Source: Acidilobaceae archaeon (lineage in GTDB: Archaea; Thermoproteota; Thermoprotei_A; Sulfolobales; Acidilobaceae). From it: a DNA stretch of 64,000 nucleotides. The DNA is taken from assembly GCA_038897215.1 (NCBI GenBank), contig JAWAWX010000001.1:480001-544000 (forward strand), given 5' to 3'. Under the pieces are notes generated by a model. The model ran no database searches, was not told the DNA's origin, and saw only the letters and a program-made list of their open reading frames with translations. The position numbers and the translations under genes were made by a program. Position 1 is the first letter of the stretch; each line of letters starts with the position of its first letter. Shown one piece after another: positions 1 through 64,000 of this stretch.

Positions 1-211
1 TAGCGTCTGACTCTGAGACTCTCTTTATGGCTCCAGTAGGGCAGACGTTGACGCAGAGGAAGTGGTCTCTGCATCTCTCCCATATCAGTCTAGACTTCAT
101 GTTGTCATCGAACTCGAGAGCGTTCTCGGGGCACACCTCTATGCATGCCCCGCAACCTATGCAGAGACTCTGGTCTATTGCTACTCTCTCGAATCTAGAG
201 AGCTCCGTCAA
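1..211 (-). CDS. 4Fe-4S dicluster ferredoxin (3' end runs off the window)
   Basis: Not in the ORF track. Manual minus-strand translation from TTG at 211 (GAGGTG upstream): MTELSRFERVAIDQSLCIGCGACIEVCPENALEFDDNMKSRLIWERCRDHFLCVNVCPTGAI, with CxxCxxCxxxCP and a second CxxxxxCxxxCP motif. Confidence 0.88.
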   Translation of the reverse strand, partial: MTELSRFERVAIDQSLCIGCGACIEVCPENALEFDDNMKSRLIWERCRDHFLCVNVCPTGAIKRVSESDA

Positions 212-302
212 AGCTTGCACCTCGCTCGGCTATAGTTGTCTCGAGGCTTAAGAGTGTTAGCTTTGAGAAAGTGCTGAGCATCAGTCTTCCGGGCTCTACA
301 CG

Positions 303-1292
303 TCAAGCTAGCGGAGCCGGCTTCCTGTTAACGCATTGGAGAGCCCCTTCTTCTACCACATCAGGGTTTCTTATCTTGAATCTCTCCTCGAAAGCTACAA
401 GCCCTCTCTCGTGGTACCCTCTCGCCTCCCAGTAGCCGTCTACATACCTGTCTAGTACTGCTATCCTCCTGACTCTCTTAACCCACTTCCATCCGAAGAG
501 TTCTGGAAAGACTAGCCTAGGTGCTGTAAGCCCTCTCTGAGAGATAGCGAAAGCTAGATAGCTCTCAGATAGCGCTGTTGCCGGCACTACAGCGCTATAG
601 CCTCTATCGCTCTCCGCGTAGACCCAGGAATCTCCGGGGACCTGGCCCAGCAAGTCTCTAAGGCTGACCGCGTGGAGAGAGATTCTCGCAGACCAGCCCT
701 CGACACAGTGGAGGCCCGTCTCGAGAGCGGTGGAGGAACCCGCTAGCTCCTCGAGGCCGACCTCTCTAGAGCCGCTCGCTAGCTCCAGGACTAGACTCCA
801 CTCTCTCAGAGACTCCTCTACAACATAGCCCTCAGAGTAGTACACAGCAGGCCTGGGGACCCATCGCTGAACCGGCTCCCAGCTAGGGGCTCTCTCTAGG
901 AATAGCGGCTTCACTACATTGCCTATCTCTACTACGCTACCGCCTAGCAACTCAGTAGCTGGCTTCGAGGCGCCTCCTAGAGCAGCACCGGAGATCACGC
1001 CTGAGACCACTAGGGGAGCTCTGCAGAGCTCCGCGACTCTAGCTTCTCCCAGAGAGGCTCCTCGAGAGCCGACTGCTATCTTGAATAGATTGAACCTCCC
1101 GGCTACGAACTCCCACTCCTTGAGCCCCAGGACCTCAAGCCTGAGGTCTAGAGCTCTCGACACTAGCCTAGTGGCTTCGAAGGTTAGCTCTAAGGCGTCT
1201 CTACCGCTATCCAGAGAGCCCGCCACGCTACAGGTGAAGACTATCGAGTCTAGGAGCTTGTTGTAGTAGACGCTACAGCCCGTGACCCCCAA
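303..1292 (-). CDS. Molybdopterin-dependent oxidoreductase (sulfite oxidase/MsrP-like catalytic domain) with an unassigned N-terminal extension
   Basis: LHCVEGWS, PRLVFPELFGWKWVKRVRRI and DGYWEARGYH motifs typical of the Oxidored_molyb family in the C-terminal half. Confidence 0.8.
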   Translation of the reverse strand: MGVTGCSVYYNKLLDSIVFTCSVAGSLDSGRDALELTFEATRLVSRALDLRLEVLGLKEWEFVAGRFNLFKIAVGSRGASLGEARVAELCRAPLVVSGVISGAALGGASKPATELLGGSVVEIGNVVKPLFLERAPSWEPVQRWVPRPAVYYSEGYVVEESLREWSLVLELASGSREVGLEELAGSSTALETGLHCVEGWSARISLHAVSLRDLLGQVPGDSWVYAESDRGYSAVVPATALSESYLAFAISQRGLTAPRLVFPELFGWKWVKRVRRIAVLDRYVDGYWEARGYHERGLVAFEERFKIRNPDVVEEGALQCVNRKPAPLA

Positions 1293-1367
1293 TGCCCGCT
1301 CCTGGCAGCGCTCTACTCTATCATCCTTTATAAGGTCTTCGTAGAGGTGTAGGGAGAGGGCTCTGAG

Positions 1368-2138
1368 ATGAGAGGAGTCTGGAGGGTCCTAGCTGCCGCT
1401 CTAGCTCTGCTACTAGTAGCCTCCGCGTCTGTTGGCGTGTGGGTCTACTTGTCTCATACTGCTCCAGCTAGGGGTCTCGCTGGCGTATCCGACTACTCCG
1501 ACCTGCTCTCGAGAGTCTCCAGGCTCTCCTACACTCTATCTTATGGTGGTAGCGAGTACAGGGTTCAAGTAGAGTGCGAGTCTAGCTGCCTGAAGGGCGC
1601 TATCAGAGTCCACGGCGCAAACGGGAACCAGCTCTATGTAATCGAGTTCGAGTACATCGGCGGGCTCTTCACTGCCAGGAAAGTGTACGCTAACGGGACC
1701 ACGCTAGACCTAGACCCCACGGTCTACACGAGCGGCATCATAGGCAACCTGGTCTTCAAGAAGAACGCTGAAGGAGCCATCGTGGGAGTCGAGGTGTTCC
1801 CGGGTCTCGCTCCCCTCCTGCTCCCATACCATCTAGGCGTCGTGTACAACGTGGACTGGAGCCTGGTAGCGAGACTAGAGGGAGGAGGAACTCTGCCATC
1901 CACAAGCCTCGTTGAGACAAGCGTGGGCGGCGAGCGCTACAGAGGGCTTAGCCTAGTGTTCCTAGGCCACGGAGTCTACGTCGGCGGCTACGAGTGGCGA
2001 GCTCCCACATTCGAACTGATACTCGTGTCTCTCGACGGCATCCCCGTGGCTTCAACGATAGTAGCGGTAGTGCCAGACCCCCTCACCGGAGAAGCCGTAG
2101 AAGTCCGCGTAACCCTAGAGTCTCTGAAGAGAGCCTAG
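1368..2138 (+). CDS. Hypothetical membrane-anchored or secreted protein
   Basis: 256-aa ORF with an N-terminal hydrophobic signal anchor, a beta-rich body and a TTTATAA TATA box upstream. Confidence 0.7.
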   Translation: MRGVWRVLAAALALLLVASASVGVWVYLSHTAPARGLAGVSDYSDLLSRVSRLSYTLSYGGSEYRVQVECESSCLKGAIRVHGANGNQLYVIEFEYIGGLFTARKVYANGTTLDLDPTVYTSGIIGNLVFKKNAEGAIVGVEVFPGLAPLLLPYHLGVVYNVDWSLVARLEGGGTLPSTSLVETSVGGERYRGLSLVFLGHGVYVGGYEWRAPTFELILVSLDGIPVASTIVAVVPDPLTGEAVEVRVTLESLKRA

Positions 2139-2225
2139 CCTAGACCACTCCCCATAGACGAGAGCGAGCCGCCTCCCCGCTTTTCGAGAACTCTAAAAAG
2201 CCTCCACGCTAAGAGGAAAGCGGAA

Positions 2226-2350
2226 GCCGCCGTAGCTCAGCCTTGGTTAGAGCGCCGGACTCATACGGCCCCCACAGCCCGGGGTCGGGAGCCGATAAGG
2301 GGGCCTGGGGGATCCGGAGGTCCCGGGTTCGAATCCCGGCGGCGGCACCA
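2226..2350 (+). tRNA. tRNA-Met(CAT), probably elongator, with a 46-nt intron at 37/38 (2266-2311) and encoded CCA
   Basis: GCCGCCG/CGGCGGC acceptor stem, CCGGA-CT-CAT-A, TTCGAATC T-loop. Canonical BHB: CTCA/TGGG helix, TAC and GGA bulges, GGCCCCC/GGGGGCC intron stem. Confidence 0.93.
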
Positions 2351-2445
2351 GAGGCTACGAGCTATTCGTCATCCTCTTTTCTCGTTTTAAAACCTTGAGC
2401 TGAGCGCTTAGAGTGAGAGAGCAGAGTAGAAAGCAGGTGTGAGTA

Positions 2446-2775
2446 TTGGAGTTCTGGAGCTTAGTGTCGGAGATTTCTTTACCTATAGTGGCTGGGTTTA
2501 TTCTAGGTGTTATTCTAGGCTATGCTTCGATAAAGTTGTTGAAGCAAGCACTGAAGTACGCTGCCCTGATCGTTCTAGCCTTGATCCTAGGGGCTCTGCT
2601 TCACCTATGGAGAGTGGAGATAGAGAAAGAGCAGGACCTCCTAGCCTCTCTAGCTAGCGCTCTAATGCAGTTAGCTAGCATAGCGTTCAGCTTAGCGGAA
2701 TCGGTAGAGCTCACAGTAACGGGACCGCTAGTCATCGGTGTAGTCGCTGGAGCGCTGATTGCATTGCTTAGATAG
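2446..2775 (+). CDS. Small membrane protein, FUN14-like
   Basis: GFILGVILGYASIKLLK and a C-terminal GxxxG-rich helix resemble prokaryotic FUN14 proteins. Confidence 0.6.
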   Translation: MEFWSLVSEISLPIVAGFILGVILGYASIKLLKQALKYAALIVLALILGALLHLWRVEIEKEQDLLASLASALMQLASIAFSLAESVELTVTGPLVIGVVAGALIALLR

Positions 2776-2909
2776 ACGCGGAGAGCTTCTTCGAAGCAGT
2801 CTTCCTGCAACGCTACTAGCAGTTGAGAGCGTGCTTCGAGTTTAGAGTTCTTGCGAGCAACACTTATAAGGCATGCCTTCACATGATGTGACACGAAGAG
2901 GGCGCATCT

Positions 2910-3695
2910 ATGCCTATTACTTTACGTAGGGTCTACTCAGGCTACTCTGGGAGAGACTACGTGTTGAAGGATATCAGCATGGATATCTCTTCCAGCACCA
3001 TCGTGCTCGGCCCTAATGGTAGCGGGAAGACGACTCTATTCAGGACTATTCTCAGGCTGACGCCAGTAGCTAGAGGAGAGGTCAGGATAGACGGTTTGGA
3101 GCTAGAGAGCATCCGAGGGTCTCCCGGGACCGTCTCGACTAATCTCTGCGGGAAGTGTATTTAGGCTTCGTGAACTCCTCCTGGGAGTTCACTCACCCAT
3201 ATCTAGACTTATTGAGGGAACGCTGGCAAGCTCTCTAGCCTAGTAGAGGCTCTCGGCATAGCTAGAGAGCTGGGTAAGGAAGCCTCACGAACTCTCAGCG
3301 AGGACTAGGGTGCTACTATTCGACTCCATAGCCTTATCCTCGAGAGCGAGACACGTTCTGCTCGACGAGCCCTTCGAGAGCGTAGACCCAGTTAGGAGGT
3401 CGGTCTTGCTGAGAGAGATCGTGAGCTACGATGGGGTCGTGCTACTCAACACTCACACCACGTGGCTCCTGAAGCACACGGGCTCGTGGAACGTCTACCT
3501 CATGGTTTGCGGGCGAGTCTACGGGCCTCTTAGAGTCGAGGAGCTCATGTCCTCGAAGATATCGAGGGAGAGAAGCGAGGACACTCTAGTGGAGATCAGC
3601 CTGAGCGAGAAGACCGGTACCTGAGCAGGACTAGAGGAGTCTCGATATCCGACCTGGATACGCTCGATAAGCTCTACGAGGTGATATCATGGTAG
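2910..3695 (+). pseudogene. ABC transporter ATP-binding subunit, multiply frameshifted
   Basis: Walker [10 protein letters not shown] in 2910-3164, Walker B/D-loop LLDEPFESVD in 3310-3624, and the C-terminal tail YLSRTRG...KLYEVISW in another frame. The intervening stretch is broken by stops. Confidence 0.85.
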
Positions 3696-4581
3696 CCGGT
3701 AGGCTGACAGTGCATCTAGTGAAGTACTTCCTGTGCAACCACGTATTCTGGGCTTACTCGATACTATTCATGCTATTCTGGGTCTTCATGGGAGCCTACG
3801 CGTTCTCGAGAGACCTAACCGTAGACAATATTCGAGAACTCGTACTGAGAACAGGAGCCCCCTTGACAGAGGCCGATGTGAACAAAGCGTGGAGAGATGC
3901 CGTGAGTCTTATACTGGCGGCTGGCTAGCCACGATAATAGTCGTATCCTTCGGGGCGACCGCTCAGATGCTGATTCACGTAGTCTACTACTCGACTTTAC
4001 CGATTAGATACTTGGCGAAGTTCTCTAGGGCTACCAGCGAGCGCATCCTGCTAGAACTCGTAGCAGGGTCGTCGCTCATACTTCTAATCAGCTCACTCAT
4101 ACTGTTAGCCATATCCTTGGTTATGTTCAGCCACAGGTTCGACACGTTGCTACTACCGGAGAGCCCGCTCGGCCTGCTGGTAGCCGGCATAGCCTTCGGG
4201 CTATTCATATACCTCTTCTCTACGACTTTCGGGTTGCTTGCAATCGTGTTCAGGAAGCCGGGTCTCGTCGCCAAGATATCATTCACTCCGACCGTGTTAG
4301 CGTGGGCTTTCGCCATGCTGTCGATCTTCGCCGGCGGAGAGGTCTACCACCACACTCCATTCGTGGCAGCCACGGCGCTACTATACCACTACTCCACTGG
4401 CTTCAAGGTACCCTACGATAAGCCTTTCGCGCGCATGAGCTTCCAAGACTTTACCCCAATGGAGCCGACTAGCTCGTGGGCCGTCCTGCAAGCCTGGATA
4501 GCAGTGTTCGCAACCACGTCTCTACTCTTGCTGAAGAAGCAGAAGGGAGTCCCGGTAGAGGAGAACATCAGAACAGCGTAG
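3689..4581 (+). pseudogene. ABC-2-type permease with a frameshift near 3905
   Basis: The TM-rich N-terminal ORF 3689-3928 continues in the 3733-4581 frame at ...AVSL/YTGGW...; it follows the ABC ATPase directly. Confidence 0.75.
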
Positions 4582-4590
4582 AAGAGCGAG

Positions 4591-4691
4591 TGGAGCCGCC
4601 GGCGGGATTCGAACCCGCGACCACCGGCTTACAAGGCCGGCGCTATCGGCCCGCGCAGGCTCTCAGGTCTACCGGGCTGAGCTACGGCGGC
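4591..4691 (-). tRNA. tRNA-Thr(TGT) with a 24-nt non-canonical D-arm intron (4645-4668)
   Basis: Reverse complement GCCGCCGTAGCTCAGCCCGGTAG[ACCTGAGAGCCTGCGCGGGCCGAT]AGCGCCGGCCTTGTAAGCCGG...TTCGAATCCCGCCGGCGGCTCCA. Removing the insert restores the cloverleaf. Confidence 0.9.
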
Positions 4692-4748
4692 TCCTCTAGC
4701 GATCCACGTCAAGGCTCTTTTTAAGTTTTAAAGTGCTAGCTTTGAGTC

Positions 4749-5390
4749 TCATCTCCTAGTCCTGCTCTTACCGCTCACTACTTGCAGGACTAGGCTGGAG
4801 GCGGCCCCCACTGCTACTACTAGAGCTGCTAGTGCTAGCTTAGCCTGAGTTAGTGCTCCCTCACGTACACACATGTTCTCTGTTAGGCACTCGAGAACTA
4901 TGGGTTTCTCTTCTCCAGACATGAACGGCTTGTCTTCCGATGGCTCTGCTCTCGCTATAGCCTCCCAGAACTCGGGGTTCTCGTTGAGCCCCTCTACTAC
5001 AGCTAGGAGCTCTCCGTTCTTGAAGACTAGCGTTAGAGGGACTCCTCTCACTAAGCCGCTTAGCCCGGCTTCTTCGAGGAACCAGAGCAGGTTATCGAAG
5101 CATACTCTATCACTCACTATGTCGCACGATTTGTACGAGCCCGAATAGTGCTCGCTGAAGAATCTAAGCTGAGCCTCGCAGTAGGGACAGCCTCTCATAG
5201 CGAAACAGTAGAAGATGACCCCGCTCTCCTGTACCTCTAGCTTCTCTCTAAGAACTCTCAAGCTATCCGGGCTCATGGAAAAGCCTACTGCCGCCTCGAG
5301 CTTCACGGAGACAGGCCATAGCATGATCACTAGAGCTACCATCAGAGCCGTGATGAGAGGTAGCCAGGCGAGTCTACGCGAGACCGCCAA
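4749..5390 (-). CDS. Membrane-anchored thioredoxin/glutaredoxin-like protein
   Basis: CPYC active site, GVP cis-Pro loop, N- and C-terminal TM helices. Confidence 0.75.
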   Translation of the reverse strand: MAVSRRLAWLPLITALMVALVIMLWPVSVKLEAAVGFSMSPDSLRVLREKLEVQESGVIFYCFAMRGCPYCEAQLRFFSEHYSGSYKSCDIVSDRVCFDNLLWFLEEAGLSGLVRGVPLTLVFKNGELLAVVEGLNENPEFWEAIARAEPSEDKPFMSGEEKPIVLECLTENMCVREGALTQAKLALAALVVAVGAASSLVLQVVSGKSRTRR

Positions 5391-5462
5391 GCCGCTTCCC
5401 GGAGAAGTGAGAGCCCTCTGAGAGCACTTATCTCTGAAATCCGGCTACTAGGCCAGCTGAGC

Positions 5463-5930
5463 TCATCCCTCCTCAGCGGCTTTCAGCAGGTCTAGTGGTA
5501 TCGTGACCACTAGGCGGAAGCCTGTCTCGAGTAGCACAACTTCGGCCTCGCTCCTAGTCTTGTATATCTCTACTATGCGTCCCTTCATGCCCTTCCAGGG
5601 GCCTCCGGTTATCTCCACGACCTGCCCTTTCTCGAACTCTACTACCTTAACCTTGGGTATCAGGAAGCTCACTGCCTCCTCTGCCTTCAAAGCTATCGGC
5701 TTCCTGGCTTTAACGTACCGGACTCCTCTGAGGAGAGCTTGGAGAGCTGCGGGGTCTCCGACTTCTACGATCACGTAACCCTTCAGGTCTGCCGGGACTC
5801 CTATGCTTCTCACATCAAGCCCTAATGCTTTAACTCTTTCAGCTAGAATTAGAGCCACGCGCTCCTCCATGCCTCCAAGGACTTGTATCGAGTAAAATCT
5901 CGACTGCTCTCGCGGAGACCCTTGACTCAC
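5463..5930 (-). CDS. spt5: Transcription elongation factor Spt5 (NusG family)
   Basis: GGMEERVA, LKGYVIVE and KOW motif VEITGGPWKG; lies downstream of secE. Confidence 0.95.
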   Translation of the reverse strand: MSQGSPREQSRFYSIQVLGGMEERVALILAERVKALGLDVRSIGVPADLKGYVIVEVGDPAALQALLRGVRYVKARKPIALKAEEAVSFLIPKVKVVEFEKGQVVEITGGPWKGMKGRIVEIYKTRSEAEVVLLETGFRLVVTIPLDLLKAAEEG

Positions 5931-5936
5931 AGCTCG

Positions 5937-6119
5937 TCACCTCAGCATTATAACTGCGAAGAGCATGTGGATCACGACGCCGATCATCCCTACAAGAGCT
6001 AGCCCTAGCAGTGTAAGCCGTAGGAGGAGCATGTACTCCTCGTCGTCAGGCTTGACTGCTAGAGCCAGTATTCTGGGCCAGGTTTTCACCATCCTCGCGA
6101 GCTTCGACACGAGCCACAC
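5937..6119 (-). CDS. secE: Protein translocase subunit SecE (Sec61 gamma)
   Basis: RILALAVKPDDEEY followed by a single TM helix; conserved position before spt5. Confidence 0.9.
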   Translation of the reverse strand: MWLVSKLARMVKTWPRILALAVKPDDEEYMLLLRLTLLGLALVGMIGVVIHMLFAVIMLR

Positions 6120-6663
6120 TAGCTTCTCCCCCCGCTCTCTTGCGGGAGCTGATTCTTAAAGCTTTACGGAAGCTCTGCGCGAAGCTTCTCGCTTCCTCAA
6201 TGACCCCCCTTATGTTTCTCCAGTGGCTACCCTCCCAGTACACCTTCCCGCATTTAGCGCACTCGTAGAACTCCTCGTAGACCTCAAGCACTCTAGGAGG
6301 AACCCTGCTTCTGACCTCTTCTCTGCCTCTCTTCACGAGAACCCCGTTGCAGTCAGGGCATCTGCTTCTAGAAGGGTCGACGTTCAAGTCGAGCTTGATC
6401 TTTGAGGCAAGCTCCGCTATCTTCTCCACTGTTAGGGTAGACTCTACGAGAACCCCCCGCACGCCTAGCTTCTTGGCTTTAGCGTAGAGCCTCTTGTCTT
6501 TAGTGACTAGCACTCTATCTCCGAGAAGCGCTAGCTCGAGGAGCTGTCTATCCGTGTAGCTTCTAGAGTACACGGTATCATACCCGAGTATTCTCAGCCA
6601 CTTAGCTAGATCTCCGTGCATCGTGTCGACAATGAATCTAGGCTTAGAACTACCCTCATTCAA
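6046..6663 (-). CDS. Mut7-C RNase domain protein (DUF82)
   Basis: RFIVDTMHGDLAKWLRILGYDT, LVTKD, RCPDCNG and CAKCGKVYWEGSHW. Confidence 0.9.
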   Translation of the reverse strand: MNEGSSKPRFIVDTMHGDLAKWLRILGYDTVYSRSYTDRQLLELALLGDRVLVTKDKRLYAKAKKLGVRGVLVESTLTVEKIAELASKIKLDLNVDPSRSRCPDCNGVLVKRGREEVRSRVPPRVLEVYEEFYECAKCGKVYWEGSHWRNIRGVIEEARSFAQSFRKALRISSRKRAGGEASVARVEAREDGENLAQNTGSSSQA

Positions 6664-6728
6664 ACCTAAAGCCCTAATATTAATCTCCGAGAGTCTGCGA
6701 GATAATAATACTTAGGGAGAGCGGAGAG

Positions 6729-7691
6729 ATGATCGTGGCTCTAGATGAGAGCAGGATTTCCGAAGCTTCGAGAGTTATCGGCGCGCTCGTTTCATCTATG
6801 GAGGTAGACAGATTCCTCGACTCCTCTCTATACCCTCCTCCTTCAGCTAGCAGGAGGCTCGTAGTTCAGTATTTTCTAGTCATGGTGGCTATGGACCATA
6901 GACTTAGCAGACCTGGCAGACCCTACGAGGGCTATGTTGACGGCAGGCTATACCATGGAGCAGACCTCCTCTACAGACTGGGGTCTATGAGGTTGAGAGA
7001 AGACCCCGGCTTCTTCGAAGCCGAGAGGCTAGCTAGAGTCACAGCTAGAGAGGTGAGAGAGTGGCTCGAGCTCCCTTCGGGGGTAGCCTCGCTCCCAGAC
7101 CCCGATGTCAGAGCCGAGCTTCTAAGAGACCTCGGAGTTAAGCTTCTAAGACTCTACGACGGGGACCCTTTTCTGCTAATCTCTGAGTCTCGAGGATTCC
7201 TGAAGAACCGTGGCTCAGGCTTGATAGAACTACTCAGAGTATTCAAAGCATACAACGACCCTGTCGAGAAGAAAGCATACCTCTTAGCTAAGTTCCTCGA
7301 GAGGAGAGAAGTCGTATCCTTCCTCGACCCTTACAACAAAGAGGTCCCTGTCGACAACCACCTAGTGAGAATAGCTCTAAGACTCGGGCTAGTCGATGTA
7401 GACTCTAGTCTCCTAGAGAAGATAGCCTACGGGGTAGAGTTCAGCGAGAACGAAGACGTGCTGTTGAGACTAGCTACCCGTATATCCTACAGGAAGCTCG
7501 CGATTAGAGCAGGGCTAGATCCCTTCATCTTAGACGACTTCCTCTGGAGCTTTGGGCGAAGTGTCTGTAAGCGCGAAACCCCTGCTTGCAAAGCTGGGAG
7601 AGAGTGCCCTCTCTCATCTATCTGCAAAGCGCGCTCCAACGCTCTCTACATGGTCCCAGAGCACAGATTCCTCGAGACGTGGTGGTATTAG
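6729..7691 (+). CDS. HhH-fold glycosylase/hydrolase resembling the queuosine-salvage (DUF2419/QNG1) family, with a C-terminal 4Fe-4S loop
   Basis: FKAYNDPVEKKAYL, VPVDNHLVRIALRLG, LDDFLW and the C-x6-C-x5-C-x5-C motif CKRETPACKAGRECPLSSIC. Confidence 0.6.
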   Translation: MIVALDESRISEASRVIGALVSSMEVDRFLDSSLYPPPSASRRLVVQYFLVMVAMDHRLSRPGRPYEGYVDGRLYHGADLLYRLGSMRLREDPGFFEAERLARVTAREVREWLELPSGVASLPDPDVRAELLRDLGVKLLRLYDGDPFLLISESRGFLKNRGSGLIELLRVFKAYNDPVEKKAYLLAKFLERREVVSFLDPYNKEVPVDNHLVRIALRLGLVDVDSSLLEKIAYGVEFSENEDVLLRLATRISYRKLAIRAGLDPFILDDFLWSFGRSVCKRETPACKAGRECPLSSICKARSNALYMVPEHRFLETWWY

Positions 7692-7702
7692 CTCTAGGAG
7701 AG

Positions 7703-7790
7703 TGGTGCGGGGGGTGGGATTTGAACCCACGCAGGCCTACGCCATCGGGTCCTCAGCCCGACCCCTTTGACCAGGCTCGGGCACCCCCGC
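7703..7790 (-). tRNA. tRNA-Leu(GAG)
   Basis: GCGGGGG acceptor, TCGGG-CT-GAG-GA-CCCGA anticodon arm, long variable arm, encoded CCA. Confidence 0.95.
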
Positions 7791-7861
7791 GCCGTAGACC
7801 TACGGTAGCTCGCTGAGCCAAATAAGGTTTCAGGCTTTCTCGAGCTAGGAGGTGGCGCTCC

Positions 7862-8233
7862 GTGGAGGCTTTCGACTCTAAGGCTCTGGCTGTCAAGGTC
7901 TCTAGCTTAAACGATCTCGCTCGCTTCGCGTCGTCTATGACTCCCGCTATGATCGTGATGCCAGTGTATAGATTCAAGAAGGGCGGGAGAGTCTACTACT
8001 TCCTCCAGACTGTCTACAAGGATTTCTATAAGTACTACGGGGTCCCAGTGATCTACTATTACTCGAGCGACGACGACGGGCTAGACGCGGATAAAGCGAG
8101 ATTCCTCTTATTTAAGGTTGATGAGGAGGGAGAGAAGCTAGAGATCTCGAGTAGAACCAAGCCCGGCTGGATAACAGTGCCCATAGTGAACCTAGAGGAG
8201 AAGCCTGGATTCATTCCCGACGAGCTTCTCTAA
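7862..8233 (+). CDS. Conserved crenarchaeal hypothetical protein
   Basis: VKVSSLNDLARFA ... YKYYGVPVIYYY ... VPIVNLEEKP pattern; GGAGGTGG ribosome-binding site before the GTG. Confidence 0.75.
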   Translation: MEAFDSKALAVKVSSLNDLARFASSMTPAMIVMPVYRFKKGGRVYYFLQTVYKDFYKYYGVPVIYYYSSDDDGLDADKARFLLFKVDEEGEKLEISSRTKPGWITVPIVNLEEKPGFIPDELL

Positions 8234-8237
8234 ACGG

Positions 8238-8298
8238 AGAGCTCAACTCCCGGATTCCTCTTCACCTACTCAGCAAAGTTAAGCTCTATCATCGCTCT
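8238..8298 (-). ncRNA. Box C/D guide sRNA with variant C (AUGAUAG) and D (UUGA) boxes
   Basis: AGAGC-G-ATGATAG-[12 nt]-CTGA-GTAG-GTGAAGA-[12 nt]-TTGA-GCTCT. Both guides are exactly 12 nt and the 5-bp terminal stem is in K-turn register. Confidence 0.72.
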
Positions 8299-8393
8299 TG
8301 CTCGCTCGGGTAACCGCTCCTAGTGGTGTTGATATAGCGGGGCTTAAAGATTATTTATTAGGGAGTTCTTCCTTCTCTGTCCTGGTGTAGTCG

Positions 8394-9068
8394 TTGCCTC
8401 CGCTAATTCCCGAGAATCTCGTAGCTGAGGCTCTAATCACTGCTGTTCTCGCTGTCTACGTGCTCTCCGTGATTGCTCTCACCAAGCCTCTGTACGATGT
8501 TCTGGTATCGAGAAACATGACTCCAATCAGAGCTAAGTACTTCAACAGGAAGATAATCCACATAGCTGCAGGAGGAGTTGTAGCGCTTCTCGTTCCATTC
8601 ATCTACTCTACTCCCCTCCTGCCTTTCCTGGCATCGCTAGCTATCACTGCTCTCCTCGCCTCCGCTAGGCGCTTCAGGCTACTCGACTGGTTCCAGGTTC
8701 CGGATAACCACTATGAGGTCAACTTCACGGTCATGTGGGGCTTGAGCATCCTAGTGTTATGGCTAGCTCTAGGGAGCCCATATCTAGCTGTTCTCCCCGC
8801 ATTGTATATGTCGTTTGGAGACGGCGTGACAGGAATAGTCAGGAACATAGTCGTGAAGACTAGGTCTAAGCACTGGTCCGGGAATCTAGCAATGGCTCTA
8901 GTCTCCGTTCCTCTCGGCTTCCTCTACGGTGGGCTCGTGGGCGTGGTCTCAGCTATAGTGGCTAGTGTCGTTGAGAGGTTCGAGTTCAACCCGGTTGACG
9001 ACAACGTCTTGGTGCCTCTTTCCTCGATGGCGGTTATTCTAGTCTTGGCGCCAGCGTTAGTCATGTAG
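8394..9068 (+). CDS. Dolichol/phytol kinase-like polyprenol kinase
   Basis: NRKIIH, FGDGVTGIV, KHWSG and DDNVLVP motifs; multi-TM protein. Confidence 0.85.
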   Translation: MPPLIPENLVAEALITAVLAVYVLSVIALTKPLYDVLVSRNMTPIRAKYFNRKIIHIAAGGVVALLVPFIYSTPLLPFLASLAITALLASARRFRLLDWFQVPDNHYEVNFTVMWGLSILVLWLALGSPYLAVLPALYMSFGDGVTGIVRNIVVKTRSKHWSGNLAMALVSVPLGFLYGGLVGVVSAIVASVVERFEFNPVDDNVLVPLSSMAVILVLAPALVM

Positions 9069-10239
9069 CGTGGATCTCTAGCACGTCTCCGTCTTCTAGC
9101 ACGTGGTGGGGGCCGACTTTCTGCCCGGGGTACTTAGCGCTAGGCCCCCAGATTCTTGCATACTTGAAGTTCTTAGCTAGCCTCTCGTGTATCATCTCAG
9201 CCACCTCGATCACCGTGGTTCCCCGCTTGACTACGAGAGGCTGAGGGGAGGGCTCGCTCCCGGGTGTCTTAGTTCTAACTCTTATCAAGCCGAGCTTCTC
9301 GAAGAGTGTTTTACCGACTAGCTCTAGATTTAGTCTAGATACTGTGGAGACAGGGATTACCTCGACGTCGCTGGGGACTACTCTCCTAGCTTCACTCAGC
9401 ATGTTCTCCTCTCTCGCTAAGTCTGCTTTATTGAGTAAAACTATTGCTGGCTTGTAGACTCTAGAAGCTAGGATCGAGGACTCGACATCATCTAGAGTGA
9501 CGTCTCCATGGATCTCTACTATTGCATTATATATCCTGTACTCTGCTAGGAGCTTCTTCAACTCGTCCTCAGTAGCACCCATGAGTCTTCCGCTACCGCT
9601 AAGCCTTACTCCGCTAGCATCTCTAGTCTTAACGATTCTCACTACTCCCTTCTGCTTAGTCACAATTATCCCCCGGTCTTCTAGTAGCTCAACGATTCGC
9701 TTGAGAGTCGCCGGAAGCCTGGGGTCATCGAAGCTCACTACTACCGCGATAGCGTCGCTATTCCTAGCGAGACCGAGAACTCTATTGTTGATACTGCTAT
9801 CCGGGTCGTCTAGCATCAAGGGTGGAGTGTCTACTAGCTGTATCTGAGCACCCTCGTAGACAAGCATCCCGGCTTGAGGAGCCTTCGTGGTGAAGGGGTA
9901 TGGAGCGATCTCCGGCTTAGCATCCGTTAGAGATGCTAGAACACTACTCTTACCCGAGTTGGGAGGTCCTATTAGCACTACCTGGGCTGCTCCACTCTTC
10001 TCCACGAAGAACTGTGGGCCTCCTCCTCTACTACTCGCTCTCTTCCTCTTCTCTAGCTCTAGCTCCTCCCTCAAGTCTGCTAGCCGTCGCCTAGCCCACT
10101 CTAGGAGATTCTCTGTCCCCTTGTGCTTGGGGACGCTGCCTATGAACTCCTCGAGTGCTCTGATTTTATCCTCTAAGCTCTTGGCTTCAGTGTATCTAGC
10201 TAGCTTAGCTCTAGCTTCTGGAGGTAGATTAGCTGGCAT
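9061..10239 (-). CDS. DRG-family (OBG) GTPase with TGS domain
   Basis: Starts MPANLPPEA; PKHKGTE, GPPNSGKS, YPFTT, DTP, NKAD and ARIWGPSAKYPGQ. Start moved from 10410 to the ATG at 10239. Confidence 0.93.
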   Translation of the reverse strand: MPANLPPEARAKLARYTEAKSLEDKIRALEEFIGSVPKHKGTENLLEWARRRLADLREELELEKRKRASSRGGGPQFFVEKSGAAQVVLIGPPNSGKSSVLASLTDAKPEIAPYPFTTKAPQAGMLVYEGAQIQLVDTPPLMLDDPDSSINNRVLGLARNSDAIAVVVSFDDPRLPATLKRIVELLEDRGIIVTKQKGVVRIVKTRDASGVRLSGSGRLMGATEDELKKLLAEYRIYNAIVEIHGDVTLDDVESSILASRVYKPAIVLLNKADLAREENMLSEARRVVPSDVEVIPVSTVSRLNLELVGKTLFEKLGLIRVRTKTPGSEPSPQPLVVKRGTTVIEVAEMIHERLAKNFKYARIWGPSAKYPGQKVGPHHVLEDGDVLEIHAT

Positions 10240-10393
10240 GGCTGTCTCCCGATAGACCGCTGTCCAAGAGGCTCTACTATCATCATGACTCTTAAAGCTT
10301 ACTCCTCGAGCTTTGGAGGAAGTCATTCTATCGATCGATTCGCGGAAAACTTTTTTACTTAGCAAGGAGTCGAACAGTGCAGGAGAAGAGGTT

Positions 10394-11368
10394 TTGGGAA
10401 AACACTCCAAGAACTCTCAAGACCATTCTCGCAGAGAAGTCGCGCGCCGTGTTCAGAGATTAGGGAGCACGAGTCTCGTAGTGACTTTACCAAAAGCCTG
10501 GACAACGAGATTTGACATCAGGCCAGGAGATAAGCTAATCGTGATAGATGATGGATATCAGCTCCGAGTTCTCCCACCCAGAGACTCTCGCAGGGACCCG
10601 TTTCGTCTAGTGTTGAGACACGGTATAAGCTCTAGTATCTCCTTAGGTGTCCTCCTATGTCTCTACGTAAGAGGTTTCAACACTGTGACTCTAACGAGCA
10701 TTAAGAGTGAGAATGCTCCCTCCGATTTCAGCGAGATTAGAATAGAGGAAACCATGAACCTCTTCGTAAAGGAGCTTCGACGAACACACGAAGGGTATAC
10801 TTTCGTCTTCGAAGACGAGAGGAGTGAGAATATCCGTAGCTTGATCAGAGTCTACTTGTCAAAACTGCACTCTATTCTCGAAAAGATAGAGTCTAACAAG
10901 CATCCAGATGAAGCATTCCTAGAGGAGACTCAAGAAGAATTAGATAGGTTACGTGTCATAGCAATGAGAGCAAGTAGAGCTAGACTTTTTGACCCCGATG
11001 GGGGAAAACTTTGTGAAAACCTCCCGTTCACGCTGAATCAGATAGCGTTTATGATCAAGAGAGTAGTGGAAGCCTCTATCAGGGATAGCGGTAGCTGGAG
11101 AGTTCTCTCGGCTACCTCAAGTAAGCTCAAGCCTATAATAATGGAGCTCTTGAGCGGACTTCTCTACCCGAGTTGGAGAAGGCTGGAGACAGGCTATGAG
11201 CTACTCCGAGAGCTGAGAAGAGAGCTAGAGTTAGGAAGCCCTATATCGCGAAAGGAAGAGCGAGTAATGGGGAGAATCGAAGCGATCCTAGACCTACTAG
11301 ACCTCCTAGTAGAGTTATGCGCCTGTAACATCATACTATCGAGCGTAATGAATAACAACAAGCATTAG
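10394..11368 (+). CDS. AbrB/PhoU-type regulator (phosphate uptake regulator family)
   Basis: RRVQRLGSTSLVVTLPKAW...IRPGD AbrB domain followed by a helical PhoU-like region. Start uncertain (10313 or 10394). Confidence 0.8.
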   Translation: MGKHSKNSQDHSRREVARRVQRLGSTSLVVTLPKAWTTRFDIRPGDKLIVIDDGYQLRVLPPRDSRRDPFRLVLRHGISSSISLGVLLCLYVRGFNTVTLTSIKSENAPSDFSEIRIEETMNLFVKELRRTHEGYTFVFEDERSENIRSLIRVYLSKLHSILEKIESNKHPDEAFLEETQEELDRLRVIAMRASRARLFDPDGGKLCENLPFTLNQIAFMIKRVVEASIRDSGSWRVLSATSSKLKPIIMELLSGLLYPSWRRLETGYELLRELRRELELGSPISRKEERVMGRIEAILDLLDLLVELCACNIILSSVMNNNKH

Positions 11369-11815
11369 CGAATGAAACTTGGAAACGGCGGTAGAGCGAG
11401 GAAAAGCCTCTCTATTTATGCATATAGCGGCTTAGGAGCCTGCCTATAAATCGAGAAAGAGTCATTCTCGACCACGCGTACGCAGTCAAGGCGCAACTCA
11501 AGGTCTTCTAGGAGAACTCTAAGGAAGCCTGTGAGAGTAGGGGAGTCCTGGAGGGCATTACTGTTTTTCGGTAACCTCAAGGATTACAGGCTTAGGCTTA
11601 CTCAACGCGATGAGTACAGTCCCGATCGGTACTAAGACGCTGTGAGAGCGTGAGGCTTCACGTGTCGGGCTTGAGGAAGGCGCGAGATAGCTAGTAGCTA
11701 CTCGCGGATAACGGGTAGTAGCGTTACTAGCTCTAGGAGAGCTGGGGGAGACGTGGAGCGAGAGCTGGGATCAAAGCTTAAGACTTTTAGGAAGGAGATA
11801 GGTCTCCCTATAAGG

Positions 11816-11892
<77 letters not shown>

Positions 11893-12002
11893 GTTTGTTG
11901 ATCACCTACTCTCAGCTCATCGAGGCTCTCTCTTTCCCGCCACGCTAGAGCTGTTATAGCGCGAGCTATGCGTTTAGGAGCAGAGAGCTTGCTGGAGATA
12001 GG

Positions 12003-12272
12003 CTAGGGCCACTCCTTTTTCTCTATGACGCTCTTCATGTAGGGCGCTGTGCCCGAGGAGGGAGTGTAGGCTCCGCCCGCCCATCTGCTACCACACTTCC
12101 TGCATACCCAGATGCCTACAGATACTCTCCGCACTGAGCCCTGCTTCCCGCAGAAGGGGCATGTGTGTGGTGACCTCAGCTTTACTAGTATGTCTCTCAC
12201 TCTCCTCCTAACGCTTAACCCGTATCTTGCTCCATAGCTTCCTGCTGGACCAACTACCTTGGTTCTCCCCAT
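12003..12272 (-). CDS. rpl37ae: 50S ribosomal protein L37Ae (eL43)
   Basis: GRTKVVGPAGSYGARYG, CPFC...CRKC zinc ribbon, GGAYTP. Confidence 0.96.
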   Translation of the reverse strand: MGRTKVVGPAGSYGARYGLSVRRRVRDILVKLRSPHTCPFCGKQGSVRRVSVGIWVCRKCGSRWAGGAYTPSSGTAPYMKSVIEKKEWP

Positions 12273-12276
12273 GCCT

Positions 12277-13113
12277 CTACCCTCCTCCGCGGAGAGCTGA
12301 CTCGAGAGCCTTAAAGTACTCTCCCGAAGCTCTCTTAGCTAGGCTGATTGCTGCTACTAGCTCTGATTGAGTGAGACCCCCGCTTCCTGTTTTCTGGAGC
12401 CCTACTATGTTTTGGTCTTTGTCTAGCGATACGACTAGCCTGTAGTCTGATATTATCTCTTCCTCGAAGTTGGGGTCGACTACGAGGTAGTCTGCTATCT
12501 TGGCTACCGTGACTGAGACCACGAGTTTATTCAAGTTCACTCTATCCCCTTGTCTCGTCCTATCTAGTATTATGTCTCCTGTCTCGCTCTCCTCGATGAA
12601 GGGGAGCCTCGTCGTGGCTAGTGCTGCCACAGTTGCTAGCATGCTTGCATCGAAGATGTTACCGTCGTGACTAAGCACATACACATCTACCCAGAGAATC
12701 CAGGCTTTCTCGCCTGTTCTTATCGAGAGAGACTTGAGGTCGATAGCTCTAGGCTCTCTAAGGCTCCTATCGACTACCCTAGATACCTCGATCGCGTTCT
12801 CGTCCGGTGGTCCTGGCTCACTAACAGGGGAGGCTATGGGGACTGTCTCGACGTTTACGATTATCGCTCCCTCGTCGGGCGTGTCTTTAAAAGGACTCCC
12901 TATCTCGGCCTTGACTCCAGCTAGAACCTCTGTGTTCCCGAGTCTTACTAGAGCCGAGCCTTCCGCTTTCTCTATGACTCCCGTCTTGATCTCTACTGTT
13001 CTTGGTGAAGCGAGACTCCTGCCGTCAGGCCTTAGGCCTCTCTCGTAGAAGCTCAGGTATGTCCTAATCTTCAAGCTGGGGACTACGGGTACTCTGAATG
13101 GTGTTATGCTCAA
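12277..13113 (-). CDS. rrp42: Exosome subunit Rrp42
   Basis: RPDGR, AEGSALVRLGNT, EPGPPDENAIEVSRVVDR. Confidence 0.96.
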   Translation of the reverse strand: MSITPFRVPVVPSLKIRTYLSFYERGLRPDGRSLASPRTVEIKTGVIEKAEGSALVRLGNTEVLAGVKAEIGSPFKDTPDEGAIIVNVETVPIASPVSEPGPPDENAIEVSRVVDRSLREPRAIDLKSLSIRTGEKAWILWVDVYVLSHDGNIFDASMLATVAALATTRLPFIEESETGDIILDRTRQGDRVNLNKLVVSVTVAKIADYLVVDPNFEEEIISDYRLVVSLDKDQNIVGLQKTGSGGLTQSELVAAISLAKRASGEYFKALESALRGGG

Positions 13114-13117
13114 AGAG

Positions 13118-13846
13118 CTACACCTCCGAGGCTACTGCTTCATACTTTCTTCTCAAAGCCTCTTTCTCCATCTCGACCAGGTTCTTGATAGCATTGAGAG
13201 CCATAGATAAGCCTTTATCGAGTTCTTCTTCTGTGAGTACTCCGTTTAGCTGGAGAAGTGTTATCAAGCCGATATCTGGCGCTGCTGCTACGGGAAGGTC
13301 TGCCTGACCGCCTGAGTCCTCGACTTCGTCTATGTCTAGCACTAGAACCCCCTCGATCTTGCCCACAGCTACGCCAGCTATAAGAGCTCTCATCGGGATA
13401 CCGGCATCAGCTAGAGCTAGAGAGGCTGCTGTAACGCCGGCCGTTCTAGTACCCCCGTCTGCTTGAAGTACTTCTACGAAGACGTCTATGACTGTTCTCG
13501 GGTACTCAGTGAGCAGAATGACTGGCTCTAGAGCTTCTCTCACGACCTTCGAGAGCTCTATCTCCCTCCTTGTGAGCACAGGGCTCTTTCTCTCAGCTGT
13601 AGAGAAGGGAGCCATGTGGTATCTGACTCTGAGAACCGCTCGGTCCGGTAGAATCATAAACCGTTGCACGGGCTCTCTAGGCCCGTAGACAGCCGCTACC
13701 ACCTTAGTCTTACCGTACTCCACTATAGCCGAGCCGTCCGCGTTAGGGATCACTCCAACCTGCATCTTTACTGGACGCATCTCCTCTGGTCTTCTCCCAT
13801 CGTGTCTCAGCCCTCGCTCATCTATGAGTCTAACCCTAGTCTTCAT
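13118..13846 (-). CDS. rrp41: Exosome exonuclease Rrp41
   Basis: [30 protein letters not shown]. Confidence 0.97.
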
Positions 13847-14538
13847 AACCCTCGAGCCCTCCTCTCCTCCTCTATCATCTTAGCTATTCTCTCCGTCAGC
13901 CCTGTTGTGTGAGCTTCTCTCTCTATGTATTTTATGGCTGTAATAGCTACTATCTCGTGAGCTACACTAGGGCACTCGATGTGGACTCTCCCGTTGACCG
14001 CTGGGAATATCTTGCACTCCGTCTTCTCCTCGAGTATCGAGAGCATGCTTCTCTTCTTACCGATTACCCTCGGGATTTTATTATGCTGGATCTCGATGAC
14101 TACCCCGCTCGCGATCTTCCCCAAGCCCTCTCCCTGGACTGTTAAGGTGGGTTGGCGAGTCTTATCGAAGAGCTGGACTCTAGCTCTCACATAGTCTCCA
14201 GGCTTTAGTAGCTTGAGTAGATCGTCTGAGGCTGGATTGGGAGGTCTCCCCAACACGTCTTGAGCTAGGAGTATGGCTGTGTAAGGCGAGTTAATGTCTA
14301 TCTGCCAGTATGTGAGGCTAAAGGATTCTACGAGACCTATGACTATGTCTCCCGGCTCCGGGATATAGACGGATTTGAGGGGAACGAAGCCTACCTCTCC
14401 TCCCTCTCGCTCAACTAGAATACCTGGGATAGTCGCGATCTTGCTTCTAGCTAGCTGGATCACATAGGGGGGTCTAGCTTGAGTGCGCGGGTCGACCTCG
14501 TCTCCAGGTAGCACGATTCTACCGTATAGCTTGCTCAA
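13843..14538 (-). CDS. rrp4: Exosome RNA-binding subunit Rrp4
   Basis: [11 protein letters not shown] (S1 domain), PRVIGKK (KH domain), [10 protein letters not shown]. Confidence 0.96.
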
Positions 14539-14540
14539 GA

Positions 14541-15242
14541 CTAGGCTACCACCTTCACGTTTACTGAAGCCTTCCCCTTAGCTATGCTCTGAATCTTGTT
14601 GATCACCTCTAGCTGCATTCCAGCCGGGATCTCTAGCTCTAGCTTGACGCCCCCGCTACTGAGCCACTCGAGCTTCTTAACCTGCCCGAGTCTCTTAGCC
14701 TCACTGGCCACTCTGCTCGCTACATCAGGAGGGACTTCGACCTCCAAGAGAGCCTTGGCTATCTTTATCGGTATAGCCTTAGAGAGCTTAGACACTATCT
14801 CCAGAGCTTGGCTCTCAACATCTCTATATAGGTCTACGCCGATACCAAGCTCCTCCATCAGAGACTCTATCCTACTCTCGGGAATGGGGAGCTTGGACCT
14901 AGGGTCTATGGCGTTTCTCGCTATGAATGCTACTATCTTCTTCCTCTTAGCTTCAATGAGCCTCCTCCTCTCCTCCTCGGTCAGCTGAATCATCCCCTCT
15001 TTTAGGATCCTCTCTGCTATAGCTCTCACGTCTTCAGTCCCGAAGGCTTTGCGTAGAGATTCGGGGCTCGCCTTTAAGCCTTTTCTGCTATCCTTGAAGA
15101 CAGTGTCTGTCCAGAGAATCTCGTTTACGTCTACCTTCTCTCCTTCTCTAAACCTAAACGCTAACTCCGGCTTCACCAGTATCTCGAATCTCTCCCCTCT
15201 GACCTCCATCCAGGCTATGACAAAGCTCTGTTTTTTCGACAT
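14541..15242 (-). CDS. Ribosome assembly factor SBDS
   Basis: GERFEILV, VFKDSRKGLKAS, QLTEEERR, IDPRSKLP; conserved position in the exosome operon. Confidence 0.95.
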   Translation of the reverse strand: MSKKQSFVIAWMEVRGERFEILVKPELAFRFREGEKVDVNEILWTDTVFKDSRKGLKASPESLRKAFGTEDVRAIAERILKEGMIQLTEEERRRLIEAKRKKIVAFIARNAIDPRSKLPIPESRIESLMEELGIGVDLYRDVESQALEIVSKLSKAIPIKIAKALLEVEVPPDVASRVASEAKRLGQVKKLEWLSSGGVKLELEIPAGMQLEVINKIQSIAKGKASVNVKVVA

Positions 15243-15280
15243 CGAGGACACCGTGCTGTCATACTTCTGCGATAGTATCC

Positions 15281-16060
15281 TCACTTAGATTCGAGTAGCT
15301 GGCTTCTCATCTTGCCTATAAGGTCTTTGAGTTCCTCTACTGAGAGTTTTCTAAACCTTCTAGTCTTGACGTCTATATAGCCGACTTCTACTAGCTGATG
15401 GAATTCCTCGATGAGCACCTCTTTGCGCTCTTCTCCTGTGGCTATCCTACTCTTGAAGAGTGCTTCTATCACTATTCTAATCATTTCATCGATGGTCAAG
15501 TCTTCTCTGTATATCTTCTCGAAGAAGCTGTTCACATATGCATCTCCGGAGCCTATGGCTACAGCGTTATAGCTGAAGTACTGACCTCCAGGGTCTGTTC
15601 TAAAAAGCCTAACTGACCCGTCTGGGTTGACTCCTCCGAATAGGAGAGCGACTCCGAAGGGTCTCACTCCGCCGTGCTGCGTGTATGCCTGCTTTATGTC
15701 GGCTATGTATTTAGCGAGAAGGTCTACTGTAGCTTCCTCGCCGTATATTAGTCTATGTCTGAGAGCTAGCTGGCGAGCCACGTCTATGAGTATCCTGCCG
15801 TCGCTACCCATTCCTGCGAACGCTACAGCTATGTGGTCGTCTATCTTGTATATCTTCTCAATGTTGACAATATCTAGTAACGGTGAGATCTTCCTCTTCT
15901 CAGCACCCAGCACTACTCCGTGAATACTCCTGATGCCTACACTCGTCCACCCCTTCTTTACGGCCTCGAAGGCGTACCTTACTTGATAGAGGTCTCCCTC
16001 AGGGGAGAATATCGTGGTAGCTCTATCGTAAGCCATTGCCTGAGGGGTTGGAAAGACCAT
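15281..16060 (-). CDS. psmA: Proteasome subunit alpha
   Basis: AYDRATTIFSPEGDLYQVRYA, GGVRPFGV, TDPGG. Confidence 0.97.
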   Translation of the reverse strand: MVFPTPQAMAYDRATTIFSPEGDLYQVRYAFEAVKKGWTSVGIRSIHGVVLGAEKRKISPLLDIVNIEKIYKIDDHIAVAFAGMGSDGRILIDVARQLALRHRLIYGEEATVDLLAKYIADIKQAYTQHGGVRPFGVALLFGGVNPDGSVRLFRTDPGGQYFSYNAVAIGSGDAYVNSFFEKIYREDLTIDEMIRIVIEALFKSRIATGEERKEVLIEEFHQLVEVGYIDVKTRRFRKLSVEELKDLIGKMRSQLLESK

Positions 16061-16223
16061 ACCCGACCACCTATCCTACCTCCCTCCTTCGTCTAACCCC
16101 TAAGGTGGGATTTATCCTCGGCGTTAAATTACTTTTGCTAAGTGGGGGGGATTTCGGTTAGCCAAGAGAGAGAGTATAGCATTAATATTGGCGACCCCAT
16201 CTCTGCTAGTGGAGGAGCAGAGT

Positions 16224-16700
16224 TTGGAGAAGCTAGCTGAGTACATAGAGTACCTTGTTTTAGCATTAGTCTCGCTCATCGGCGGCGCTGTAGGGGGAGC
16301 GTTGGTCGCGATTAGATTGAAGTCTAAACCTGTGAGGATAGAGCTATCTGGTCTCTCTGCTTTCGAGAAACGCTCGAGCAGGAAGAGGAGGTATATCGTG
16401 TTCGAAGCTACCACTACAGAGCATCTAGCTACAAGCGAGATAGCCGAGGCCTTGGAGAGCACTGCTAGACGACTGCTTGGAGACCTCGGGATCGCGAAGG
16501 GAGGGTTTAAGCTCATAGACTACGACCCGCGCTCGAGACGCGGGATTCTAAGAGTTAAGAGAGACTACAAGTGGCACGCTCTCGCAGTGCTCTCACTAGT
16601 TCGATCCATAAGCGGCAAGAGAGTCCTCCTGGTCCCCCTCTTCACCACGGGGACTCTTCGAGGAGCTAGGAGGAGAGCGGGCTTGGCTAGAAGCTCCTAG
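16224..16700 (+). CDS. rnp2: RNase P protein component 2 (Pop5/Rpp14) with an N-terminal hydrophobic helix
   Basis: RKRRYIVFE, LLGDLG, GILRV, TTGTLRGARR; adjacent to psmA; GGAGG ribosome-binding site before the TTG at 16224. Confidence 0.85.
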   Translation: MEKLAEYIEYLVLALVSLIGGAVGGALVAIRLKSKPVRIELSGLSAFEKRSSRKRRYIVFEATTTEHLATSEIAEALESTARRLLGDLGIAKGGFKLIDYDPRSRRGILRVKRDYKWHALAVLSLVRSISGKRVLLVPLFTTGTLRGARRRAGLARSS

Positions 16701-17926
16701 GCTCTCCTGGCTCTAGCCGCGACTATCTTCACCACGTCTCCGTCTCTCAGCTTGTAGTCCTCGCCCACCTTCTGCTTGGTCTTAGCGTTCACAGCGTAGA
16801 GGAAGGAGTCTCCTAGCTCTGAGTGAATGCGGTAAGCTAGCTCTCTAGCCGTAGTCCCCTCGGGGACTAGGAGCACGTCGGGCAGGACTCTACCCTCTCT
16901 ATCAGCGTACCTGACGGGGTCCTCGACGGGGTAGACTGCTATCATGCGTAGCTTGTCGAAGACGAGAGCGTTTATAGCGTCCTGGACGCCCGTCGAGCCC
17001 CACTTCTTCAGCACGTTCTCGCGAATCACCTCGAGCACCTTGAAGCTCTTAGAGTCGAGCGAGCCCGTGACCTCGAAGCCGGGGTCTCCCGGTATGTATT
17101 TCACCAAGTTCTTGCTAGCCGCTTTCCTCAATATCAGCTCAGCTATGGCGCTAGTGGGGATCACGGGTATATCTCTGAAGGCTTCTCTGAGTCTCTTTAT
17201 GTTGTCCTCTGCCTCGGGGATGTCGGCTTTGTTGGCTACTATGACCATGGGCTTCGATACTCTCCTAAGCTCTGAGACGAACAATCTGAGGTCGCCGGAG
17301 CTCCAGCTCGATAGCTTCCTGCTAGCTAGTCCCGATGCTTCAAGCGCCTCGACTACATGCCTTTTAGTCACGCTTAGCCCCGAGAGTCTCTGCGCTAGAG
17401 AGCCCGCTACGTCTGCTGCTCCAGAGGTGTCAACGTATCTGGCTAGCTTATCCCAGTCTCTCGAGACTATGCCGAACATCCACTCCTCGAACTCTCTGAT
17501 CATCGCTCGCGCTTCCTCAACTGGGTCGTATGCTCCCGGCCCCGAGAACCTCCCCTCCTCGTCCGTGAAGCCACTAGCGTCCACGACGAGTAGAAGCCCG
17601 TCCGCTCTCCTCACGTGGTCTAAGAACATGTTGCCCAACCCTCTACCCTTATGAGCTCCCGGAACTAGCCCTGCTACATCGATGATCTTGACTGGGATCA
17701 TCCTCCAGCCTCCTACGCAGACGCTGTTGAGCGCGTTGCAGGAAGAGAGTCCGAGCTCTACGTGAGCACACCTCTTCTTAGCATACGTTACTCCACTATT
17801 GGGCTCTATTGTGACGAAGGGTCTGTTATCTATAGGGACATCTATGAGGGTCGCTGCAGAGAAGAAGGTAGACTTCCCGACATTAGTCTTGCCCACTATC
17901 CCCAGCAGTATATTGGAGGCCTCCAA
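16697..17926 (-). CDS. ychF: YchF/OLA1-like archaeal ATPase/GTPase
   Basis: GKTNVGKST, PFVTIEPN, DVAGLVPGAHKGRGLGN, C-terminal TGS domain. Confidence 0.93.
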   Translation of the reverse strand: MEASNILLGIVGKTNVGKSTFFSAATLIDVPIDNRPFVTIEPNSGVTYAKKRCAHVELGLSSCNALNSVCVGGWRMIPVKIIDVAGLVPGAHKGRGLGNMFLDHVRRADGLLLVVDASGFTDEEGRFSGPGAYDPVEEARAMIREFEEWMFGIVSRDWDKLARYVDTSGAADVAGSLAQRLSGLSVTKRHVVEALEASGLASRKLSSWSSGDLRLFVSELRRVSKPMVIVANKADIPEAEDNIKRLREAFRDIPVIPTSAIAELILRKAASKNLVKYIPGDPGFEVTGSLDSKSFKVLEVIRENVLKKWGSTGVQDAINALVFDKLRMIAVYPVEDPVRYADREGRVLPDVLLVPEGTTARELAYRIHSELGDSFLYAVNAKTKQKVGEDYKLRDGDVVKIVAARARRA

Positions 17927-18072
17927 GGGAGCTCTCTCCGAGCAGAGTCTACGCGATCCCGGTATATATCCACCTGAGAGACAGCCTAGCGCTCTTCGCG
18001 AGACGAGAATACATCGCTCGAGCCCCTAGAGATATATATAACGCCGAGGTGTGTTAGCGTCTTGAGAGGTGA

Positions 18073-18390
18073 GTTCCAACGTTTAGAGCTGTTATCAGAG
18101 CATATGCTCCGCAAGCCGAGACGTTACTTGAGGGGCTTAGAGCCTTGAAGGACAGTATGGCGGAGCTCTGCGATATTGTTGATAGGCCTGGATGGATTCT
18201 GATGGGTTGCGAGGACTCTCTAGTAAAGGCTGTCATAGAGATGAGGACTAGAGAAGCGCCTAGACTAGTCCCCGAGGCGTTCCTAATAGTCGTGGTAGAG
18301 AGTGAGAGTTCAAAAGCTCTAGTCGATAAGGCTAGGAGAGTCGTCTCCACGCTAGGGCAGAGCGGGCTAGCCGCTGTTCTAGAAGTCTAA
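18073..18390 (+). CDS. Hypothetical protein (start uncertain)
   Basis: Frame is open from 18073 to TAA at 18390; first canonical start is TTG at 18145; TATATATA box at about 18033. Confidence 0.55.
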   Translation, partial: VPTFRAVIRAYAPQAETLLEGLRALKDSMAELCDIVDRPGWILMGCEDSLVKAVIEMRTREAPRLVPEAFLIVVVESESSKALVDKARRVVSTLGQSGLAAVLEV

Positions 18391-18469
18391 GCATGAAGCC
18401 TAGACAATTCGAAACGCATCTATTTAACTAGCACTGAGGCTGGGATCACATACTACTAGGCGGTTCTCC

Positions 18470-19366
18470 GTGGATAGTGGGCTTCCGAAGACTGTAATGC
18501 ACATATTTGAATCTACGAAACCGAAGCAGACCTTCCTGCTACTTTTAACTATGCTTGGAGCTTATGCTACTGGCTACGTATACTTAGGATCCTCTAATTT
18601 CTCTCCGAGCTTTCTCATAGCCCTTCTGCTAATGGGCTACCTAGCTGTAGGAGGTACCACGTTACTCAACATGTACTTCGATGTAGACATAGATAGTGTG
18701 ATGGAGAGAACTAAAGGTAGACCTCTACCCTCCAAGAAGCTCGATAAGAGAGTTGCGCTAGCTTGCGGGACGCTAATGGTTATCACATCTCTAGCGATCG
18801 CTTGGGATATAAATGTGTACGTATTCGCCGCTGTACTTGCTGGCTTCGCTTTCGACATCTTCGGCTACACTCTCCTGATGAAGAGGAGGTCTCCTCTCAG
18901 CATATTCGTGGGAGCTGTAGCAGGGTCTATGCCCGCTCTCGGAGGCTGGGCGGCCGCCACGGGTTCTCTCGAAGCTCCCGCTTTCTTGCTAGCGTCTCTA
19001 GTGTTTTTATGGCAGCCTCTTCACGTCTGGTTCCTCTCGTTCTTCTATAGCGAAGACTATAGGAGAGCCAGAGTCCCCACTCTTCCTCTCGTAGTTGAGC
19101 CTCAGGTGTTCGGACTCATCGTCATAGTATTCCTGGTAGCCTTTGTAGCGGCTACTGGTCTCTTCGTTGCTCTCACAGGCTATGGGATCGTAGCGTTCAT
19201 CGTATGCCTTCTAGGCTCTCTAAGAGCTTCTCTCATGGTGTTAAAGTTCATCAATGAGCCTGAGAAAAGTCTGGCTTGGAGGATCTTCAAGTTCGCTACG
19301 CCACTCCTAGCCTCGGTCTTCTTGCTGATACCCTTCGAGGCGATAGCTAGAACCCTAGTCCTCTAG
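18470..19366 (+). CDS. cyoE: Protoheme IX farnesyltransferase (heme O synthase)
   Basis: NMYFDVDIDSVMERTKGRPLPS, YTLLMKRR, WQPLH, EDYRRA. Confidence 0.93.
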   Translation: MDSGLPKTVMHIFESTKPKQTFLLLLTMLGAYATGYVYLGSSNFSPSFLIALLLMGYLAVGGTTLLNMYFDVDIDSVMERTKGRPLPSKKLDKRVALACGTLMVITSLAIAWDINVYVFAAVLAGFAFDIFGYTLLMKRRSPLSIFVGAVAGSMPALGGWAAATGSLEAPAFLLASLVFLWQPLHVWFLSFFYSEDYRRARVPTLPLVVEPQVFGLIVIVFLVAFVAATGLFVALTGYGIVAFIVCLLGSLRASLMVLKFINEPEKSLAWRIFKFATPLLASVFLLIPFEAIARTLVL

Positions 19367-20437
19367 GAGACTGCTCTCCGAGACTCCGAGTTTCTCCAGG
19401 TCTTTGGCTCTAGAGGGTAGGCTTAGCCTAGTGAGAGACCTGCCCTCTCTAGCTACAGCTCTTCTCTCTGCTAGTGTGAACATGTAGCCTGGTCTCCTAA
19501 GCCAGACTGCTTCGAGTAGCTTTAATCTAGTAGCGGCTACCGCCTCCTCGCGAGTCTTAGCCGACCTGATTGCATCAAGTATGTTTACTCTTCTACCACT
19601 CCAGTTGATACAAGGGCTTACGTAGCCGTGAGGGTCTACTCTCACTCTATCGCAACCCGCGCAGAAGACGGGGTTGGAGGGTGATGAGACGATCTCTACT
19701 GTGACTCCGTTGGGGAGTCTGTAAACTGGTCTGTAGTGTAAGTCTCTTAGCTCTCTCTCCGCTCCTCTCTTCAGTAACTCCTCTTCGATAACGCTGAGCT
19801 TGAAAGCGAACTTGTCGAGACTAGAGCCTCTCCCCACAGGGATCAACTCTATGAGTTGGAGGGTAGCCCCTAGCTTGCTCGCGAGTTCTGCTATACTCCA
19901 GACCTCTGTCTCGTTGATGCCCCTCAAGACTAGAGTGTTGATCTTGACTTTTAGACCCATATCTACAGCTACTCTCAACCCCTCTAGGACTCTATCGAGC
20001 CCATCGACTCCCGTTATCTTCCTGTAGACCTCTCTTCTCAGACTGTGGAGAGACACGTTGACTCTCTTCAAACCCGCTGAAGCCAGAGAGGGCGCTAGGC
20101 TAGCTAGGTAGAACCCGTTGGTTGTCATGGAGATATCGAGAGACCTATCGGGAGAAGAGACAGCTGAAACCACTTCTACTATATCGCTTCTAGCTAGAGG
20201 CTCTCCTCCGGTTATCTTGAATCCTCTAACTCCGAGAGATACCGCTGCCTCGGCTAGAATCTCGTAGTCTAGAGGGGTCATTGAGGGAGGGTCTTCTCCA
20301 ATTCTGAATGGTCTTCCAGCAGGGCTCCCCTCCATGTGGCAGAAGAAGCAGTTGTAGTTGCACTCGTTGGTGACCAGGAGTCGTATGCTTCTAAAAGGTC
20401 TCCCGTAAGCGTCAGTAATAAACATCTGTAGCGCCAC
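19355..20437 (-). CDS. moaA: GTP 3',8-cyclase
   Basis: DAYGR, CNYNCFFCH, TGGEP, FCAGCDRVRV...PC. Confidence 0.93.
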   Translation of the reverse strand: MALQMFITDAYGRPFRSIRLLVTNECNYNCFFCHMEGSPAGRPFRIGEDPPSMTPLDYEILAEAAVSLGVRGFKITGGEPLARSDIVEVVSAVSSPDRSLDISMTTNGFYLASLAPSLASAGLKRVNVSLHSLRREVYRKITGVDGLDRVLEGLRVAVDMGLKVKINTLVLRGINETEVWSIAELASKLGATLQLIELIPVGRGSSLDKFAFKLSVIEEELLKRGAERELRDLHYRPVYRLPNGVTVEIVSSPSNPVFCAGCDRVRVDPHGYVSPCINWSGRRVNILDAIRSAKTREEAVAATRLKLLEAVWLRRPGYMFTLAERRAVAREGRSLTRLSLPSRAKDLEKLGVSESSLLED

Positions 20438-21028
20438 CTCTAAGAGCGTGTGCCGACTAGGCAGTATTTGAGCGAAGCCGAATAAGTATGCTGTCTAAAC
20501 ATAGTCCATATACTCTATCATAAGGCGTTCAGTGTCAGAGCCGAGCAGAAAAGAGTAGGGGAGACTCTCCCGTAATTTGAACCCTCCAAGAACACCTCTT
20601 GAGCTTTCTACTCTTTTTATCAAATCAGGAGTCTGAAGACATGGGTCTAGCGGCTACCCTACTTTCCCAGAGGTTTAGCGAGCCAGAGTAGCCCCTGGTA
20701 AAGGAGCGGAGGGTTGAAGGCTGTCAAGTTACTCCACCTATGATGATCGTTGAAGTTTTGCTTCTCAACGCGTCTTAGCCTCCTCCGCAGTCTCCACGAG
20801 TTCTCAGAAAGCAAGCTTTTCTCCAACTTCTTCAAGTCTAAACATAATTACCTTTAAGTAGCACTCTCCACATTGTTCGGAGAAGTGAGCGTCACGTGCT
20901 CTAGAGCAATGAAGATATAAAAAGCTGTGAGGACTCGATGGGTATAGTCAAGTTGGCGACCTCGGTCTCTCTGAGATTCATGTTAGCTTGTGTAAGACAA
21001 TGAGTGCTCAGAAGGAGGAACATGATAT

Positions 21029-22375
21029 TTATTTCTCTAAGCAGAGCTCTGCTAGCGCCTCTTGGCCCTCTGGCTGTTGCAAGGTCTGTACGACTCCTCT
21101 AATCCTGGCTATCGACTTCCTTTCTGGGAGCCCTACGTGACCGTCTTCTAGTACCACGAATATGTCGGATAGCTGGGAGAGTAGCGCCAGCAGTGGCTCG
21201 CTCGGGCTTGTTGCGGCGACAAGCTCTACTAGCGCTATATGCGTGTTTCTCGCCTTGTTAGCATTCATGACGACGTATCGATAGAACTCCTCGCGCTCCT
21301 CCTTGGAGATCAGAGTGTTGACCAGGTCTATTCCAAATGTGACCGCCACGTCTGGCTTAAATTCCTCAAGGCTTTTGTGGAATTTCACTGCTAAGTCACT
21401 AAGACTTTCCCTAGTAGGGTCGCTGGATACTACTATCAGCTCTCCTCCATCTACATTAACGCGAGTAACCTCCATTGGCACCGTTGAGAAGAAAAGTACT
21501 CTCGCGGAGTTCACTGCAGCTATCTTTCTAGCTAGATTGATAGCACACCTCATAGAAAGCTGGAGCGAAGAAGTCGCTATCGTCGCTATCTCGCCAGACC
21601 TAATACCTCCTATTATCTTATCTAAAGTCTTCATAGAGAGCATGAATACCTTTTCCTCGCGCTGTCTGCTAGAATCTTCAAAGTACTCATAGGGATAGAC
21701 GACCTCTATACCGGAGCCTTTGACGAAAGTGAAGGGAGCTCCTGCGACTTCTATCGAGTGTCCTCTTAGCTTCTGTATCTCGAGTCTTCTGGAAGGAGTT
21801 CCTCTTATTATCGAGTATTTCAACGCTATGATAGCGTCTGCAACGAATTCTATGTCTCCAGTATTCTCTATGTACATTGTCGAGAGAGGGACTTCAACTG
21901 TTACTATTACGAGACCCTCTATGTCTTTAGCTAGGCCCGAGAAGAAGTTCTGTAAGAGAGCTCTCCTCTTCACGTCCACTAGAATCTTCATGAAGGAGGA
22001 GATGCTATCGACTACGACTATTTGGGGACGATACTTGAGAACCAGATTAGCTATGGTCTCGACAGCACTATCAACAGCCTCATCGCTACTAGGCATGGGA
22101 AGCTTGACGAACTTCAAGTGATCGCTCTCGATAGCTTCAGCTACGTCTAAACCTAGATTTCTACAATTATCACGTATCTTAAACTCATCCTCCTGCGTGC
22201 TCACGAAAAGACAACGGTGTCCTCTCTTAATGTTAGCTAGACACATCATAAGAGCTAGCGTAGTCTTCCCGGCTCCAGGATGTCCCGCTATAGCGATCAA
22301 CATTCCTGGTCTGAGAGCCTTCCCGTAAGCGTGATCAAGCCCCTTGACGCCGAAAACGAAAACCGATTCTGACAC
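21029..22375 (-). CDS. KaiC-like RecA-superfamily ATPase, two domains with the second degenerate
   Basis: GHPGAGKT, VVVDSIS, IEFVADAII and KLRG in domain 1. Domain 2 keeps LDKIIGGI but has no Walker A. Confidence 0.85.
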   Translation of the reverse strand: MSESVFVFGVKGLDHAYGKALRPGMLIAIAGHPGAGKTTLALMMCLANIKRGHRCLFVSTQEDEFKIRDNCRNLGLDVAEAIESDHLKFVKLPMPSSDEAVDSAVETIANLVLKYRPQIVVVDSISSFMKILVDVKRRALLQNFFSGLAKDIEGLVIVTVEVPLSTMYIENTGDIEFVADAIIALKYSIIRGTPSRRLEIQKLRGHSIEVAGAPFTFVKGSGIEVVYPYEYFEDSSRQREEKVFMLSMKTLDKIIGGIRSGEIATIATSSLQLSMRCAINLARKIAAVNSARVLFFSTVPMEVTRVNVDGGELIVVSSDPTRESLSDLAVKFHKSLEEFKPDVAVTFGIDLVNTLISKEEREEFYRYVVMNANKARNTHIALVELVAATSPSEPLLALLSQLSDIFVVLEDGHVGLPERKSIARIRGVVQTLQQPEGQEALAELCLEK

Positions 22376-22557
22376 TGTACCTCACACTATAAACTACTAC
22401 CGAACCTAGTACTGTTCCGTAATGCCTTTAAGCTTAACTCGGCTTCTTAAAAAGATTCTTCAGATTCTTCATTGACGAAAAACATAAGCAAGATTAGACT
22501 TAGAAGTCAGTAAAACCTATAGCGGGAACAGCAACAAAACTGAAAGAGGAAGGCGGC

Positions 22558-23637
22558 TTGGAGAGAAGACACATTGCTCTTGCAAGACTATGGAAGCCTC
22601 TCAGAGATAGAGAGGGGTGGGTTGAGTGCAACCTATGCTATAGGAGGTGCTTGATAGCGCCTGGCAGATTTGGGGTCTGCGGTGTCAGGAAGAATGAGGA
22701 AGGCTCTCTCTATACCTTAGTCTACGGGCTCTTAACCGCCGTTAACCTAGACCCGATCGAGAAGAAGCCGCTCCTACACTTCTACCCAGCTAGCTTAGTG
22801 TTAAGCATTGGAACCGTGGGCTGCAACTTTTTCTGCAGATTCTGCCAGAACTGGGAGATAAGCCAGAGTAGGCTGGAGAGCGGTCTATTCGGCTCTTTCT
22901 TCGAGCCAGAGGACTTGATCGAACTCGCTACCAGACACGGAGCCGATGGAGTCTCCTACACTTACAACGAGCCCACGATCTTCTTCGAATTCATGGAGGA
23001 CACGGCCAAGCTGGCTAAGAAGAGGGGTCTTTTCAACACCATGGTGACAAACGGGTACATGACGCCCGAAGCCGTGGACTCTCTAGGAGGCTTGATCGAC
23101 GCCGCTACGGTCGACTTCAAGGGAGGAGGCAACGCACTCTTCTACCGGGACCTGATGAGAGTAAGAGACCCTGAACTCATCTTCGAGACTCTAAGAGCTA
23201 TGAAGGAGAAGGGCTGGTGGGTAGAGGTCACTAATCTCGTCGTCCCTAGGTACGGGGATAGAGAGGAGGATGTCAGGAAGCTGGCTCGCTGGATAGCCGA
23301 GAACCTGGGAGACGAGACCCCCTTCCACCTCCTCAGATTCTACCCGCAGTATAAGCTGACAGACGTGCCCCCCACGCCTAGGCAGACTCTCGAGAAGCTA
23401 GCTGAAGTAGCTAGAAGCGAGTCGCTGAAGCACGTCTACCTAGGCAACGTGCCGGGGCACCCTCTAGAAAACACGTACTGCCCCGGTTGCGGCTTCAGAG
23501 TAGTCGGGAGATACGGCTTCTTCGTGACTGAGTACAGGCTGGGCCCCGGCAACACCTGCCCTAGGTGTGGTAGGAAAATAAACATAGTGGGCGAGTATAG
23601 GGGGAAGTCTTCGGGGTTCCCCATCCCTCTAATCTAG
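22558..23637 (+). CDS. amrS: AmmeMemoRadiSam-system radical SAM enzyme
   Basis: CNLCYRRC...CGVR, DPIEKKPL, GCNFFCRFCQNWEISQ, YTYNEP, YLGNVPG, TYCPGC. Confidence 0.92.
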   Translation: MERRHIALARLWKPLRDREGWVECNLCYRRCLIAPGRFGVCGVRKNEEGSLYTLVYGLLTAVNLDPIEKKPLLHFYPASLVLSIGTVGCNFFCRFCQNWEISQSRLESGLFGSFFEPEDLIELATRHGADGVSYTYNEPTIFFEFMEDTAKLAKKRGLFNTMVTNGYMTPEAVDSLGGLIDAATVDFKGGGNALFYRDLMRVRDPELIFETLRAMKEKGWWVEVTNLVVPRYGDREEDVRKLARWIAENLGDETPFHLLRFYPQYKLTDVPPTPRQTLEKLAEVARSESLKHVYLGNVPGHPLENTYCPGCGFRVVGRYGFFVTEYRLGPGNTCPRCGRKINIVGEYRGKSSGFPIPLI

Positions 23638-24836
23638 GCCTGCGCTACAGCTCTCTCCACGTCGTGCTCCGTTACCCCCCATTTAGCGCTGATCCCCGAG
23701 ACGTCTAGGTAGCAGAGCGGGTCGTCACCCCACATGTCTCCCGTGTATGCGAGAGCTCTCCCCCTACTGCCTCCTCCGCAGACGAGCTTGAAGACGCAGC
23801 TAGAGCACTTGGGTCCTCTGAGGTTCAAGTGGACCTCCAGGAAGGGCTTCAGCAACTGGTTCTCGGGACTGAGGACCTCTGCTAGCTTCTGCCTCCTCAG
23901 GTCGCCGACATCCACCCACTCTATGAACTGGCACGGCTTAACTCTGCCGTCGGGGTAGACGCTTAGAGTCTTCCTACCACAGTCTCCCTGAGCTCCTATC
24001 ATGGATAGATATGATAGGAACTCCTCTCTGGTCTTCGATAGAGCGTCTGCTAGATGAATGCCCGCAAAGTTAGCTCTGACTACTAGGAGCTCTGGATCTC
24101 CCCCCGTCTCTTTCGAGACCTTTGCTAGATCCTCGACTAGCTCTCTGAGCTGGTCGTGAGAAGGCATGAGCCCCAGCTCTCCGCAAGCTCTCCCAGCAGC
24201 GTCTAGCACGTAGTAGGCTACTCTCTTCACTCCGAGTTCTCTCGAGAGCAGAGCTAGCTCTCTGGCCTCGCTCGCGTTCTCTCTAGTGATAGTCATCCTG
24301 AAGCCCGTGTTCAGCCCTGCTCTCATAGAGTTCCTGACGCCCTCGAGAGCTCTCTCGAATGCTCCAGCTACTCCTCTGAACTCGTCGTGCTTCTCCCTGA
24401 CCACGCTGTCGAGAGAGACGCCGACGTAGCTGAACTCGAGCTTAGCGAGCTTCTCGGCCACCCTCTCGGTCAAGAGGGTGCCGTTAGTGCTTAGAGCCAG
24501 CTTCACCCCATAGTCTCTGAGAGTCTCCGCTATAGCCCAGAAGTCCTCTCTGAGGAGCGGCTCTCCCCCGCTGAGGACTGCCATGGGGAGCCCTAGCTCG
24601 CCTATCTCGCGCGCTATCCTCAGAGCCTCCTCGGAGCCCAGCTCTCCCGGGAGCTTGTGAGGCTGGGCTGAGATATAGCAGTGAGCGCACCTCAGGTTGC
24701 ACTTGTAGGTGAGGTTCCAGAACACTATTGGTTTGTAGCGGCTCGTGAACCTAGAGGGGGAGCCTCTCCCGTACCTGCCCTTGATGCTGAAGGATACAGT
24801 GCCTCTGCCTGTGACCATTACGCTGACCGGTATCAA
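23634..24836 (-). CDS. ahbC: Radical SAM/SPASM protein, probable Fe-coproporphyrin III synthase AhbC
   Basis: PIVFWNLTYKCNLRCAHCY, SGGEP, SPASM cysteines, DDPLCY; lies in the heme cluster. Confidence 0.75.
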   Translation of the reverse strand: MIPVSVMVTGRGTVSFSIKGRYGRGSPSRFTSRYKPIVFWNLTYKCNLRCAHCYISAQPHKLPGELGSEEALRIAREIGELGLPMAVLSGGEPLLREDFWAIAETLRDYGVKLALSTNGTLLTERVAEKLAKLEFSYVGVSLDSVVREKHDEFRGVAGAFERALEGVRNSMRAGLNTGFRMTITRENASEARELALLSRELGVKRVAYYVLDAAGRACGELGLMPSHDQLRELVEDLAKVSKETGGDPELLVVRANFAGIHLADALSKTREEFLSYLSMIGAQGDCGRKTLSVYPDGRVKPCQFIEWVDVGDLRRQKLAEVLSPENQLLKPFLEVHLNLRGPKCSSCVFKLVCGGGSRGRALAYTGDMWGDDPLCYLDVSGISAKWGVTEHDVERAVAQA

Positions 24837-26005
24837 AACTGTGGCACCTCTACCTCGAGGCCGAGCTCTCTATAGCTGTTCGGAGTGTACGGGCAAGCTG
24901 GGTCCTCCCCGTAGGGGTCTCCCGTCGCGCTGAAAGCTCTGGCTCTGCTGCCACCGCAGATACTCCTAAACTCGCACTCGCCACACTTTCCTTTGAAGAG
25001 AGCTCTCCTCAGGTTCTTGAAGAGTTCCGACTCCAGGTATGCTCGCTTTAATCCCTCTCTTCTAACGTTCCCGCCCGCTACTGGGAGGAAGCCGCTCGGG
25101 TATACGTCTCCGTTGTACGCTACGAATACTATCCCCTTGCCGTCTCTTGTTCCCGTGGTTTCAGCCCTCGTCTCAGCCTTGGGGGCTCCTGCTAGAGTCT
25201 TGAGTGATTCTGAGAGGCTTCTGTAGAGGCTACCTAGCTTGAAAACCTCGACGTGGTCTAGCCCCTCTCTCTCAGCAGCAAGCCTAGCTAGAGCCACGCG
25301 TCTAAACATCGGGCCCTCGACTGTTCTCACGGTCAGACCGTAGCGGGACGCGTCGTAGAGGAAGTGGGAGACCTCCTCCCACTCCCAGGGCTCCAGGTCT
25401 AGGCTTGAGGCTCCTCTCCCGATTCTCACGAAGTAGAAAACCTCCCAGGCGCTCGCCTCGAGCTTCTCCAGGAGCGGGACTAGCTTGGGGAGCTCTCTGA
25501 GAGTGGGCCTCATCACCGTGGTGTTTATCTGAACCTTGATCCCGTAGTCTCTGAAGAGCCTGACAGCCTCGAGAGTCCTAGCCCACGTGCCCGGCACTCC
25601 TCTCACTGAATCGTGGACCTCGGGAGAGGCCCCGTCGAGGCTGAGGGAGACAGCTTGAATCCCCGACTCCGAGGCCTTCTTTATAGCGTCCTCGCTCAAG
25701 AGAGGCGTCACGCTCGGAGCTAGAGAGACTCTCAGACCCTTCTCTCTAGCGTAAGCCGCTATACTCCAGAGGTCTTGCCTCATCAGAGGGTCTCCGCCCG
25801 TGAGGACCAGGATCGGGTACGGGGGGTGGAATGACACCACCTCGTCTACGAGCCTAAGCCCCTCGCTCGTAGAGAGTTCTCCCGGCAGAGGCTTATCTAT
25901 AGCCTCTGCGCGGCAGTGCTTGCAGGAGAGCAGACAAGCCTTAGTGGTCTCCCAGAAGACTAGCAGAGGCTTCTCGTCGAAGGGCCACTTAGAGTAACGA
26001 ACCAA
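24833..26005 (-). CDS. ahbD: Radical SAM/SPASM protein (TIGR04053-like), probable AhbD heme synthase
   Basis: PLLVFWETTKACLLSCKHCRA, DGKGIVFV, PSGFLP, CGECEFRSICGGSRARA; heme cluster context. Confidence 0.72.
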   Translation of the reverse strand: MVRYSKWPFDEKPLLVFWETTKACLLSCKHCRAEAIDKPLPGELSTSEGLRLVDEVVSFHPPYPILVLTGGDPLMRQDLWSIAAYAREKGLRVSLAPSVTPLLSEDAIKKASESGIQAVSLSLDGASPEVHDSVRGVPGTWARTLEAVRLFRDYGIKVQINTTVMRPTLRELPKLVPLLEKLEASAWEVFYFVRIGRGASSLDLEPWEWEEVSHFLYDASRYGLTVRTVEGPMFRRVALARLAAEREGLDHVEVFKLGSLYRSLSESLKTLAGAPKAETRAETTGTRDGKGIVFVAYNGDVYPSGFLPVAGGNVRREGLKRAYLESELFKNLRRALFKGKCGECEFRSICGGSRARAFSATGDPYGEDPACPYTPNSYRELGLEVEVPQF

Positions 26006-26113
26006 GCCCGCTCACTCACTGTCATTCAATAAAATCTCAATGCTTATTAATACCGATTCAGAACCTCTAATATTAGCTCTACTCGAGAGAGAATTCTCTG
26101 GTGTAGCATCGTA

Positions 26114-27073
26114 ATGCCTGACCTGAGGACTACTTTGCTGATGAAACTCCAGTACGAGTTTCCCCTGACGGCGACACCGTTCCTCGATGTGGCTAGAGAG
26201 CTGGGAGTCTCGGAGGAACTCGCTCTAAGCGAGCTAAGGAGGCTCGCTGAAACCGGGGTTCTGAAGAGAGTAGGCTTCTACTACAACTATAGGTCTAGGC
26301 GCCAGGTAGCCGCTCTCATAGGGGTCGCTTGCGGAGAGAGATACTCCGAGGCCGCTGAGGCAACTAGGAGAGACCCTCTCACTACTCACAGTTATCTCAG
26401 AGACCACCCCGAGGTCAACCTGTGGGTCGTGGCTAGGAGAGCGTCCAGAGGAGAGCTCATAGAGTACGCTGAAGAGCTAGCTCGGCTGTGCGGCTCCTCG
26501 AGGTACACTGTGCTCTTCAGCAAGAAGACTCTCAAGCTCAGCGTCAAGTACGACCTCCTCGAGGGAGTCTCTAGAAGCGGCTCCTACTCGAAGCTACCCG
26601 AGAACCCCCCGAGACCCGAGGACCTGGGAGTAGACCCCAGGCTACCTGAGATGCTACGCTCGCTGCCCCTCGAGAGCAGACCCTATAGGGAGATAGCGGG
26701 AAAGCTGGGTCTGAGCGAGAACGAGGTTCTAGAAGCGGTAGTGAGGCTCCTGGAGGCGGGCGTTCTAGGAGACCCGGGGGCTGCTCTCGACGGTAAGAAG
26801 TTAGGGTTTAGAGAGAACGCTATGATCATAGCGAAGCTCAACGGCTCAGAAGAGCTAGCCTCATGCCTAGCCTCCATCCCGTACACGACCCACGTGGTCT
26901 TGAGAGAGGTCTACCCACCCTCTAGCTGGGAGTTCGACGGGTACGCCATGGTTCACGCTACTCGCAGAGATAAGGTGTACGAGGTGCTTGAGCTTATTGC
27001 CTCAAAGTGCTCTCTACGCGATACGAGAGTCCTTTTCAGCGTGGAGGACTTGAAGCCAGAGGTGGTCAGATAA
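26114..27073 (+). CDS. Fused siroheme decarboxylase AhbA-AhbB (NirDL-like)
   Basis: Two Lrp/AsnC-like repeats: FPLTATPF...THSYLR and LPLESRPY...THVVLR...YAMVH. Confidence 0.88.
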   Translation: MPDLRTTLLMKLQYEFPLTATPFLDVARELGVSEELALSELRRLAETGVLKRVGFYYNYRSRRQVAALIGVACGERYSEAAEATRRDPLTTHSYLRDHPEVNLWVVARRASRGELIEYAEELARLCGSSRYTVLFSKKTLKLSVKYDLLEGVSRSGSYSKLPENPPRPEDLGVDPRLPEMLRSLPLESRPYREIAGKLGLSENEVLEAVVRLLEAGVLGDPGAALDGKKLGFRENAMIIAKLNGSEELASCLASIPYTTHVVLREVYPPSSWEFDGYAMVHATRRDKVYEVLELIASKCSLRDTRVLFSVEDLKPEVVR

Positions 27074-27771
27074 TGGTCTTCACCCCTCTGTACATCGACC
27101 TCTCAGGCTTCCGCGTTCTTGTCGTCGGCGGAGGCTACGTTGGAGCTAGGAGAGCTCTCTTCTTCAAGGAGGCGGGAGCTAGAGTCACTGTAGCAGCTAA
27201 GGAGTTTAGAAAAGAGCTGACTCAAGTAGACGGTATTGAGCTTGTTCGAGTAGACCTGCCTAGAGACATGGCTCTACTCGAGGAGCTCATAAAGACTCAC
27301 GACTTGATAGTGATAGCTGTGAGCGACGACCAGCTAGCTGAGGAGGTCGCCGAGAAGGCTCTTAGGGAGAGGAAGCTGGTAAACAACAGTGTAGACTATA
27401 GGAAAGGCAACGTGATAGTACCCTTCAGGGCTCTAGCTGGAGGCTTAGGGGTAGCAGTGACCTCCTTCGGCTCTTCGGGTATGGCTGCTAGAGTGGCTTT
27501 AGAGAAGGCTGTCGAGGCCATAGCCGGAGACCCCGAGGTTAGAGCCATACTCGAGTCGTTCGGCAAGCTGAAGAGACAACTGAGAGAGACTGTGAGAGAC
27601 CCGAGGCTCAGGATGAGGATATACATGGCTGTAGAGGAGGACGCTCTCTACAGAGAGCTGGTGAAGAGAGGGAACGCTAGAGGAGCCTACGAGAGAGCTC
27701 TAGAGGTCGCTAGAGGCTTCGGTGTATCTCTTCAGCCTCTCGACGATAGTGTTCTCGAGGAGAGGCAATAG
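27073..27771 (+). CDS. sirC: Precorrin-2 dehydrogenase (SirC/Met8p-like)
   Basis: TPLYIDL, VLVVGGGYVG, LVNNSVD. The ATG overlaps the ahbAB TAA (TAATG). Confidence 0.88.
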   Translation: MVFTPLYIDLSGFRVLVVGGGYVGARRALFFKEAGARVTVAAKEFRKELTQVDGIELVRVDLPRDMALLEELIKTHDLIVIAVSDDQLAEEVAEKALRERKLVNNSVDYRKGNVIVPFRALAGGLGVAVTSFGSSGMAARVALEKAVEAIAGDPEVRAILESFGKLKRQLRETVRDPRLRMRIYMAVEEDALYRELVKRGNARGAYERALEVARGFGVSLQPLDDSVLEERQ

Positions 27772-28281
27772 GTACGGGATTACTACTCTATCCCCGCATC
27801 TCTCCAGAGACCTGAGGGTAGTAGAGCCTGGGAGGAGGCTAGCGACCACGATGCAGTCAGCAACGCTCGAGCAGTCACGCGATACCTCAACGAAAGCTTT
27901 CAGCTTCTCTCCGAGCTCTCGAGCGATATCATTCAAAGCCTTAGACCTACCTGCTTCCGCGTGCACTAATAGCACTGAGCTACAGCCTACAAGCTCTCTG
28001 GAGAGAGCTTCCACAATATCCTCGAGAGAGAGGAGAGAGATTACTCGAGCACCTCTAGTGGACGCGACGCTCAAGACCTCCGAGTAGCCCCGACCTCTTA
28101 GCAGTAGCAGAGGGTAAACTAGGTCCTTCTCTGAGATAGAGCAACTAGAGTCTCTGAGCTCGCTTAAGGCGCAGATCGTGACCTCCGTTCTCGTGATTGA
28201 AGCCAGTAGCTCGCGTAGCCTCGCGACCTCTCGAGCAGCCATGTCGGTAACATAGTCGTGGACAACGACAACTACTCTCAT
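27700..28281 (-). CDS. Divergent CbiX/SirB-like chelatase-fold protein
   Basis: Two repeats, VVVVHD...PLLLLRG and LLVHAE...SLLPG, echo CbiX architecture; sits between sirC and hemA. Confidence 0.5.
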   Translation of the reverse strand: MRVVVVVHDYVTDMAAREVARLRELLASITRTEVTICALSELRDSSCSISEKDLVYPLLLLRGRGYSEVLSVASTRGARVISLLSLEDIVEALSRELVGCSSVLLVHAEAGRSKALNDIARELGEKLKAFVEVSRDCSSVADCIVVASLLPGSTTLRSLERCGDRVVIPYLLPLLENTIVERLKRYTEASSDL

Positions 28282-28425
28282 TCATCCACCCACTGTATCG
28301 CAGAAGAGCCCAGATACTATTTGCGTAACGGGGTCGCTCCAGAAAGCAATAGAATTAACGCTAATGAAAAGCTTAGAAGATAGAAATTTAAGCGAGTCTC
28401 ATGAGAGAGTCTATAGGAGAGTAGG

Positions 28426-29676
28426 TTGATTGGTGACGGTTCTCTTCTGAGAGCATACGCCATAACTCATAGGCGGTGCCCTCTCGCAGAGATAAGCAGT
28501 CTCGGTAGGAGGAGAGACGAGCTATACTCGAGGCTAAAGGAGGAGGCTCGCGGTCTCGTCATTCTATCTACCTGCAATAGGTTCGAGGTGTACGCTGACT
28601 CTCCCTCAGCCTCTTTCGAGCCAGCTTTGAGAAGTCTTCTAGGCGAGAGTTCCTCACATCTAGACGTCTACGAGGGTCTTAGCGCTGTCAGGCACCTAAT
28701 CGAGGTAGCCTCTGGCCTCGACTCCCAGGTCCTGGGGGAGCAGGAGATACTAGGGCAGGTGAGAGAAGCCTGGCTCTACGCTAGGAGGGCTAGAGCGTCC
28801 TCGAAGCTTCTCGACTACGTCTTCTCGAGAGCTCTACGCGCGGCGAGACGTGTGAGGAGAGAGACTAGGATAGGCTGGGGGGTCGTGGGGTACCCTCAGG
28901 CGGGCATAGAGCTTCTCGCTGCTAAGCTCGGGGGGCTGAACGGGAGAGTCGTAGTGCTAGTGGGAGCTGGCCAGGCCGGGGAGGCGGCACTAAGGCATCT
29001 CTGCAAGAAGTACGAGCCCTCTCGAGTGGTCTTAGTTAATAGAACTCTTGAGAGAGCCCGGGCTCTGACCACTCTATGCTCGAACCGCGAAGTGCAGGTA
29101 GAGAGCCTGGACTCTCTGGAGAGAGTCTTGAGCGAAGCAGACGCTGTATTCGTAGCCGTATCCGGAGGCCATAGGCTGGTCTCGCGGGATATAGTCGAGG
29201 CCTCTGGAGCGATCTTCGTCGACATCTCCCTCCCCCCCGTGGTCGAGAAGGTGCCCGGGAGAGTCTTCTACATGGAGGACGTTAGAGTCATCGCAGACGA
29301 GAACATGAAGATCAGGCTAAGCGAGGTCCCCAGAGCTCTATCCATAATCGAGGAGGAGGCGGCTAAGATCGAGAGGTTCCTGAACAGAGTCCCCGTAGAG
29401 GAGATGATCGCTGAGATGATGAAGAGAGTGAGGGAGCTCTACGTAGCCGAGGTGAGTAGGCTGACTGAAGCGGAAGGGGGGGTCTCCCGAGAGAAACTAG
29501 AGCTACTACTGGACAGCTACACTAGGAAGGTGCTGAGACCCCTCCTCTTATTCATGAGGTCGGGTGCCAGCAACGGTAACATGGAAGCCGTCAGAGGCAT
29601 TTATAGCCTCTATGTTAGAGAACTCGAAAGGATGACTAGAGGTGAGCGTGGGAGAGTTCCCTCTCCTAAGACCTAG
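28426..29676 (+). CDS. hemA: Glutamyl-tRNA reductase
   Basis: LSTCNRFEVY, SGLDSQVLGEQEILGQV, GAGQAG. Confidence 0.96.
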   Translation: MIGDGSLLRAYAITHRRCPLAEISSLGRRRDELYSRLKEEARGLVILSTCNRFEVYADSPSASFEPALRSLLGESSSHLDVYEGLSAVRHLIEVASGLDSQVLGEQEILGQVREAWLYARRARASSKLLDYVFSRALRAARRVRRETRIGWGVVGYPQAGIELLAAKLGGLNGRVVVLVGAGQAGEAALRHLCKKYEPSRVVLVNRTLERARALTTLCSNREVQVESLDSLERVLSEADAVFVAVSGGHRLVSRDIVEASGAIFVDISLPPVVEKVPGRVFYMEDVRVIADENMKIRLSEVPRALSIIEEEAAKIERFLNRVPVEEMIAEMMKRVRELYVAEVSRLTEAEGGVSREKLELLLDSYTRKVLRPLLLFMRSGASNGNMEAVRGIYSLYVRELERMTRGERGRVPSPKT

Positions 29677-30661
29677 GAGGCTCAGGCTCTCTAGAAGCGT
29701 TAGAGACGTAGTGGCCGAGACGAGACTCAGCCCCTCGGCCTTCATGCTGCCCGTCTTCGTCAACGAGAATCTCAGCAAGCCGGCTGAGACCCCGTCGCTC
29801 AAAGGGCACTACTACTACCCCCCCGAGTCTCCAGAGCTGGCTAGGCTCTTGAGCGAGGCTCTAGACCTGGGCGTCAAGTCCTTCCTCTTCTTCGGAGTAC
29901 CCTCGCACAAGGACTTCTACGGCTCTCAAGCATGGTCTAGAGATGGGGTCGTCCAGAGAGCCGTGAGGTTCATTAGGAGAGAGCTGGGCCAGGAGCCGGT
30001 GCTATTCTCAGACCTCTGTCTCTGCGGCTACACAGACCACGGGCACTGCGGGATACCGAAGCAGACAGCTAGAGGGCTTGTGATCGACAATGACGCAACG
30101 CTAGAGCTCTACGGCAGGATTGCTGTAAGCCAGGCCGAGGCCGGGGTAGACTTCGTGGCTCCCTCAGGCATGATGGATGGACAGGTCTCAGCGATCAGGA
30201 GAGCTCTAGATGAAGCCGGTTTCAGCGATGTCGGGATAATGGCGTACTCTGTTAAGTACGCTAGCGGCTTCTACGGACCCTTCAGAACAGTGATGGACTC
30301 TGCTCCACGATTCGGCGACAGGAGGAGCTACCAGATGGACCCGAGGAACGCTAGAGAGGCGATTAAGGAGGCCGCTCTAGATATAATGGAGGGAGCCGAT
30401 ATAATAATGGTCAAGCCTGCTCTCGCCTACTTAGACGTGATAGCGTTACTGAAAGAGAACTTTCCCCACGTCCCGCTAGCAGCCTACAATGTCAGCGGAG
30501 AGTACGCTATGGTGAAGACCGCGGGCGAAGCAGGAGTCGTGGATGAGAGAGTGGTCATGATGGAGGTCTTGACAGCTATAGCTAGAGCTGGAGCAGACAT
30601 AATCATAACCTACCACGCTCTCGAGGCGGCTAGGCTTCTGAGAGAAGGGTTCACGTTCTAG
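29642..30661 (+). CDS. hemB: Porphobilinogen synthase (Zn-type)
   Basis: RPRRLR, DLCLCGYTDHGHCG, APSGMMDG, MVKPALAYLD. Confidence 0.97.
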   Translation: MSVGEFPLLRPRRLRLSRSVRDVVAETRLSPSAFMLPVFVNENLSKPAETPSLKGHYYYPPESPELARLLSEALDLGVKSFLFFGVPSHKDFYGSQAWSRDGVVQRAVRFIRRELGQEPVLFSDLCLCGYTDHGHCGIPKQTARGLVIDNDATLELYGRIAVSQAEAGVDFVAPSGMMDGQVSAIRRALDEAGFSDVGIMAYSVKYASGFYGPFRTVMDSAPRFGDRRSYQMDPRNAREAIKEAALDIMEGADIIMVKPALAYLDVIALLKENFPHVPLAAYNVSGEYAMVKTAGEAGVVDERVVMMEVLTAIARAGADIIITYHALEAARLLREGFTF

Positions 30662-30663
30662 AG

Positions 30664-31959
30664 GTGGTAGCATTGCCTCGAAGCGAGGAACTCTTAGAGA
30701 GAGCTCTCCGAGTATTCCCCGGGGGGGTCAACAGCCCTGTTAGAGCCGCCGTCAAGCCCTACCCATTTTTCGTCGAGAAGGCTGAGGGGCCGTACATCTA
30801 CACTGTTGACGGAGAGAAGCTGATAGACTTGGTTCAAGCATATGGCCCCCTAATACTAGGGCATAGACACCCGGCTGTTGAGAAGGCTATACTAGAGCAG
30901 GTATCGAGAGGGTGGCTCTACGCTGCCCCATACGAGCTAGAGGTGAGGCTTGCTGAGAAAATCCTCGAATACGTGAATCCCCACGGCATGATCAGATTTG
31001 TGAACAGCGGTACTGAAGCTACGGCTCTAGCCATCAGGCTCGCTAGAGGCGTGACTAAGAGGAAGCTTGTACTGAAGTTCGATGGCTGCTATCACGGAGC
31101 TCACGACAGCGTTCTAGTAGCAGCTGGGAGCGCTGCTGAGCACTACGGAGTCCCTATGAGCGAGGGGGTCCCTGAGGAGGTCGCTAAGCTGACTCTCGTA
31201 GCCAGCTTTAACGACTTCGATGGCGTTGAGAGAGTCTTTAGAGAACATGGTGACAGAATAGCCGCGGTAATAGTTGAGCCGGTTTTAGGCAACATAGGAG
31301 TTATCTCTCCCAAAGAAGGATTCCTGAAGTTCTTGAGAGAACTCACTGAGAAGCATGGGGCCTTGCTGATATTCGATGAGGTGATCACGGGGTTCAGGCT
31401 GTCTCTGGGTGGAGCTCAGGAGTACTTCGGCGTCAAAGCAGACATAGTGACTCTAGGCAAGATAATAGGAGGAGGGATGCCGATAGGCGCTGTTGTAGCC
31501 AGCAGGGAGATCATGGAGAACATATCTCCGGCAGGCAGGGTCTTCAACGCTGGCACTTTCAACGCTCACCCTCTAGCCATGGCCGCAGGCTTAGCCACTA
31601 TAGAGGTTCTAGAGGAGGGAGAGGTCTACAGGGTAGCTGGTCACGCAGCCAGGTCTATAGCTAGAGCTCTCGAGGAGGCTTCTCAGAGCTCTAGGATAGA
31701 AGTCTACGTGAACCAAGTCGAAAGCATGCTGACCCCCTTCTTTACGAGCCGGGAGGTCTTCGACGCTAAGACCGCTAGAGCGAGCAACAGGAGTCTCTAC
31801 GAGAGGTTCCACGTGGAGATGAGGAAGAGAGGCGTGTTCGTGACTCCGAGCCAGTTCGAGGCTATATTCACAGGGCTACCCATAAGGGGCGAGGTGCTAG
31901 ACCACGTAATAGAAGCTATCCACGACTCCTTCAAGAGTCTCGGCGGGTCTGCGAGATGA
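30664..31959 (+). CDS. hemL: Glutamate-1-semialdehyde 2,1-aminomutase
   Basis: PGGVNSPVRA, NSGTEA, GCYHG, FDEVITGFR, GKIIGGG. Confidence 0.97.
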   Translation: MVALPRSEELLERALRVFPGGVNSPVRAAVKPYPFFVEKAEGPYIYTVDGEKLIDLVQAYGPLILGHRHPAVEKAILEQVSRGWLYAAPYELEVRLAEKILEYVNPHGMIRFVNSGTEATALAIRLARGVTKRKLVLKFDGCYHGAHDSVLVAAGSAAEHYGVPMSEGVPEEVAKLTLVASFNDFDGVERVFREHGDRIAAVIVEPVLGNIGVISPKEGFLKFLRELTEKHGALLIFDEVITGFRLSLGGAQEYFGVKADIVTLGKIIGGGMPIGAVVASREIMENISPAGRVFNAGTFNAHPLAMAAGLATIEVLEEGEVYRVAGHAARSIARALEEASQSSRIEVYVNQVESMLTPFFTSREVFDAKTARASNRSLYERFHVEMRKRGVFVTPSQFEAIFTGLPIRGEVLDHVIEAIHDSFKSLGGSAR

Positions 31960-32858
31960 AGGTAAGGGTAGCTACTAGAGGGAGTAGGCTGAGCATCGCT
32001 CAGACAATGCTGGCACTTGAGCACATAAAGCGCATATACCCAAAGCTAGAGTTCGAGATAGTCACGGTTAAAACTAAAGGCGATATCGTTCGCGACAAGC
32101 CTTTATACGAGATAGCCGACGTGGGCATCTTCGAGAAAGAGGTGAACCAAGCAGTGCTAAGGGGAGAGGCGGACATAGCCGTGCACAGCCTTAAAGACTT
32201 GCCCGGCAGGTTTTCCGAGGAGCTAGAGATAGTCTACGCTCCACCGAGAGACCCCCCATTCGACGCTATAGTATTCAGAAAAAGCTCCCCCAAGTCTCTA
32301 GAAGACCTCCCCCCGGGCTCCGTAGTCGGCACATCCAGCATCAGGAGAGCTGCTCAGATCAGGTTTGCAAACGATAGAGTCAGAGTGGAGAACATCAGGG
32401 GAAACGTGGACACGAGACTGAGGAAGCTCGAGAGCGGAGCATACGACGCTATAGTAGTCGCTGAAGCAGGCTTGTTGAGGCTAGGAGTAAGCATCAACTA
32501 CCAGAGGCTACCCCTAATCCCCTTCACTCCAGCTCCAGGGCAGGGCTTGATAGCAGTAGTCGCTCCCAGAGACAGCCCAATAGCGGAGATGCTGAGAGGG
32601 AGAGCTGATAGAGCGACCTGGTCTATGCTGGTTGCTGAGAGGAGCTTCGTCGAGACTCTCAGAGCAGGCTGTAAGGCTGCCGTGGGAGCCGTCTCTACGT
32701 ATAGAGAGGGAGAGCTGGTGATGGTCTCCTGCGTGCTCTCCCCCAGCGGCTCTAAGGGATTCTGGGTTAGAGCAAGAGAAGACGCCTCGAGAGCAGAGAA
32801 GCTAGGAGCGGCTCTAGCGGAGACTATCAAGAGCTACATGGACAAGGTGCTAGACTAG
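31956..32858 (+). CDS. hemC: Hydroxymethylbilane synthase
   Basis: ATRGSRLS, AVHSLKD, GTSSIRR, IRGNVDTR, AGC. Confidence 0.97.
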   Translation: MKVRVATRGSRLSIAQTMLALEHIKRIYPKLEFEIVTVKTKGDIVRDKPLYEIADVGIFEKEVNQAVLRGEADIAVHSLKDLPGRFSEELEIVYAPPRDPPFDAIVFRKSSPKSLEDLPPGSVVGTSSIRRAAQIRFANDRVRVENIRGNVDTRLRKLESGAYDAIVVAEAGLLRLGVSINYQRLPLIPFTPAPGQGLIAVVAPRDSPIAEMLRGRADRATWSMLVAERSFVETLRAGCKAAVGAVSTYREGELVMVSCVLSPSGSKGFWVRAREDASRAEKLGAALAETIKSYMDKVLD

Positions 32859-33598
32859 TGGCTGAGAGGAGAGGCAGAGTATACATCGTAGGAGGAGGCC
32901 CCGGCGACCCCGAGCTGATAACCGTAAAGGGGCTCAAGCTGGTTCGAGAAGCAGACGTGATACTCTACGATAGACTAGCCCCCAGGGGGGTGCTCAAGGA
33001 GGCTAAGCCGGGAGCAGTCTTGGTCGATGTCGGTAAGAAGCCGGGAGGAGGGGGGCCTAGCCAGGAGGAGATAAACAAGATGCTCGTAGACTACGCGATG
33101 AGAGGGATGCTTGTAGTGAGGCTGAAGGGAGGAGACCCCTACGTCTTCGGGAGAGGCGAGGAGGAGTGCTTATTCGTGAAGTCTCACGGGATAGACTGCG
33201 AGGTAGTCCCGGGAGTGCCTAGTTTCATCGCTGCTGCTGCGAGAAGCGGGGTTCCGCTAACTAGTAGAGGCTTATCCTCAAGTTTCGCTGTAGTGACGGG
33301 GCAGGAGGACCCCGGTAAGGGCTTCAAGGCTGTTGACTTGGCTAAAGTGGCTTCAGCAGTTGACGTGATCGTCATCCTCATGGGAGTGTCAAGAGCTCGA
33401 GAGATCCTAGAGGAGATAGCCTCTGTGAGAGGCTACCAGGAGCTCGCAGCCGTCGTCATCAGAGCGACTATGGAGAGCGAGAAGGTGATAGCCGGAACCA
33501 TAGAAGACCTGATAGAAGCTTCTGAGAGAGGAGAGCTCGAGAATCCAGCCGTGATAATAGTGGGGAGAACGGTGGCTCTACGTGAGAAGCTCGCGTGA
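32858..33598 (+). CDS. cobA: Uroporphyrinogen-III C-methyltransferase
   Basis: VGGGPGDPELIT, RLKGGDPYVFGRGEEE, VPGV. Confidence 0.95.
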   Translation: MAERRGRVYIVGGGPGDPELITVKGLKLVREADVILYDRLAPRGVLKEAKPGAVLVDVGKKPGGGGPSQEEINKMLVDYAMRGMLVVRLKGGDPYVFGRGEEECLFVKSHGIDCEVVPGVPSFIAAAARSGVPLTSRGLSSSFAVVTGQEDPGKGFKAVDLAKVASAVDVIVILMGVSRAREILEEIASVRGYQELAAVVIRATMESEKVIAGTIEDLIEASERGELENPAVIIVGRTVALREKLA

Positions 33599-34346
33599 AA
33601 GAGCCGAGGTCCTGGTCTTCTCGCCCGACGACTCTCTGCTGAGAGACCTAGAAGCTGAGGGTGTGACCGCGCGCTGGATACCTCTCATCGAGCTCGCTCC
33701 TAGAAGAGGCGCCTCTCTAGAGGTTCTGAGGGCTCTCGAGGAGTGTAGAGTAGTAGCGTTCACTAGCCCTAGAGCTCTCGCAATCCTCCTAGAGGACGCT
33801 AGAGAGCAGAGAGTAGAGGATAGGCTACTGGAGGCTCTGAGAGGTAGCGTAGTCGGAGTAGCTGGCCCCAAGACTCTCAGAGCTGTAGAGGAGGCTCTCG
33901 GGAGACCGCCAGACGTCGTGGCTCCAGAGCCCTATGCTCGGAGTCTAGCTCGAGAGATAGCTAGAAGAGGGTATGATTGCGTAGTCGCTGCTAGGTCTGC
34001 TGCTGGAGTTAGGGAGTTCGCTGAAGAGCTAGAGAGTGGTGGAGTAAAGCTTCTCGAAGTTCCCGTCTACGAGCCTAGAGTCAAGAACGAGTCTATCGAG
34101 ATTTTAAGAGAGAGATTAGAGAACTCCAAGCGGCTCGTATTAGCTCTAACGAGCCCAATGATAGCTGAAATTGTCTGCAGCGTTCTAGAGGAGATAGGTA
34201 TCCGAGACGCGCGACTAGTAGCCATCGGAGCTACCACGGCTAGAGCTGTAGAGTCTAGGTGCCCTCCTCAAGCTGAGCTGAGAGTAGGCGATGGAACTCC
34301 CGCTACTCTAGCTAGAATGATAGCTGTGCTCGTGGGAAGCGTGTAG
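33582..34346 (+). CDS. hemD: Uroporphyrinogen-III synthase
   Basis: IPLIEL, AFTSPRA, GPKT, PVY, TSP, AIGATTA. Confidence 0.88.
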   Translation: MRSSRERAEVLVFSPDDSLLRDLEAEGVTARWIPLIELAPRRGASLEVLRALEECRVVAFTSPRALAILLEDAREQRVEDRLLEALRGSVVGVAGPKTLRAVEEALGRPPDVVAPEPYARSLAREIARRGYDCVVAARSAAGVREFAEELESGGVKLLEVPVYEPRVKNESIEILRERLENSKRLVLALTSPMIAEIVCSVLEEIGIRDARLVAIGATTARAVESRCPPQAELRVGDGTPATLARMIAVLVGSV

Positions 34347-34355
34347 AGCAGAGAG

Positions 34356-35618
34356 CTAGGATGACTCGATGAACTCTACTAGTTGCTCTGTGTACTCGCT
34401 CGTCTTCAGTACAGTCGCTCCAGCCATATGCCTGGCAAGGTCTTGAGTTACTTTCTTCTCAGCTATGGCTCTCCTCACCGCTCTCTCTACTATCTCGCTC
34501 ACCTCTCTCCAGCCCAGGAAGTAGCTCACGAGAAGCGATGCTGAGAGTATTGCTGCTGTAGGGTTGGCTACACCCATGCCGGCATACTTTGGCGCGCTTC
34601 CGTGAACAGGCTCAGCTACAGCTATCCCATCGCCCATGTTGAGTCCTGGAGCTATGCCTACTCCTCCCTCTAGAGCTGCTACAGCATCCGTTATTATATC
34701 GCCAGCCACGTTAGGCGTGACGAGTATCTCGTAGTCCCAGGGTCTAGTTATCAGTTGCTGGATCATGTTGTCTGTTATCCTATCGTTGACTAGGATCTTG
34801 TTTGGAGGAACTACTCCTCCATAGAGCATATTCACCTCCTCCTCTGTGACAACATAGTCTCTGAACTCTCTGAGAGCGAGTTCGTAAGCCCACTTCACGA
34901 AAGCTCCTTCAGTGTACTTCATCACGTTACCCTTGTGAACTATGGTGACTCTCTTGTTCCCATTGGCTATAGCCCATTTGAGAGCAGCTCTCATTATTCT
35001 CTCAGTACCCGTTCTGCTTATCACCTTCAAGCCTAGTCCAGCGTCACTTCTAACTCTTATCCCGAACCTCTTACTCAAGAAGTCTCTAATCTCCTCGGCT
35101 TCGAGGCTATCCCACTGCCACTCTATCCCGACATAGAGGTCCTCTGTATTCTCTCTAAACACGACGACGTCCAGCTTATCGGCATACACGAAAGGAGCCG
35201 GTTGCCCGTACCACTTCATCGGTCTTATGTTAGCGTAGAGGTCTAGAGCTATTCTGAGAGCAACATTGACACTCCTCCACCCAGAGCCCACAGGGGTCGT
35301 CATGGGGCCCTTCAATCCCGCTCTTATGACTCTAAGAGCCTCTATAGTAGCGAGTGGGAGTCTCTCACCGCAGAGCTCTTGAGCCTTATCTCCGGCTAGT
35401 AGCTCTACCCACTTAATCCTCCTCTTGCCTCCATAAGCTCTCCTTACTGCAACATCTATTACCCTAATAGCGCTAGACACGACTTCTGGACCTATACCGT
35501 CTCCTTCGATAAACGCTATCGTCGGCTCCTCGGGTACAAGTAATCTACCATTATCATACCTGATCAGAGATTCTCGCTCGAGAACCTGGAGGTCGCTGAG
35601 TTCACAAATCCGCATCAA
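34356..35618 (-). CDS. icd: Isocitrate dehydrogenase
   Basis: IEGDGIG, KGPMTTPVG, RENTEDLY, VHKGNVMKYTEG, EPVHGSAPKYAG. Confidence 0.95.
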   Translation of the reverse strand: MMRICELSDLQVLERESLIRYDNGRLLVPEEPTIAFIEGDGIGPEVVSSAIRVIDVAVRRAYGGKRRIKWVELLAGDKAQELCGERLPLATIEALRVIRAGLKGPMTTPVGSGWRSVNVALRIALDLYANIRPMKWYGQPAPFVYADKLDVVVFRENTEDLYVGIEWQWDSLEAEEIRDFLSKRFGIRVRSDAGLGLKVISRTGTERIMRAALKWAIANGNKRVTIVHKGNVMKYTEGAFVKWAYELALREFRDYVVTEEEVNMLYGGVVPPNKILVNDRITDNMIQQLITRPWDYEILVTPNVAGDIITDAVAALEGGVGIAPGLNMGDGIAVAEPVHGSAPKYAGMGVANPTAAILSASLLVSYFLGWREVSEIVERAVRRAIAEKKVTQDLARHMAGATVLKTSEYTEQLVEFIESS

Positions 35619-35754
35619 CCGTGGAAACCCCCAGAGCCTCTCGGAGGAGAAACTCTGTGCCTAATATCTACCATAGCTGGCTCAGCTGTTGACCCGAGAG
35701 GCGGAGGTCTTTTTAGGCAGGTAGCACTCTTCCCCCTTCCTTGGAGATAGAGGC

Positions 35755-37044
35755 GTGGGGAGTAGCGAAATCTGGAGTGAGCTACTGGCATTCGATGATG
35801 TGGCTGTTGTGCCGGGGAAGGCTTTTATCGAGCCGAGTCAGGTGGATTTGAAGAGCAGATTCTCTAAAAGCGTTGAGCTCTCAATCCCCATAGCTTCTAG
35901 CCCAATGGATACCGTGACTGAGTGGAGGCTAGCCACAGCTCTTGCTAGAGTAGGGGCTCTAGGAGTGATACATAGGAACCTTAGTGTAGAAGAGCAGGTG
36001 TCTCAGGTTCTGAGAGTGAAGAGCGAAGACCCCGGGATAGATAGGGAGGTTTTGATAGCCACGGGTGGCGATGTGAGAGAGCTCGTCGCGAGAGCTAGTA
36101 GAGAGGGTGTGGCATCAGCTCTGATCATGAGCGGCAAAGAGCCTCTAGCTGTGCTAGCTCTAGACGTAGGTAATGTAGAGTACTGGTTGGATAAAGCGCT
36201 CGGGTTAGCTAAGCTCGTCAAGCTAGTGGACATAGAACCGGCTTTAGATGAGAAGGGGAGGCTGAGAGTGGCTGCCGCAATCAGCCCCTTCGACTACGAG
36301 AGGATCACTAGGCTCGATTCTGTTGAAGTAGACGCTCTAGTAGTTGACGTCGCGCACGCGCATAACGAAAACGTCATCTCCTCTCTAGCCAACATCTCGA
36401 GAGAGCTCAGAGCAGACCTAGTAGTTGGAAACGTTGGATCGAAGGAAGCTGTAGTCGAGTACGTGTCGAGACTAGAGAAGATAGATGGTTTTAGAGTAGG
36501 CATAGGTAGCGGTAGCATATGCTCTACAGCTGAAACAACAGGAGCCTACATGCCGACACTAACAGCAGTTCTAGAGGCTAGAAGAGGGCTAGAAGAGGTA
36601 GGTTTGTGGGAGAAAGTGCCGATCATAGCAGATGGGGGGATTAGAGGAGCCTCGGACGCCGTTAAAGCATTCATCGCTGGAGCTTCATCTATAATGTCGG
36701 GCAGGCTCTTCGCTGGAGTAGAGGAATCAGCTGGTCTGAAGCTACGAATAGGAGATAGAGTATACAAACAGTATAGAGGGATGGCGAGCAAGGGGGCTAT
36801 GGAGAAGAGATTCGCTAGCGACAGGTACTCCAGACCCTCGAAGTCGATACTCGAGGGGGTAGAGGGCTTAGTCCCGTATGCTGGTAGCGTATACTCCATC
36901 ATAGCAGAGCTAGTAGCTGGGATAAAAGCAGGACTCGGGTATGCTGGCGCTAGAAACGTGAGAGAGTCTTGGAACTGCAGGCTAGCTAGGCTTACATCAG
37001 CCTCCAAGACGGAAGCTGGACCTCACGACGTGATAGTTAGGTGA
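35755..37044 (+). CDS. guaB: IMP dehydrogenase
   Basis: SSPMDTVTE, GVIHRN, DVAHAH, GIGSGSICST, IADGG, YRGMAS, EGVEG. Confidence 0.92.
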   Translation: MGSSEIWSELLAFDDVAVVPGKAFIEPSQVDLKSRFSKSVELSIPIASSPMDTVTEWRLATALARVGALGVIHRNLSVEEQVSQVLRVKSEDPGIDREVLIATGGDVRELVARASREGVASALIMSGKEPLAVLALDVGNVEYWLDKALGLAKLVKLVDIEPALDEKGRLRVAAAISPFDYERITRLDSVEVDALVVDVAHAHNENVISSLANISRELRADLVVGNVGSKEAVVEYVSRLEKIDGFRVGIGSGSICSTAETTGAYMPTLTAVLEARRGLEEVGLWEKVPIIADGGIRGASDAVKAFIAGASSIMSGRLFAGVEESAGLKLRIGDRVYKQYRGMASKGAMEKRFASDRYSRPSKSILEGVEGLVPYAGSVYSIIAELVAGIKAGLGYAGARNVRESWNCRLARLTSASKTEAGPHDVIVR

Positions 37045-37054
37045 ATAGCTAGAA

Positions 37055-37615
37055 ATGCCTAGTGCTAAAGTCACGATCACAAGATTCAATAGGAGTATCT
37101 TAAAGCTGGGAGCACTCACGATAACAGTCCTCGAGCCCGCAGAGACTACAGTCGAGCAGATAGAGGGAGATATAATCGAGATTCTAGCTAGAGTCAGTGA
37201 AAACGAGGTCATGCAAGAAAATACTGCATACGTCGTAGCAGAGATAGTCGGAATGGGGGCAAAGCTTGTCTACGGGGATACGAGGACAAGAAGCAAGGAA
37301 AAACTTCTACTCCCACGCCCAGCGAAGCTAGCTAGAGTAGGAGTTGTTAAGACTAGTTCGCTAAAATACGACTCCAGGCTCGGAGGAGTAGTCTTTAGAG
37401 AAGAGGACATAGAGTGGTACACTGTACCCCGTGAAGTCTACGTCTTCGACCCGCGTCTAGAGATAGGGGAAGACGTAGCTTTCGTTATACTAGAGACAGA
37501 TTTGGGTAGAACAATAGTCAAGACCGCAGACCTATCGAAGTTCACCACAATAGAGTCTACAGAGGTGACACTAGCACCCAGCATTGACGAAGCTCCTTCC
37601 TCACGTGAGAAATGA
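37055..37615 (+). CDS. Hypothetical protein
   Basis: 186-aa ORF with ATG and AGGTGA ribosome-binding site, co-directional with guaB. Confidence 0.75.
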   Translation: MPSAKVTITRFNRSILKLGALTITVLEPAETTVEQIEGDIIEILARVSENEVMQENTAYVVAEIVGMGAKLVYGDTRTRSKEKLLLPRPAKLARVGVVKTSSLKYDSRLGGVVFREEDIEWYTVPREVYVFDPRLEIGEDVAFVILETDLGRTIVKTADLSKFTTIESTEVTLAPSIDEAPSSREK

Positions 37616-37749
37616 ATAATGGGGGGAGATCAGACCGGGAAATCTGTGGTTCTTATTGCAATCACGTATAACGGTATCAGAGCCTAATCATTTAAAAGGC
37701 TCTAGACTCTATTACTATTATACAATAGTTCTCTTGGTGAACAGTTTAA

Positions 37750-38487
37750 GTGAATGCTAAACCTAAGGTATTGATAGTAAACGGTTCTCCGAGAAAGTAC
37801 GGGTCTTCCGCTAAGCTCGCGAACGTAGCTGCTAAAGGGGTAGCTGACGCTGGTGGAGTAGCAGAGATCGTGTACCTCTACGACTATAATATAAAGCCGT
37901 GCATAGGCTGCATTTCGGATAACTCGAGATACTGCGCTTTCCCGTGCATAGTGAGTGATGACGATTTTAATAAGATAGGAGAGAAAGTGCTATACTCCGA
38001 TGGCCTTATCTTAGCGACTCCCGTTTACTGGTACGGCCCCACGGGTGTCTTGAAGAACTTCATAGATAGACTTACAAGCATGGAGAACATGATATTCCAC
38101 AAGCCGCGTAGGAGCCTACTAGAAGGTAAAGTCGCGGGGTTTATTGCCGCTGGCTTAGATTCAGGAGTTCTCATGACTATAGCTTATCTCATGTCTGTGC
38201 TAAACAGTATGGGTGCTATTATACCGCCTTGGGGTATGGCTTATACTCATAGCGAGAACGTAGATGCAGATGAGAGTGCATTAAGAGACGCGTATAATGT
38301 CGGGTATCTAGTTGTAGAGACTGTAAAAGCGCTTAAAGCTTATGGAAAACATATCGGTTACAAGCCGGATGTCGTGGTAGAAGAGCTCGCTAAGATAGCT
38401 AAAACGACTCTCGAAGAACATACAAGGAGCTCTAGGATTATGTGGATCGATAGCATGTTCAAGAAGAGTTCTATCTCACAGTCCTGA
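37750..38487 (+). CDS. Flavodoxin family / iron-sulfur flavoprotein (NADPH-dependent FMN reductase fold)
   Basis: NGSPRKYGSS, PCIGC...C..C..DD, ATPVYWY, LKNFIDR. Confidence 0.9.
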   Translation: MNAKPKVLIVNGSPRKYGSSAKLANVAAKGVADAGGVAEIVYLYDYNIKPCIGCISDNSRYCAFPCIVSDDDFNKIGEKVLYSDGLILATPVYWYGPTGVLKNFIDRLTSMENMIFHKPRRSLLEGKVAGFIAAGLDSGVLMTIAYLMSVLNSMGAIIPPWGMAYTHSENVDADESALRDAYNVGYLVVETVKALKAYGKHIGYKPDVVVEELAKIAKTTLEEHTRSSRIMWIDSMFKKSSISQS

Positions 38488-38637
38488 AGCAGAGGAAAAG
38501 CCTGGTCGTGCTTCGACTTCTTGCAGAAATCGATGACAATTTCGGTCGTGCTACTTAATTGGTGATCACGCTATAGATGAAGGGATGTCTCGAGACAATC
38601 TTTACTTCGATAAGACGCTAAATCCAGAACAGTAAGA

Positions 38638-38961
38638 CTAAGAGTTCTCGATGTCTAGCCTCTTAGATGAGCGAAGAACTCTCTCCGACTCTAGGAAGAC
38701 TAGATGAATAACCATGTCTTTATGTGAACGAGTAAGGTGAAGAAAGTATCCTCTCTTAGTAGTGAAGACTCTACCACAGAGAGGGCACTTAAATGAAGAA
38801 CCTATGAGGACTCTTAGTTGGAGCCCCACGTTTCTGACAGCGTCGAGCAGATGTTTTGAGAGCAGTGGACTACAGTAGCTCTCGGGCTCAGTTAGAGCTG
38901 AAGCTATGGAGGCAACACCCCTCACTACCTCTTGCTCAACCAGCTTGTTTAGCGCGCTCAA
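38638..38961 (-). CDS. C2H2 zinc-finger protein
   Basis: FKCPLCGRVFTTKRGYFLHLTRSH. Confidence 0.8.
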   Translation of the reverse strand: MSALNKLVEQEVVRGVASIASALTEPESYCSPLLSKHLLDAVRNVGLQLRVLIGSSFKCPLCGRVFTTKRGYFLHLTRSHKDMVIHLVFLESERVLRSSKRLDIENS

Positions 38962-39203
38962 GTCTCTCTAAGACCTCTTGCTCTTCTTCGAATAGCCAAA
39001 GATAATTAGATGACGTTATCGACTCTTAAAAAGACTAGCTACCGCTCGAGTTCAAGCTACCGACTAGGTTACTGCCGAAGGGTCTCCAGGCTTGCCTCTA
39101 TGCTTTGTTACCGCCGCGGTTTTCCGCTGGAAAGACTTTCCATGAGGTGTGTCTACTGGCTTACTTGACGCTTCTTAGTGAGGCTGGCTCTCACGCGCTA
39201 CTC

Positions 39204-40061
39204 TTAGAGCTGAATCTTACCTAGAATTTTCTGCCTCCCATTCTCAGTTATTATGGGGGTTATCTCGATGTATGTTGAGAGAATCGTGCTCTTTATCTTA
39301 GGCAATAGCACATGCTCTATCTGAAAGAAGCCAGCGCTACTATCCATGTAGACCTTGATGTGGATCGGTCTCTCTCCCCTCTCTACCTCTACGCGTTTTA
39401 TGCTGAGTGCTGATAGGGCGTGCATGTCCGCCTTCCCCTTACTGTACGGTATGCGAGCCCTCCCTTCAGCCATGTCTGTTCCATCTGCTATCTTGACTAT
39501 ACTAGACTCGATCGTGAGCGCGGGCACGTTGTAGGCTGTGGAGTAGACTATATTGGAGACCTCGCTAGCCATCCTGTAGTATAGTCTAGGCTCCTCGCCG
39601 GGGATTATGATGGGAATCAGTCTTTTGGCTATCTCGTAGGCTAGCAACGCTCCTAGCTCTTCGTGTCTCTCTCTATGGATAGCGTTGCCTACGTCGTGTA
39701 AGGCTGCTCCAAGGAGTAGCACTATCTTAGACTGCTCTAGATTCCTGACTACCCCCTGCCCTAAGCTAGAGGGGACTAGTCCTTCGCTAATCAAGAGGTC
39801 TAGCATTAGGAGAGAGACGCCGGAAACTATAGCTATGTGGACGGGCCCGTGATCGTTGTAGAGGAGTCTCGTGACAGCGTTCACGTTCGACATCTTAGCC
39901 AGCTCTTGGACCTCCAAGTCGCTCGTCAGAACGCTCCAGGCTCTAGCTATAGTGGGGTCTTTGCGCGCGTACTCTTCTATGAGATGTGGGCCCACGATGG
40001 GCAAGACTATCACCTCAAAGCTTGAGAATAGCTGGACGGAGACTCGACCTCTTTGCATCAC
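39204..40061 (-). CDS. HD-domain phosphohydrolase
   Basis: YNDHGPVH, LHDVGNAIHR, IADGTDMAEGRAR. Confidence 0.9.
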   Translation of the reverse strand: MMQRGRVSVQLFSSFEVIVLPIVGPHLIEEYARKDPTIARAWSVLTSDLEVQELAKMSNVNAVTRLLYNDHGPVHIAIVSGVSLLMLDLLISEGLVPSSLGQGVVRNLEQSKIVLLLGAALHDVGNAIHRERHEELGALLAYEIAKRLIPIIIPGEEPRLYYRMASEVSNIVYSTAYNVPALTIESSIVKIADGTDMAEGRARIPYSKGKADMHALSALSIKRVEVERGERPIHIKVYMDSSAGFFQIEHVLLPKIKSTILSTYIEITPIITENGRQKILGKIQL

Positions 40062-40066
40062 GCGTC

Positions 40067-41161
40067 TCAGATGGGTATGACTGGAGTCTCTCCGAATAGC
40101 TTGAAAGCCACCTTGTCTCCCGGCTCTACTCCAGCCAGCGGGACTACTCTGACTCCAAGAGGCTTCCTCTTAGTCTTCGAGTATGCTGCTACTTCTAAGA
40201 TCAAGCCGGCTACTCCCTCTACATCGGCTGGCACGACAGCCAGGTCTAGTCCAGCTAAGCACACTCCAGAGAGTCTAGCTAAGTCTCTGGCTGTAACACT
40301 CGACTCTACTACTCTGACTTTAAGCCTAGAGTCCTCGGCTATCGGGAGCTGGACCTCATTGTAGCCTAGTGAGGGGAGGGTTTCAGCAACCTTCTCTAGA
40401 ACATCGTTCACTACTCTGACCCCCCACGCGTACCCAGGCTTGGGCATCTTAGTCCCAGCGACTGCCTCTGTGAGACCTAGAGAAGACTCGTTCATCCAGG
40501 GGGAGACGCTGAGGTCCACTCCCCCCACCTCAGCGCCCAGAATTCTAGCAGCCTTCTCTGCTACATCGAGACCCACACGCCCAGCTCTAGCTACAGCTCT
40601 CTCTAGCTCTTCAAGCCCCCCTCTCTGATAGGCTTCAAGCAAGTAGTTAGGGTAGAGGAGCGATACTGTGACTATATCGCGGTCTCCTTGAGAATAAGCT
40701 AGGGGGAAGTAGGGAGTCACTATAGGCTCTCCTAGAGTATTGACGCCGATCCGAGTTGGATAGTTTACGTTCTCGTCTGCTATCTTGTGGAGAACAGTCG
40801 AGACTCTGAGAGCTGTGCTCCAGCTACGGTCGTCTAGGAGGATGCCCGCTATGAGGTCTAGTCTGGCTATCTCTGCTACAGCCTCCTCGAGCTGGGAGTG
40901 TGTAGCTGGGATATTCCCCACGGATGCCATGACCATGTCTGGCTTACGTTTATCTATATTCTTAGCTAGCTCCAAGAAGTTAACGTCGGGAAGCGGTGGC
41001 AAAACTAGCCTGATAGAGTTTACTGGGATCATCAAGTCTCTCTCGACCTCGCTCTTAACGTCGAGTAACCTATAGGCTAAACTCTCCACTCTCTCCCACC
41101 CCTCTTCGAACGTAGCGTGGGATAGATGCAGAACAACTGCTCTCACGGCAAACACTCTCAT
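40067..41161 (-). CDS. DUF711 (UPF0210) family protein
   Basis: TPYFP, GVDLSVSPW, GYNEVQLPIAED, VCLAGLD, KPLGVRVVP. Confidence 0.85.
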   Translation of the reverse strand: MRVFAVRAVVLHLSHATFEEGWERVESLAYRLLDVKSEVERDLMIPVNSIRLVLPPLPDVNFLELAKNIDKRKPDMVMASVGNIPATHSQLEEAVAEIARLDLIAGILLDDRSWSTALRVSTVLHKIADENVNYPTRIGVNTLGEPIVTPYFPLAYSQGDRDIVTVSLLYPNYLLEAYQRGGLEELERAVARAGRVGLDVAEKAARILGAEVGGVDLSVSPWMNESSLGLTEAVAGTKMPKPGYAWGVRVVNDVLEKVAETLPSLGYNEVQLPIAEDSRLKVRVVESSVTARDLARLSGVCLAGLDLAVVPADVEGVAGLILEVAAYSKTKRKPLGVRVVPLAGVEPGDKVAFKLFGETPVIPI

Positions 41162-41458
41162 CGCCTCCGCTGAAGCCGAGCCGCTAAGTGTAGGCTATAT
41201 GGTAGGCTATTAAGCTATCATACATCCGAGGTTCTATCGATCGGTCAAGCGATAGAGTTGAGTGCTGGGAATCCCGGGGCTTGCTTTACGCTGGTTTGAG
41301 CGCGCTCGAGTCATGCGAGCAAGTGAGCTAAGTGCGTGCTGAGCGGGAAGTACGTCTTTAGAGCTATAGAGTTAGTCGTAGAGAGCGCGTTTATGATGAA
41401 GAAAAAACTAGTCGAGATGACTAGTCCTGTGTGATACTGTAGAAATCGATGTGACCCC

Positions 41459-41818
41459 CTAGCTTGATAGGATATCGAAGATTACGATGGCAGATGTGAG
41501 GAAGGCTAGCAGATGTGCTAGAGAGAGCTCTAAGACCTCAGAGATTAGTGATAGCTTCAGTCTCCTCAGCTTAGCTAGAGTAACTATGAGGGTCATTGTA
41601 GCTATGGCGTTTGCTACGAGTCCAGCTATGGTGGCTAGAGTGAGTCTATCCGGATAGATGGCCTCCCAGAGGGCCCAAACTCCAACAGCGTAAATCATGC
41701 CTAGAAACGAGCCCGTGCTGATAGCTATCACTACATGGGGTTTGAGGAGTTCTAATAGACTCCTGGCTTGGCTCGCGTTCACGTCTTCATAGCACCGGAT
41801 CTCCAGAGTATCATCCAC
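41459..41818 (-). CDS. Small three-TM membrane protein
   Basis: Three hydrophobic segments; overlaps the end of the flavin reductase gene. Confidence 0.6.
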   Translation of the reverse strand: MDDTLEIRCYEDVNASQARSLLELLKPHVVIAISTGSFLGMIYAVGVWALWEAIYPDRLTLATIAGLVANAIATMTLIVTLAKLRRLKLSLISEVLELSLAHLLAFLTSAIVIFDILSS

Positions 41819-42333
41819 GACTCTTCTTTGAGTTCATAGATTCCAGAGTTCCAGTAGACTAAGGGGAGCTCTTTAGAGTTCGAGTACGCGTCGACAACCT
41901 TGCCTACGACTAGCACATGGTCTCCTATCTCTATCTCCTTGTAGAGTTCGCATTCTAGAACTAGAGGAGACTCTGGTATAATGGGAGCTACGATCTTCCT
42001 CCCTTTCTGTGGGACTATCTTAGCTGCCTCAAATTTATCCATTCTAGTTCCAGAAACTCCCCCGAATACGTTGAGAGCTACTTGTAGAAGCTTCCGCGGC
42101 ACTGTCATAACAGCGAAAGCCTTATACTCTCTGATTAGCTTAAGTGTATGCCTGCCTGGAGCTGATGTGAAGCCGACGAGAAGCGGGTCTCCGGAGAGCT
42201 GTGTAAACAACACGACAACCATGCCTCCCCGTTTTCCGGGCTTCTCGGGGTCTCCTGCTGTCACTATGAGGAGTGGCTGAGGCACTTTCTCTATAAACTC
42301 TAGTAGACTCGTGGACGCTACCTCTTCAACCAC
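41779..42333 (-). CDS. Flavin reductase family protein
   Basis: IVTAG, DPLLVG, HTLKLI, MDKF, LECEL, GDHVLVVGKV. Confidence 0.88.
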   Translation of the reverse strand: MVEEVASTSLLEFIEKVPQPLLIVTAGDPEKPGKRGGMVVVLFTQLSGDPLLVGFTSAPGRHTLKLIREYKAFAVMTVPRKLLQVALNVFGGVSGTRMDKFEAAKIVPQKGRKIVAPIIPESPLVLECELYKEIEIGDHVLVVGKVVDAYSNSKELPLVYWNSGIYELKEESWMILWRSGAMKT

Positions 42334-42379
42334 ATCTGCTTACCGTTAAACCCTCTTTAATACTATAGTTTAAATATCT

Positions 42380-43072
42380 TTGGTACGAAGAATACTAGTG
42401 ACCTCAACTTTCCCAGAATCCTTTCACAAAACGGTCTACAAAATTCTGAGTTATGCTCTAAGCTGTAGCCTACTAAGAGCCTACTTGTACTACAGAGGGG
42501 TGGTTTGCTTAGAGACCTCGAGGATCATTTGCTGGCTTAGAGGAGACCCGGAGTTTGTGGCTGTAGCTAGGAGAGCTAGGAGTCTCCTCGGTCTTCAGGG
42601 AGTAGCTGTCTTGATGGTATCCGATACTACTCGAGTTGATTGCGATGCTATCGTGTGTTGTGGCTGTAGCGCTGAGGAGATATGCAGAGACGACCCCTGG
42701 TCTTCGCTTTTCGAAGCTCTGTCTCCTCGAAGACGCTTCCATACATTGAGGATAGGTGTGGACCCAGGGTCTCTTTGCTCTCTTGCAGCTTACGCAGACA
42801 ACTTCCTCATCTGGCTTGAGAAAAACGAGTGCACAGTGATAACAACGAGAACAAAATGGCTCACGTCTATAGTCCCAGCTAGCCACGTCATAGTCAACGT
42901 GGGTAGCGGTCCTGGATGGGAGCGTGTAGCAAGAGAGCTAAGTAGTCTCGGCGTATCCTTTAGGATAGTTTCTGAAACAGAAACTAGCTCGAAGCCTCTA
43001 CATAGTAGATTGAGATATGAGATAAAAGACGAAGACCTTCTAGCCGCTATGACTATATCGCTGAGTTCTTGA
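42380..43072 (+). CDS. Hypothetical protein with an RNase H-like (YqgF-like) C-terminal domain
   Basis: RIGVDPG, VNVGSG, IVSETETS, DEDLLAA. Confidence 0.6.
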   Translation: MVRRILVTSTFPESFHKTVYKILSYALSCSLLRAYLYYRGVVCLETSRIICWLRGDPEFVAVARRARSLLGLQGVAVLMVSDTTRVDCDAIVCCGCSAEEICRDDPWSSLFEALSPRRRFHTLRIGVDPGSLCSLAAYADNFLIWLEKNECTVITTRTKWLTSIVPASHVIVNVGSGPGWERVARELSSLGVSFRIVSETETSSKPLHSRLRYEIKDEDLLAAMTISLSS

Positions 43073-43256
43073 AGACTCTCTATTCGACACCTAGCTATTC
43101 TAGTGCCTTCCCACTACTGACTCTTCTCCCGAGAGCGTTGCCTGAGACGCTCTAGATAGCGTCTCTCAAGGCATCTCTGACTAAAGATCTCTCGAGGTCA
43201 GAGAGAGGACCCGCGTGATCTGCTATCTTAGCGAAGCGTGGGGGTCTAGTAGAGTG

Positions 43257-44081
43257 CTATGAGTTAGACGAGTCAGGCTCTATGTGGATCGTCACCTCTA
43301 ACTTGTATTTCTCGACTAGCTCTTTCTCTATCAGCGATGCTATCTCGTGTGCTTTCTCAACGCTCATACTGCCGGGCAGTATTACGATCATGTCTCCTAT
43401 CAGCCTGTCTCCTGCTTCTCTAAACCTGAGAGATTTTACTAGATACCCTCTACTCTTTAGGTACTCCCTGACCTCCGCTGAAAGAGAAGGTTCTACTCTA
43501 TCGGCTACTATGTTTATGAGAGTCCAGGAGTTCCTAGCAGTCTCCCCCGCCCAGAAGACGACTAGGAGAATTGCTCCAGCCAGGTCGACTAGGTAGTGGT
43601 AGAAAGCACCGCCAGAGCTCGCAATGACTCCAATCGCGCTTTCTAAGAGCTCGCCATACGTGTATCTAGCATATACCTCTCCCTCTACTCCAGCTCTTCT
43701 CCCTAGGAGTACGGCTAGCCCGTAGAAGAGAGAACCTAGAATTGCTAAGAGTGGTGCTCGATACTCTACAGAGTATTCCCTTCCACTAGTCAACAAGATA
43801 TATGACACGAGGAAGCCCAATACTAGGCTATAAGTGCTCGTAGCTACAGCTATAGAGGCGAGCCTTAGCCTCCTATGTCCATACATGTGGTCTGCGTCAG
43901 GTTCTCTCAAACTAAGCTTGTAGAAGACAACCATAGCTATAGCCACGAGCAGGTTCGCGAAACAGGTGATAGCATCGACTAGGAGAGACTTAGAGCCGTA
44001 GAGTAAGCCGCCCGCCATCTTAGTTAAGCCGCCCGCGAAGCTTAAAGCGAGTATTGCTAGAAAGAGCTTCAGCTCGCTCAA
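43257..44081 (-). CDS. Cation diffusion facilitator (FieF-like) transporter
   Basis: SKSLLVDA, EPDADHMYGH, C-terminal SVEKAHEIA...TIHIEP. Confidence 0.9.
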   Translation of the reverse strand: MSELKLFLAILALSFAGGLTKMAGGLLYGSKSLLVDAITCFANLLVAIAMVVFYKLSLREPDADHMYGHRRLRLASIAVATSTYSLVLGFLVSYILLTSGREYSVEYRAPLLAILGSLFYGLAVLLGRRAGVEGEVYARYTYGELLESAIGVIASSGGAFYHYLVDLAGAILLVVFWAGETARNSWTLINIVADRVEPSLSAEVREYLKSRGYLVKSLRFREAGDRLIGDMIVILPGSMSVEKAHEIASLIEKELVEKYKLEVTIHIEPDSSNS

Positions 44082-44193
44082 CTACTACTCCTCACTATAA
44101 GCTTTGCAACAAAGGTCTTTTTAAATTCGATGATACAGCAGTCTGAGAGTCTGCTTTTGAGCTAGGCTAGAGGCTAGCGAGAGCTCCTGGATA

Positions 44194-44247
44194 TCAGAAA
44201 GGCCAGGATAGCTCATCTTCTTCGCTTTGCCGTGTACTCATCATCAT
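44194..44247 (-). ncRNA. Candidate box C/D sRNA with canonical terminal boxes
   Basis: ATGATGA-12 nt-GCGA-AG-AAGATGA-15 nt-CTGA, about 51 nt, with a TTATTTAA TATA box about 25 nt upstream (44271-44278). Confidence 0.6.
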
Positions 44248-44285
44248 CTCTAGCGCATACCGGGGGAGACTTAAATAACCAATTG

Positions 44286-45135
44286 CTAATCTCTCGTCTT
44301 GAGACGGAATCTCTTCACTCCAGATATCTCTATAGACTCGACCAGCCCTGCCTCCTCGAGCTTCTTGAGTCTCCTATAGAGTGGGGTTTTGGGTATGCCT
44401 GTGATCTGCTGGAGCTCTACGGCTGTAAGCCCCCCTCTTTCTCTCAGAGCCTCGATTATAGCTCTATCTCTCTCATCCAGATCTAGAGAGTGCGCTCCGC
44501 TATCCTTTCTTCGCGCGAAATTTACGCCTATATACTAGAAGAGCTACGAGCAAGCCGAATACTAAGAGTGCTAGAGCGATCGCGATATAGGGTAGCAGAG
44601 AGGGGGCTTCTGCTTTCTCGACTGGCGCTAGGACGTACTCTACCTCTATCTCAGTCCCTTTGGGGAAGACTAGGACTAGATTGTCTCCGCGAGCGAGAAC
44701 CCTGTAGTCCTGAGGCTTCACCGAGACTAGAACAGCCCCAGGGGGCAAAATGACCTCTACGGGGAAGCCATGGGGATTAACGACTAGAGTCCAGACCGCT
44801 CCGCTTTTCGATGTGAGTCTAGCTGAGTAAGCTTCGACTACGCTGAGCCTAGTGGTGGCTAGAAATCTGAGAATGCCTCTCGCTTCATCGTACTCATATG
44901 GGACAGGCTCGTTGTCGCAACGAACAATAACACTATCCGCGTTCTTAATTATAGTCGTCTCTATGTTCACAGGAGGGGTTTCAACCCTTATCTCGTAGAC
45001 GGCTTTCACATCGCCAGACTCCATCACGTAAATCTTTCCAGAGACAACCTGAGCTTCTACAATATGAGCTAGAGAGAGTAGAGCGAAGAGGAGGAATAAA
45101 GCTAGCTTCGCCTTCATGTAGCTAGTCGACCTCAT
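44286..45135 (-). pseudogene. Membrane-anchored protein with a C-terminal winged HTH, split by a +1 frameshift near 44500-44530
   Basis: Signal peptide, beta ectodomain and TM helix (45135-44500). The +1 frame then reads DSGAHSLDLDERDRAIIEALRERGGLTAVELQQITGIPKTPLYRRLKKLEEAGLV to TAG at 44286-44288, with no ATG/GTG/TTG before the HTH. Confidence 0.75.
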
Positions 45136-45486
45136 CTAGCGCGCCTGCCCTCTCTGCCTCTTTATAACTCTCCTAAGCCTAGACCCTATCATTAAATCAT
45201 TGCGCTTAACGTACTCCGCTAGCTGGGAAAGCACTGCTTTGAACTCCTCATCTGAGATGCTGTAGAGCACCTTCTTGCCAACGCGTTTCTTGCTCAGAAT
45301 ACCTGCTCTACTCAGGAATCCTAGGTGATAGGATACTAGATTCACGGGTCTCCCTACTGCTCTCGAAACCTCCATGGGAGATGCTGGTCCGAGGAAAGCG
45401 ATACGCAGCAATACTCTTAGTCTAGTAGGGTCTGATAGCGATTTAAAGATTCTGATAAGCCCCTCTACAGGCAACTCGGTCTCCAA
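45136..45486 (-). CDS. ArsR/SmtB family transcriptional regulator
   Basis: FKSLSDPTRLRVL, VSYHLGFLSRAGIL, GKKVLYSI. Confidence 0.9.
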   Translation of the reverse strand: METELPVEGLIRIFKSLSDPTRLRVLLRIAFLGPASPMEVSRAVGRPVNLVSYHLGFLSRAGILSKKRVGKKVLYSISDEEFKAVLSQLAEYVKRNDLMIGSRLRRVIKRQRGQAR

Positions 45487-45552
45487 ATCGGGGTCCCACG
45501 AGCTATCTTTCCCACAGAAGCGCTAATAAGATTTTAATTTTGAGAGTGGTTG

Positions 45553-46797
45553 CTAGAATAGCTGAACCTCTCCTCTGAGGATCTTATCGACGTACGATAC
45601 TATGTTCTCGAGCTTCTCCTCAGCTACTCCTATAGCTTCATTAGCTATATCTGGGCTTAGCTGAACTCCCTGCGCCATCTTAATCTTGATATCAGCTATG
45701 AGGGGGTCGTCGATGGGTCTCCCTATCTGGCTTAGTAGGGAGACGTAGACTTCTCTCACGCCTCTCGGCTCTAGGAGCGTGTATATAGATTCAGCTATGT
45801 CTCTAGCTACCACGTTGTATATCTTTCCAACATGGCTAACTGGATTCTTGCCTGCTGTCGCCTCGAGACTCATAGGTCGGAATGGAGTGATAAGCCCGTT
45901 GACTCTATTCCCTCTACCTGTGGCTCCATCGTCACCGTGCTCAGCGCTAGTACCGGTTACTGTGAGATAATATATCCCTCTTTCTCTCGAATCAGCTGTG
46001 TTGATATGAGCCTCGATCTCGTAGTCTGGCGCTATCTTCGAGGCTAGAGTGAGAACCTCTTCTCTCACATCACTCTTTATGGAGAAGTACTCGTCGGGAT
46101 CTAGTATCAGGCTACTGATCATAGCCGTGGCTATAGTTAAAGTTATCTTTTTACCTTTACGTAATCCCATCACCTTAACGTCCTCTCCGACAGCTGGATA
46201 TTTTTTCTTGAACTCTCTGCTATTGAGGAGCCTCTCAGTCTCTAGAACTAGCCTCTCTAGAGTAGATAAGGGCGCGAAGCCTAGCCCTACGCTCGTATCG
46301 TTAGCTAGAGGTACTCTAGCCTCAGCTTCAACTATAGACTTTAAGTCCGCGCTACCTTTGCCTATCTTATAGTCTATGATCACATGAGAATCGGGGTCTA
46401 AGAATCTGAAGTTCTTCTTCAACCACGACTTAGAAGCATCTACTATCAGAGTCCCGAAGGGAACGTATTCTACTCTACCATCGCTTATCACTTCAGTAGT
46501 GACTCTGCCCGATACTATTATCCTAATAGGCTGAAGAACCTCCCCTCCTCCAAACCATGGATTAGCTTGCCCTCCAACGAGAAGAACCTTGTCTACGTTG
46601 TGATGCAGGATTCTTCCGAATTTCTCGAGATAGTATTTGCTGAGAGCTACGCTAACAGCCTCAGACACGGCATCGCAGATGTGATCTGGGTGGCCGAGAC
46701 CCTTTCTCTCGACTATCTCTACCTCCATATCGGCAACGCTGGGCGCTCTCCACTCTTCAACATAGACGTTTCTAGTAACCCTATTCTCTCTAATCAA
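45553..46797 (-). CDS. mat: S-adenosylmethionine synthetase, archaeal type
   Basis: [46 protein letters not shown]. Confidence 0.97.
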
Positions 46798-46924
46798 CTC
46801 TCTTCCCCGGGGGCTTTCCAGCCTCCTACTCCTATAAGGTTTTTATTTCTCAAACATACCCGCAAAGCCTCTGATGTACTCTCAAGAATGTATGCTAACG
46901 GTTGACAATGAAATAGTAAGATTT

Positions 46925-47001
<77 letters not shown>

Positions 47002-47390
47002 GCTCTCCGCTTGTTACCCGTCTTGTGTTGTGAGAACTTATAAGGATTATAAATGAGAAGACTGGTCATGGCCAAGGCTTGAGGCTAACTCTGACCTCCT
47101 ATCGAATACCTAGTAAAACCGTGAACCATACGGTATCGCGACGGGATGCGTCTTGTTGCAATCACCCTCAGACCGCGGGTGAACGATATGCTCAGCGCCT
47201 TCATCTACAGATCTCGTTGTAAGTAGCTAGTTATGCTACCGTGGCTTCAGCGGACTATTGCTAAGTCATTCTATGAAGTGTACTCTCAGAGAGCTCTAAG
47301 AGTCTCTGATGAATTGTTATAAGGTCTACTCTAGGTGCTCTTTGAAGGTAGCCGAGTATGACTATAGGGCTGTTGAAGGGAGTAAACTCG

Positions 47391-47615
47391 ATGGGTCATG
47401 TTGGATGGTTTACTGTCAAGTGTAGGATTTGCGCTACCCCCATAGACCTGCTTGGAGGCGTTGGTAGGTCGAAGAAGCAAGTAGCCTACGCTTGCCCCAA
47501 GTGTAGAGCTACTCTTGAAGCCTACTTCTGCCACGCTTGTAGCAGGACGGTTAAGTACAAGTGTCCTTATTGTGGAAGCAAGCTCCTCATAGTGACTCCT
47601 ATTTTTGAGGAGTAA
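47391..47615 (+). CDS. Small double zinc-ribbon protein
   Basis: Four CxxC motifs (CRIC, CPKC, CHAC, CPYC) in 74 aa. Confidence 0.8.
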   Translation: MGHVGWFTVKCRICATPIDLLGGVGRSKKQVAYACPKCRATLEAYFCHACSRTVKYKCPYCGSKLLIVTPIFEE

Positions 47616-47622
47616 AACGGTT

Positions 47623-47985
47623 ATGGGCATAGCTGTTCTCGAGGAATACTTTGATAGATTCTATAGAGTAATCCGTGTAGACTCTCCTGGAGGCGATAGG
47701 CTTTACAGCATAGACTATTACGTTAGGCTATCTAAAGCCCCGAGATCGTGCTCTGAGGTGCTCGCACTAGACTCTGTTCAACTATGTTACGCTAAGCTGA
47801 ATCTCTGCGAAGCACTAATACTCATCTATGAGAATAGAAGGATAGAGCTGATCAGCCTTAGGCTAAAGACTAGAACAGACTCAGATCCAGTTGATGGCTC
47901 TCTCTCGAAAGCTAGAGCTCTGTGCGTAGAGGAGGCGCAAAGACTAGTTGAGGCTATGCGCTCTAGTCTCGGGAGGGAAGGATAG
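47623..47985 (+). CDS. Hypothetical protein
   Basis: ATG preceded by GAGGAG; in an operon with its neighbours. Confidence 0.7.
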   Translation: MGIAVLEEYFDRFYRVIRVDSPGGDRLYSIDYYVRLSKAPRSCSEVLALDSVQLCYAKLNLCEALILIYENRRIELISLRLKTRTDSDPVDGSLSKARALCVEEAQRLVEAMRSSLGREG

Positions 47986-48676
47986 CGTTTACACTCTACA
48001 TAGAGCTATCTGGGAGGGACACAGTCTAGAGTGTCTAATAGTGTTTCATAGCATGAGAGACGATAGCTGGCTTTTTCACACACCAGCAACTAGACTCGTA
48101 GCTCTACAAGCTGAAGCCATGGGGGTTAGAGAGGAGTTAGAGGAGTTCACGATATCAGGCTCCAGGCACTCAGAGCTTCTCGAGCTAGAGGACGCTATGA
48201 GAAGAGTGGCTAGAAGACGTAAAGCCGAGGGTCTGGCGGTTGGAGTGATATCGAGTAGGTACCAGAGAGACAGGATGAGTCTTATAGCGTCGAGACTAGG
48301 GCTCGTGCTCTATACTCCCCTATGGAGCGTCAGCCAGGAGGAGCACATGAGGTCTCTCGTTAGAGAGGGCTTCAAGATAGTGATCACCAGAATCTCTACT
48401 ATGGGGCTTCACCCGAAATTCCTAGGAGTCGTCCTCAAGCCCGAGCACATAGAGGAGATAATCGCTCTCTCCAAGAGGTTCGGCTTCAATCCCGCATTTG
48501 AGGGAGGCGAGGCTGAGACCCTCGTCGTTGAAGCTCCCTTATTCAAGAAGAAGCTATGCTTGGAGGGTCGTGTGACTAGAGAGTCTCTCGATTCATACAG
48601 TTTGCACGTCGAGAGAGCCTGGCTGGAGCCAAGAGGGGGTGATGATTGCATATTCGTTAGAAGGAGCTTAGGCTAG
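47948..48676 (+). CDS. Diphthine--ammonia ligase family PP-loop ATPase
   Basis: SGGKDS, DSWLFHTP, SRYQ, PLW, FEGGEAET. Confidence 0.9.
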   Translation: MRLCALVSGGKDSVYTLHRAIWEGHSLECLIVFHSMRDDSWLFHTPATRLVALQAEAMGVREELEEFTISGSRHSELLELEDAMRRVARRRKAEGLAVGVISSRYQRDRMSLIASRLGLVLYTPLWSVSQEEHMRSLVREGFKIVITRISTMGLHPKFLGVVLKPEHIEEIIALSKRFGFNPAFEGGEAETLVVEAPLFKKKLCLEGRVTRESLDSYSLHVERAWLEPRGGDDCIFVRRSLG

Positions 48677-49417
48677 GCTTCTGCCTAGAAGCTTCTCGCT
48701 ATTCCCTCTAGCAACCTCGAGAAGGTCTGCTACACTCAATCCTCTAATCTCGGCAACGAGTTTGACAGTATCTCTCACCATGAGAGGGCTCAGCTTAAGC
48801 CCTCTATACTCATAAGGAGCATCGCTCTCGAAGACTATAGAGCTTAACGGTACACTCTTAGCTATCTGAGCGTGCTTCTCCTGAATTCTAATAGCGGGAT
48901 TTATGGAGACTTTGTAGCCTCTTAGCGCTATCAGCTGCGCTAAGTCTAGAGGACCCGTGTACCAGTGGAATAGAGCTCTATCTATCTCAAAGTCTTCCAG
49001 GAGTTCGAGGACCTCTCGCCAGGCATCGGGAGTGTGGAGTACAAGGAAGGACGAGGTCTCTCTAGCTAGGTTGAGGAAGCGGAGAAACACCTCCCGCTGG
49101 ATCTGCATGGTGTAGCTCGGCACGAATCTAGCGTCTATGCCAACCTCTCCTAAGCACGAGATACCAACTCTGTAAGCTATTCTGAGGACTTCATCGACTT
49201 CTAGCAGTCCACCACCACGCCTCAGATTCCAGGGGTGAAAGCCAGCACAGGGCACTACCCTATCGGGGTATATCTGGCTCAGCTCTAGCGTCCTCATCAG
49301 AGAATCTAGGTCATCGGAGACAGCGACTACCCGTAGCTCTCTATCTTTCTCTAGGATCCTGGATACTTCTTCGTATCCATACTCGTAGAGATGGCAGTGC
49401 ATATCGTAAACCAGCAT
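48668..49417 (-). CDS. TatD family hydrolase
   Basis: DMHCH, GFHPW, LGEVGID, VLH, FHW, FESDAP. Confidence 0.92.
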   Translation of the reverse strand: MLVYDMHCHLYEYGYEEVSRILEKDRELRVVAVSDDLDSLMRTLELSQIYPDRVVPCAGFHPWNLRRGGGLLEVDEVLRIAYRVGISCLGEVGIDARFVPSYTMQIQREVFLRFLNLARETSSFLVLHTPDAWREVLELLEDFEIDRALFHWYTGPLDLAQLIALRGYKVSINPAIRIQEKHAQIAKSVPLSSIVFESDAPYEYRGLKLSPLMVRDTVKLVAEIRGLSVADLLEVARGNSEKLLGRSLA

Positions 49418-49499
49418 TTCTAGAAAGCCCTCCGGTCAGCTGAACTCACATCACTACTTTTAAGGTCTACGTGTTAAGCCTCGAAGAGAGGGCTCTGAC

Positions 49500-49706
49500 T
49501 TGAGCGGAAAACATGAGAAATACGTCTATGTTAGGAGAAGAGACGGGTGGTACGTTAAGGTTAGAGTATTTAAGAGTAGAGATGAGAAAGACTCTTCTAG
49601 ATACGTTCCTCTAAACACGAAGACAAGAGAGCCTCCTAGAACCTTTAGAGTGATCCATGAGAGCGAGCTACCAAGCGAGGTAGTCCAGAAGCTCTACACT
49701 GTATGA
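49500..49706 (+). CDS. Small crenarchaeal protein (DUF5622-like)
   Basis: KHEKYVYVRRRDGWYVKVRV...ELP pattern. Confidence 0.7.
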   Translation: MSGKHEKYVYVRRRDGWYVKVRVFKSRDEKDSSRYVPLNTKTREPPRTFRVIHESELPSEVVQKLYTV

Positions 49707-49815
49707 CTATAGAACTCGCGCTCGGCTACAGCTTAGGCTCTCCCAAAGCCTGAGTATGGGCGATGAGCAAGCGACATGAATAGCTCGCTGTGCTCGATAG
49801 ACGTCTAGTCATAGC

Positions 49816-50058
49816 TTGGAGGGGTTTCCTGTGAACTCCTTGTCTGAGATATCTCGCCTGCTTAGAGTAGTGGTTGAGAATCGAGGAATATACTGTGATA
49901 AGAGGGGATTTCTGACATCCGAGGGGTTAAAGGTTGTGTGCTTAGCTATAAAGGTTTCTGGTAGGATGGGTGAGCACCGGCTTAAGAGGAGACTCGAGAA
50001 GGTGAGGAGAGAGAGAAGAGTCGACATTCTTCTCGAAGTCTTGAGAGAGCTAGAATAG
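49816..50058 (+). CDS. Hypothetical basic protein
   Basis: 80-aa ORF co-directional with its neighbours. Confidence 0.55.
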   Translation: MEGFPVNSLSEISRLLRVVVENRGIYCDKRGFLTSEGLKVVCLAIKVSGRMGEHRLKRRLEKVRRERRVDILLEVLRELE

Positions 50059-50077
50059 CAGAGGGGCGGGGGGCGTA

Positions 50078-50587
50078 GTGGAAGAGGTCGAGGTTTGCTA
50101 TACTCTAGGCAGAGGGGGGCTGAGAGTCCCCAAGAGCCACGCTCTAGTAGAGTTCTACGGTAGCGTAGATGAAGCTATGGCTATGATTGGACTAGCCAGA
50201 GCTTTTCTGAGAGATGCCGAGCTCCAAGAGGAGCTTAGGAGGATACAGTTGATTCTCTATCGCGCAGCGGCCTCAATGTACGTCGGGCGGTCTCTCTTAA
50301 CCGAGGACGATTCAAGTTTTCTCGAGAGCCTCTTGAGAAAATATGAGTCGAGAAGACCCAGAGGCTTCATAGCGCCCTCAGGACCTCCTGAAGTAGCCGC
50401 GCTCCACGCTGGTAGAGCTGCAGTCAGGAGAGCTGAGAGAGTGCTTTGCGGGATCATACTGGGGTCTCAGGAGGACTGGATGATCAAGCTAGGAGAGGTA
50501 TTAAATATGATGAGTCAAGCTCTCTACGATATGGCGCTCGAGGCGTGCACGAGAAACAGAGACTGCAGGCTAGAGTCTCTCGGCTGA
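50078..50587 (+). CDS. PduO-type ATP:cob(I)alamin adenosyltransferase homolog
   Basis: RVPKSH...YGSVDE, IQLIL, FIAPSG, AALHAGRAAVRRAER. Confidence 0.8.
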   Translation: MEEVEVCYTLGRGGLRVPKSHALVEFYGSVDEAMAMIGLARAFLRDAELQEELRRIQLILYRAAASMYVGRSLLTEDDSSFLESLLRKYESRRPRGFIAPSGPPEVAALHAGRAAVRRAERVLCGIILGSQEDWMIKLGEVLNMMSQALYDMALEACTRNRDCRLESLG

Positions 50588-50703
50588 ACGCGGAGAGCGT
50601 CTACGAGTAAAGAGCCTAGAATGCTGTAGTCGGGGTAGAGACTTGCAGAGGTCACCTTAATACACTTTAGGCTGGTTTTTCTGCAGTATTGTGGGATTAG
50701 CTC

Positions 50704-52086
50704 TTGAGAAAGAGACTTTTCGGAACTGATGGAGTGAGAGGGGTTGTCGGTAGAGACCTCAATCCAGAGATGGCGCTTAGGCTCGGGAGAGCTATTGGAG
50801 CCTTCTTCGGAAGAGGTAGTAGAGTACTTGTTGGAAGAGATGTCAGAGCAGGAGGCGATATGATAGCATCAGCTGTGATCTCGGGGCTTTTAGCGGAGGG
50901 GGTTAAAGTCTACTACGCTGGACTCCTCCCCACTCCTGCTCTCCAGTTCTCTGTGAGGACTCTCGGCTATGATGGGGGGGTCATGGTCACAGCGAGCCAT
51001 AACCCGCCTGAATACAACGGAGTTAAGGTGATTGCAACCGATGGGATTGAGGTCGATAGAGACTCTGAGGCGGTAATAGAGGAGCACTTCTACTCTCAGA
51101 GAGAGCCGTCTAGGCTCGAGTGGAGAGAGCTAGCTGAACCCGTCGAGACTAGAATCGGGCTCGTTGAGCACTACGTCAACTCTATAGTCGAGCATGTAGA
51201 CAGAGAAGTCATAGCCAGAGCGGGCTTCAGAGTAGTAGTGGATTGCGGTAACAGTGTCGGAGCTCTCGCTACGCCGCTCTTGCTGAGAAAGCTGGGAGCT
51301 AAGGCTCTCTCGCTGAACTGCCACATGGATCCAGAGTTTCCGGGAAGAGAGCCAGAGCCTACACCAGATTCTCTCAGAGAGGCGGCAGCTCTGGTTAGAG
51401 AGAGTAGAGCTGAGCTGGGAGTAGCGCATGATGGAGACGCGGATAGAGCTATATTCATAGACGAGAAGGGGAGAGTGCTCTGGGGCGATAGGAGTGGAGC
51501 AATCCTAGCCGTCTACGCTGCCTCGAGGTGGAGAGATTATCCTCGAGTAGTCTTCACTGGAGTCTCGAGTAGCCTCGTAGCAGAGGAGCACCTAAGAAAA
51601 CACGGGATAGAGGTCAGGTGGACTCCCGTGGGCTCTATAATCATAGCTCGAAGTCTGAAGAGAGAAGGGGGCATAGCGGGCTTCGAAGAGAACGGGGGCT
51701 ATATTCACGCTCCATTCCAGCTAGTTAGAGACGGAGCAATGGCGACAGCTCTAATGCTAGAAGCGCTAGCTAGAGAGAAGAGGAGCCTCTCCAGCTTGGC
51801 TGAAGAGCTCCCAGAGTATCACACTATCAAGACCAAGATCCCAGCTGTGGGTGAGATGAGAGAATGCGCTGTTAGAGCGGTCAAGGAGAGATATAGAGGT
51901 TACAGGATGATAGAGGTAGACGGGGTCAAGGCGATCCTGGATAAAGGCTGGGTTCTGGTGAGACCGAGCGGGACCGAGCCCGTGGTCAGGATAGTAGCGG
52001 AGGGGAGGACTAAGAGTGACGCTGAAGAGTTGCTAGCAGAAGCTCTCAGAGTCATAGAGGAGAGGTGCTTAGAGGCGAGAGCATGA
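50704..52086 (+). CDS. glmM: Phosphoglucosamine mutase / phosphomannomutase
   Basis: LFGTDGVRG, TASHNP, DGDADR, FEENGG, VRPSGTEP. Confidence 0.9.
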   Translation: MRKRLFGTDGVRGVVGRDLNPEMALRLGRAIGAFFGRGSRVLVGRDVRAGGDMIASAVISGLLAEGVKVYYAGLLPTPALQFSVRTLGYDGGVMVTASHNPPEYNGVKVIATDGIEVDRDSEAVIEEHFYSQREPSRLEWRELAEPVETRIGLVEHYVNSIVEHVDREVIARAGFRVVVDCGNSVGALATPLLLRKLGAKALSLNCHMDPEFPGREPEPTPDSLREAAALVRESRAELGVAHDGDADRAIFIDEKGRVLWGDRSGAILAVYAASRWRDYPRVVFTGVSSSLVAEEHLRKHGIEVRWTPVGSIIIARSLKREGGIAGFEENGGYIHAPFQLVRDGAMATALMLEALAREKRSLSSLAEELPEYHTIKTKIPAVGEMRECAVRAVKERYRGYRMIEVDGVKAILDKGWVLVRPSGTEPVVRIVAEGRTKSDAEELLAEALRVIEERCLEARA

Positions 52087-52475
52087 GATTCTACTTCGTA
52101 GAGCTCCTAGCCTGCCCCAAGTGTAAATCCACAAGCCTCAAGATACACGTGCTCAAAGAGGAGACTAGAGAAGTCTCGAGCCCCGTGGAGAAGCTTAGAT
52201 GCAGGAGATTCTGCGGTCTCTACGAGAAACCCGCTTCAGAAGTCCCCATAGACGAGTGCTCTAAGTGCGTTAGGAGAGTCGTAGTAGACGGAGTCATAGT
52301 CTGCCTCAACTGTAACAGATGGTATCCCATCATAGACACTATTCCCGTGATGCTAACAGACAAGTATAGAGGAGGCTCAGAAGACAGAGGTTTCATCAAG
52401 AAATACTGGAGCACTATACCCAGCGACTTGAAGACTTTAATGAAAGTACCGGAGCCGGAAAGTCTTCTCAGCTAG
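52083..52475 (+). CDS. Trm112-like methyltransferase activator
   Basis: ELLACPKCK ... GVIVCLNCNRWYPIIDTIPVML, with a Cys-rich insert. Confidence 0.88.
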   Translation: MRFYFVELLACPKCKSTSLKIHVLKEETREVSSPVEKLRCRRFCGLYEKPASEVPIDECSKCVRRVVVDGVIVCLNCNRWYPIIDTIPVMLTDKYRGGSEDRGFIKKYWSTIPSDLKTLMKVPEPESLLS

Positions 52476-52538
52476 CAAGGTAATATCGGGTTCTCTCAGC
52501 TAGAAGACTGTAAGAAAACTGAAAGCATAGGGGACAGA

Positions 52539-53036
52539 GTGGAGGCTGAGGAGAGAGAGCAGCCCAGCCTAGAGGAGATAGCTGAGTGGATACGGAGAAA
52601 GCTCGCGGAAGTCGAGGAGGAGGAGAGGGTCCTGAGAGCTCTCCTATCACTAGTCGAGGAGAGAGAGCTCTCGAGACCAGATGAGACCATGGAGGAGATA
52701 AGAGTGGGGAGGAGAAGAGTTGGGAGACTGCACGTGGGGAGAAGCTATGTCAGAGCAGTCCCCGAGACTCCCATAGCCCTCCTGGCTGAAGTGAGAGACT
52801 ATCTTCTGAGTCTAGAGGAGGAACTCAAGAACGCATCACTCAATACTCTAAACCCGCCTAGACTCCTAGTGAAGGAGAGACCCGATGGAACTCTACAAGA
52901 AGTTAGATTCGAGAATCTGCAGACAACTTTAGACTTCATAAAAGCGAAAGCTGGACTAAGGTATGCGATAGAGACTTCGGCTGAACTCTCTAGAAGTAGA
53001 GGGAGAGAGAAGGAGAAAGAAGTAGAAGTGCTCTAG
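52539..53036 (+). CDS. Hypothetical coiled-coil protein
   Basis: 165-aa ORF with an N-terminal coiled coil. Confidence 0.7.
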   Translation: MEAEEREQPSLEEIAEWIRRKLAEVEEEERVLRALLSLVEERELSRPDETMEEIRVGRRRVGRLHVGRSYVRAVPETPIALLAEVRDYLLSLEEELKNASLNTLNPPRLLVKERPDGTLQEVRFENLQTTLDFIKAKAGLRYAIETSAELSRSRGREKEKEVEVL

Positions 53037-53060
53037 AAACGCTTAGCGTCAGCGCTAGAG

Positions 53061-53498
53061 CTAGATCGATATAGACGGCCATCTGCGCTCCTGTTCTTCA
53101 CGCGACTCGCTTGAAACCCATCTAGCCTGAAAGAGTACAGGGCTCAGCTTATTGTCGGCATACAGTTTCTCCAGAGTATTCTTTACTTCACTTGTGTGAC
53201 TCATGTCTAGATTGAGGAGTAGCTCTAGGATTCTCATAGTGGTTTTCCAGACCTCGAGTAGTTGCTCTTTAGTCAAGACGCTAGCAATCAGAGGGTCTTG
53301 CATCCAATCGTCGAAAGCCTTGAGTGTTCTTATGAGATGGCTGAACGCTGCTCTTGTATGAATCACCATGTCTAGCCTATCAGCGTTTTCTATCTTAGAG
53401 TCTACGTGTCTAAAGCTGTCTAGCATGTATTTCTGATAGCTAACCCACCTCTCCAGGCTCCTCAGGAAATCCTTTATGTCCCTCTGAGAACTGGACAC
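53061..53498 (-). CDS. DUF2153 family protein
   Basis: LERWV..Q, ADRLDM, TLKAFDDWMQDP, LDMSHTS. Confidence 0.8.
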   Translation of the reverse strand: MSSSQRDIKDFLRSLERWVSYQKYMLDSFRHVDSKIENADRLDMVIHTRAAFSHLIRTLKAFDDWMQDPLIASVLTKEQLLEVWKTTMRILELLLNLDMSHTSEVKNTLEKLYADNKLSPVLFQARWVSSESREEQERRWPSISI

Positions 53499-53644
53499 CT
53501 TAACTCCCTACGGTATCTCGTGAGCGAGACCTAATTTGAGTTGCCGCTTTAGATTATCGACGAGTAGCTGTAGCTACGCGACGACTTGAGGAAAGAGAGA
53601 AGAACGCGGAGAGATGGAGGAGATTAGCGGGTAGAGCTCCAGGT

Positions 53645-55012
53645 CTAGACTCCTATCTTCGGGAGGTATGAGAGGTCTATCTCTTGAGGCTCGTAGTCAA
53701 CTAGAGTTCCCTCGAGATACTCTAGGTATCCTTGAAGATCTAGGAGCCCGTGTCCGCTGAGATTAAAGAGGATTACCTTCTTCTCTCCTGTCTTAGCGAT
53801 CTCTCTCGCTAAGTCCATAGCTGCCTTCACGGCGTGAGCGCTCTCTGGAGCGGGGACTATGCCCTCTGCTTGAGCGAAGATCTTCCCGGCTTCGAAGACC
53901 TCTGTCTGGTGGTATGCTCTAGCCTTCACGTAGCCTTCGGCTACAAGGAGGCATAGGCTTGGAGCATCTCCGTGGTATCGCAGTCCTCCAGCATGAATTG
54001 GCGGGACTCTGTACTTGTGGCCCACGGTGTACATCTTGAGGAGTGGTGTTAGCTGTGCCGTGTCACCGTAGTCGTACGCGTAGACTCCCCGGGTTAGAGA
54101 GGGGCACGCTTTAGGCTCTACGGCTATAAACTCTATGTCTTTCCTCCCTCTTAGTCTAAGCTCCATGAATGGATAGGATAGTCCCGCGAAGTTGCTCCCT
54201 CCTCCTACACATCCTATTACGTAATCGGGAAGCTCTTCGCCGATTAATTCCAGTTGTTTGATAGCCTCTAGGCCTATTACTGTTTGATGGAGGAGAACGT
54301 GGTTTAATACACTTCCCAGACTATATCTAGCCTTCTCGTCTGACAACACGTCCTCTATGGCCTCCGATATAGCTATGCCTAGACTGCCGGGATTATCCGG
54401 ATCTTTCTCGAGTATGCTTCTCCCTACTTTAGTGTAGGGCGAGGGGCTCGGCACTACCTCTGCTCCATAGAGCTCCATCAAGACTCTTCTGTAGGGTTTC
54501 TGCATGTAGCTAGACTTAACCATAAACACTCTAACCTTGATGTCGAAGAGAGCGCCAGCTAGAGAGAGCGCTGAACCCCATTGCCCAGCTCCTGTTTCTG
54601 TAGCTAGCCTCTCGACACCCTCCTCTTTATTGTAGTATGCTTGAGCTACCGCTGTATTCACCTTGTGGCTACCTGTAGGCAGAACCCCCTCGTACTTGAA
54701 GTATATTCGAGCAGTTGTGCCTAGAAGTCTCTCGAGTCTTCGAGCTCTAATGAGAGGCGTTGGCCTCCCTAGCTCTATCAAAACCTCTCTGACAGCCTCT
54801 GGTATCTTGATGTAGCGCTCTTGAGAGACCTCTTGCCGGACAAGCTCTCTAGCGAAGAGTCTGTAGAACATCTCGATAGGCGCTGGCTCACCGCTCGGTA
54901 GGAGAGGTGGAGGCAACGGTCTAGGAAGGTCCGGGACTATGTTATACCAGTATTCTGGGACTATCTCCTCAGCTTGAGGAGCCCTACGGAACCTTCTTAG
55001 AGTTAAATCCAT
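53645..55012 (-). CDS. trpB2: Tryptophan synthase beta chain 2
   Basis: [47 protein letters not shown]. Confidence 0.96.
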
Positions 55013-55076
55013 TGGCTCAAAGAAGCCACCTCTCTGCTCTAAGGCCTAGCTGAGAGAGAGCACCTTAAAAACGTTT

Positions 55077-55141
55077 CGGTCAACCCTTTGACCCTACATC
55101 AGCAGCAAAACGCCTCAGACTATGTCGGCTCTATCATCCCG
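55077..55141 (-). ncRNA. Box C/D guide sRNA with variant C (AUGAUAG) and D (UUGA) boxes; D' guide antisense to the 23S peptidyl-transferase loop
   Basis: CGG-G-ATGATAG-AGCCGACATAGT-CTGA-GGCG-TTT-TGCT-G-CTGATGT-AGGGTCAAAGGG-TTGA-CCG. Both K-turns are in register, guides are 12 nt, and a TTAAA box lies about 25 nt upstream. Confidence 0.78.
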
Positions 55142-55269
55142 CCTATACTAAACTAAACTAAAGCCTTTAAGAGTCCTCTATGAAGGGTTTGAATGCTCCG
55201 GATAGCGATGCGAGCAACGAGGTAATAGCGCTAGCTCTTAAGAAGCGACAAAAGAGTTAGAGCCCAGCC

Positions 55270-56373
55270 ATGTATGTAATCGGGGGTGTCAGGGGTCTGG
55301 GCTCAAATGAGATAGTATGGCTTGATGCGTCGACGCCTAAACGGCTCCTCCTATCAGCAAGTCTGGCGGAAATCCTGAGAGCTAGAGGCTTCAGACCACT
55401 CGTCACGGTTAGGAGTTATGATTATAGCTTAATGATGTTGCCTAAGCTAGGAGTCCACGACTACATCGTCGTGGGGGTACATGGAGGAGGAACGCTCAAA
55501 GGAAAGCTTGTAGCCGATATTGGGCGAATGATAGACCTCATACCTGTCTTAGAGGATAAGAATGTAGTTGCTCTCATATCCTACCCCTCGCCTCCAGCTG
55601 TGAGGGTAGCATACGGTCTCGGGATACCCTATATCGCTATGGGAGATACCCCGCATGGAGAAGCAATGAATAGACTCTCTTACCCTCTAGCTAGAGTCGC
55701 CATACTGAGCGAATTCATAGCGGAGGATTTGGCTAAATACTTCCTCAAAGACTTCACAGTGATAGAGACCTACAGGGGGGTAGACGAGCTTCTCTGGGTG
55801 AAGAGATTCGAGTGTAACAAACATGAAGAAGATGTCACAGAAGCGGGTTTGAAGCCTTTAAGCTATGTAGTGCTAAGACCGGAGGAGTTCATGGCTCACT
55901 ACTATGACCGTAGAGGAGAGAGCATAGTAATCAAGCTAAGCGAAGTAGTGCTAAGTGAGGGCTATACGCCCGTCGTACTGCCTAGGTACGAGAGTCAGTT
56001 GATTGAAGTCAAGTCCATGAAGGGAGTCAAGGTCATCGAGAAGCCGATACTAGGACCTGCTCTCGAATGCCATGCTGTAGCCGTGGTCACGGGCGGGATA
56101 ACCATGGCTAGAGAAGCTGCACTACTAGGAGTCCCGGGCATATCGGTTTTCTCTAAACCAATAAGGATAGACGTAAAATTAGCAGAGCTAGGGTTACCTA
56201 TATCGTATGCTAGAGACTACGAGGAAGCCTCCTATATCTTGAGAAAGATACTCAGAGACCCCGAAAGCCATAGAGTAGAGTCTCGGAAACTCATAGAATC
56301 TCTAGAGACTCCAGAAAGCAAGGTGGTAGCGTGGGTTGAGGCTTTAGCCTCCGAGGCTAAGAGATCGAGGTGA
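55270..56373 (+). CDS. DUF354 family GT-B glycosyltransferase-like protein
   Basis: IVWLDASTPK, GVHGG, DTPH, YRGVDE, VLRPEE, GGITMAREAALLGVP. Confidence 0.85.
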   Translation: MYVIGGVRGLGSNEIVWLDASTPKRLLLSASLAEILRARGFRPLVTVRSYDYSLMMLPKLGVHDYIVVGVHGGGTLKGKLVADIGRMIDLIPVLEDKNVVALISYPSPPAVRVAYGLGIPYIAMGDTPHGEAMNRLSYPLARVAILSEFIAEDLAKYFLKDFTVIETYRGVDELLWVKRFECNKHEEDVTEAGLKPLSYVVLRPEEFMAHYYDRRGESIVIKLSEVVLSEGYTPVVLPRYESQLIEVKSMKGVKVIEKPILGPALECHAVAVVTGGITMAREAALLGVPGISVFSKPIRIDVKLAELGLPISYARDYEEASYILRKILRDPESHRVESRKLIESLETPESKVVAWVEALASEAKRSR

Positions 56374-56380
56374 TTAAAGC

Positions 56381-57052
56381 ATGCTGAGAGTAGGTATTGA
56401 CGAAGCCGGGCGCGGTAGCGTAATAGGAGAGCTCTTCGTAGCAGCAATCGTCATACGTGATGCAGACGAAGAGCATCTTCTAAAGCTAGGAGTCAAAGAC
56501 AGTAAGAGGTTAAGCGAGAGGCAGAGAAGAGACCTCTATCACACGCTTAAGAGATGGCCTTTCGCAGTAACAGCCATATCGCCAAGAGAGATAGATACAT
56601 TCAACGTGAACATACTCGAGGAAGTCAAGATACAAGCATTACTCGATAATCTTAAGAGAAGAGTGGGAGACGAGATCCTAAACGCTAGAATCGCGATAGA
56701 TAAATTCGGCGACTCCTCTAAACTCATATCTAGGCTTAGATCAAGAGGGTTCAAGGGCGCTATAATTGTTGAGGAGAAAGCCGACGAGAGATACGTGGAG
56801 GTAGCTGCAGCCAGCATAATAGCCAAACATCTTAGAGACACTCGGATTAGAGTCCTCAGTAGCATTTATGGTGTTGAGGGGAGCGGCTATCCTTCAGACG
56901 AGAGAACACTGAGATGGCTGGAGAGAGTGCTCGAAGAAGGCTCTAGACCATCTATCATCAGATACTCGTGGAGCACTCTAGAGAAGCTAGGTCATGCTAG
57001 AGCAGGCAGGAAGCTAAACGTATATCATAAAAGTCTAGACGAGTACTTCTAG
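56381..57052 (+). CDS. rnhB: Ribonuclease HII
   Basis: GIDEAGRG, VKDSK, KAD, VAAASIIAK, GSGYPSD, RYSW. Confidence 0.96.
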   Translation: MLRVGIDEAGRGSVIGELFVAAIVIRDADEEHLLKLGVKDSKRLSERQRRDLYHTLKRWPFAVTAISPREIDTFNVNILEEVKIQALLDNLKRRVGDEILNARIAIDKFGDSSKLISRLRSRGFKGAIIVEEKADERYVEVAAASIIAKHLRDTRIRVLSSIYGVEGSGYPSDERTLRWLERVLEEGSRPSIIRYSWSTLEKLGHARAGRKLNVYHKSLDEYF

Positions 57053-57065
57053 ACGTGGAGTAGCT

Positions 57066-58121
57066 TTGGAGAAATACAGGACGCTACGCGAACTCCTACT
57101 AGAGACTCTCAGGGAGAGAGAAGTCTACAGTGTAGGAGTCAAGGTAATCCTCAGTAGAAGCGAGTTAGCGAGACAGGGATTTCAAAGAATAGCCTTAGAG
57201 ATTCTTCTCAATGATGCTGTTATATGCGATGAACACGTTTTCGGAGAGGTTTTCAAAACCGAAACCATTAGCTCACAAGAATACCGGATAGTGATACCAC
57301 CAGGCTCTACGAGAGCTGACTCTACTCTAACCCGTCGGCTAAGATGCTCCAAGAGAGTTCTAGTTTCTCGCGATAATCTTGAAAAACTCGTCTCAATAAA
57401 CGTAAAGCCTCTATTCGTGATCGAGCTAGGAGCTTCGCGAAGAAGGAATAACCTAGGGTCTGAGGGGCTTCTCGAAGGCATCGACTTAGATGTCGAGATA
57501 GCTGATGCCTTAGAGTACATCAGGAGACATCTGTGGGACGAGAATCTAGTGATAGCTAGCTCTTCGCCCACGATAGTCGAGACTCTCGAGAAAAACGTAG
57601 GCTATAATAGAGTTGTGGTTACGGCTAAGAGTTCTGCTGAGTTCCTTTGGGGTAAGGGGATAGAGAGAGTAGCAGTGATAACGAGAAACGCTTACAAGCC
57701 GCTGACTTCAGACGAACTCTACAGCTATGATGCATACGTTTTCCCGATTCTAGGAGGAGATAATGATATCAAGACGAGGAGCCTCGTAGAGTCTCTAGTG
57801 CCGTGGGGTAAGCTTAGGAGAATAGAGCTTAGAGGCTCTACTGTAGGAGTCCCAGAGAAGCTCTCTCGCCTTCTCTGCATACTGGTAAGAGCGTTTTACG
57901 ACTTCGATGGAGACATTGATAAAGCCGTAGTCTCGTGTATGTCCTCTAGAGACATAAGGAGAAGACTCTTGAGAGAGATAGAGTCTAGAGCTAAGGAGAG
58001 CCTCATGGGTCGATATGTGAGTATAGAAGACTACTTAGACATAGCGAGCTGGCTACCCGTAACTGTGCAGGAGTTTAAGAGGGTCTGCGACCTTCTCGGG
58101 TTGAAGACCAGAGGGATCTAG
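57066..58121 (+). CDS. Trm10-like SPOUT tRNA methyltransferase homolog (divergent)
   Basis: PLFVIEL, IRRHLWDENL, RRIELRGSTVGVP resemble archaeal Trm10. Confidence 0.65.
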   Translation: MEKYRTLRELLLETLREREVYSVGVKVILSRSELARQGFQRIALEILLNDAVICDEHVFGEVFKTETISSQEYRIVIPPGSTRADSTLTRRLRCSKRVLVSRDNLEKLVSINVKPLFVIELGASRRRNNLGSEGLLEGIDLDVEIADALEYIRRHLWDENLVIASSSPTIVETLEKNVGYNRVVVTAKSSAEFLWGKGIERVAVITRNAYKPLTSDELYSYDAYVFPILGGDNDIKTRSLVESLVPWGKLRRIELRGSTVGVPEKLSRLLCILVRAFYDFDGDIDKAVVSCMSSRDIRRRLLREIESRAKESLMGRYVSIEDYLDIASWLPVTVQEFKRVCDLLGLKTRGI

Positions 58122-58239
58122 TCGAAGCACGGTATGCTACGAAGCTCCTCAGAAACCTTTTTCGGTATAATCGAATCGCTGAGTCTCCATGGGGGTTCAA
58201 GTATCTCGACGTTCTGCTCTCTCTACTCATGCTCTAAGA

Positions 58240-58713
58240 CTATTCCTCTTGAAGATTAAGAGAGCTATCTTCTATCAGGTCTTCTAGAACAAAGATCGGC
58301 TTGTTGGTGAGAAGAGCCAGGAAGACCGCGTGGCTCGGTATCATCTTTATAGAGATCGTTGCGTTATCCTCTCTAAACTTAACTGACGCTGAGTAGAGCC
58401 CTGTAGACTTGTCTAACTCGTCCACGACTATGCTCTCAATGTGCTGAGATAGAGCATCTCTAAAAGGCTCGTGTGAGAGCACTAGTGTGAAGAAGCTCTG
58501 CCTACGTGGAATTGAGGTCTCGCCCTTCAAGGCTCTAATTGCTTCAGCTACATCTGAGGGGATATTTACCATGTTGAAGACTCTCCCGTCTTCTAGTATC
58601 AAATCGAGTCCTAGAATGTAACCAGAATAGCCTGTATAGGGGTCTCTGAACTGCTTCCAGGAGACCACGACCTCCGTTACTTTAACTAATCTGCTCTCTT
58701 CGTCTCTCTTCAT
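58240..58713 (-). CDS. Bifunctional nuclease (DUF151) family protein
   Basis: LEDGRVF..IPSDVAEAI, IVVDEL...YSASV, IPSHAVFLALL..KPIFV. Confidence 0.8.
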   Translation of the reverse strand: MKRDEESRLVKVTEVVVSWKQFRDPYTGYSGYILGLDLILEDGRVFNMVNIPSDVAEAIRALKGETSIPRRQSFFTLVLSHEPFRDALSQHIESIVVDELDKSTGLYSASVKFREDNATISIKMIPSHAVFLALLTNKPIFVLEDLIEDSSLNLQEE

Positions 58714-58748
58714 TCGCTGAACACCAGCATTCTCTAAGTTTTATTCTT

Positions 58749-59471
58749 CTAGTAGCTCTGACAGTCTTTAAGCATTATCTTCTCCAACAGTGTAAGAACT
58801 CTGAACGTTGCACCCCAGGCTGTTAGAGACTCTCCGCATAGCAGGGAGAACTTCCGCTTCGCTAGGCTGAGAGTCTCTGTCTCGAAGTCGCCTCTTGGAA
58901 AACACCCTATGCCGAGAGCGCCGCTCGTCTCGACGAGTATTCTAGCTACGTCCTCTAGTCTCGCCTTCTCTCCTTTCTCCCAGAGTAGGAAGAGTTCATA
59001 GCCGGTCTTCTCGAGAAACTCCGGGAGGCTATCTGCCACCTTGAGTATTAGAGGTCTCCCGCTATCATCGACTATCTTCTCTCTAACTAGAGCGCTCGCT
59101 ATGACCCCCTTGAATCTCTCGTATGTCTTTGGCAATCTCGTTATCGAGCTTATAGCAAAGACTCTGCCATCGAACACCTGGAAGTATACATCGAGAGCGT
59201 TTTCTGCTCTTAGAGGGGTATCGCTTAACGCTAATAGGCAAGCGTGAAGTATGTCTGGTCTGCCTCGCTTCCACCTCTTCTCCAGCTCTCTCATCGCTTT
59301 ATAGTGGATGCTCTTGTCGAGAAGCATTAGGTCGGAGCGCGTAGCATACCTTCTAGCGCTCTCTAATACCTTAGGGTGTCTTCTAATCTCTTCGGGTACT
59401 ATTTCGACTGCACACTCTAGGAAGATGAATGCCGGCTTCTTGACTCTATCCCCCAAAGCTCTCTCCTCCAT
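58749..59471 (-). CDS. nep1: Nep1/Emg1 rRNA small-subunit pseudouridine methyltransferase
   Basis: LLDKSIH, KRGRPDILH, TRLPKTYERF, GIGCFPRGDF. Confidence 0.92.
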   Translation of the reverse strand: MEERALGDRVKKPAFIFLECAVEIVPEEIRRHPKVLESARRYATRSDLMLLDKSIHYKAMRELEKRWKRGRPDILHACLLALSDTPLRAENALDVYFQVFDGRVFAISSITRLPKTYERFKGVIASALVREKIVDDSGRPLILKVADSLPEFLEKTGYELFLLWEKGEKARLEDVARILVETSGALGIGCFPRGDFETETLSLAKRKFSLLCGESLTAWGATFRVLTLLEKIMLKDCQSY

Positions 59472-60319
59472 GCTTCAAGTTGTTCAACAGGTCTCCCCTC
59501 GTACTCGGCTGCTGTCAGCAGGCTCACACCACGCATGGCTGCAACTCGAAAATGCTCAGCTAGGTATCCTCTATAGCTCCTGTCTCTTAGGAGATGGTGG
59601 TCAACTATCAGGTAATCCGGTCTAGCTTTTTCTATCAAATAGAGTAGGTTAGCGAGGCCCTTCTCCGCGACTCCGCGGCTAAGCTTCGACCCCTCTAGAT
59701 AGGTTGCTGGACCACCGATTACCAGATATCGCGGCCTCCTTTCTGACCACTTGACTAGAATCTCGAGAGCCTCTCTATCAACCGGTCCTTGGGTATCGCT
59801 TGCGAAGATCGCTACCTCGTCCTCACACTCTATCCTAGCCATCAGCACTTTGCCTACAACGCTCTCCGCTTCTCCGTGCCAGACAGGGGGCGACATCTCT
59901 ATAGTCAGGTCTCTAGCTATAGAGAAGAGTCTCCCATCGCCGAACTCTACTCTAGCCTTATCGATTAAACCGCTTTTCTTCAAAAACCTATGGCTTCTCA
60001 TTCTCTGACTGAAGTTTATGTCGCGCTGAGGGTTCTTGACTATGAGCGTCTTCCCAGCGTAGAGATCTGCATGGTCCTTCATGTAGTGGTCGTAGTGGTA
60101 GTGTGTTATGATGATTAAGTGAGACTCGGATAGAGCTACTCTGATAGAGTCGAGCACCTCCTCGAGTCTCTTCAGCTCCAGTATATGAGGAGGGAGACCG
60201 AACCTGACTGGAGCTAGAGCAGCCCCTAGATCTACGCCTATTATGATATCCCTGCATTCTACGAGCGTAGCTAAGCTTCTAACACCCATGCTGTCTGCTC
60301 CTAGAATTCGTAGTCTCAG
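59417..60319 (-). CDS. UPF0282-family metallo-beta-lactamase-fold hydrolase (probable CTG start at 60319)
   Basis: ILGADSMGVRS, ITHYHYDH, NFSQRMR, WHGE, ASDTQG, DHHLLRD. Confidence 0.88.
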   Translation of the reverse strand: MRLRILGADSMGVRSLATLVECRDIIIGVDLGAALAPVRFGLPPHILELKRLEEVLDSIRVALSESHLIIITHYHYDHYMKDHADLYAGKTLIVKNPQRDINFSQRMRSHRFLKKSGLIDKARVEFGDGRLFSIARDLTIEMSPPVWHGEAESVVGKVLMARIECEDEVAIFASDTQGPVDREALEILVKWSERRPRYLVIGGPATYLEGSKLSRGVAEKGLANLLYLIEKARPDYLIVDHHLLRDRSYRGYLAEHFRVAAMRGVSLLTAAEYEGRPVEQLEAWRRELWGIESRSRHSSS

Positions 60320-60472
60320 ATCTCGCCACCACCTACCTAATAGCTTCTAGTCTAGAACCCTTTAAGAAGGTCTTCGCCGCCACCGACTAGACTCAGATTC
60401 TGGTTAGAACCGTTAGAGCCGGTGAGGAGACGCTCTCCGAATATACTCACCGACTATAACGCGGGGGCTTCA

Positions 60473-60724
60473 GTGGAGTCTCTGATTCAAGCGGTCGAGG
60501 AGTGGACGACTAAAATCACGGCGCTAGCTTGGGCTCTTCTTCTCCTAACCTGGAGTATAGCCTGGACTCTTAGAGGATCCCCTATACCGTTAGCTAGGGT
60601 AAAGAAGTTTGGTAGTAGTCTCGCTGAAGACGCTGTATGGGCTGCTTTCTGGCTTGCGATAGGGGCTCTAGTATTCAAAGTGATAGTGTATATCGCAGCA
60701 ATCCTGACGAACGCCATCAGGTAG
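60473..60724 (+). CDS. cedA1: DNA import protein CedA1 (pilin-like, two TM)
   Basis: WSIAWTLRGSPIPLARVKKFG..LAEDAVWAAFWLAIG; first gene before cedA and cedB homologs; GTG preceded by GGGGG. Confidence 0.85.
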   Translation: MESLIQAVEEWTTKITALAWALLLLTWSIAWTLRGSPIPLARVKKFGSSLAEDAVWAAFWLAIGALVFKVIVYIAAILTNAIR

Positions 60725-60727
60725 AGA

Positions 60728-62098
60728 GTGGTGACTGAGAGTCTCGTCATTCTAGCCCTGAAGCTCGCTATGCTCACCTTCTATCTAGGTGTCTTGATAT
60801 ACGCGCTTCCTATCCCTCTAGCTAGGCTTAAGAAGCTCGCTCCCGAGTCTATGGTAGACGCTGTATACGCCTGCCTCCTAGCTCTAGTCATTTTCAGCAT
60901 ATACGATGCATCGAGCAGAATAGCCTACCATCTAGGCGGGTCTTGGGGTCTTTTTGAAACATGGCTTCTTAGCGCGCTAAGCGTATCTGCTACCGTGAAG
61001 ATACTCGAGAGCCTTCTACTCTTCCTCCCGTTTATCTCGAAGATCTCTCCTCTACTTAGCGCCATCATATCACCCTTATCCAAAATGGCTACTCTAACAA
61101 TCATGCTCTGCGTTCTGCTAGCCGCTATAGCTACCCTCGTCAGAGTGTATGGGTATATCCTGATCGGTCTGGGGCTCGTTCTCTACGCTCTCCCCTTTAG
61201 GATAGGGAGAGATGCTGGAGCATGGCTGATAGCGTTCTGCCTAGTCTTTAACATTGGCTTGCCGTTGCTACCTGTGTTTATCGCGCAATTAGAGCCAGAG
61301 AGGCATCAGCTCCTCTCACCCGATACGTTCACTGTTCTCAGAGTATCCGTGACGAGCGCCTACGGGCATCCCGCTAGCTTCGGGGTTTTAGTGATCAGAG
61401 ATGAGAGTGGGAGCGATATCGCTGTATACGAGCTCTCTGAGGATGGCTTAGCGATGTCTAGCTATACCTCAAACTCTAAGATTGTAGCGCTCCCTACCAA
61501 CAAGCCTCTGTATGCGTCTCTTCAGTACGCGGGAGTAGAGTTTAGGCTTGCTCCTCGACCTTTCACCGTTAGCTCTAAGGATAGAGAGGTACCTCTGACG
61601 TCTCCCCACTTGATCCTCGTAGCGAAACCCGGCGTTATAGTCTTCTCGTCTACCACATCGCATGAGCTGAGTTTTAAGGATGGAGCGTGGGTGATTAGAG
61701 TTAAATCGAATACCGGAGACTACATAGACGTCAGGTATCCTAGACTCTGCAACGTGAATGTGAAGCATTACGGTGATGTCGAGATCAAGAAGGGCATATG
61801 GAGGTGGAGAGGTGTAGAGGGAGAAGCTCTCAGATTCATCGCGAACAAGCCTTCAGAAATAGGCGTCGAGGTCTCTCTGGGAGCGTGTGAGACACCCGCT
61901 TTCTCCAGTGTCTCTACGAAAGACTATCTGGACTATGTGGCGACTCAGCTAGCTCTAGTGGACTGGAATATATTCAAGACGTATGTTCTATACTATCTCA
62001 CAGTGCCCGCGCTGTATGTGACAACTCTCTTCCTAGCTACTACTGCTGTAGCGAGACTTCTCGGAGGTAGAGGCAGGCTTAGTGTAAGAGTGGTGTAG
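60728..62098 (+). CDS. cedA: DNA import membrane protein CedA (VirB6-like) with an extended ectodomain
   Basis: FYLGVLIYALPIP..RLKK.AP.M.DA (paralogous to CedA1), ALPFRIGRDAGAWLIAF.LVF.IGLP.LP.F. Confidence 0.85.
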   Translation: MVTESLVILALKLAMLTFYLGVLIYALPIPLARLKKLAPESMVDAVYACLLALVIFSIYDASSRIAYHLGGSWGLFETWLLSALSVSATVKILESLLLFLPFISKISPLLSAIISPLSKMATLTIMLCVLLAAIATLVRVYGYILIGLGLVLYALPFRIGRDAGAWLIAFCLVFNIGLPLLPVFIAQLEPERHQLLSPDTFTVLRVSVTSAYGHPASFGVLVIRDESGSDIAVYELSEDGLAMSSYTSNSKIVALPTNKPLYASLQYAGVEFRLAPRPFTVSSKDREVPLTSPHLILVAKPGVIVFSSTTSHELSFKDGAWVIRVKSNTGDYIDVRYPRLCNVNVKHYGDVEIKKGIWRWRGVEGEALRFIANKPSEIGVEVSLGACETPAFSSVSTKDYLDYVATQLALVDWNIFKTYVLYYLTVPALYVTTLFLATTAVARLLGGRGRLSVRVV

Positions 62099-62100
62099 TC

Positions 62101-63636
62101 ATGGTCTCTTTTATCGACGTGACTATAATAATTCTCGCCGGGCTATCGCTCGCTCTAATCGCTAAGAACATGTTCTCGACTAGAGACGCGTTGTATCCGC
62201 TGATCTCTCTCAGAAACTCTACGTGGCTAGAGCTCGAGGTCGATGGGAGGAGGTATAGGGGGGTAGCGCTTGTAGCCGAGCGGGTTCCTGAAGGAGACCA
62301 GGTCTTAGCGGAGAAGCTGGGAGAGATAGCGAGGTCTCTGGGAGCGGGTTTGACTATAGTGTCTACAGTGTTCACATCGAGTAAGAGCAAGCTCCTCAGC
62401 TACATAGACGACGAGCTTAGGAGAGCGGAGTTCGCTTACGACTCAACTAAGCATGTGAGATACTTTGAGAGAATCAAGTTCCTGAGAGAACTCTATAGGA
62501 GGGTCTCGGCTGACCATAGACCTCTCATCGGCTCGCTCGCTGTAGTGCTCTGGATTCCTGAAGACGGTAGGCCTGCTAGAGAGGTAGCTAGCTCTTTCAA
62601 AGCTCTCCTCGAAGCTGAGACGGGGATATCGTTCAAGGAGGTGAACACTAACCGCCTGCCGGAGCTCTTGAGACCTCTTCCACTAGAAGAGTCTTTGAAG
62701 CTAAGACCCCTCATGCTCTCTCAGAGAATGCTAGATGAGCACGAGGGAATAGTGATAGGTAGAAGCGTGGAAGAGCATAGCACTATCGCTCTCTCGTGGC
62801 CGAGAGATTTCGAGGCCCATATAGGAGTCTTCGGGTCTACGGGGAAGGGGAAGACTGTTCTGCTAGCAGGAATAGCTGCTCAGCTAGGAGCTAGGTCTGA
62901 GTCTCGACTAGATCCCTACATGGTGTTAGTCCTGGACCCTAAAGGAGACCTAGCTAGGCTCCTCTCTAGGGTTGCGACTAGAGTCGTGGATATCGATAGA
63001 GACGCGTGCATCCCGATGCCTCGCACTGACGGCTTGGCTCTAAAGCTTCTAGACTCTAGCAGAGAGACCTCTTGGAGCGAAAAGACAGAAGTCCGTGTAT
63101 GCCGAGGGTCTCTTCTAGAGCGTGGACTCATAGTATACGATTTCTCTCGATTAGAGAGTAGCGATAGAAACGTTGCCGTAGCTCTAGCTCTCTCAAGCCT
63201 TCTCGTCGAGGCTGAGGAAGAGGGGCTACCTGGAAGAGTCGTAGTCGTTGTGGATGAGGCTTGGAGGATATCCGCCAACCTGGCTTTCCACTTAACCCTA
63301 GCTACCAGAGAGGGGAGGAGTAAGAAGCTACATTTGATCTACGCTACTCAATCACCCATCGATGTCCCTCCAATAGTCTTAGATAACACGAAAACCATGA
63401 TGGTCTTCGGGGGATTCACTAGGAATTATGTAGAGCTAGCACATAAGCTGGGGCTAGCAAGTCCCGAGATTCTCCTCAAGCTACCAGTAGGGTATACTGT
63501 GTTAAAGATAGGCGATAGACCGCCATTGCTAGTACTAGTCTATAATTTCGAGGAGCAACTACTAGAGAAGAGTAATGAAGCATCCTTTCCTCGAGTGTGG
63601 AGGACTCTAGACGCTAGTGGCGCTAAATCGACTTAA
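62101..63636 (+). CDS. cedB: CedB, membrane-anchored HerA/VirB4-like ATPase
   Basis: N-terminal TM helix, HIGVFGSTGKGKT, LDPKGD, VVVDEAW, REGRS, ATQSP. Confidence 0.85.
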   Translation: MVSFIDVTIIILAGLSLALIAKNMFSTRDALYPLISLRNSTWLELEVDGRRYRGVALVAERVPEGDQVLAEKLGEIARSLGAGLTIVSTVFTSSKSKLLSYIDDELRRAEFAYDSTKHVRYFERIKFLRELYRRVSADHRPLIGSLAVVLWIPEDGRPAREVASSFKALLEAETGISFKEVNTNRLPELLRPLPLEESLKLRPLMLSQRMLDEHEGIVIGRSVEEHSTIALSWPRDFEAHIGVFGSTGKGKTVLLAGIAAQLGARSESRLDPYMVLVLDPKGDLARLLSRVATRVVDIDRDACIPMPRTDGLALKLLDSSRETSWSEKTEVRVCRGSLLERGLIVYDFSRLESSDRNVAVALALSSLLVEAEEEGLPGRVVVVVDEAWRISANLAFHLTLATREGRSKKLHLIYATQSPIDVPPIVLDNTKTMMVFGGFTRNYVELAHKLGLASPEILLKLPVGYTVLKIGDRPPLLVLVYNFEEQLLEKSNEASFPRVWRTLDASGAKST

Positions 63637-63674
63637 AATAAGCTCTCCTCCCCTGATCCCAAGTAGGGGGTAAG

Positions 63675-64000
63675 ATGCCTAAGATCGTGGTATTCTCAGG
63701 TCCCGCGGGAGCGGGGAAGAGTAGCTTGACAGCCGCCTATGGGAGATGGCTTCGCGAAGTACAGCATATAGAAGCATCGCTAGTCAACATCGACCCAGCG
63801 GCAGAATTCGTGCCCTACGAGCCTAGCTATGATATCAGACTCTTCGTTAACACTAGAGACTTGATGACAAAGCTCGGCTTAGGTCCTAATGGAGCTCTAA
63901 TGAAAGCATTAGAAATAATGAGTAAAGACATGGAGAGATACGTGAAAACGATAGCCGGGCTTCCGGGAGACTACGTGTTGATCGACACTCCGGGCCAGAT
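63675..64000 (+). CDS. GPN-loop GTPase (3' end runs off the window)
   Basis: Manual translation: MPKIVVFSGPAGAGKSS...VNIDPAAE...LGLGPNGAL...LIDTPGQ. Confidence 0.92.
   Translation, partial: MPKIVVFSGPAGAGKSSLTAAYGRWLREVQHIEASLVNIDPAAEFVPYEPSYDIRLFVNTRDLMTKLGLGPNGALMKALEIMSKDMERYVKTIAGLPGDYVLIDTPGQ

Follow-up and report, generated by a model that had tools for sequence, protein, structure and literature searches.

We detected, at positions 8298-8238 of the analysed window (64,000 nucleotides of genomic DNA from a member of the archaeal Acidilobaceae), what is very probably a standard double-guide box C/D sRNA of the Sac-sR10/Iho-sR474/sR33 guide family, in which a compensated kink-turn (K-turn) is combined with a conserved guide to tRNA position C50 and a permuted guide order. 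Judging from the orthologous sequences, the odd letters of its boxes are a compensated swap from G-C to A-U within the K-turn, and no new RNA class. Together with a companion RNA at 55141-55077, the sRNA adds two guide RNAs to the genome annotation, one predicted for tRNA and one for the peptidyl-transferase region of 23S rRNA, and both leave the current picture of C/D RNPs unchanged.

Architecture of the sRNA locus

The sRNA is encoded on the minus strand between ORF 7862-8233 and ORF 8394-9068, for neither of which a Pfam match was found, and its double-guide box C/D layout of about 61 nt can be read directly from the letters of the window (Table 1). This reading agrees with a preliminary description of the locus as a box C/D guide RNA with AUGAUAG/UUGA boxes, 12-nt guides and a stem at the K-turn. 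The UGA and GA cores of the boxes are kept, with a match to the consensus at 5/7 positions in the C box and 3/4 in the D box, and the K-turn has the 3-nt bulge (G-A-U) beside a 5-bp terminal stem that characterizes box C/D RNAs. The motif AGAGC occurs twice in the RNA; the copy that precedes the C box forms the stem closing the K-turn, whereas the second spans the junction of C box and D' guide. In the length of its guides and the spacing of its boxes, the RNA equals active sRNPs exactly.

Table 1. Positions of the sRNA elements, the predicted tRNA targets and the companion sRNA in the window
Feature	Position	Strand	Remarks
Terminal (C) stem, 5' strand AGAGC	8298-8294	-	Pairs with 8242-8238; 5 bp AGAGC/GCUCU
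Bulge nucleotide G	8293	-	5' of C box
C box AUGAUAG	8292-8286	-	G6 to A and A7 to G relative to consensus
D' guide AGCTTAACTTTG (RNA AGCUUAACUUUG), 12 nt	8285-8274	-	Apparent orphan
D' box CUGA	8273-8270	-	From genome scan and direct reading
Loop GUAG, 4 nt	8269-8266	-	Between D' and C' boxes
C' box GUGAAGA	8265-8259	-	GUGAAGA/GUGAGGA stands before the same guide in relatives
D guide GGAATCCGGGAG (RNA GGAAUCCGGGAG), 12 nt	8258-8247	-	N+5 nucleotide is G8251
D box UUGA	8246-8243	-	U1 pairs with C-box A6 (4b:4n pair)
Terminal stem, 3' strand GCUCU	8242-8238	-	Ends 4 nt past stop codon of convergent ORF 7862-8233
Predicted target tRNA-Ala(CGC), U47-C56	11863-11872	+	C50 is 11866, opposite the N+5 nucleotide
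Predicted target tRNA-Ala(GGC), U47-C56	46945-46954	-	C50 is 46951
Companion box C/D sRNA with AUGAUAG/UUGA, Sac-sR103-like	55141-55077	-	12-nt guides; same C and D boxes as 8298-8238

The host genome, a single contig of 1.16 Mb with 54% GC, contains archaeal rRNA and intron-containing tRNAs and encodes L7Ae, Nop5 and fibrillarin (PF01248, PF01798 and PF01269, all above cut-offs). L7Ae would be expected to bind both the terminal K-turn, formed by AUGAUAG and UUGA with the 5-bp stem, and the internal K-loop of CUGA and GUGAAGA, and Nop5 and fibrillarin would assemble next on the L7Ae-bound sRNA. The minimum-free-energy fold of the sRNA alone is no better than that of shuffled sequences (z = -0.96). 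It is dominated by a complementarity between the D' guide region at 8274-8287 (AGAGCUUAACUU) and the RNA's own 3' end at 8238-8250 (GGGAGUUGAGCUCU), both on the minus strand, and this helix is by eye not matched in the sequences of the sister genus g7. Besides, an AT-rich TTTAAG/TATATC stretch at 8341-8365 (+), partly conserved in the related genome G001, lies 30-50 nt from both the 5' end of the sRNA and the start of ORF 8394-9068, and may act as an archaeal promoter region, shared or bidirectional, for the sRNA and this divergent ORF.

Conservation of the sRNA in related genomes

The sole other genome of the genus, G001, has an orthologue in the same gene gap, which reads GGC, G, AUGAUAG, an 11-nt guide, CUGA, ACAA, AUGAAGA, GGAAUCCGGGAU, UUGA and GCC. 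Its C, D' and D boxes are identical to those of the window and its C' box differs at the first (R) position alone; the D guide is identical at 11/12 positions, and the D' guide has diverged. Overall identity between the two genomes is 77% in the sRNA versus 41% and 32% in the flanks. The terminal stem covaries, being AGAGC/GCUCU in the window, GGC/GCC in G001 and GGGC/GCYC in genus g7, and the upstream module of C box, D' box and stem is common to seven orthologues from g7. In the latter the same D' guide stands behind different C boxes, with that of G168 identical to the window's at 11/12 positions. The D guide with the box that follows it is more widely conserved and finds matches in 125 of 151 genomes across the order, with up to two mismatches allowed and mostly zero or one present.

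The orientation of the gene relative to its neighbour varies. By their coordinates, the orthologous sRNA of G020 (L099, compared alongside L102 of G190 with G007:C54 and the window) and the orthologue of ORF 8394-9068 share a strand, the sRNA lying upstream by about 60 nt, and the sRNA is divergent from this ORF in G000 and G007 (G007:C54 and the window), which suggests a small local inversion or a re-insertion. G007 also has a second copy of the sRNA on another contig.

A conserved guide with a probable target in the T-arm of tRNAs

The D guide carries GGAAUCCGGGA, the D' guide of Sac-sR10 and IHOsR474 (supplement of PMC4644070), and by its guide and architecture the sRNA is the local representative of the Sac-sR10/Iho-sR474/Pyrococcus sR33 guide family. 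As in Sac-sR10 and Ignicoccus hospitalis IHOsR474, the guide GGAAUCCGGGA(N) is followed by a D-type box in a double-guide C/D RNA. In those two RNAs, however, it occupies the D' position straight after a canonical-type C box (AUGAUGU and AUGAAGA, respectively) and the D box is CUGA, whereas the sRNA reported here has it as D guide, with AUGAUAG/UUGA in the K-turn and an unrelated partner guide. The same D position is found in the window, in G001 and in genus g7. Pyrococcus sR33 (RF01120) has a D' guide, GGAAUCgGGGAG, that differs from the D guide of 8298-8238 at one position; it differs also in coming from a euryarchaeon, in the position of this guide and in having an unrelated second guide, and its Rfam model reaches 21.8 bits on our sRNA against a threshold of 37.

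The D guide (GGAAUCCGGGAG) forms 10 contiguous pairs with 5'-UCCCGGGUUC-3' (U47-C56) in 18 tRNA genes and 11 pairs with tRNA-Cys, so that the duplex is only 10 bp long, with nine Watson-Crick pairs and one G-U, for most tRNAs. Pairing of at least 10 bp is found with 19/46 tRNA genes and of at least 9 bp with 23/46, while just 7 of 2000 shuffled guides reach five or more tRNAs, and none of the other guides of the top 15 sRNA candidates exceeds five tRNAs. The complementarity to the T-arm, proposed in the preliminary description for a few tRNAs of the window, is real and extends to 19 genes. It also agrees with a published proposal for Sac-sR10, since tRNA Gly-CCC, Pro-CGG and Pro-GGG, cited in Daume et al. 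(2017, PMC5539422), after Omer et al. (2000), as proposed targets of one of its guides, are all among the 19. Dennis et al. (2015, PMC4644070) gave no rRNA target for the guides of Sac-sR10 or Iho-sR474. Several genomes of another family in the order carry GGAACCCGGGA, in which a U-to-C change opposite the invariant G53 turns the G-U pair into G-C.

Read directly on tRNA-Ala, the fifth guide nucleotide counted upstream from the D box faces C50, which belongs to the second pair of the T-stem. The N+5 pair is thus a Watson-Crick G:C50, and the G-U of the duplex falls opposite G53. By the N+5 rule, the D guide would pair with U47-C56 of many tRNAs and probably directs 2'-O-methylation at C50 in their T-stem, so that the conserved sR10-type guide points to a predicted modification at tRNA position 50. 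Because C50 lies in a base-paired stem, the guide would have to act on unfolded or precursor tRNA.

A comparable case is sR64 of Pyrobaculum aerophilum (PMC6009581), whose D guide pairs with the T-arm sequence of many tRNA families and whose other guide is an orphan. The site predicted for sR64 is the T-stem nucleotide G51, in 16 tRNA families, compared with C50 here, and guide sequence and lineage differ. For the D' guide of 8298-8238, a comparison with 16S rRNA, 23S rRNA and tRNAs gave no convincing target, the best match having nine Watson-Crick pairs, two G-U pairs and one mismatch next to N+5. This guide would then be an orphan, which fits the published rule that, in sRNAs directed at tRNA, one of the two guides is usually an orphan (PMC6009581, PMC7994747).

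The same pairing could serve binding instead of modification, if the main role of the C/D sRNP were to help tRNAs fold or to sequester L7Ae. In S. acidocaldarius, Sac-sR10 exceeds all other C/D sRNAs and L7Ae partners in abundance, and L7Ae autoregulation shifts when Sac-sR10 is deleted (Daume et al. 2017, PMC5539422); conserved guide-target pairs that lack methylation competence have been documented (PMC6009581); and a literature search returned no report of Cm50, with no relevant match for position 50 in papers on archaeal tRNA modification. We nevertheless consider a mainly non-methylating role unlikely, as the N+5 pair is a Watson-Crick G-C competent for methylation and the guide length and box spacing equal those of active sRNPs.

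The K-turn pair 4b:4n and the question of a subclass

The preliminary description had pointed to another RNA in the window, at 55141-55077, with identical C and D boxes and likewise with guides of 12 nt, and this observation is confirmed. Both guides of this companion match Sac-sR103 (supplement of PMC4644070), CGUCGACAUAGG/AGGGUCGAUAAC resembling AGCCGACAUAGU/AGGGUCAAAGGG in the same double-guide layout, and orthologues occur in eight genera of the family. Sac-sR103 itself has the canonical boxes AUGAUGA/CUGA and no rRNA target listed in PMC4644070, unlike the companion sRNA, whose D' guide forms nine contiguous Watson-Crick pairs with AUGUCGGCU in 23S rRNA (C1:586-594, in the conserved peptidyl-transferase region) and whose D guide, 25 nt upstream of this site, forms 10 Watson-Crick pairs and two mismatches. 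It is thus predicted to be a classic closely spaced double guide to this region of the 23S rRNA. The 23S gene at C1:1157309-1159524 runs off the end of the contig and resumes at C1:1, with the targets of the companion in the part at C1:558-594, so the assembly represents a circle opened inside the 23S gene.

Two RNAs of one genome with the same variant boxes had been interpreted as a lineage-specific guide-RNA subclass of common ancestry. They also have in common the 11-mer GATGATAGAGC, which occurs exactly twice in the window, and the exact pattern ATGATAG-N12-CTGA-...-TTGA has two occurrences genome-wide, compared with an average of 0.05 over 40 shuffles, none of which reaches two. The pattern is therefore more frequent than in shuffled DNA and the boxes are kept in a relative, with the AUGAUAG/UUGA state of both RNAs conserved in G001 of the same genus. 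The two loci are nonetheless the only ones in the genome, and a scan of 60 genomes of the family for the exact pattern recovered only orthologues of the two known RNAs and a few other hits. Common ancestry is not supported, for each of the two RNAs has a conserved family of its own, and they differ in their targets and have unrelated guides. Nor is the AGC that follows both C boxes a sign of kinship: it pairs with 23S rRNA in the companion, and in 8298-8238 it is part of a D' guide that is kept behind different C boxes in the sister genus. Most other top-scoring sRNA candidates of the genome retain G-C at the pair in question, and one has C-G (GUGAGCG/GUGA).

This pair, formed by C-box position 6 and D-box position 1 and designated 4b:4n, was tallied in 9 orthologues of the 8298-8238 family (genera g1 and g7) and 21 of the 55141-55077 family (8 genera), 30 in all. 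It is Watson-Crick in 30/30 orthologues, in the forms G-C, C-G, A-U and U-A, which bears out the earlier view that the replacement of G6:C1 by A6:U1 is a compensatory change in the K-turn. In the 8298-8238 family all nine are paired (U-A in four, C-G in three, A-U in two), with five double changes and a covariation score of 0.413, compared with 0.187 in shuffled data (0/500 reach the observed score). The 21 members of the 55141-55077 family are likewise all paired (C-G in seven, G-C in seven, A-U in six, U-A in one). With Watson-Crick pairing throughout and four pair types, A-U is one of the states through which this pair drifts; and since orthologues within each family carry G-C, C-G, U-A or A-U at this place, AUGAUAG/UUGA is a transient state and no class marker. 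The orthologue tables thus largely refute the proposed sRNA class, and we regard it as very improbable.

On this sequence evidence, the 4b:4n pair of the C/D K-turn appears to need only Watson-Crick pairing in this archaeal family. In archaeal C/D RNAs it has been described as "strongly conserved as G:C" (Ashraf et al. 2017, PMC5689011), and a much more variable K-turn has already been reported in Pyrobaculum (Lui et al. 2018, PMC6009581). Given the latter report, the sRNA at 8298-8238 is a well-documented example of a known tolerance and not a new kind of RNA. The orthologue tables amount to a natural mutagenesis series, useful for box-tolerant covariance models and for K-turn biophysics.

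Permuted order of the guides

The tRNA guide occupies the D' position, behind the C box, in most of the order and also in three genera of the same family (g6, g2 and g14), whose D guide is (A/G)GCGUAACUUCG, often behind a GC-rich hairpin spacer. Genera g1 and g7 show the reverse order, with the tRNA guide in the D position. The D' guide of the window's sRNA, AGCUUAACUUUG, is identical at 8-10 of 12 positions to the D guide of the g6 and g2 orthologues, so that, with homologous guides in swapped D'/D order, the gene at 8298-8238 is a circular permutation of the arrangement in g6, g2 and g14. The permuted gene adjoins the same neighbour gene in g1 and in part of g7. A hairpin of this kind, GC-rich and 20-30 nt long, stands between D' and C' in sR10-type sRNAs of several genera of the family (L038/L039, L045, L078-L081, L093-L095), compared with the usual loop of 3-6 nt.

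Circular permutation has been described for Pyrobaculum sR56/sR57 and attributed to circular sRNA intermediates (Lui et al. 2018, PMC6009581). There, as in the 8298-8238 family, two guides stand in swapped D'/D order between related genes; the family reported here differs in that the permuted form replaces the unpermuted one in two genera, with no coexisting paralogous family. The permutation would have created new partners in the K-turn, which may then have evolved as A-U, U-A or C-G pairs. We also considered whether the 5' module of 8298-8238 (G-AUGAUAG-AGC...) had been copied from the companion RNA; this idea was rejected, as orthologues in the sister genus carry the AGCUUAACUU guide behind different C boxes and orthologues further away have a homologous D guide.

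We offer, as a tentative and rather doubtful proposal, that the K-turn of this family accepts all Watson-Crick combinations at 4b:4n and, in some cases, Watson-Crick pairing at 3b:3n as well, and that, separately, the sR10-type gene was circularly permuted, possibly via a circular RNA or a tandem-duplication intermediate, so that the tRNA guide came to lie beside the K-turn after having been on the side of the K-loop. In archaeal and human C/D RNAs, by contrast, the two positions have been reported as "strongly conserved G:C / U:U", and such relaxed positions, if true, would point to a lineage-specific relaxation of L7Ae/Nop5 recognition or to a different folding behaviour of the K-turn.

The position of the tRNA guide in most of the order, where it is the D' guide, also allows a shifted reading of the locus, in which GUGAAGA is the C box and the start of the RNA, the conserved guide is the D' guide, and the RNA runs on, antisense to the last part of ORF 7862-8233, as far as about 8209. 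The Rfam sR33 model indeed aligns to 8269-8209 (E 0.058). We find this reading highly improbable: no terminal stem flanks 8269-8209, the C'/D-like letters downstream are not conserved in G001, in contrast to the C box, D' box and covarying stem upstream, and the upstream module is present in seven sister-genus orthologues.

Genome-wide scans and covariance models

The whole 1.16-Mb genome was scanned for the architecture C, 11-13 nt, D', loop, C', 11-13 nt and D with a terminal stem, using a score that by design leaves D-box position 1 and C-box positions 6-7 out of account. A score of at least 15 is reached by fifteen candidates, whereas nothing in the shuffled genome equivalent exceeds 14. 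The sRNA at 8298-8238 reaches 19, joint second genome-wide with a single candidate higher (20), and the companion, called at 55137-55080, scores 16. A chance arrangement of motifs from which no RNA is made hardly comes into consideration, as this score is far above the shuffles, the stem and the K-turn pair covary and the sRNA is selectively conserved relative to its diverged flanks. A relaxed scan (K-turn, stem of at least 3 bp and 9-bp complementarity to rRNA or tRNA) was dropped as noise, with 67 hits versus 59 in shuffled sequence.

At curated gathering thresholds, Rfam reports tRNAs alone in the window. Besides the sR33 model mentioned above, snoPyro_CD (RF00095) also stays below its threshold on the sRNA (23.5 versus 45 bits), and for this reason the family assignment rests on guide and architecture and not on a curated model. 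The expectation that consensus models would score the two variant RNAs poorly holds insofar as Rfam misses them, but canonical-box sRNAs of the same genome are missed too (24.7-38.6 bits versus the cut-off of 45).

The strict scan gives only about 15-17 high-confidence C/D sRNA candidates genome-wide, a small set next to the 128 reported from Ignicoccus hospitalis. One of them, at C1:211079-211128 (+), has GUGAGCG as C box and GUGA as D box and thus a C-G pair at 4b:4n, a third K-turn of the genome that departs from G-C. Two tRNA genes of the window, at 2226-2347 (+, 122 nt) and 4594-4691 (-, 98 nt), were found by Rfam and missed by ARAGORN with default settings, and presumably contain introns. 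With the intron search of ARAGORN, the gene at 2226-2347 is identified as tRNA-Pro(CGG); one of the two had earlier been called tRNA-Met.

Follow-up and report, generated by a model that had tools for sequence, protein, structure and literature searches.

The minus strand of the window (the 64,000-nt stretch of DNA analyzed here, G000:C1:480001-544000, from the 1.16-Mb single-contig genome of a hot-spring archaeon) carries, at positions 55141-55077, a complete box C/D sRNA gene that was confirmed to be real and conserved. The reading we favor, with a probability of about 0.8, is that the gene encodes an independently transcribed archaeal double-guide box C/D sRNA of ~65 nt, which would be the local member of the class-wide Sac-sR103 family. 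That this RNA is of an ordinary kind, and of a family already known, is well supported. What sequence comparison adds is the placement of this genome's gene in the Sac-sR103 family and the covariation evidence that this family, published as an orphan, targets helix 89 and nucleotide 2504 of 23S rRNA. Nothing is changed in the understanding of how C/D sRNAs work. The genome, in which Rfam finds none, gains a non-coding gene that is well supported and for which the targets of both guides are assigned.

Read on the minus strand, the gene opens with the 5′ half of a terminal stem (CGG, 55139-55141), which pairs with the 3′ half at its other end (CCG, 55077-55079). Enclosed by this stem are, in order, a variant box C (ATGATAG instead of the consensus RUGAUGA; 55131-55137), the 12-nt D′ guide (55119-55130), box D′ (CTGA; 55115-55118), a 12-nt D′-C′ spacer with the potential to form a short hairpin (GGCG/TGCT; 55103-55114), box C′ (CTGATGT; 55096-55102), the likewise 12-nt D guide (55084-55095), and a variant box D (TTGA instead of CUGA; 55080-55083). 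The A at position 6 of box C pairs with the T at position 1 of box D, and the first base of box D′ pairs with position 6 of box C′. The stem, box, and guide elements listed in the first-pass annotation were therefore all present on the minus strand and in the order given there. The predicted fold of the RNA was no more stable than that of shuffled sequences (z = −0.4), which is expected for the C/D class and hence uninformative. In the minimum-energy fold, GGUCAA within the D guide (55084-55089) forms a 6-bp hairpin with its complement UUGACC, which comprises the D box and the 3′ stem (55078-55083); this hairpin may be a by-product of the target resembling box D plus stem.

The gene is flanked by elements that could account for its own transcription. 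A TATA-like element (TTAAAGG, 55164-55170, minus strand), also claimed beforehand as a box upstream of trpB2, is centered ~25 nt upstream of the 5′ stem, where it would act as the promoter. Together with its flanks (CTTAAAGGCTT) it was found at equal distance in the genome of the same genus, G001, and A/T-rich boxes lie at comparable distance upstream of other homologues. Between this element and the 5′ end of the sRNA (55142-55163, minus strand), three tandem TTTAG pentamers are followed by TATAG. Beginning 5 nt past the stem, a run of five T residues (55067-55071, minus strand) probably serves as the archaeal terminator of the sRNA and may at the same time belong to the TATA-like box of the next gene; in G001, a T5 run likewise occurs a few nucleotides past the stem. 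That next gene, downstream of and separate from the sRNA (53645-55012, minus strand), encodes a TrpB-like, PLP-dependent enzyme (TrpB2; Pfam PALP; NCBIfam NF009057, 704 bits; TIGR01415, 697 bits), as the earlier assignment had it. On the other flank lies a gene for a DUF354 protein (55270-56373, plus strand). Elsewhere in the window, the tRNA matches at 2226-2347 (plus strand) and 4594-4691 (minus strand) measure 122 and 98 nt, respectively, which is above standard tRNA size; both presumably contain introns.

The conservation of the gene was assessed initially by a BLAST-level search of 40 relatives. The part comprising box C and the D′ guide was matched clearly in several genera, and the matched loci proved to be complete homologues with both guides conserved. 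A covariance model (R1) was built from nine homologues, with no Sulfolobus sequence among them. When applied to the genome of origin, R1 returned the sRNA as the single match in 1.16 Mb (77 bits, E = 1e-16). Matches were obtained in 92 of 121 genomes sampled from the order, mostly as one copy each, and in 85 of 121 genomes of a class sample, including nine of ten genomes that represent three families outside the order; in two further families of this sample, there was none (0/7 and 0/9). Both sets are samples, and a genome without an R1 match is not to be equated with absence of the gene. Across the family, the 12-nt guide spacing is retained, and the length of the D′-C′ spacer ranges from 0 to 40 nt. 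GC-rich spacer hairpins occur within the same taxonomic family, and the spacer is nearly absent (~3 nt) in the large-genome family to which S. acidocaldarius belongs. Among the homologues, the internal kink-turn or kink-loop is very plastic. In those of one genus (G014 and G024), boxes D′ and C′ are separated by an inserted GC-rich stretch of ~40 nt. At gathering scores, Rfam gave no match of a C/D family to the sRNA locus; at permissive thresholds, the best hit was the nematode ceN40, whose 11 bits against a threshold of 35 and E value of 10 render it meaningless.

The boxes themselves carry a record of compensatory change. In the C/D kink-turn, the two sheared G·A pairs and the U·U are followed by a Watson-Crick pair, which is formed by position 6 of box C and position 1 of box D. 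Among 55 homologues, these two positions read G-C in 43, C-G in 7, A-U in 3, and U-A in 2, and were never unpaired. Because all four Watson-Crick types of this pair occur, the kink-turn is supported and the "variant" boxes of the present sRNA are to be regarded as compensated: both are off consensus together, A-U replacing G-C, and the bases of the tandem GA/GA pairs are intact. The description of these boxes as variants was accordingly right in that both depart from the consensus but overstated, since the departure is a compensated Watson-Crick change of an ordinary kink-turn. Position 1 of box D′ and position 6 of box C′ were paired in 53 of the 55, with two-sided changes in nine, and the three pairs of the terminal stem changed on both sides across the homologues, 82% of cells being paired. 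For the five modelled pairs together, 89% of cells were paired compared with 57% in column shuffles, none of 500 of which reached 89%; when the partner was slid out of register, at most 60% of cells were paired. The alignment from which these percentages derive was fitted to R1, which favors structure; the pair types hold regardless.

Both guides find their partners in the organism's own 23S rRNA. The single 23S gene spans the junction of the circular contig (1157309-1159524, continuing from 1 to ~950), and both guide targets therefore lie at genome positions 558-595 (the D′ target itself at 585-595), outside the window, as had been anticipated for the rRNA. The E. coli numbering was verified with the help of the E. 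coli row and the ruler that Additional file 3 of PMC4644070 provides. The D′ guide (E. coli 2503-2511), extended by the last base of box C, which reaches C2512, forms 10 contiguous Watson-Crick pairs with genome positions 586-595, equivalent to E. coli 2503-2512. Beyond these, an A·G mismatch at guide position 3 (G2502) is followed by one more pair at position 2 (C2501). The N+5 nucleotide is genome position 587, the equivalent of U2504, and lies inside the contiguous duplex. The claim that this guide is antisense to the peptidyl-transferase strand with U2504 at N+5 thus holds for the organism's own 23S rRNA.

The D guide, for which no target had been named, forms Watson-Crick pairs at 10 of 11 positions with genome positions 558-568 (E. 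coli 2475-2485). This segment, 25 nt upstream of the D′ target, comprises the tip of helix 89 and the beginning of its 3′ strand. The one exception is an A at guide position 6 opposite C2480; N+5 is genome position 562, the equivalent of U2479. The double-guide proposal was hence correct with regard to D′ and is completed by a helix 89 target for D that had been missed. As the D guide has this clear target, the RNA is an ordinary double guide. Both duplexes lie in colinear, antiparallel fashion on a single rRNA strand with 17 nt between them, which is the normal geometry of archaeal double guides. It had also been suggested that the C′ box pairs with the adjacent 5′ rRNA segment and thereby brackets the target. 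This could not be upheld: the match is limited to GAUGU/ACAUC (5 bp), it disappears in relatives whose rRNA reads ACCUC or whose C′ box differs, and C′ is a kink-turn box bound by protein. The bracketing of the rRNA is done by the D guide, not by the C′ box.

The pairings exceed what shuffled guides achieve. Against the organism's own 16S and 23S rRNA, the observed pairing was reached by 25 of 5,000 shuffled D′ guides and by 55 of 5,000 shuffled D guides, and a relaxed joint event, with both guides pairing within 100 nt, occurred in 6 of 5,000 shuffles. According to the scoring of Lui et al (2018; PMC6009581), the double guide attains ~38 by our own arithmetic compared with a threshold of 32. 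The alignment of both guides to the organism's rRNAs and tRNAs, which the first-pass annotation had recommended, thus placed both within one 40-nt stretch of 23S rRNA and left no credible tRNA target: across the 48 tRNAs, pairing never exceeds 10 of 12 guide bases, nor does any single tRNA pair with both guides. In several relatives, the 23S rRNA is interrupted 30-50 nt past the 3′ side of the D′ target (about E. coli 2534-2553) by insertions of 44 nt (G001), 57 nt (G030), and ~690-780 nt (G009, G010, and G031); the present genome has none there. These insertions are probably rRNA introns.

Guides and rRNA were then compared across 20 genomes for which both sequences were available, and the guides alone across the 55 homologues. 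Positions 4-11 of the D′ guide were paired in all 20 genomes, position 5 always by a Watson-Crick pair. In the three genomes with C2504 (G028, G038, and G095), D′ guide position 5 is G instead of A. Natural U2504C variation in Thermoprotei has been described in a 2024 preprint (10.1101/2024.11.12.623245), and it is this variation that the D′ guide tracks. For the D guide, positions 4, 5, and 9-11 were Watson-Crick paired in 20 of 20 genomes, and positions 4-11 were paired throughout except for the position-6 A opposite C2480 (seven genomes) and one mismatch at position 8. In the genus analyzed here (G000 and G001), the rRNA has U for A at 2478, and D guide position 4 is A for T, as in no other of the 55 homologues. 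Taken together, the alignments point to at least two independent compensatory events between guide and target, one of them at the predicted methylation site. N+5 was Watson-Crick paired in 20 of 20 genomes for both guides.

Position 3 of the D′ guide, two positions away from the target nucleotide, is A in 55 of 55 homologues; in each of the 20 genomes it is opposite G2502. The A opposite C2480 in the D guide, adjacent to its target nucleotide, is confined to a subclade of the organism's own family (7 of 20 genomes). Position 3 of the D guide is paired in all seven of these genomes compared with 3 of the 13 others, which gives the impression that the duplex has grown on its box D side as compensation; the seven genomes are kin, and this is an observation rather than a test. 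Mismatches so near the target may reduce or abolish methylation.

Mechanistically, the sRNA would assemble with L7Ae, Nop5, and fibrillarin. Its D′ guide would pair with 2503-2512 of nascent 23S rRNA in the peptidyl-transferase loop. Its D guide would bind 2475-2485, a segment that lies 17 nt to the 5′ side and belongs to the tip and 3′ strand of helix 89. According to the N+5 rule, this arrangement would direct 2′-O-methylation to the equivalents of U2504 and U2479. Pairing at both 23S sites is well supported by the sequence comparisons; expression in this organism, protein binding, and methylation are inferred. The components are encoded in the genome: the genes for fibrillarin and Nop5 are adjacent (426076-427565), and genes of the L7Ae family are found at 950677 and 546077. 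A scan with a strict box pattern identified six other canonical C/D sRNA candidates, all with rRNA complementarity of at least 8 bp, which argues that the organism uses the C/D system. Duplexes of 8-10 bp support high methylation in vitro according to Yang et al (2016), as cited in PMC7089733; the conserved 8-bp cores of the present guides would on that account be long enough.

Methylation of the U2504 equivalent is, in our judgment, somewhat more probable than its absence. With regard to the U2479 equivalent in this lineage, we lean slightly against methylation because the A·C mismatch adjoins the site. As helix 89 cannot close when both guides are bound, the RNA probably also acts as a transient folding clamp. 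Nucleotide 2504 is pseudouridylated in bacteria and governs the binding of antibiotics to the peptidyl-transferase center (PTC). SNORD49, with 28S C4426, was considered as a possible eukaryotic counterpart and dropped. In the literature, no map of 2′-O-methyl sites at the equivalents of U2504 and U2479 was found for this organism or its order, and the P. furiosus RiboMeth-seq paper gives no sites. Three hot-spring metatranscriptomes from the same study contained no reads on 54700-55599, the flanking genes included, and hence provide no test of expression.

The mismatches invite the explanation that the sRNP acts as a chaperone only, pairing with both 23S segments during assembly and holding helix 89 and the PTC strand apart, while methylating neither nucleotide, or just one, owing to the mismatches. 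The invariant A·G at D′ position 3, the A·C at D position 6 in the subclade, and the retention of just the 8-bp core (positions 4-11) by both guides are all compatible with such a role, and conserved pairings thought not to methylate have been described (PMC6009581; PMC4644070). The published cases, however, mismatch at N+5, the very position that is Watson-Crick paired in every genome compared here, for both guides, and at which a compensatory change has re-established pairing in the genomes with C2504. Duplexes of this length also suffice in vitro in the work cited above. A chaperone-only role strikes us as unlikely.

That the true targets are other RNAs (mRNA, tRNA, or other non-coding RNA) and the rRNA matches incidental is very improbable. 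The D′ guide does have a perfect 12/12 complement on the sense strand of an open reading frame (genome 1038484-1038495, minus strand), and pairing with rRNA does not account for the conserved bases at D′ positions 2-3. By our own arithmetic, ~0.14 such 12-mer matches are expected in the 2.3 Mb of both strands, so that a single one is close to chance; the D guide has no perfect 12-mer partner comparable to it, and the candidate was therefore rejected as a target. The tRNAs offer nothing better, whereas both guides match one 40-nt stretch of 23S rRNA and co-vary with it. Still less can the locus be taken for box-like motifs assembled by chance or for a defunct gene copy without expression, even though box C and box D are both off consensus and Rfam does not recognize it. 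A single-copy homologue detected with E = 1e-16, guides conserved in more than 90 genomes, compensatory changes in the boxes, a guide that followed a lineage-specific change of the rRNA, and a promoter-like box and T-run kept in the sister genome are difficult to reconcile with either.

The double-guide reading can be carried one step further, albeit tentatively: the sRNA may be an ancient, class-wide assembly factor of the PTC, in which two deliberately short 8-bp duplexes clamp the tip and 3′ strand of helix 89 and nucleotides 2503-2512, a ribose methyl group is placed on 2504, and the A opposite G2502 is functional. If so, this A would not reflect drift but would, for example, limit the stability of the duplex or position the substrate, and the published orphan Sac-sR103 would gain a target. 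Even without this step, the co-variation of both guides with 23S rRNA makes S. acidocaldarius, which is open to genetics, a concrete system in which to ask whether a nucleotide of the catalytic center is modified or chaperoned by a guide. It also connects the evolution of the guides with the natural PTC variation that has lately been reported from Thermoprotei.

The link to a known RNA rests on a match of R1 in the genome of Sulfolobus acidocaldarius (G065:129966-130021, minus strand), which is Sac-sR103 letter for letter. It was found at 35 bits (E ~1e-6, local search), with both guide cores aligned in the same order. Dennis et al (2015; PMC4644070, Additional file 1) place Sac-sR103 at position 130023 of the negative strand and count 25,932 RNA-seq reads for it; the family is therefore expressed, and abundantly so, in at least one species. 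Its targets are given there as "NP / NP," that is, none predicted, under a criterion of nine contiguous Watson-Crick pairs (PMC4644070). The guides of Sac-sR103 stay below nine contiguous pairs, whereas the D′ duplex of the present sRNA, with 10, would pass. The two RNAs share the order of boxes and the guide cores, CGACATAG in D′ and GGGTCGAT/GGGTCAA in D. Sac-sR103 differs in that its boxes are canonical, its D′-C′ spacer is almost absent, its D′ duplex contains a G·U pair, and position 6 of its D guide is G where the present sRNA has A.

Other published sRNAs resemble the present one in part. Ignicoccus hospitalis sR204 has a guide with GCCGACAT and a predicted methylation at U2778, equivalent to E. 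coli U2504 (PMC4644070). Its other guide, in contrast, targets G2744 (E. coli 2470) and not 2475-2485, and its PTC guide pairs through G2502 without an A·G mismatch. R1 does not detect sR204, and it matched one of eight genomes in the family of small genomes that probably contains I. hospitalis. Thermoproteus tenax sR150 (sR50 and T50 in the target table and alignment of PMC4644070) is a double guide that bridges the same two rRNA segments, its guide GGGTCGATGG being predicted to methylate U2753, equivalent to E. coli U2479 (PMC4644070). Here, however, the order of the guides is swapped, with the helix 89 guide in the D′ position, and the other guide is shifted by 5 nt (E. coli 2509) and matches the divergent PTC sequence of that lineage. 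In Sac-sR11 of S. acidocaldarius (PMC4644070), the D′ guide GGGTCGATGT pairs with the same helix 89 segment, but in a register displaced by one, so that the predicted site is A2752 (E. coli A2478), and the second guide is unrelated. Both Sac-sR11 and TtesR150 carry the same helix 89 guide core, GGGTCGATG, as their D′ guide (PMC4644070, Additional file 1), and this shared core suggests that guides may have been transposed or duplicated between sRNA genes.

The stretch between E. coli 2470 and 2512 is a published hot spot for archaeal guides (PMC4644070). With the archaeal double-guide C/D sRNAs in general (Omer et al, 2000; PMC4644070; PMC6009581), the present sRNA has in common two 12-nt guides directed to rRNA sites less than 100 nt apart, the N+5 rule, a terminal and an internal kink-turn, and targets clustered around the PTC. 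It does not differ from them in kind but stands out in two respects: D′ position 3 is invariably mismatched, and both guides are conserved unusually widely, across the class.
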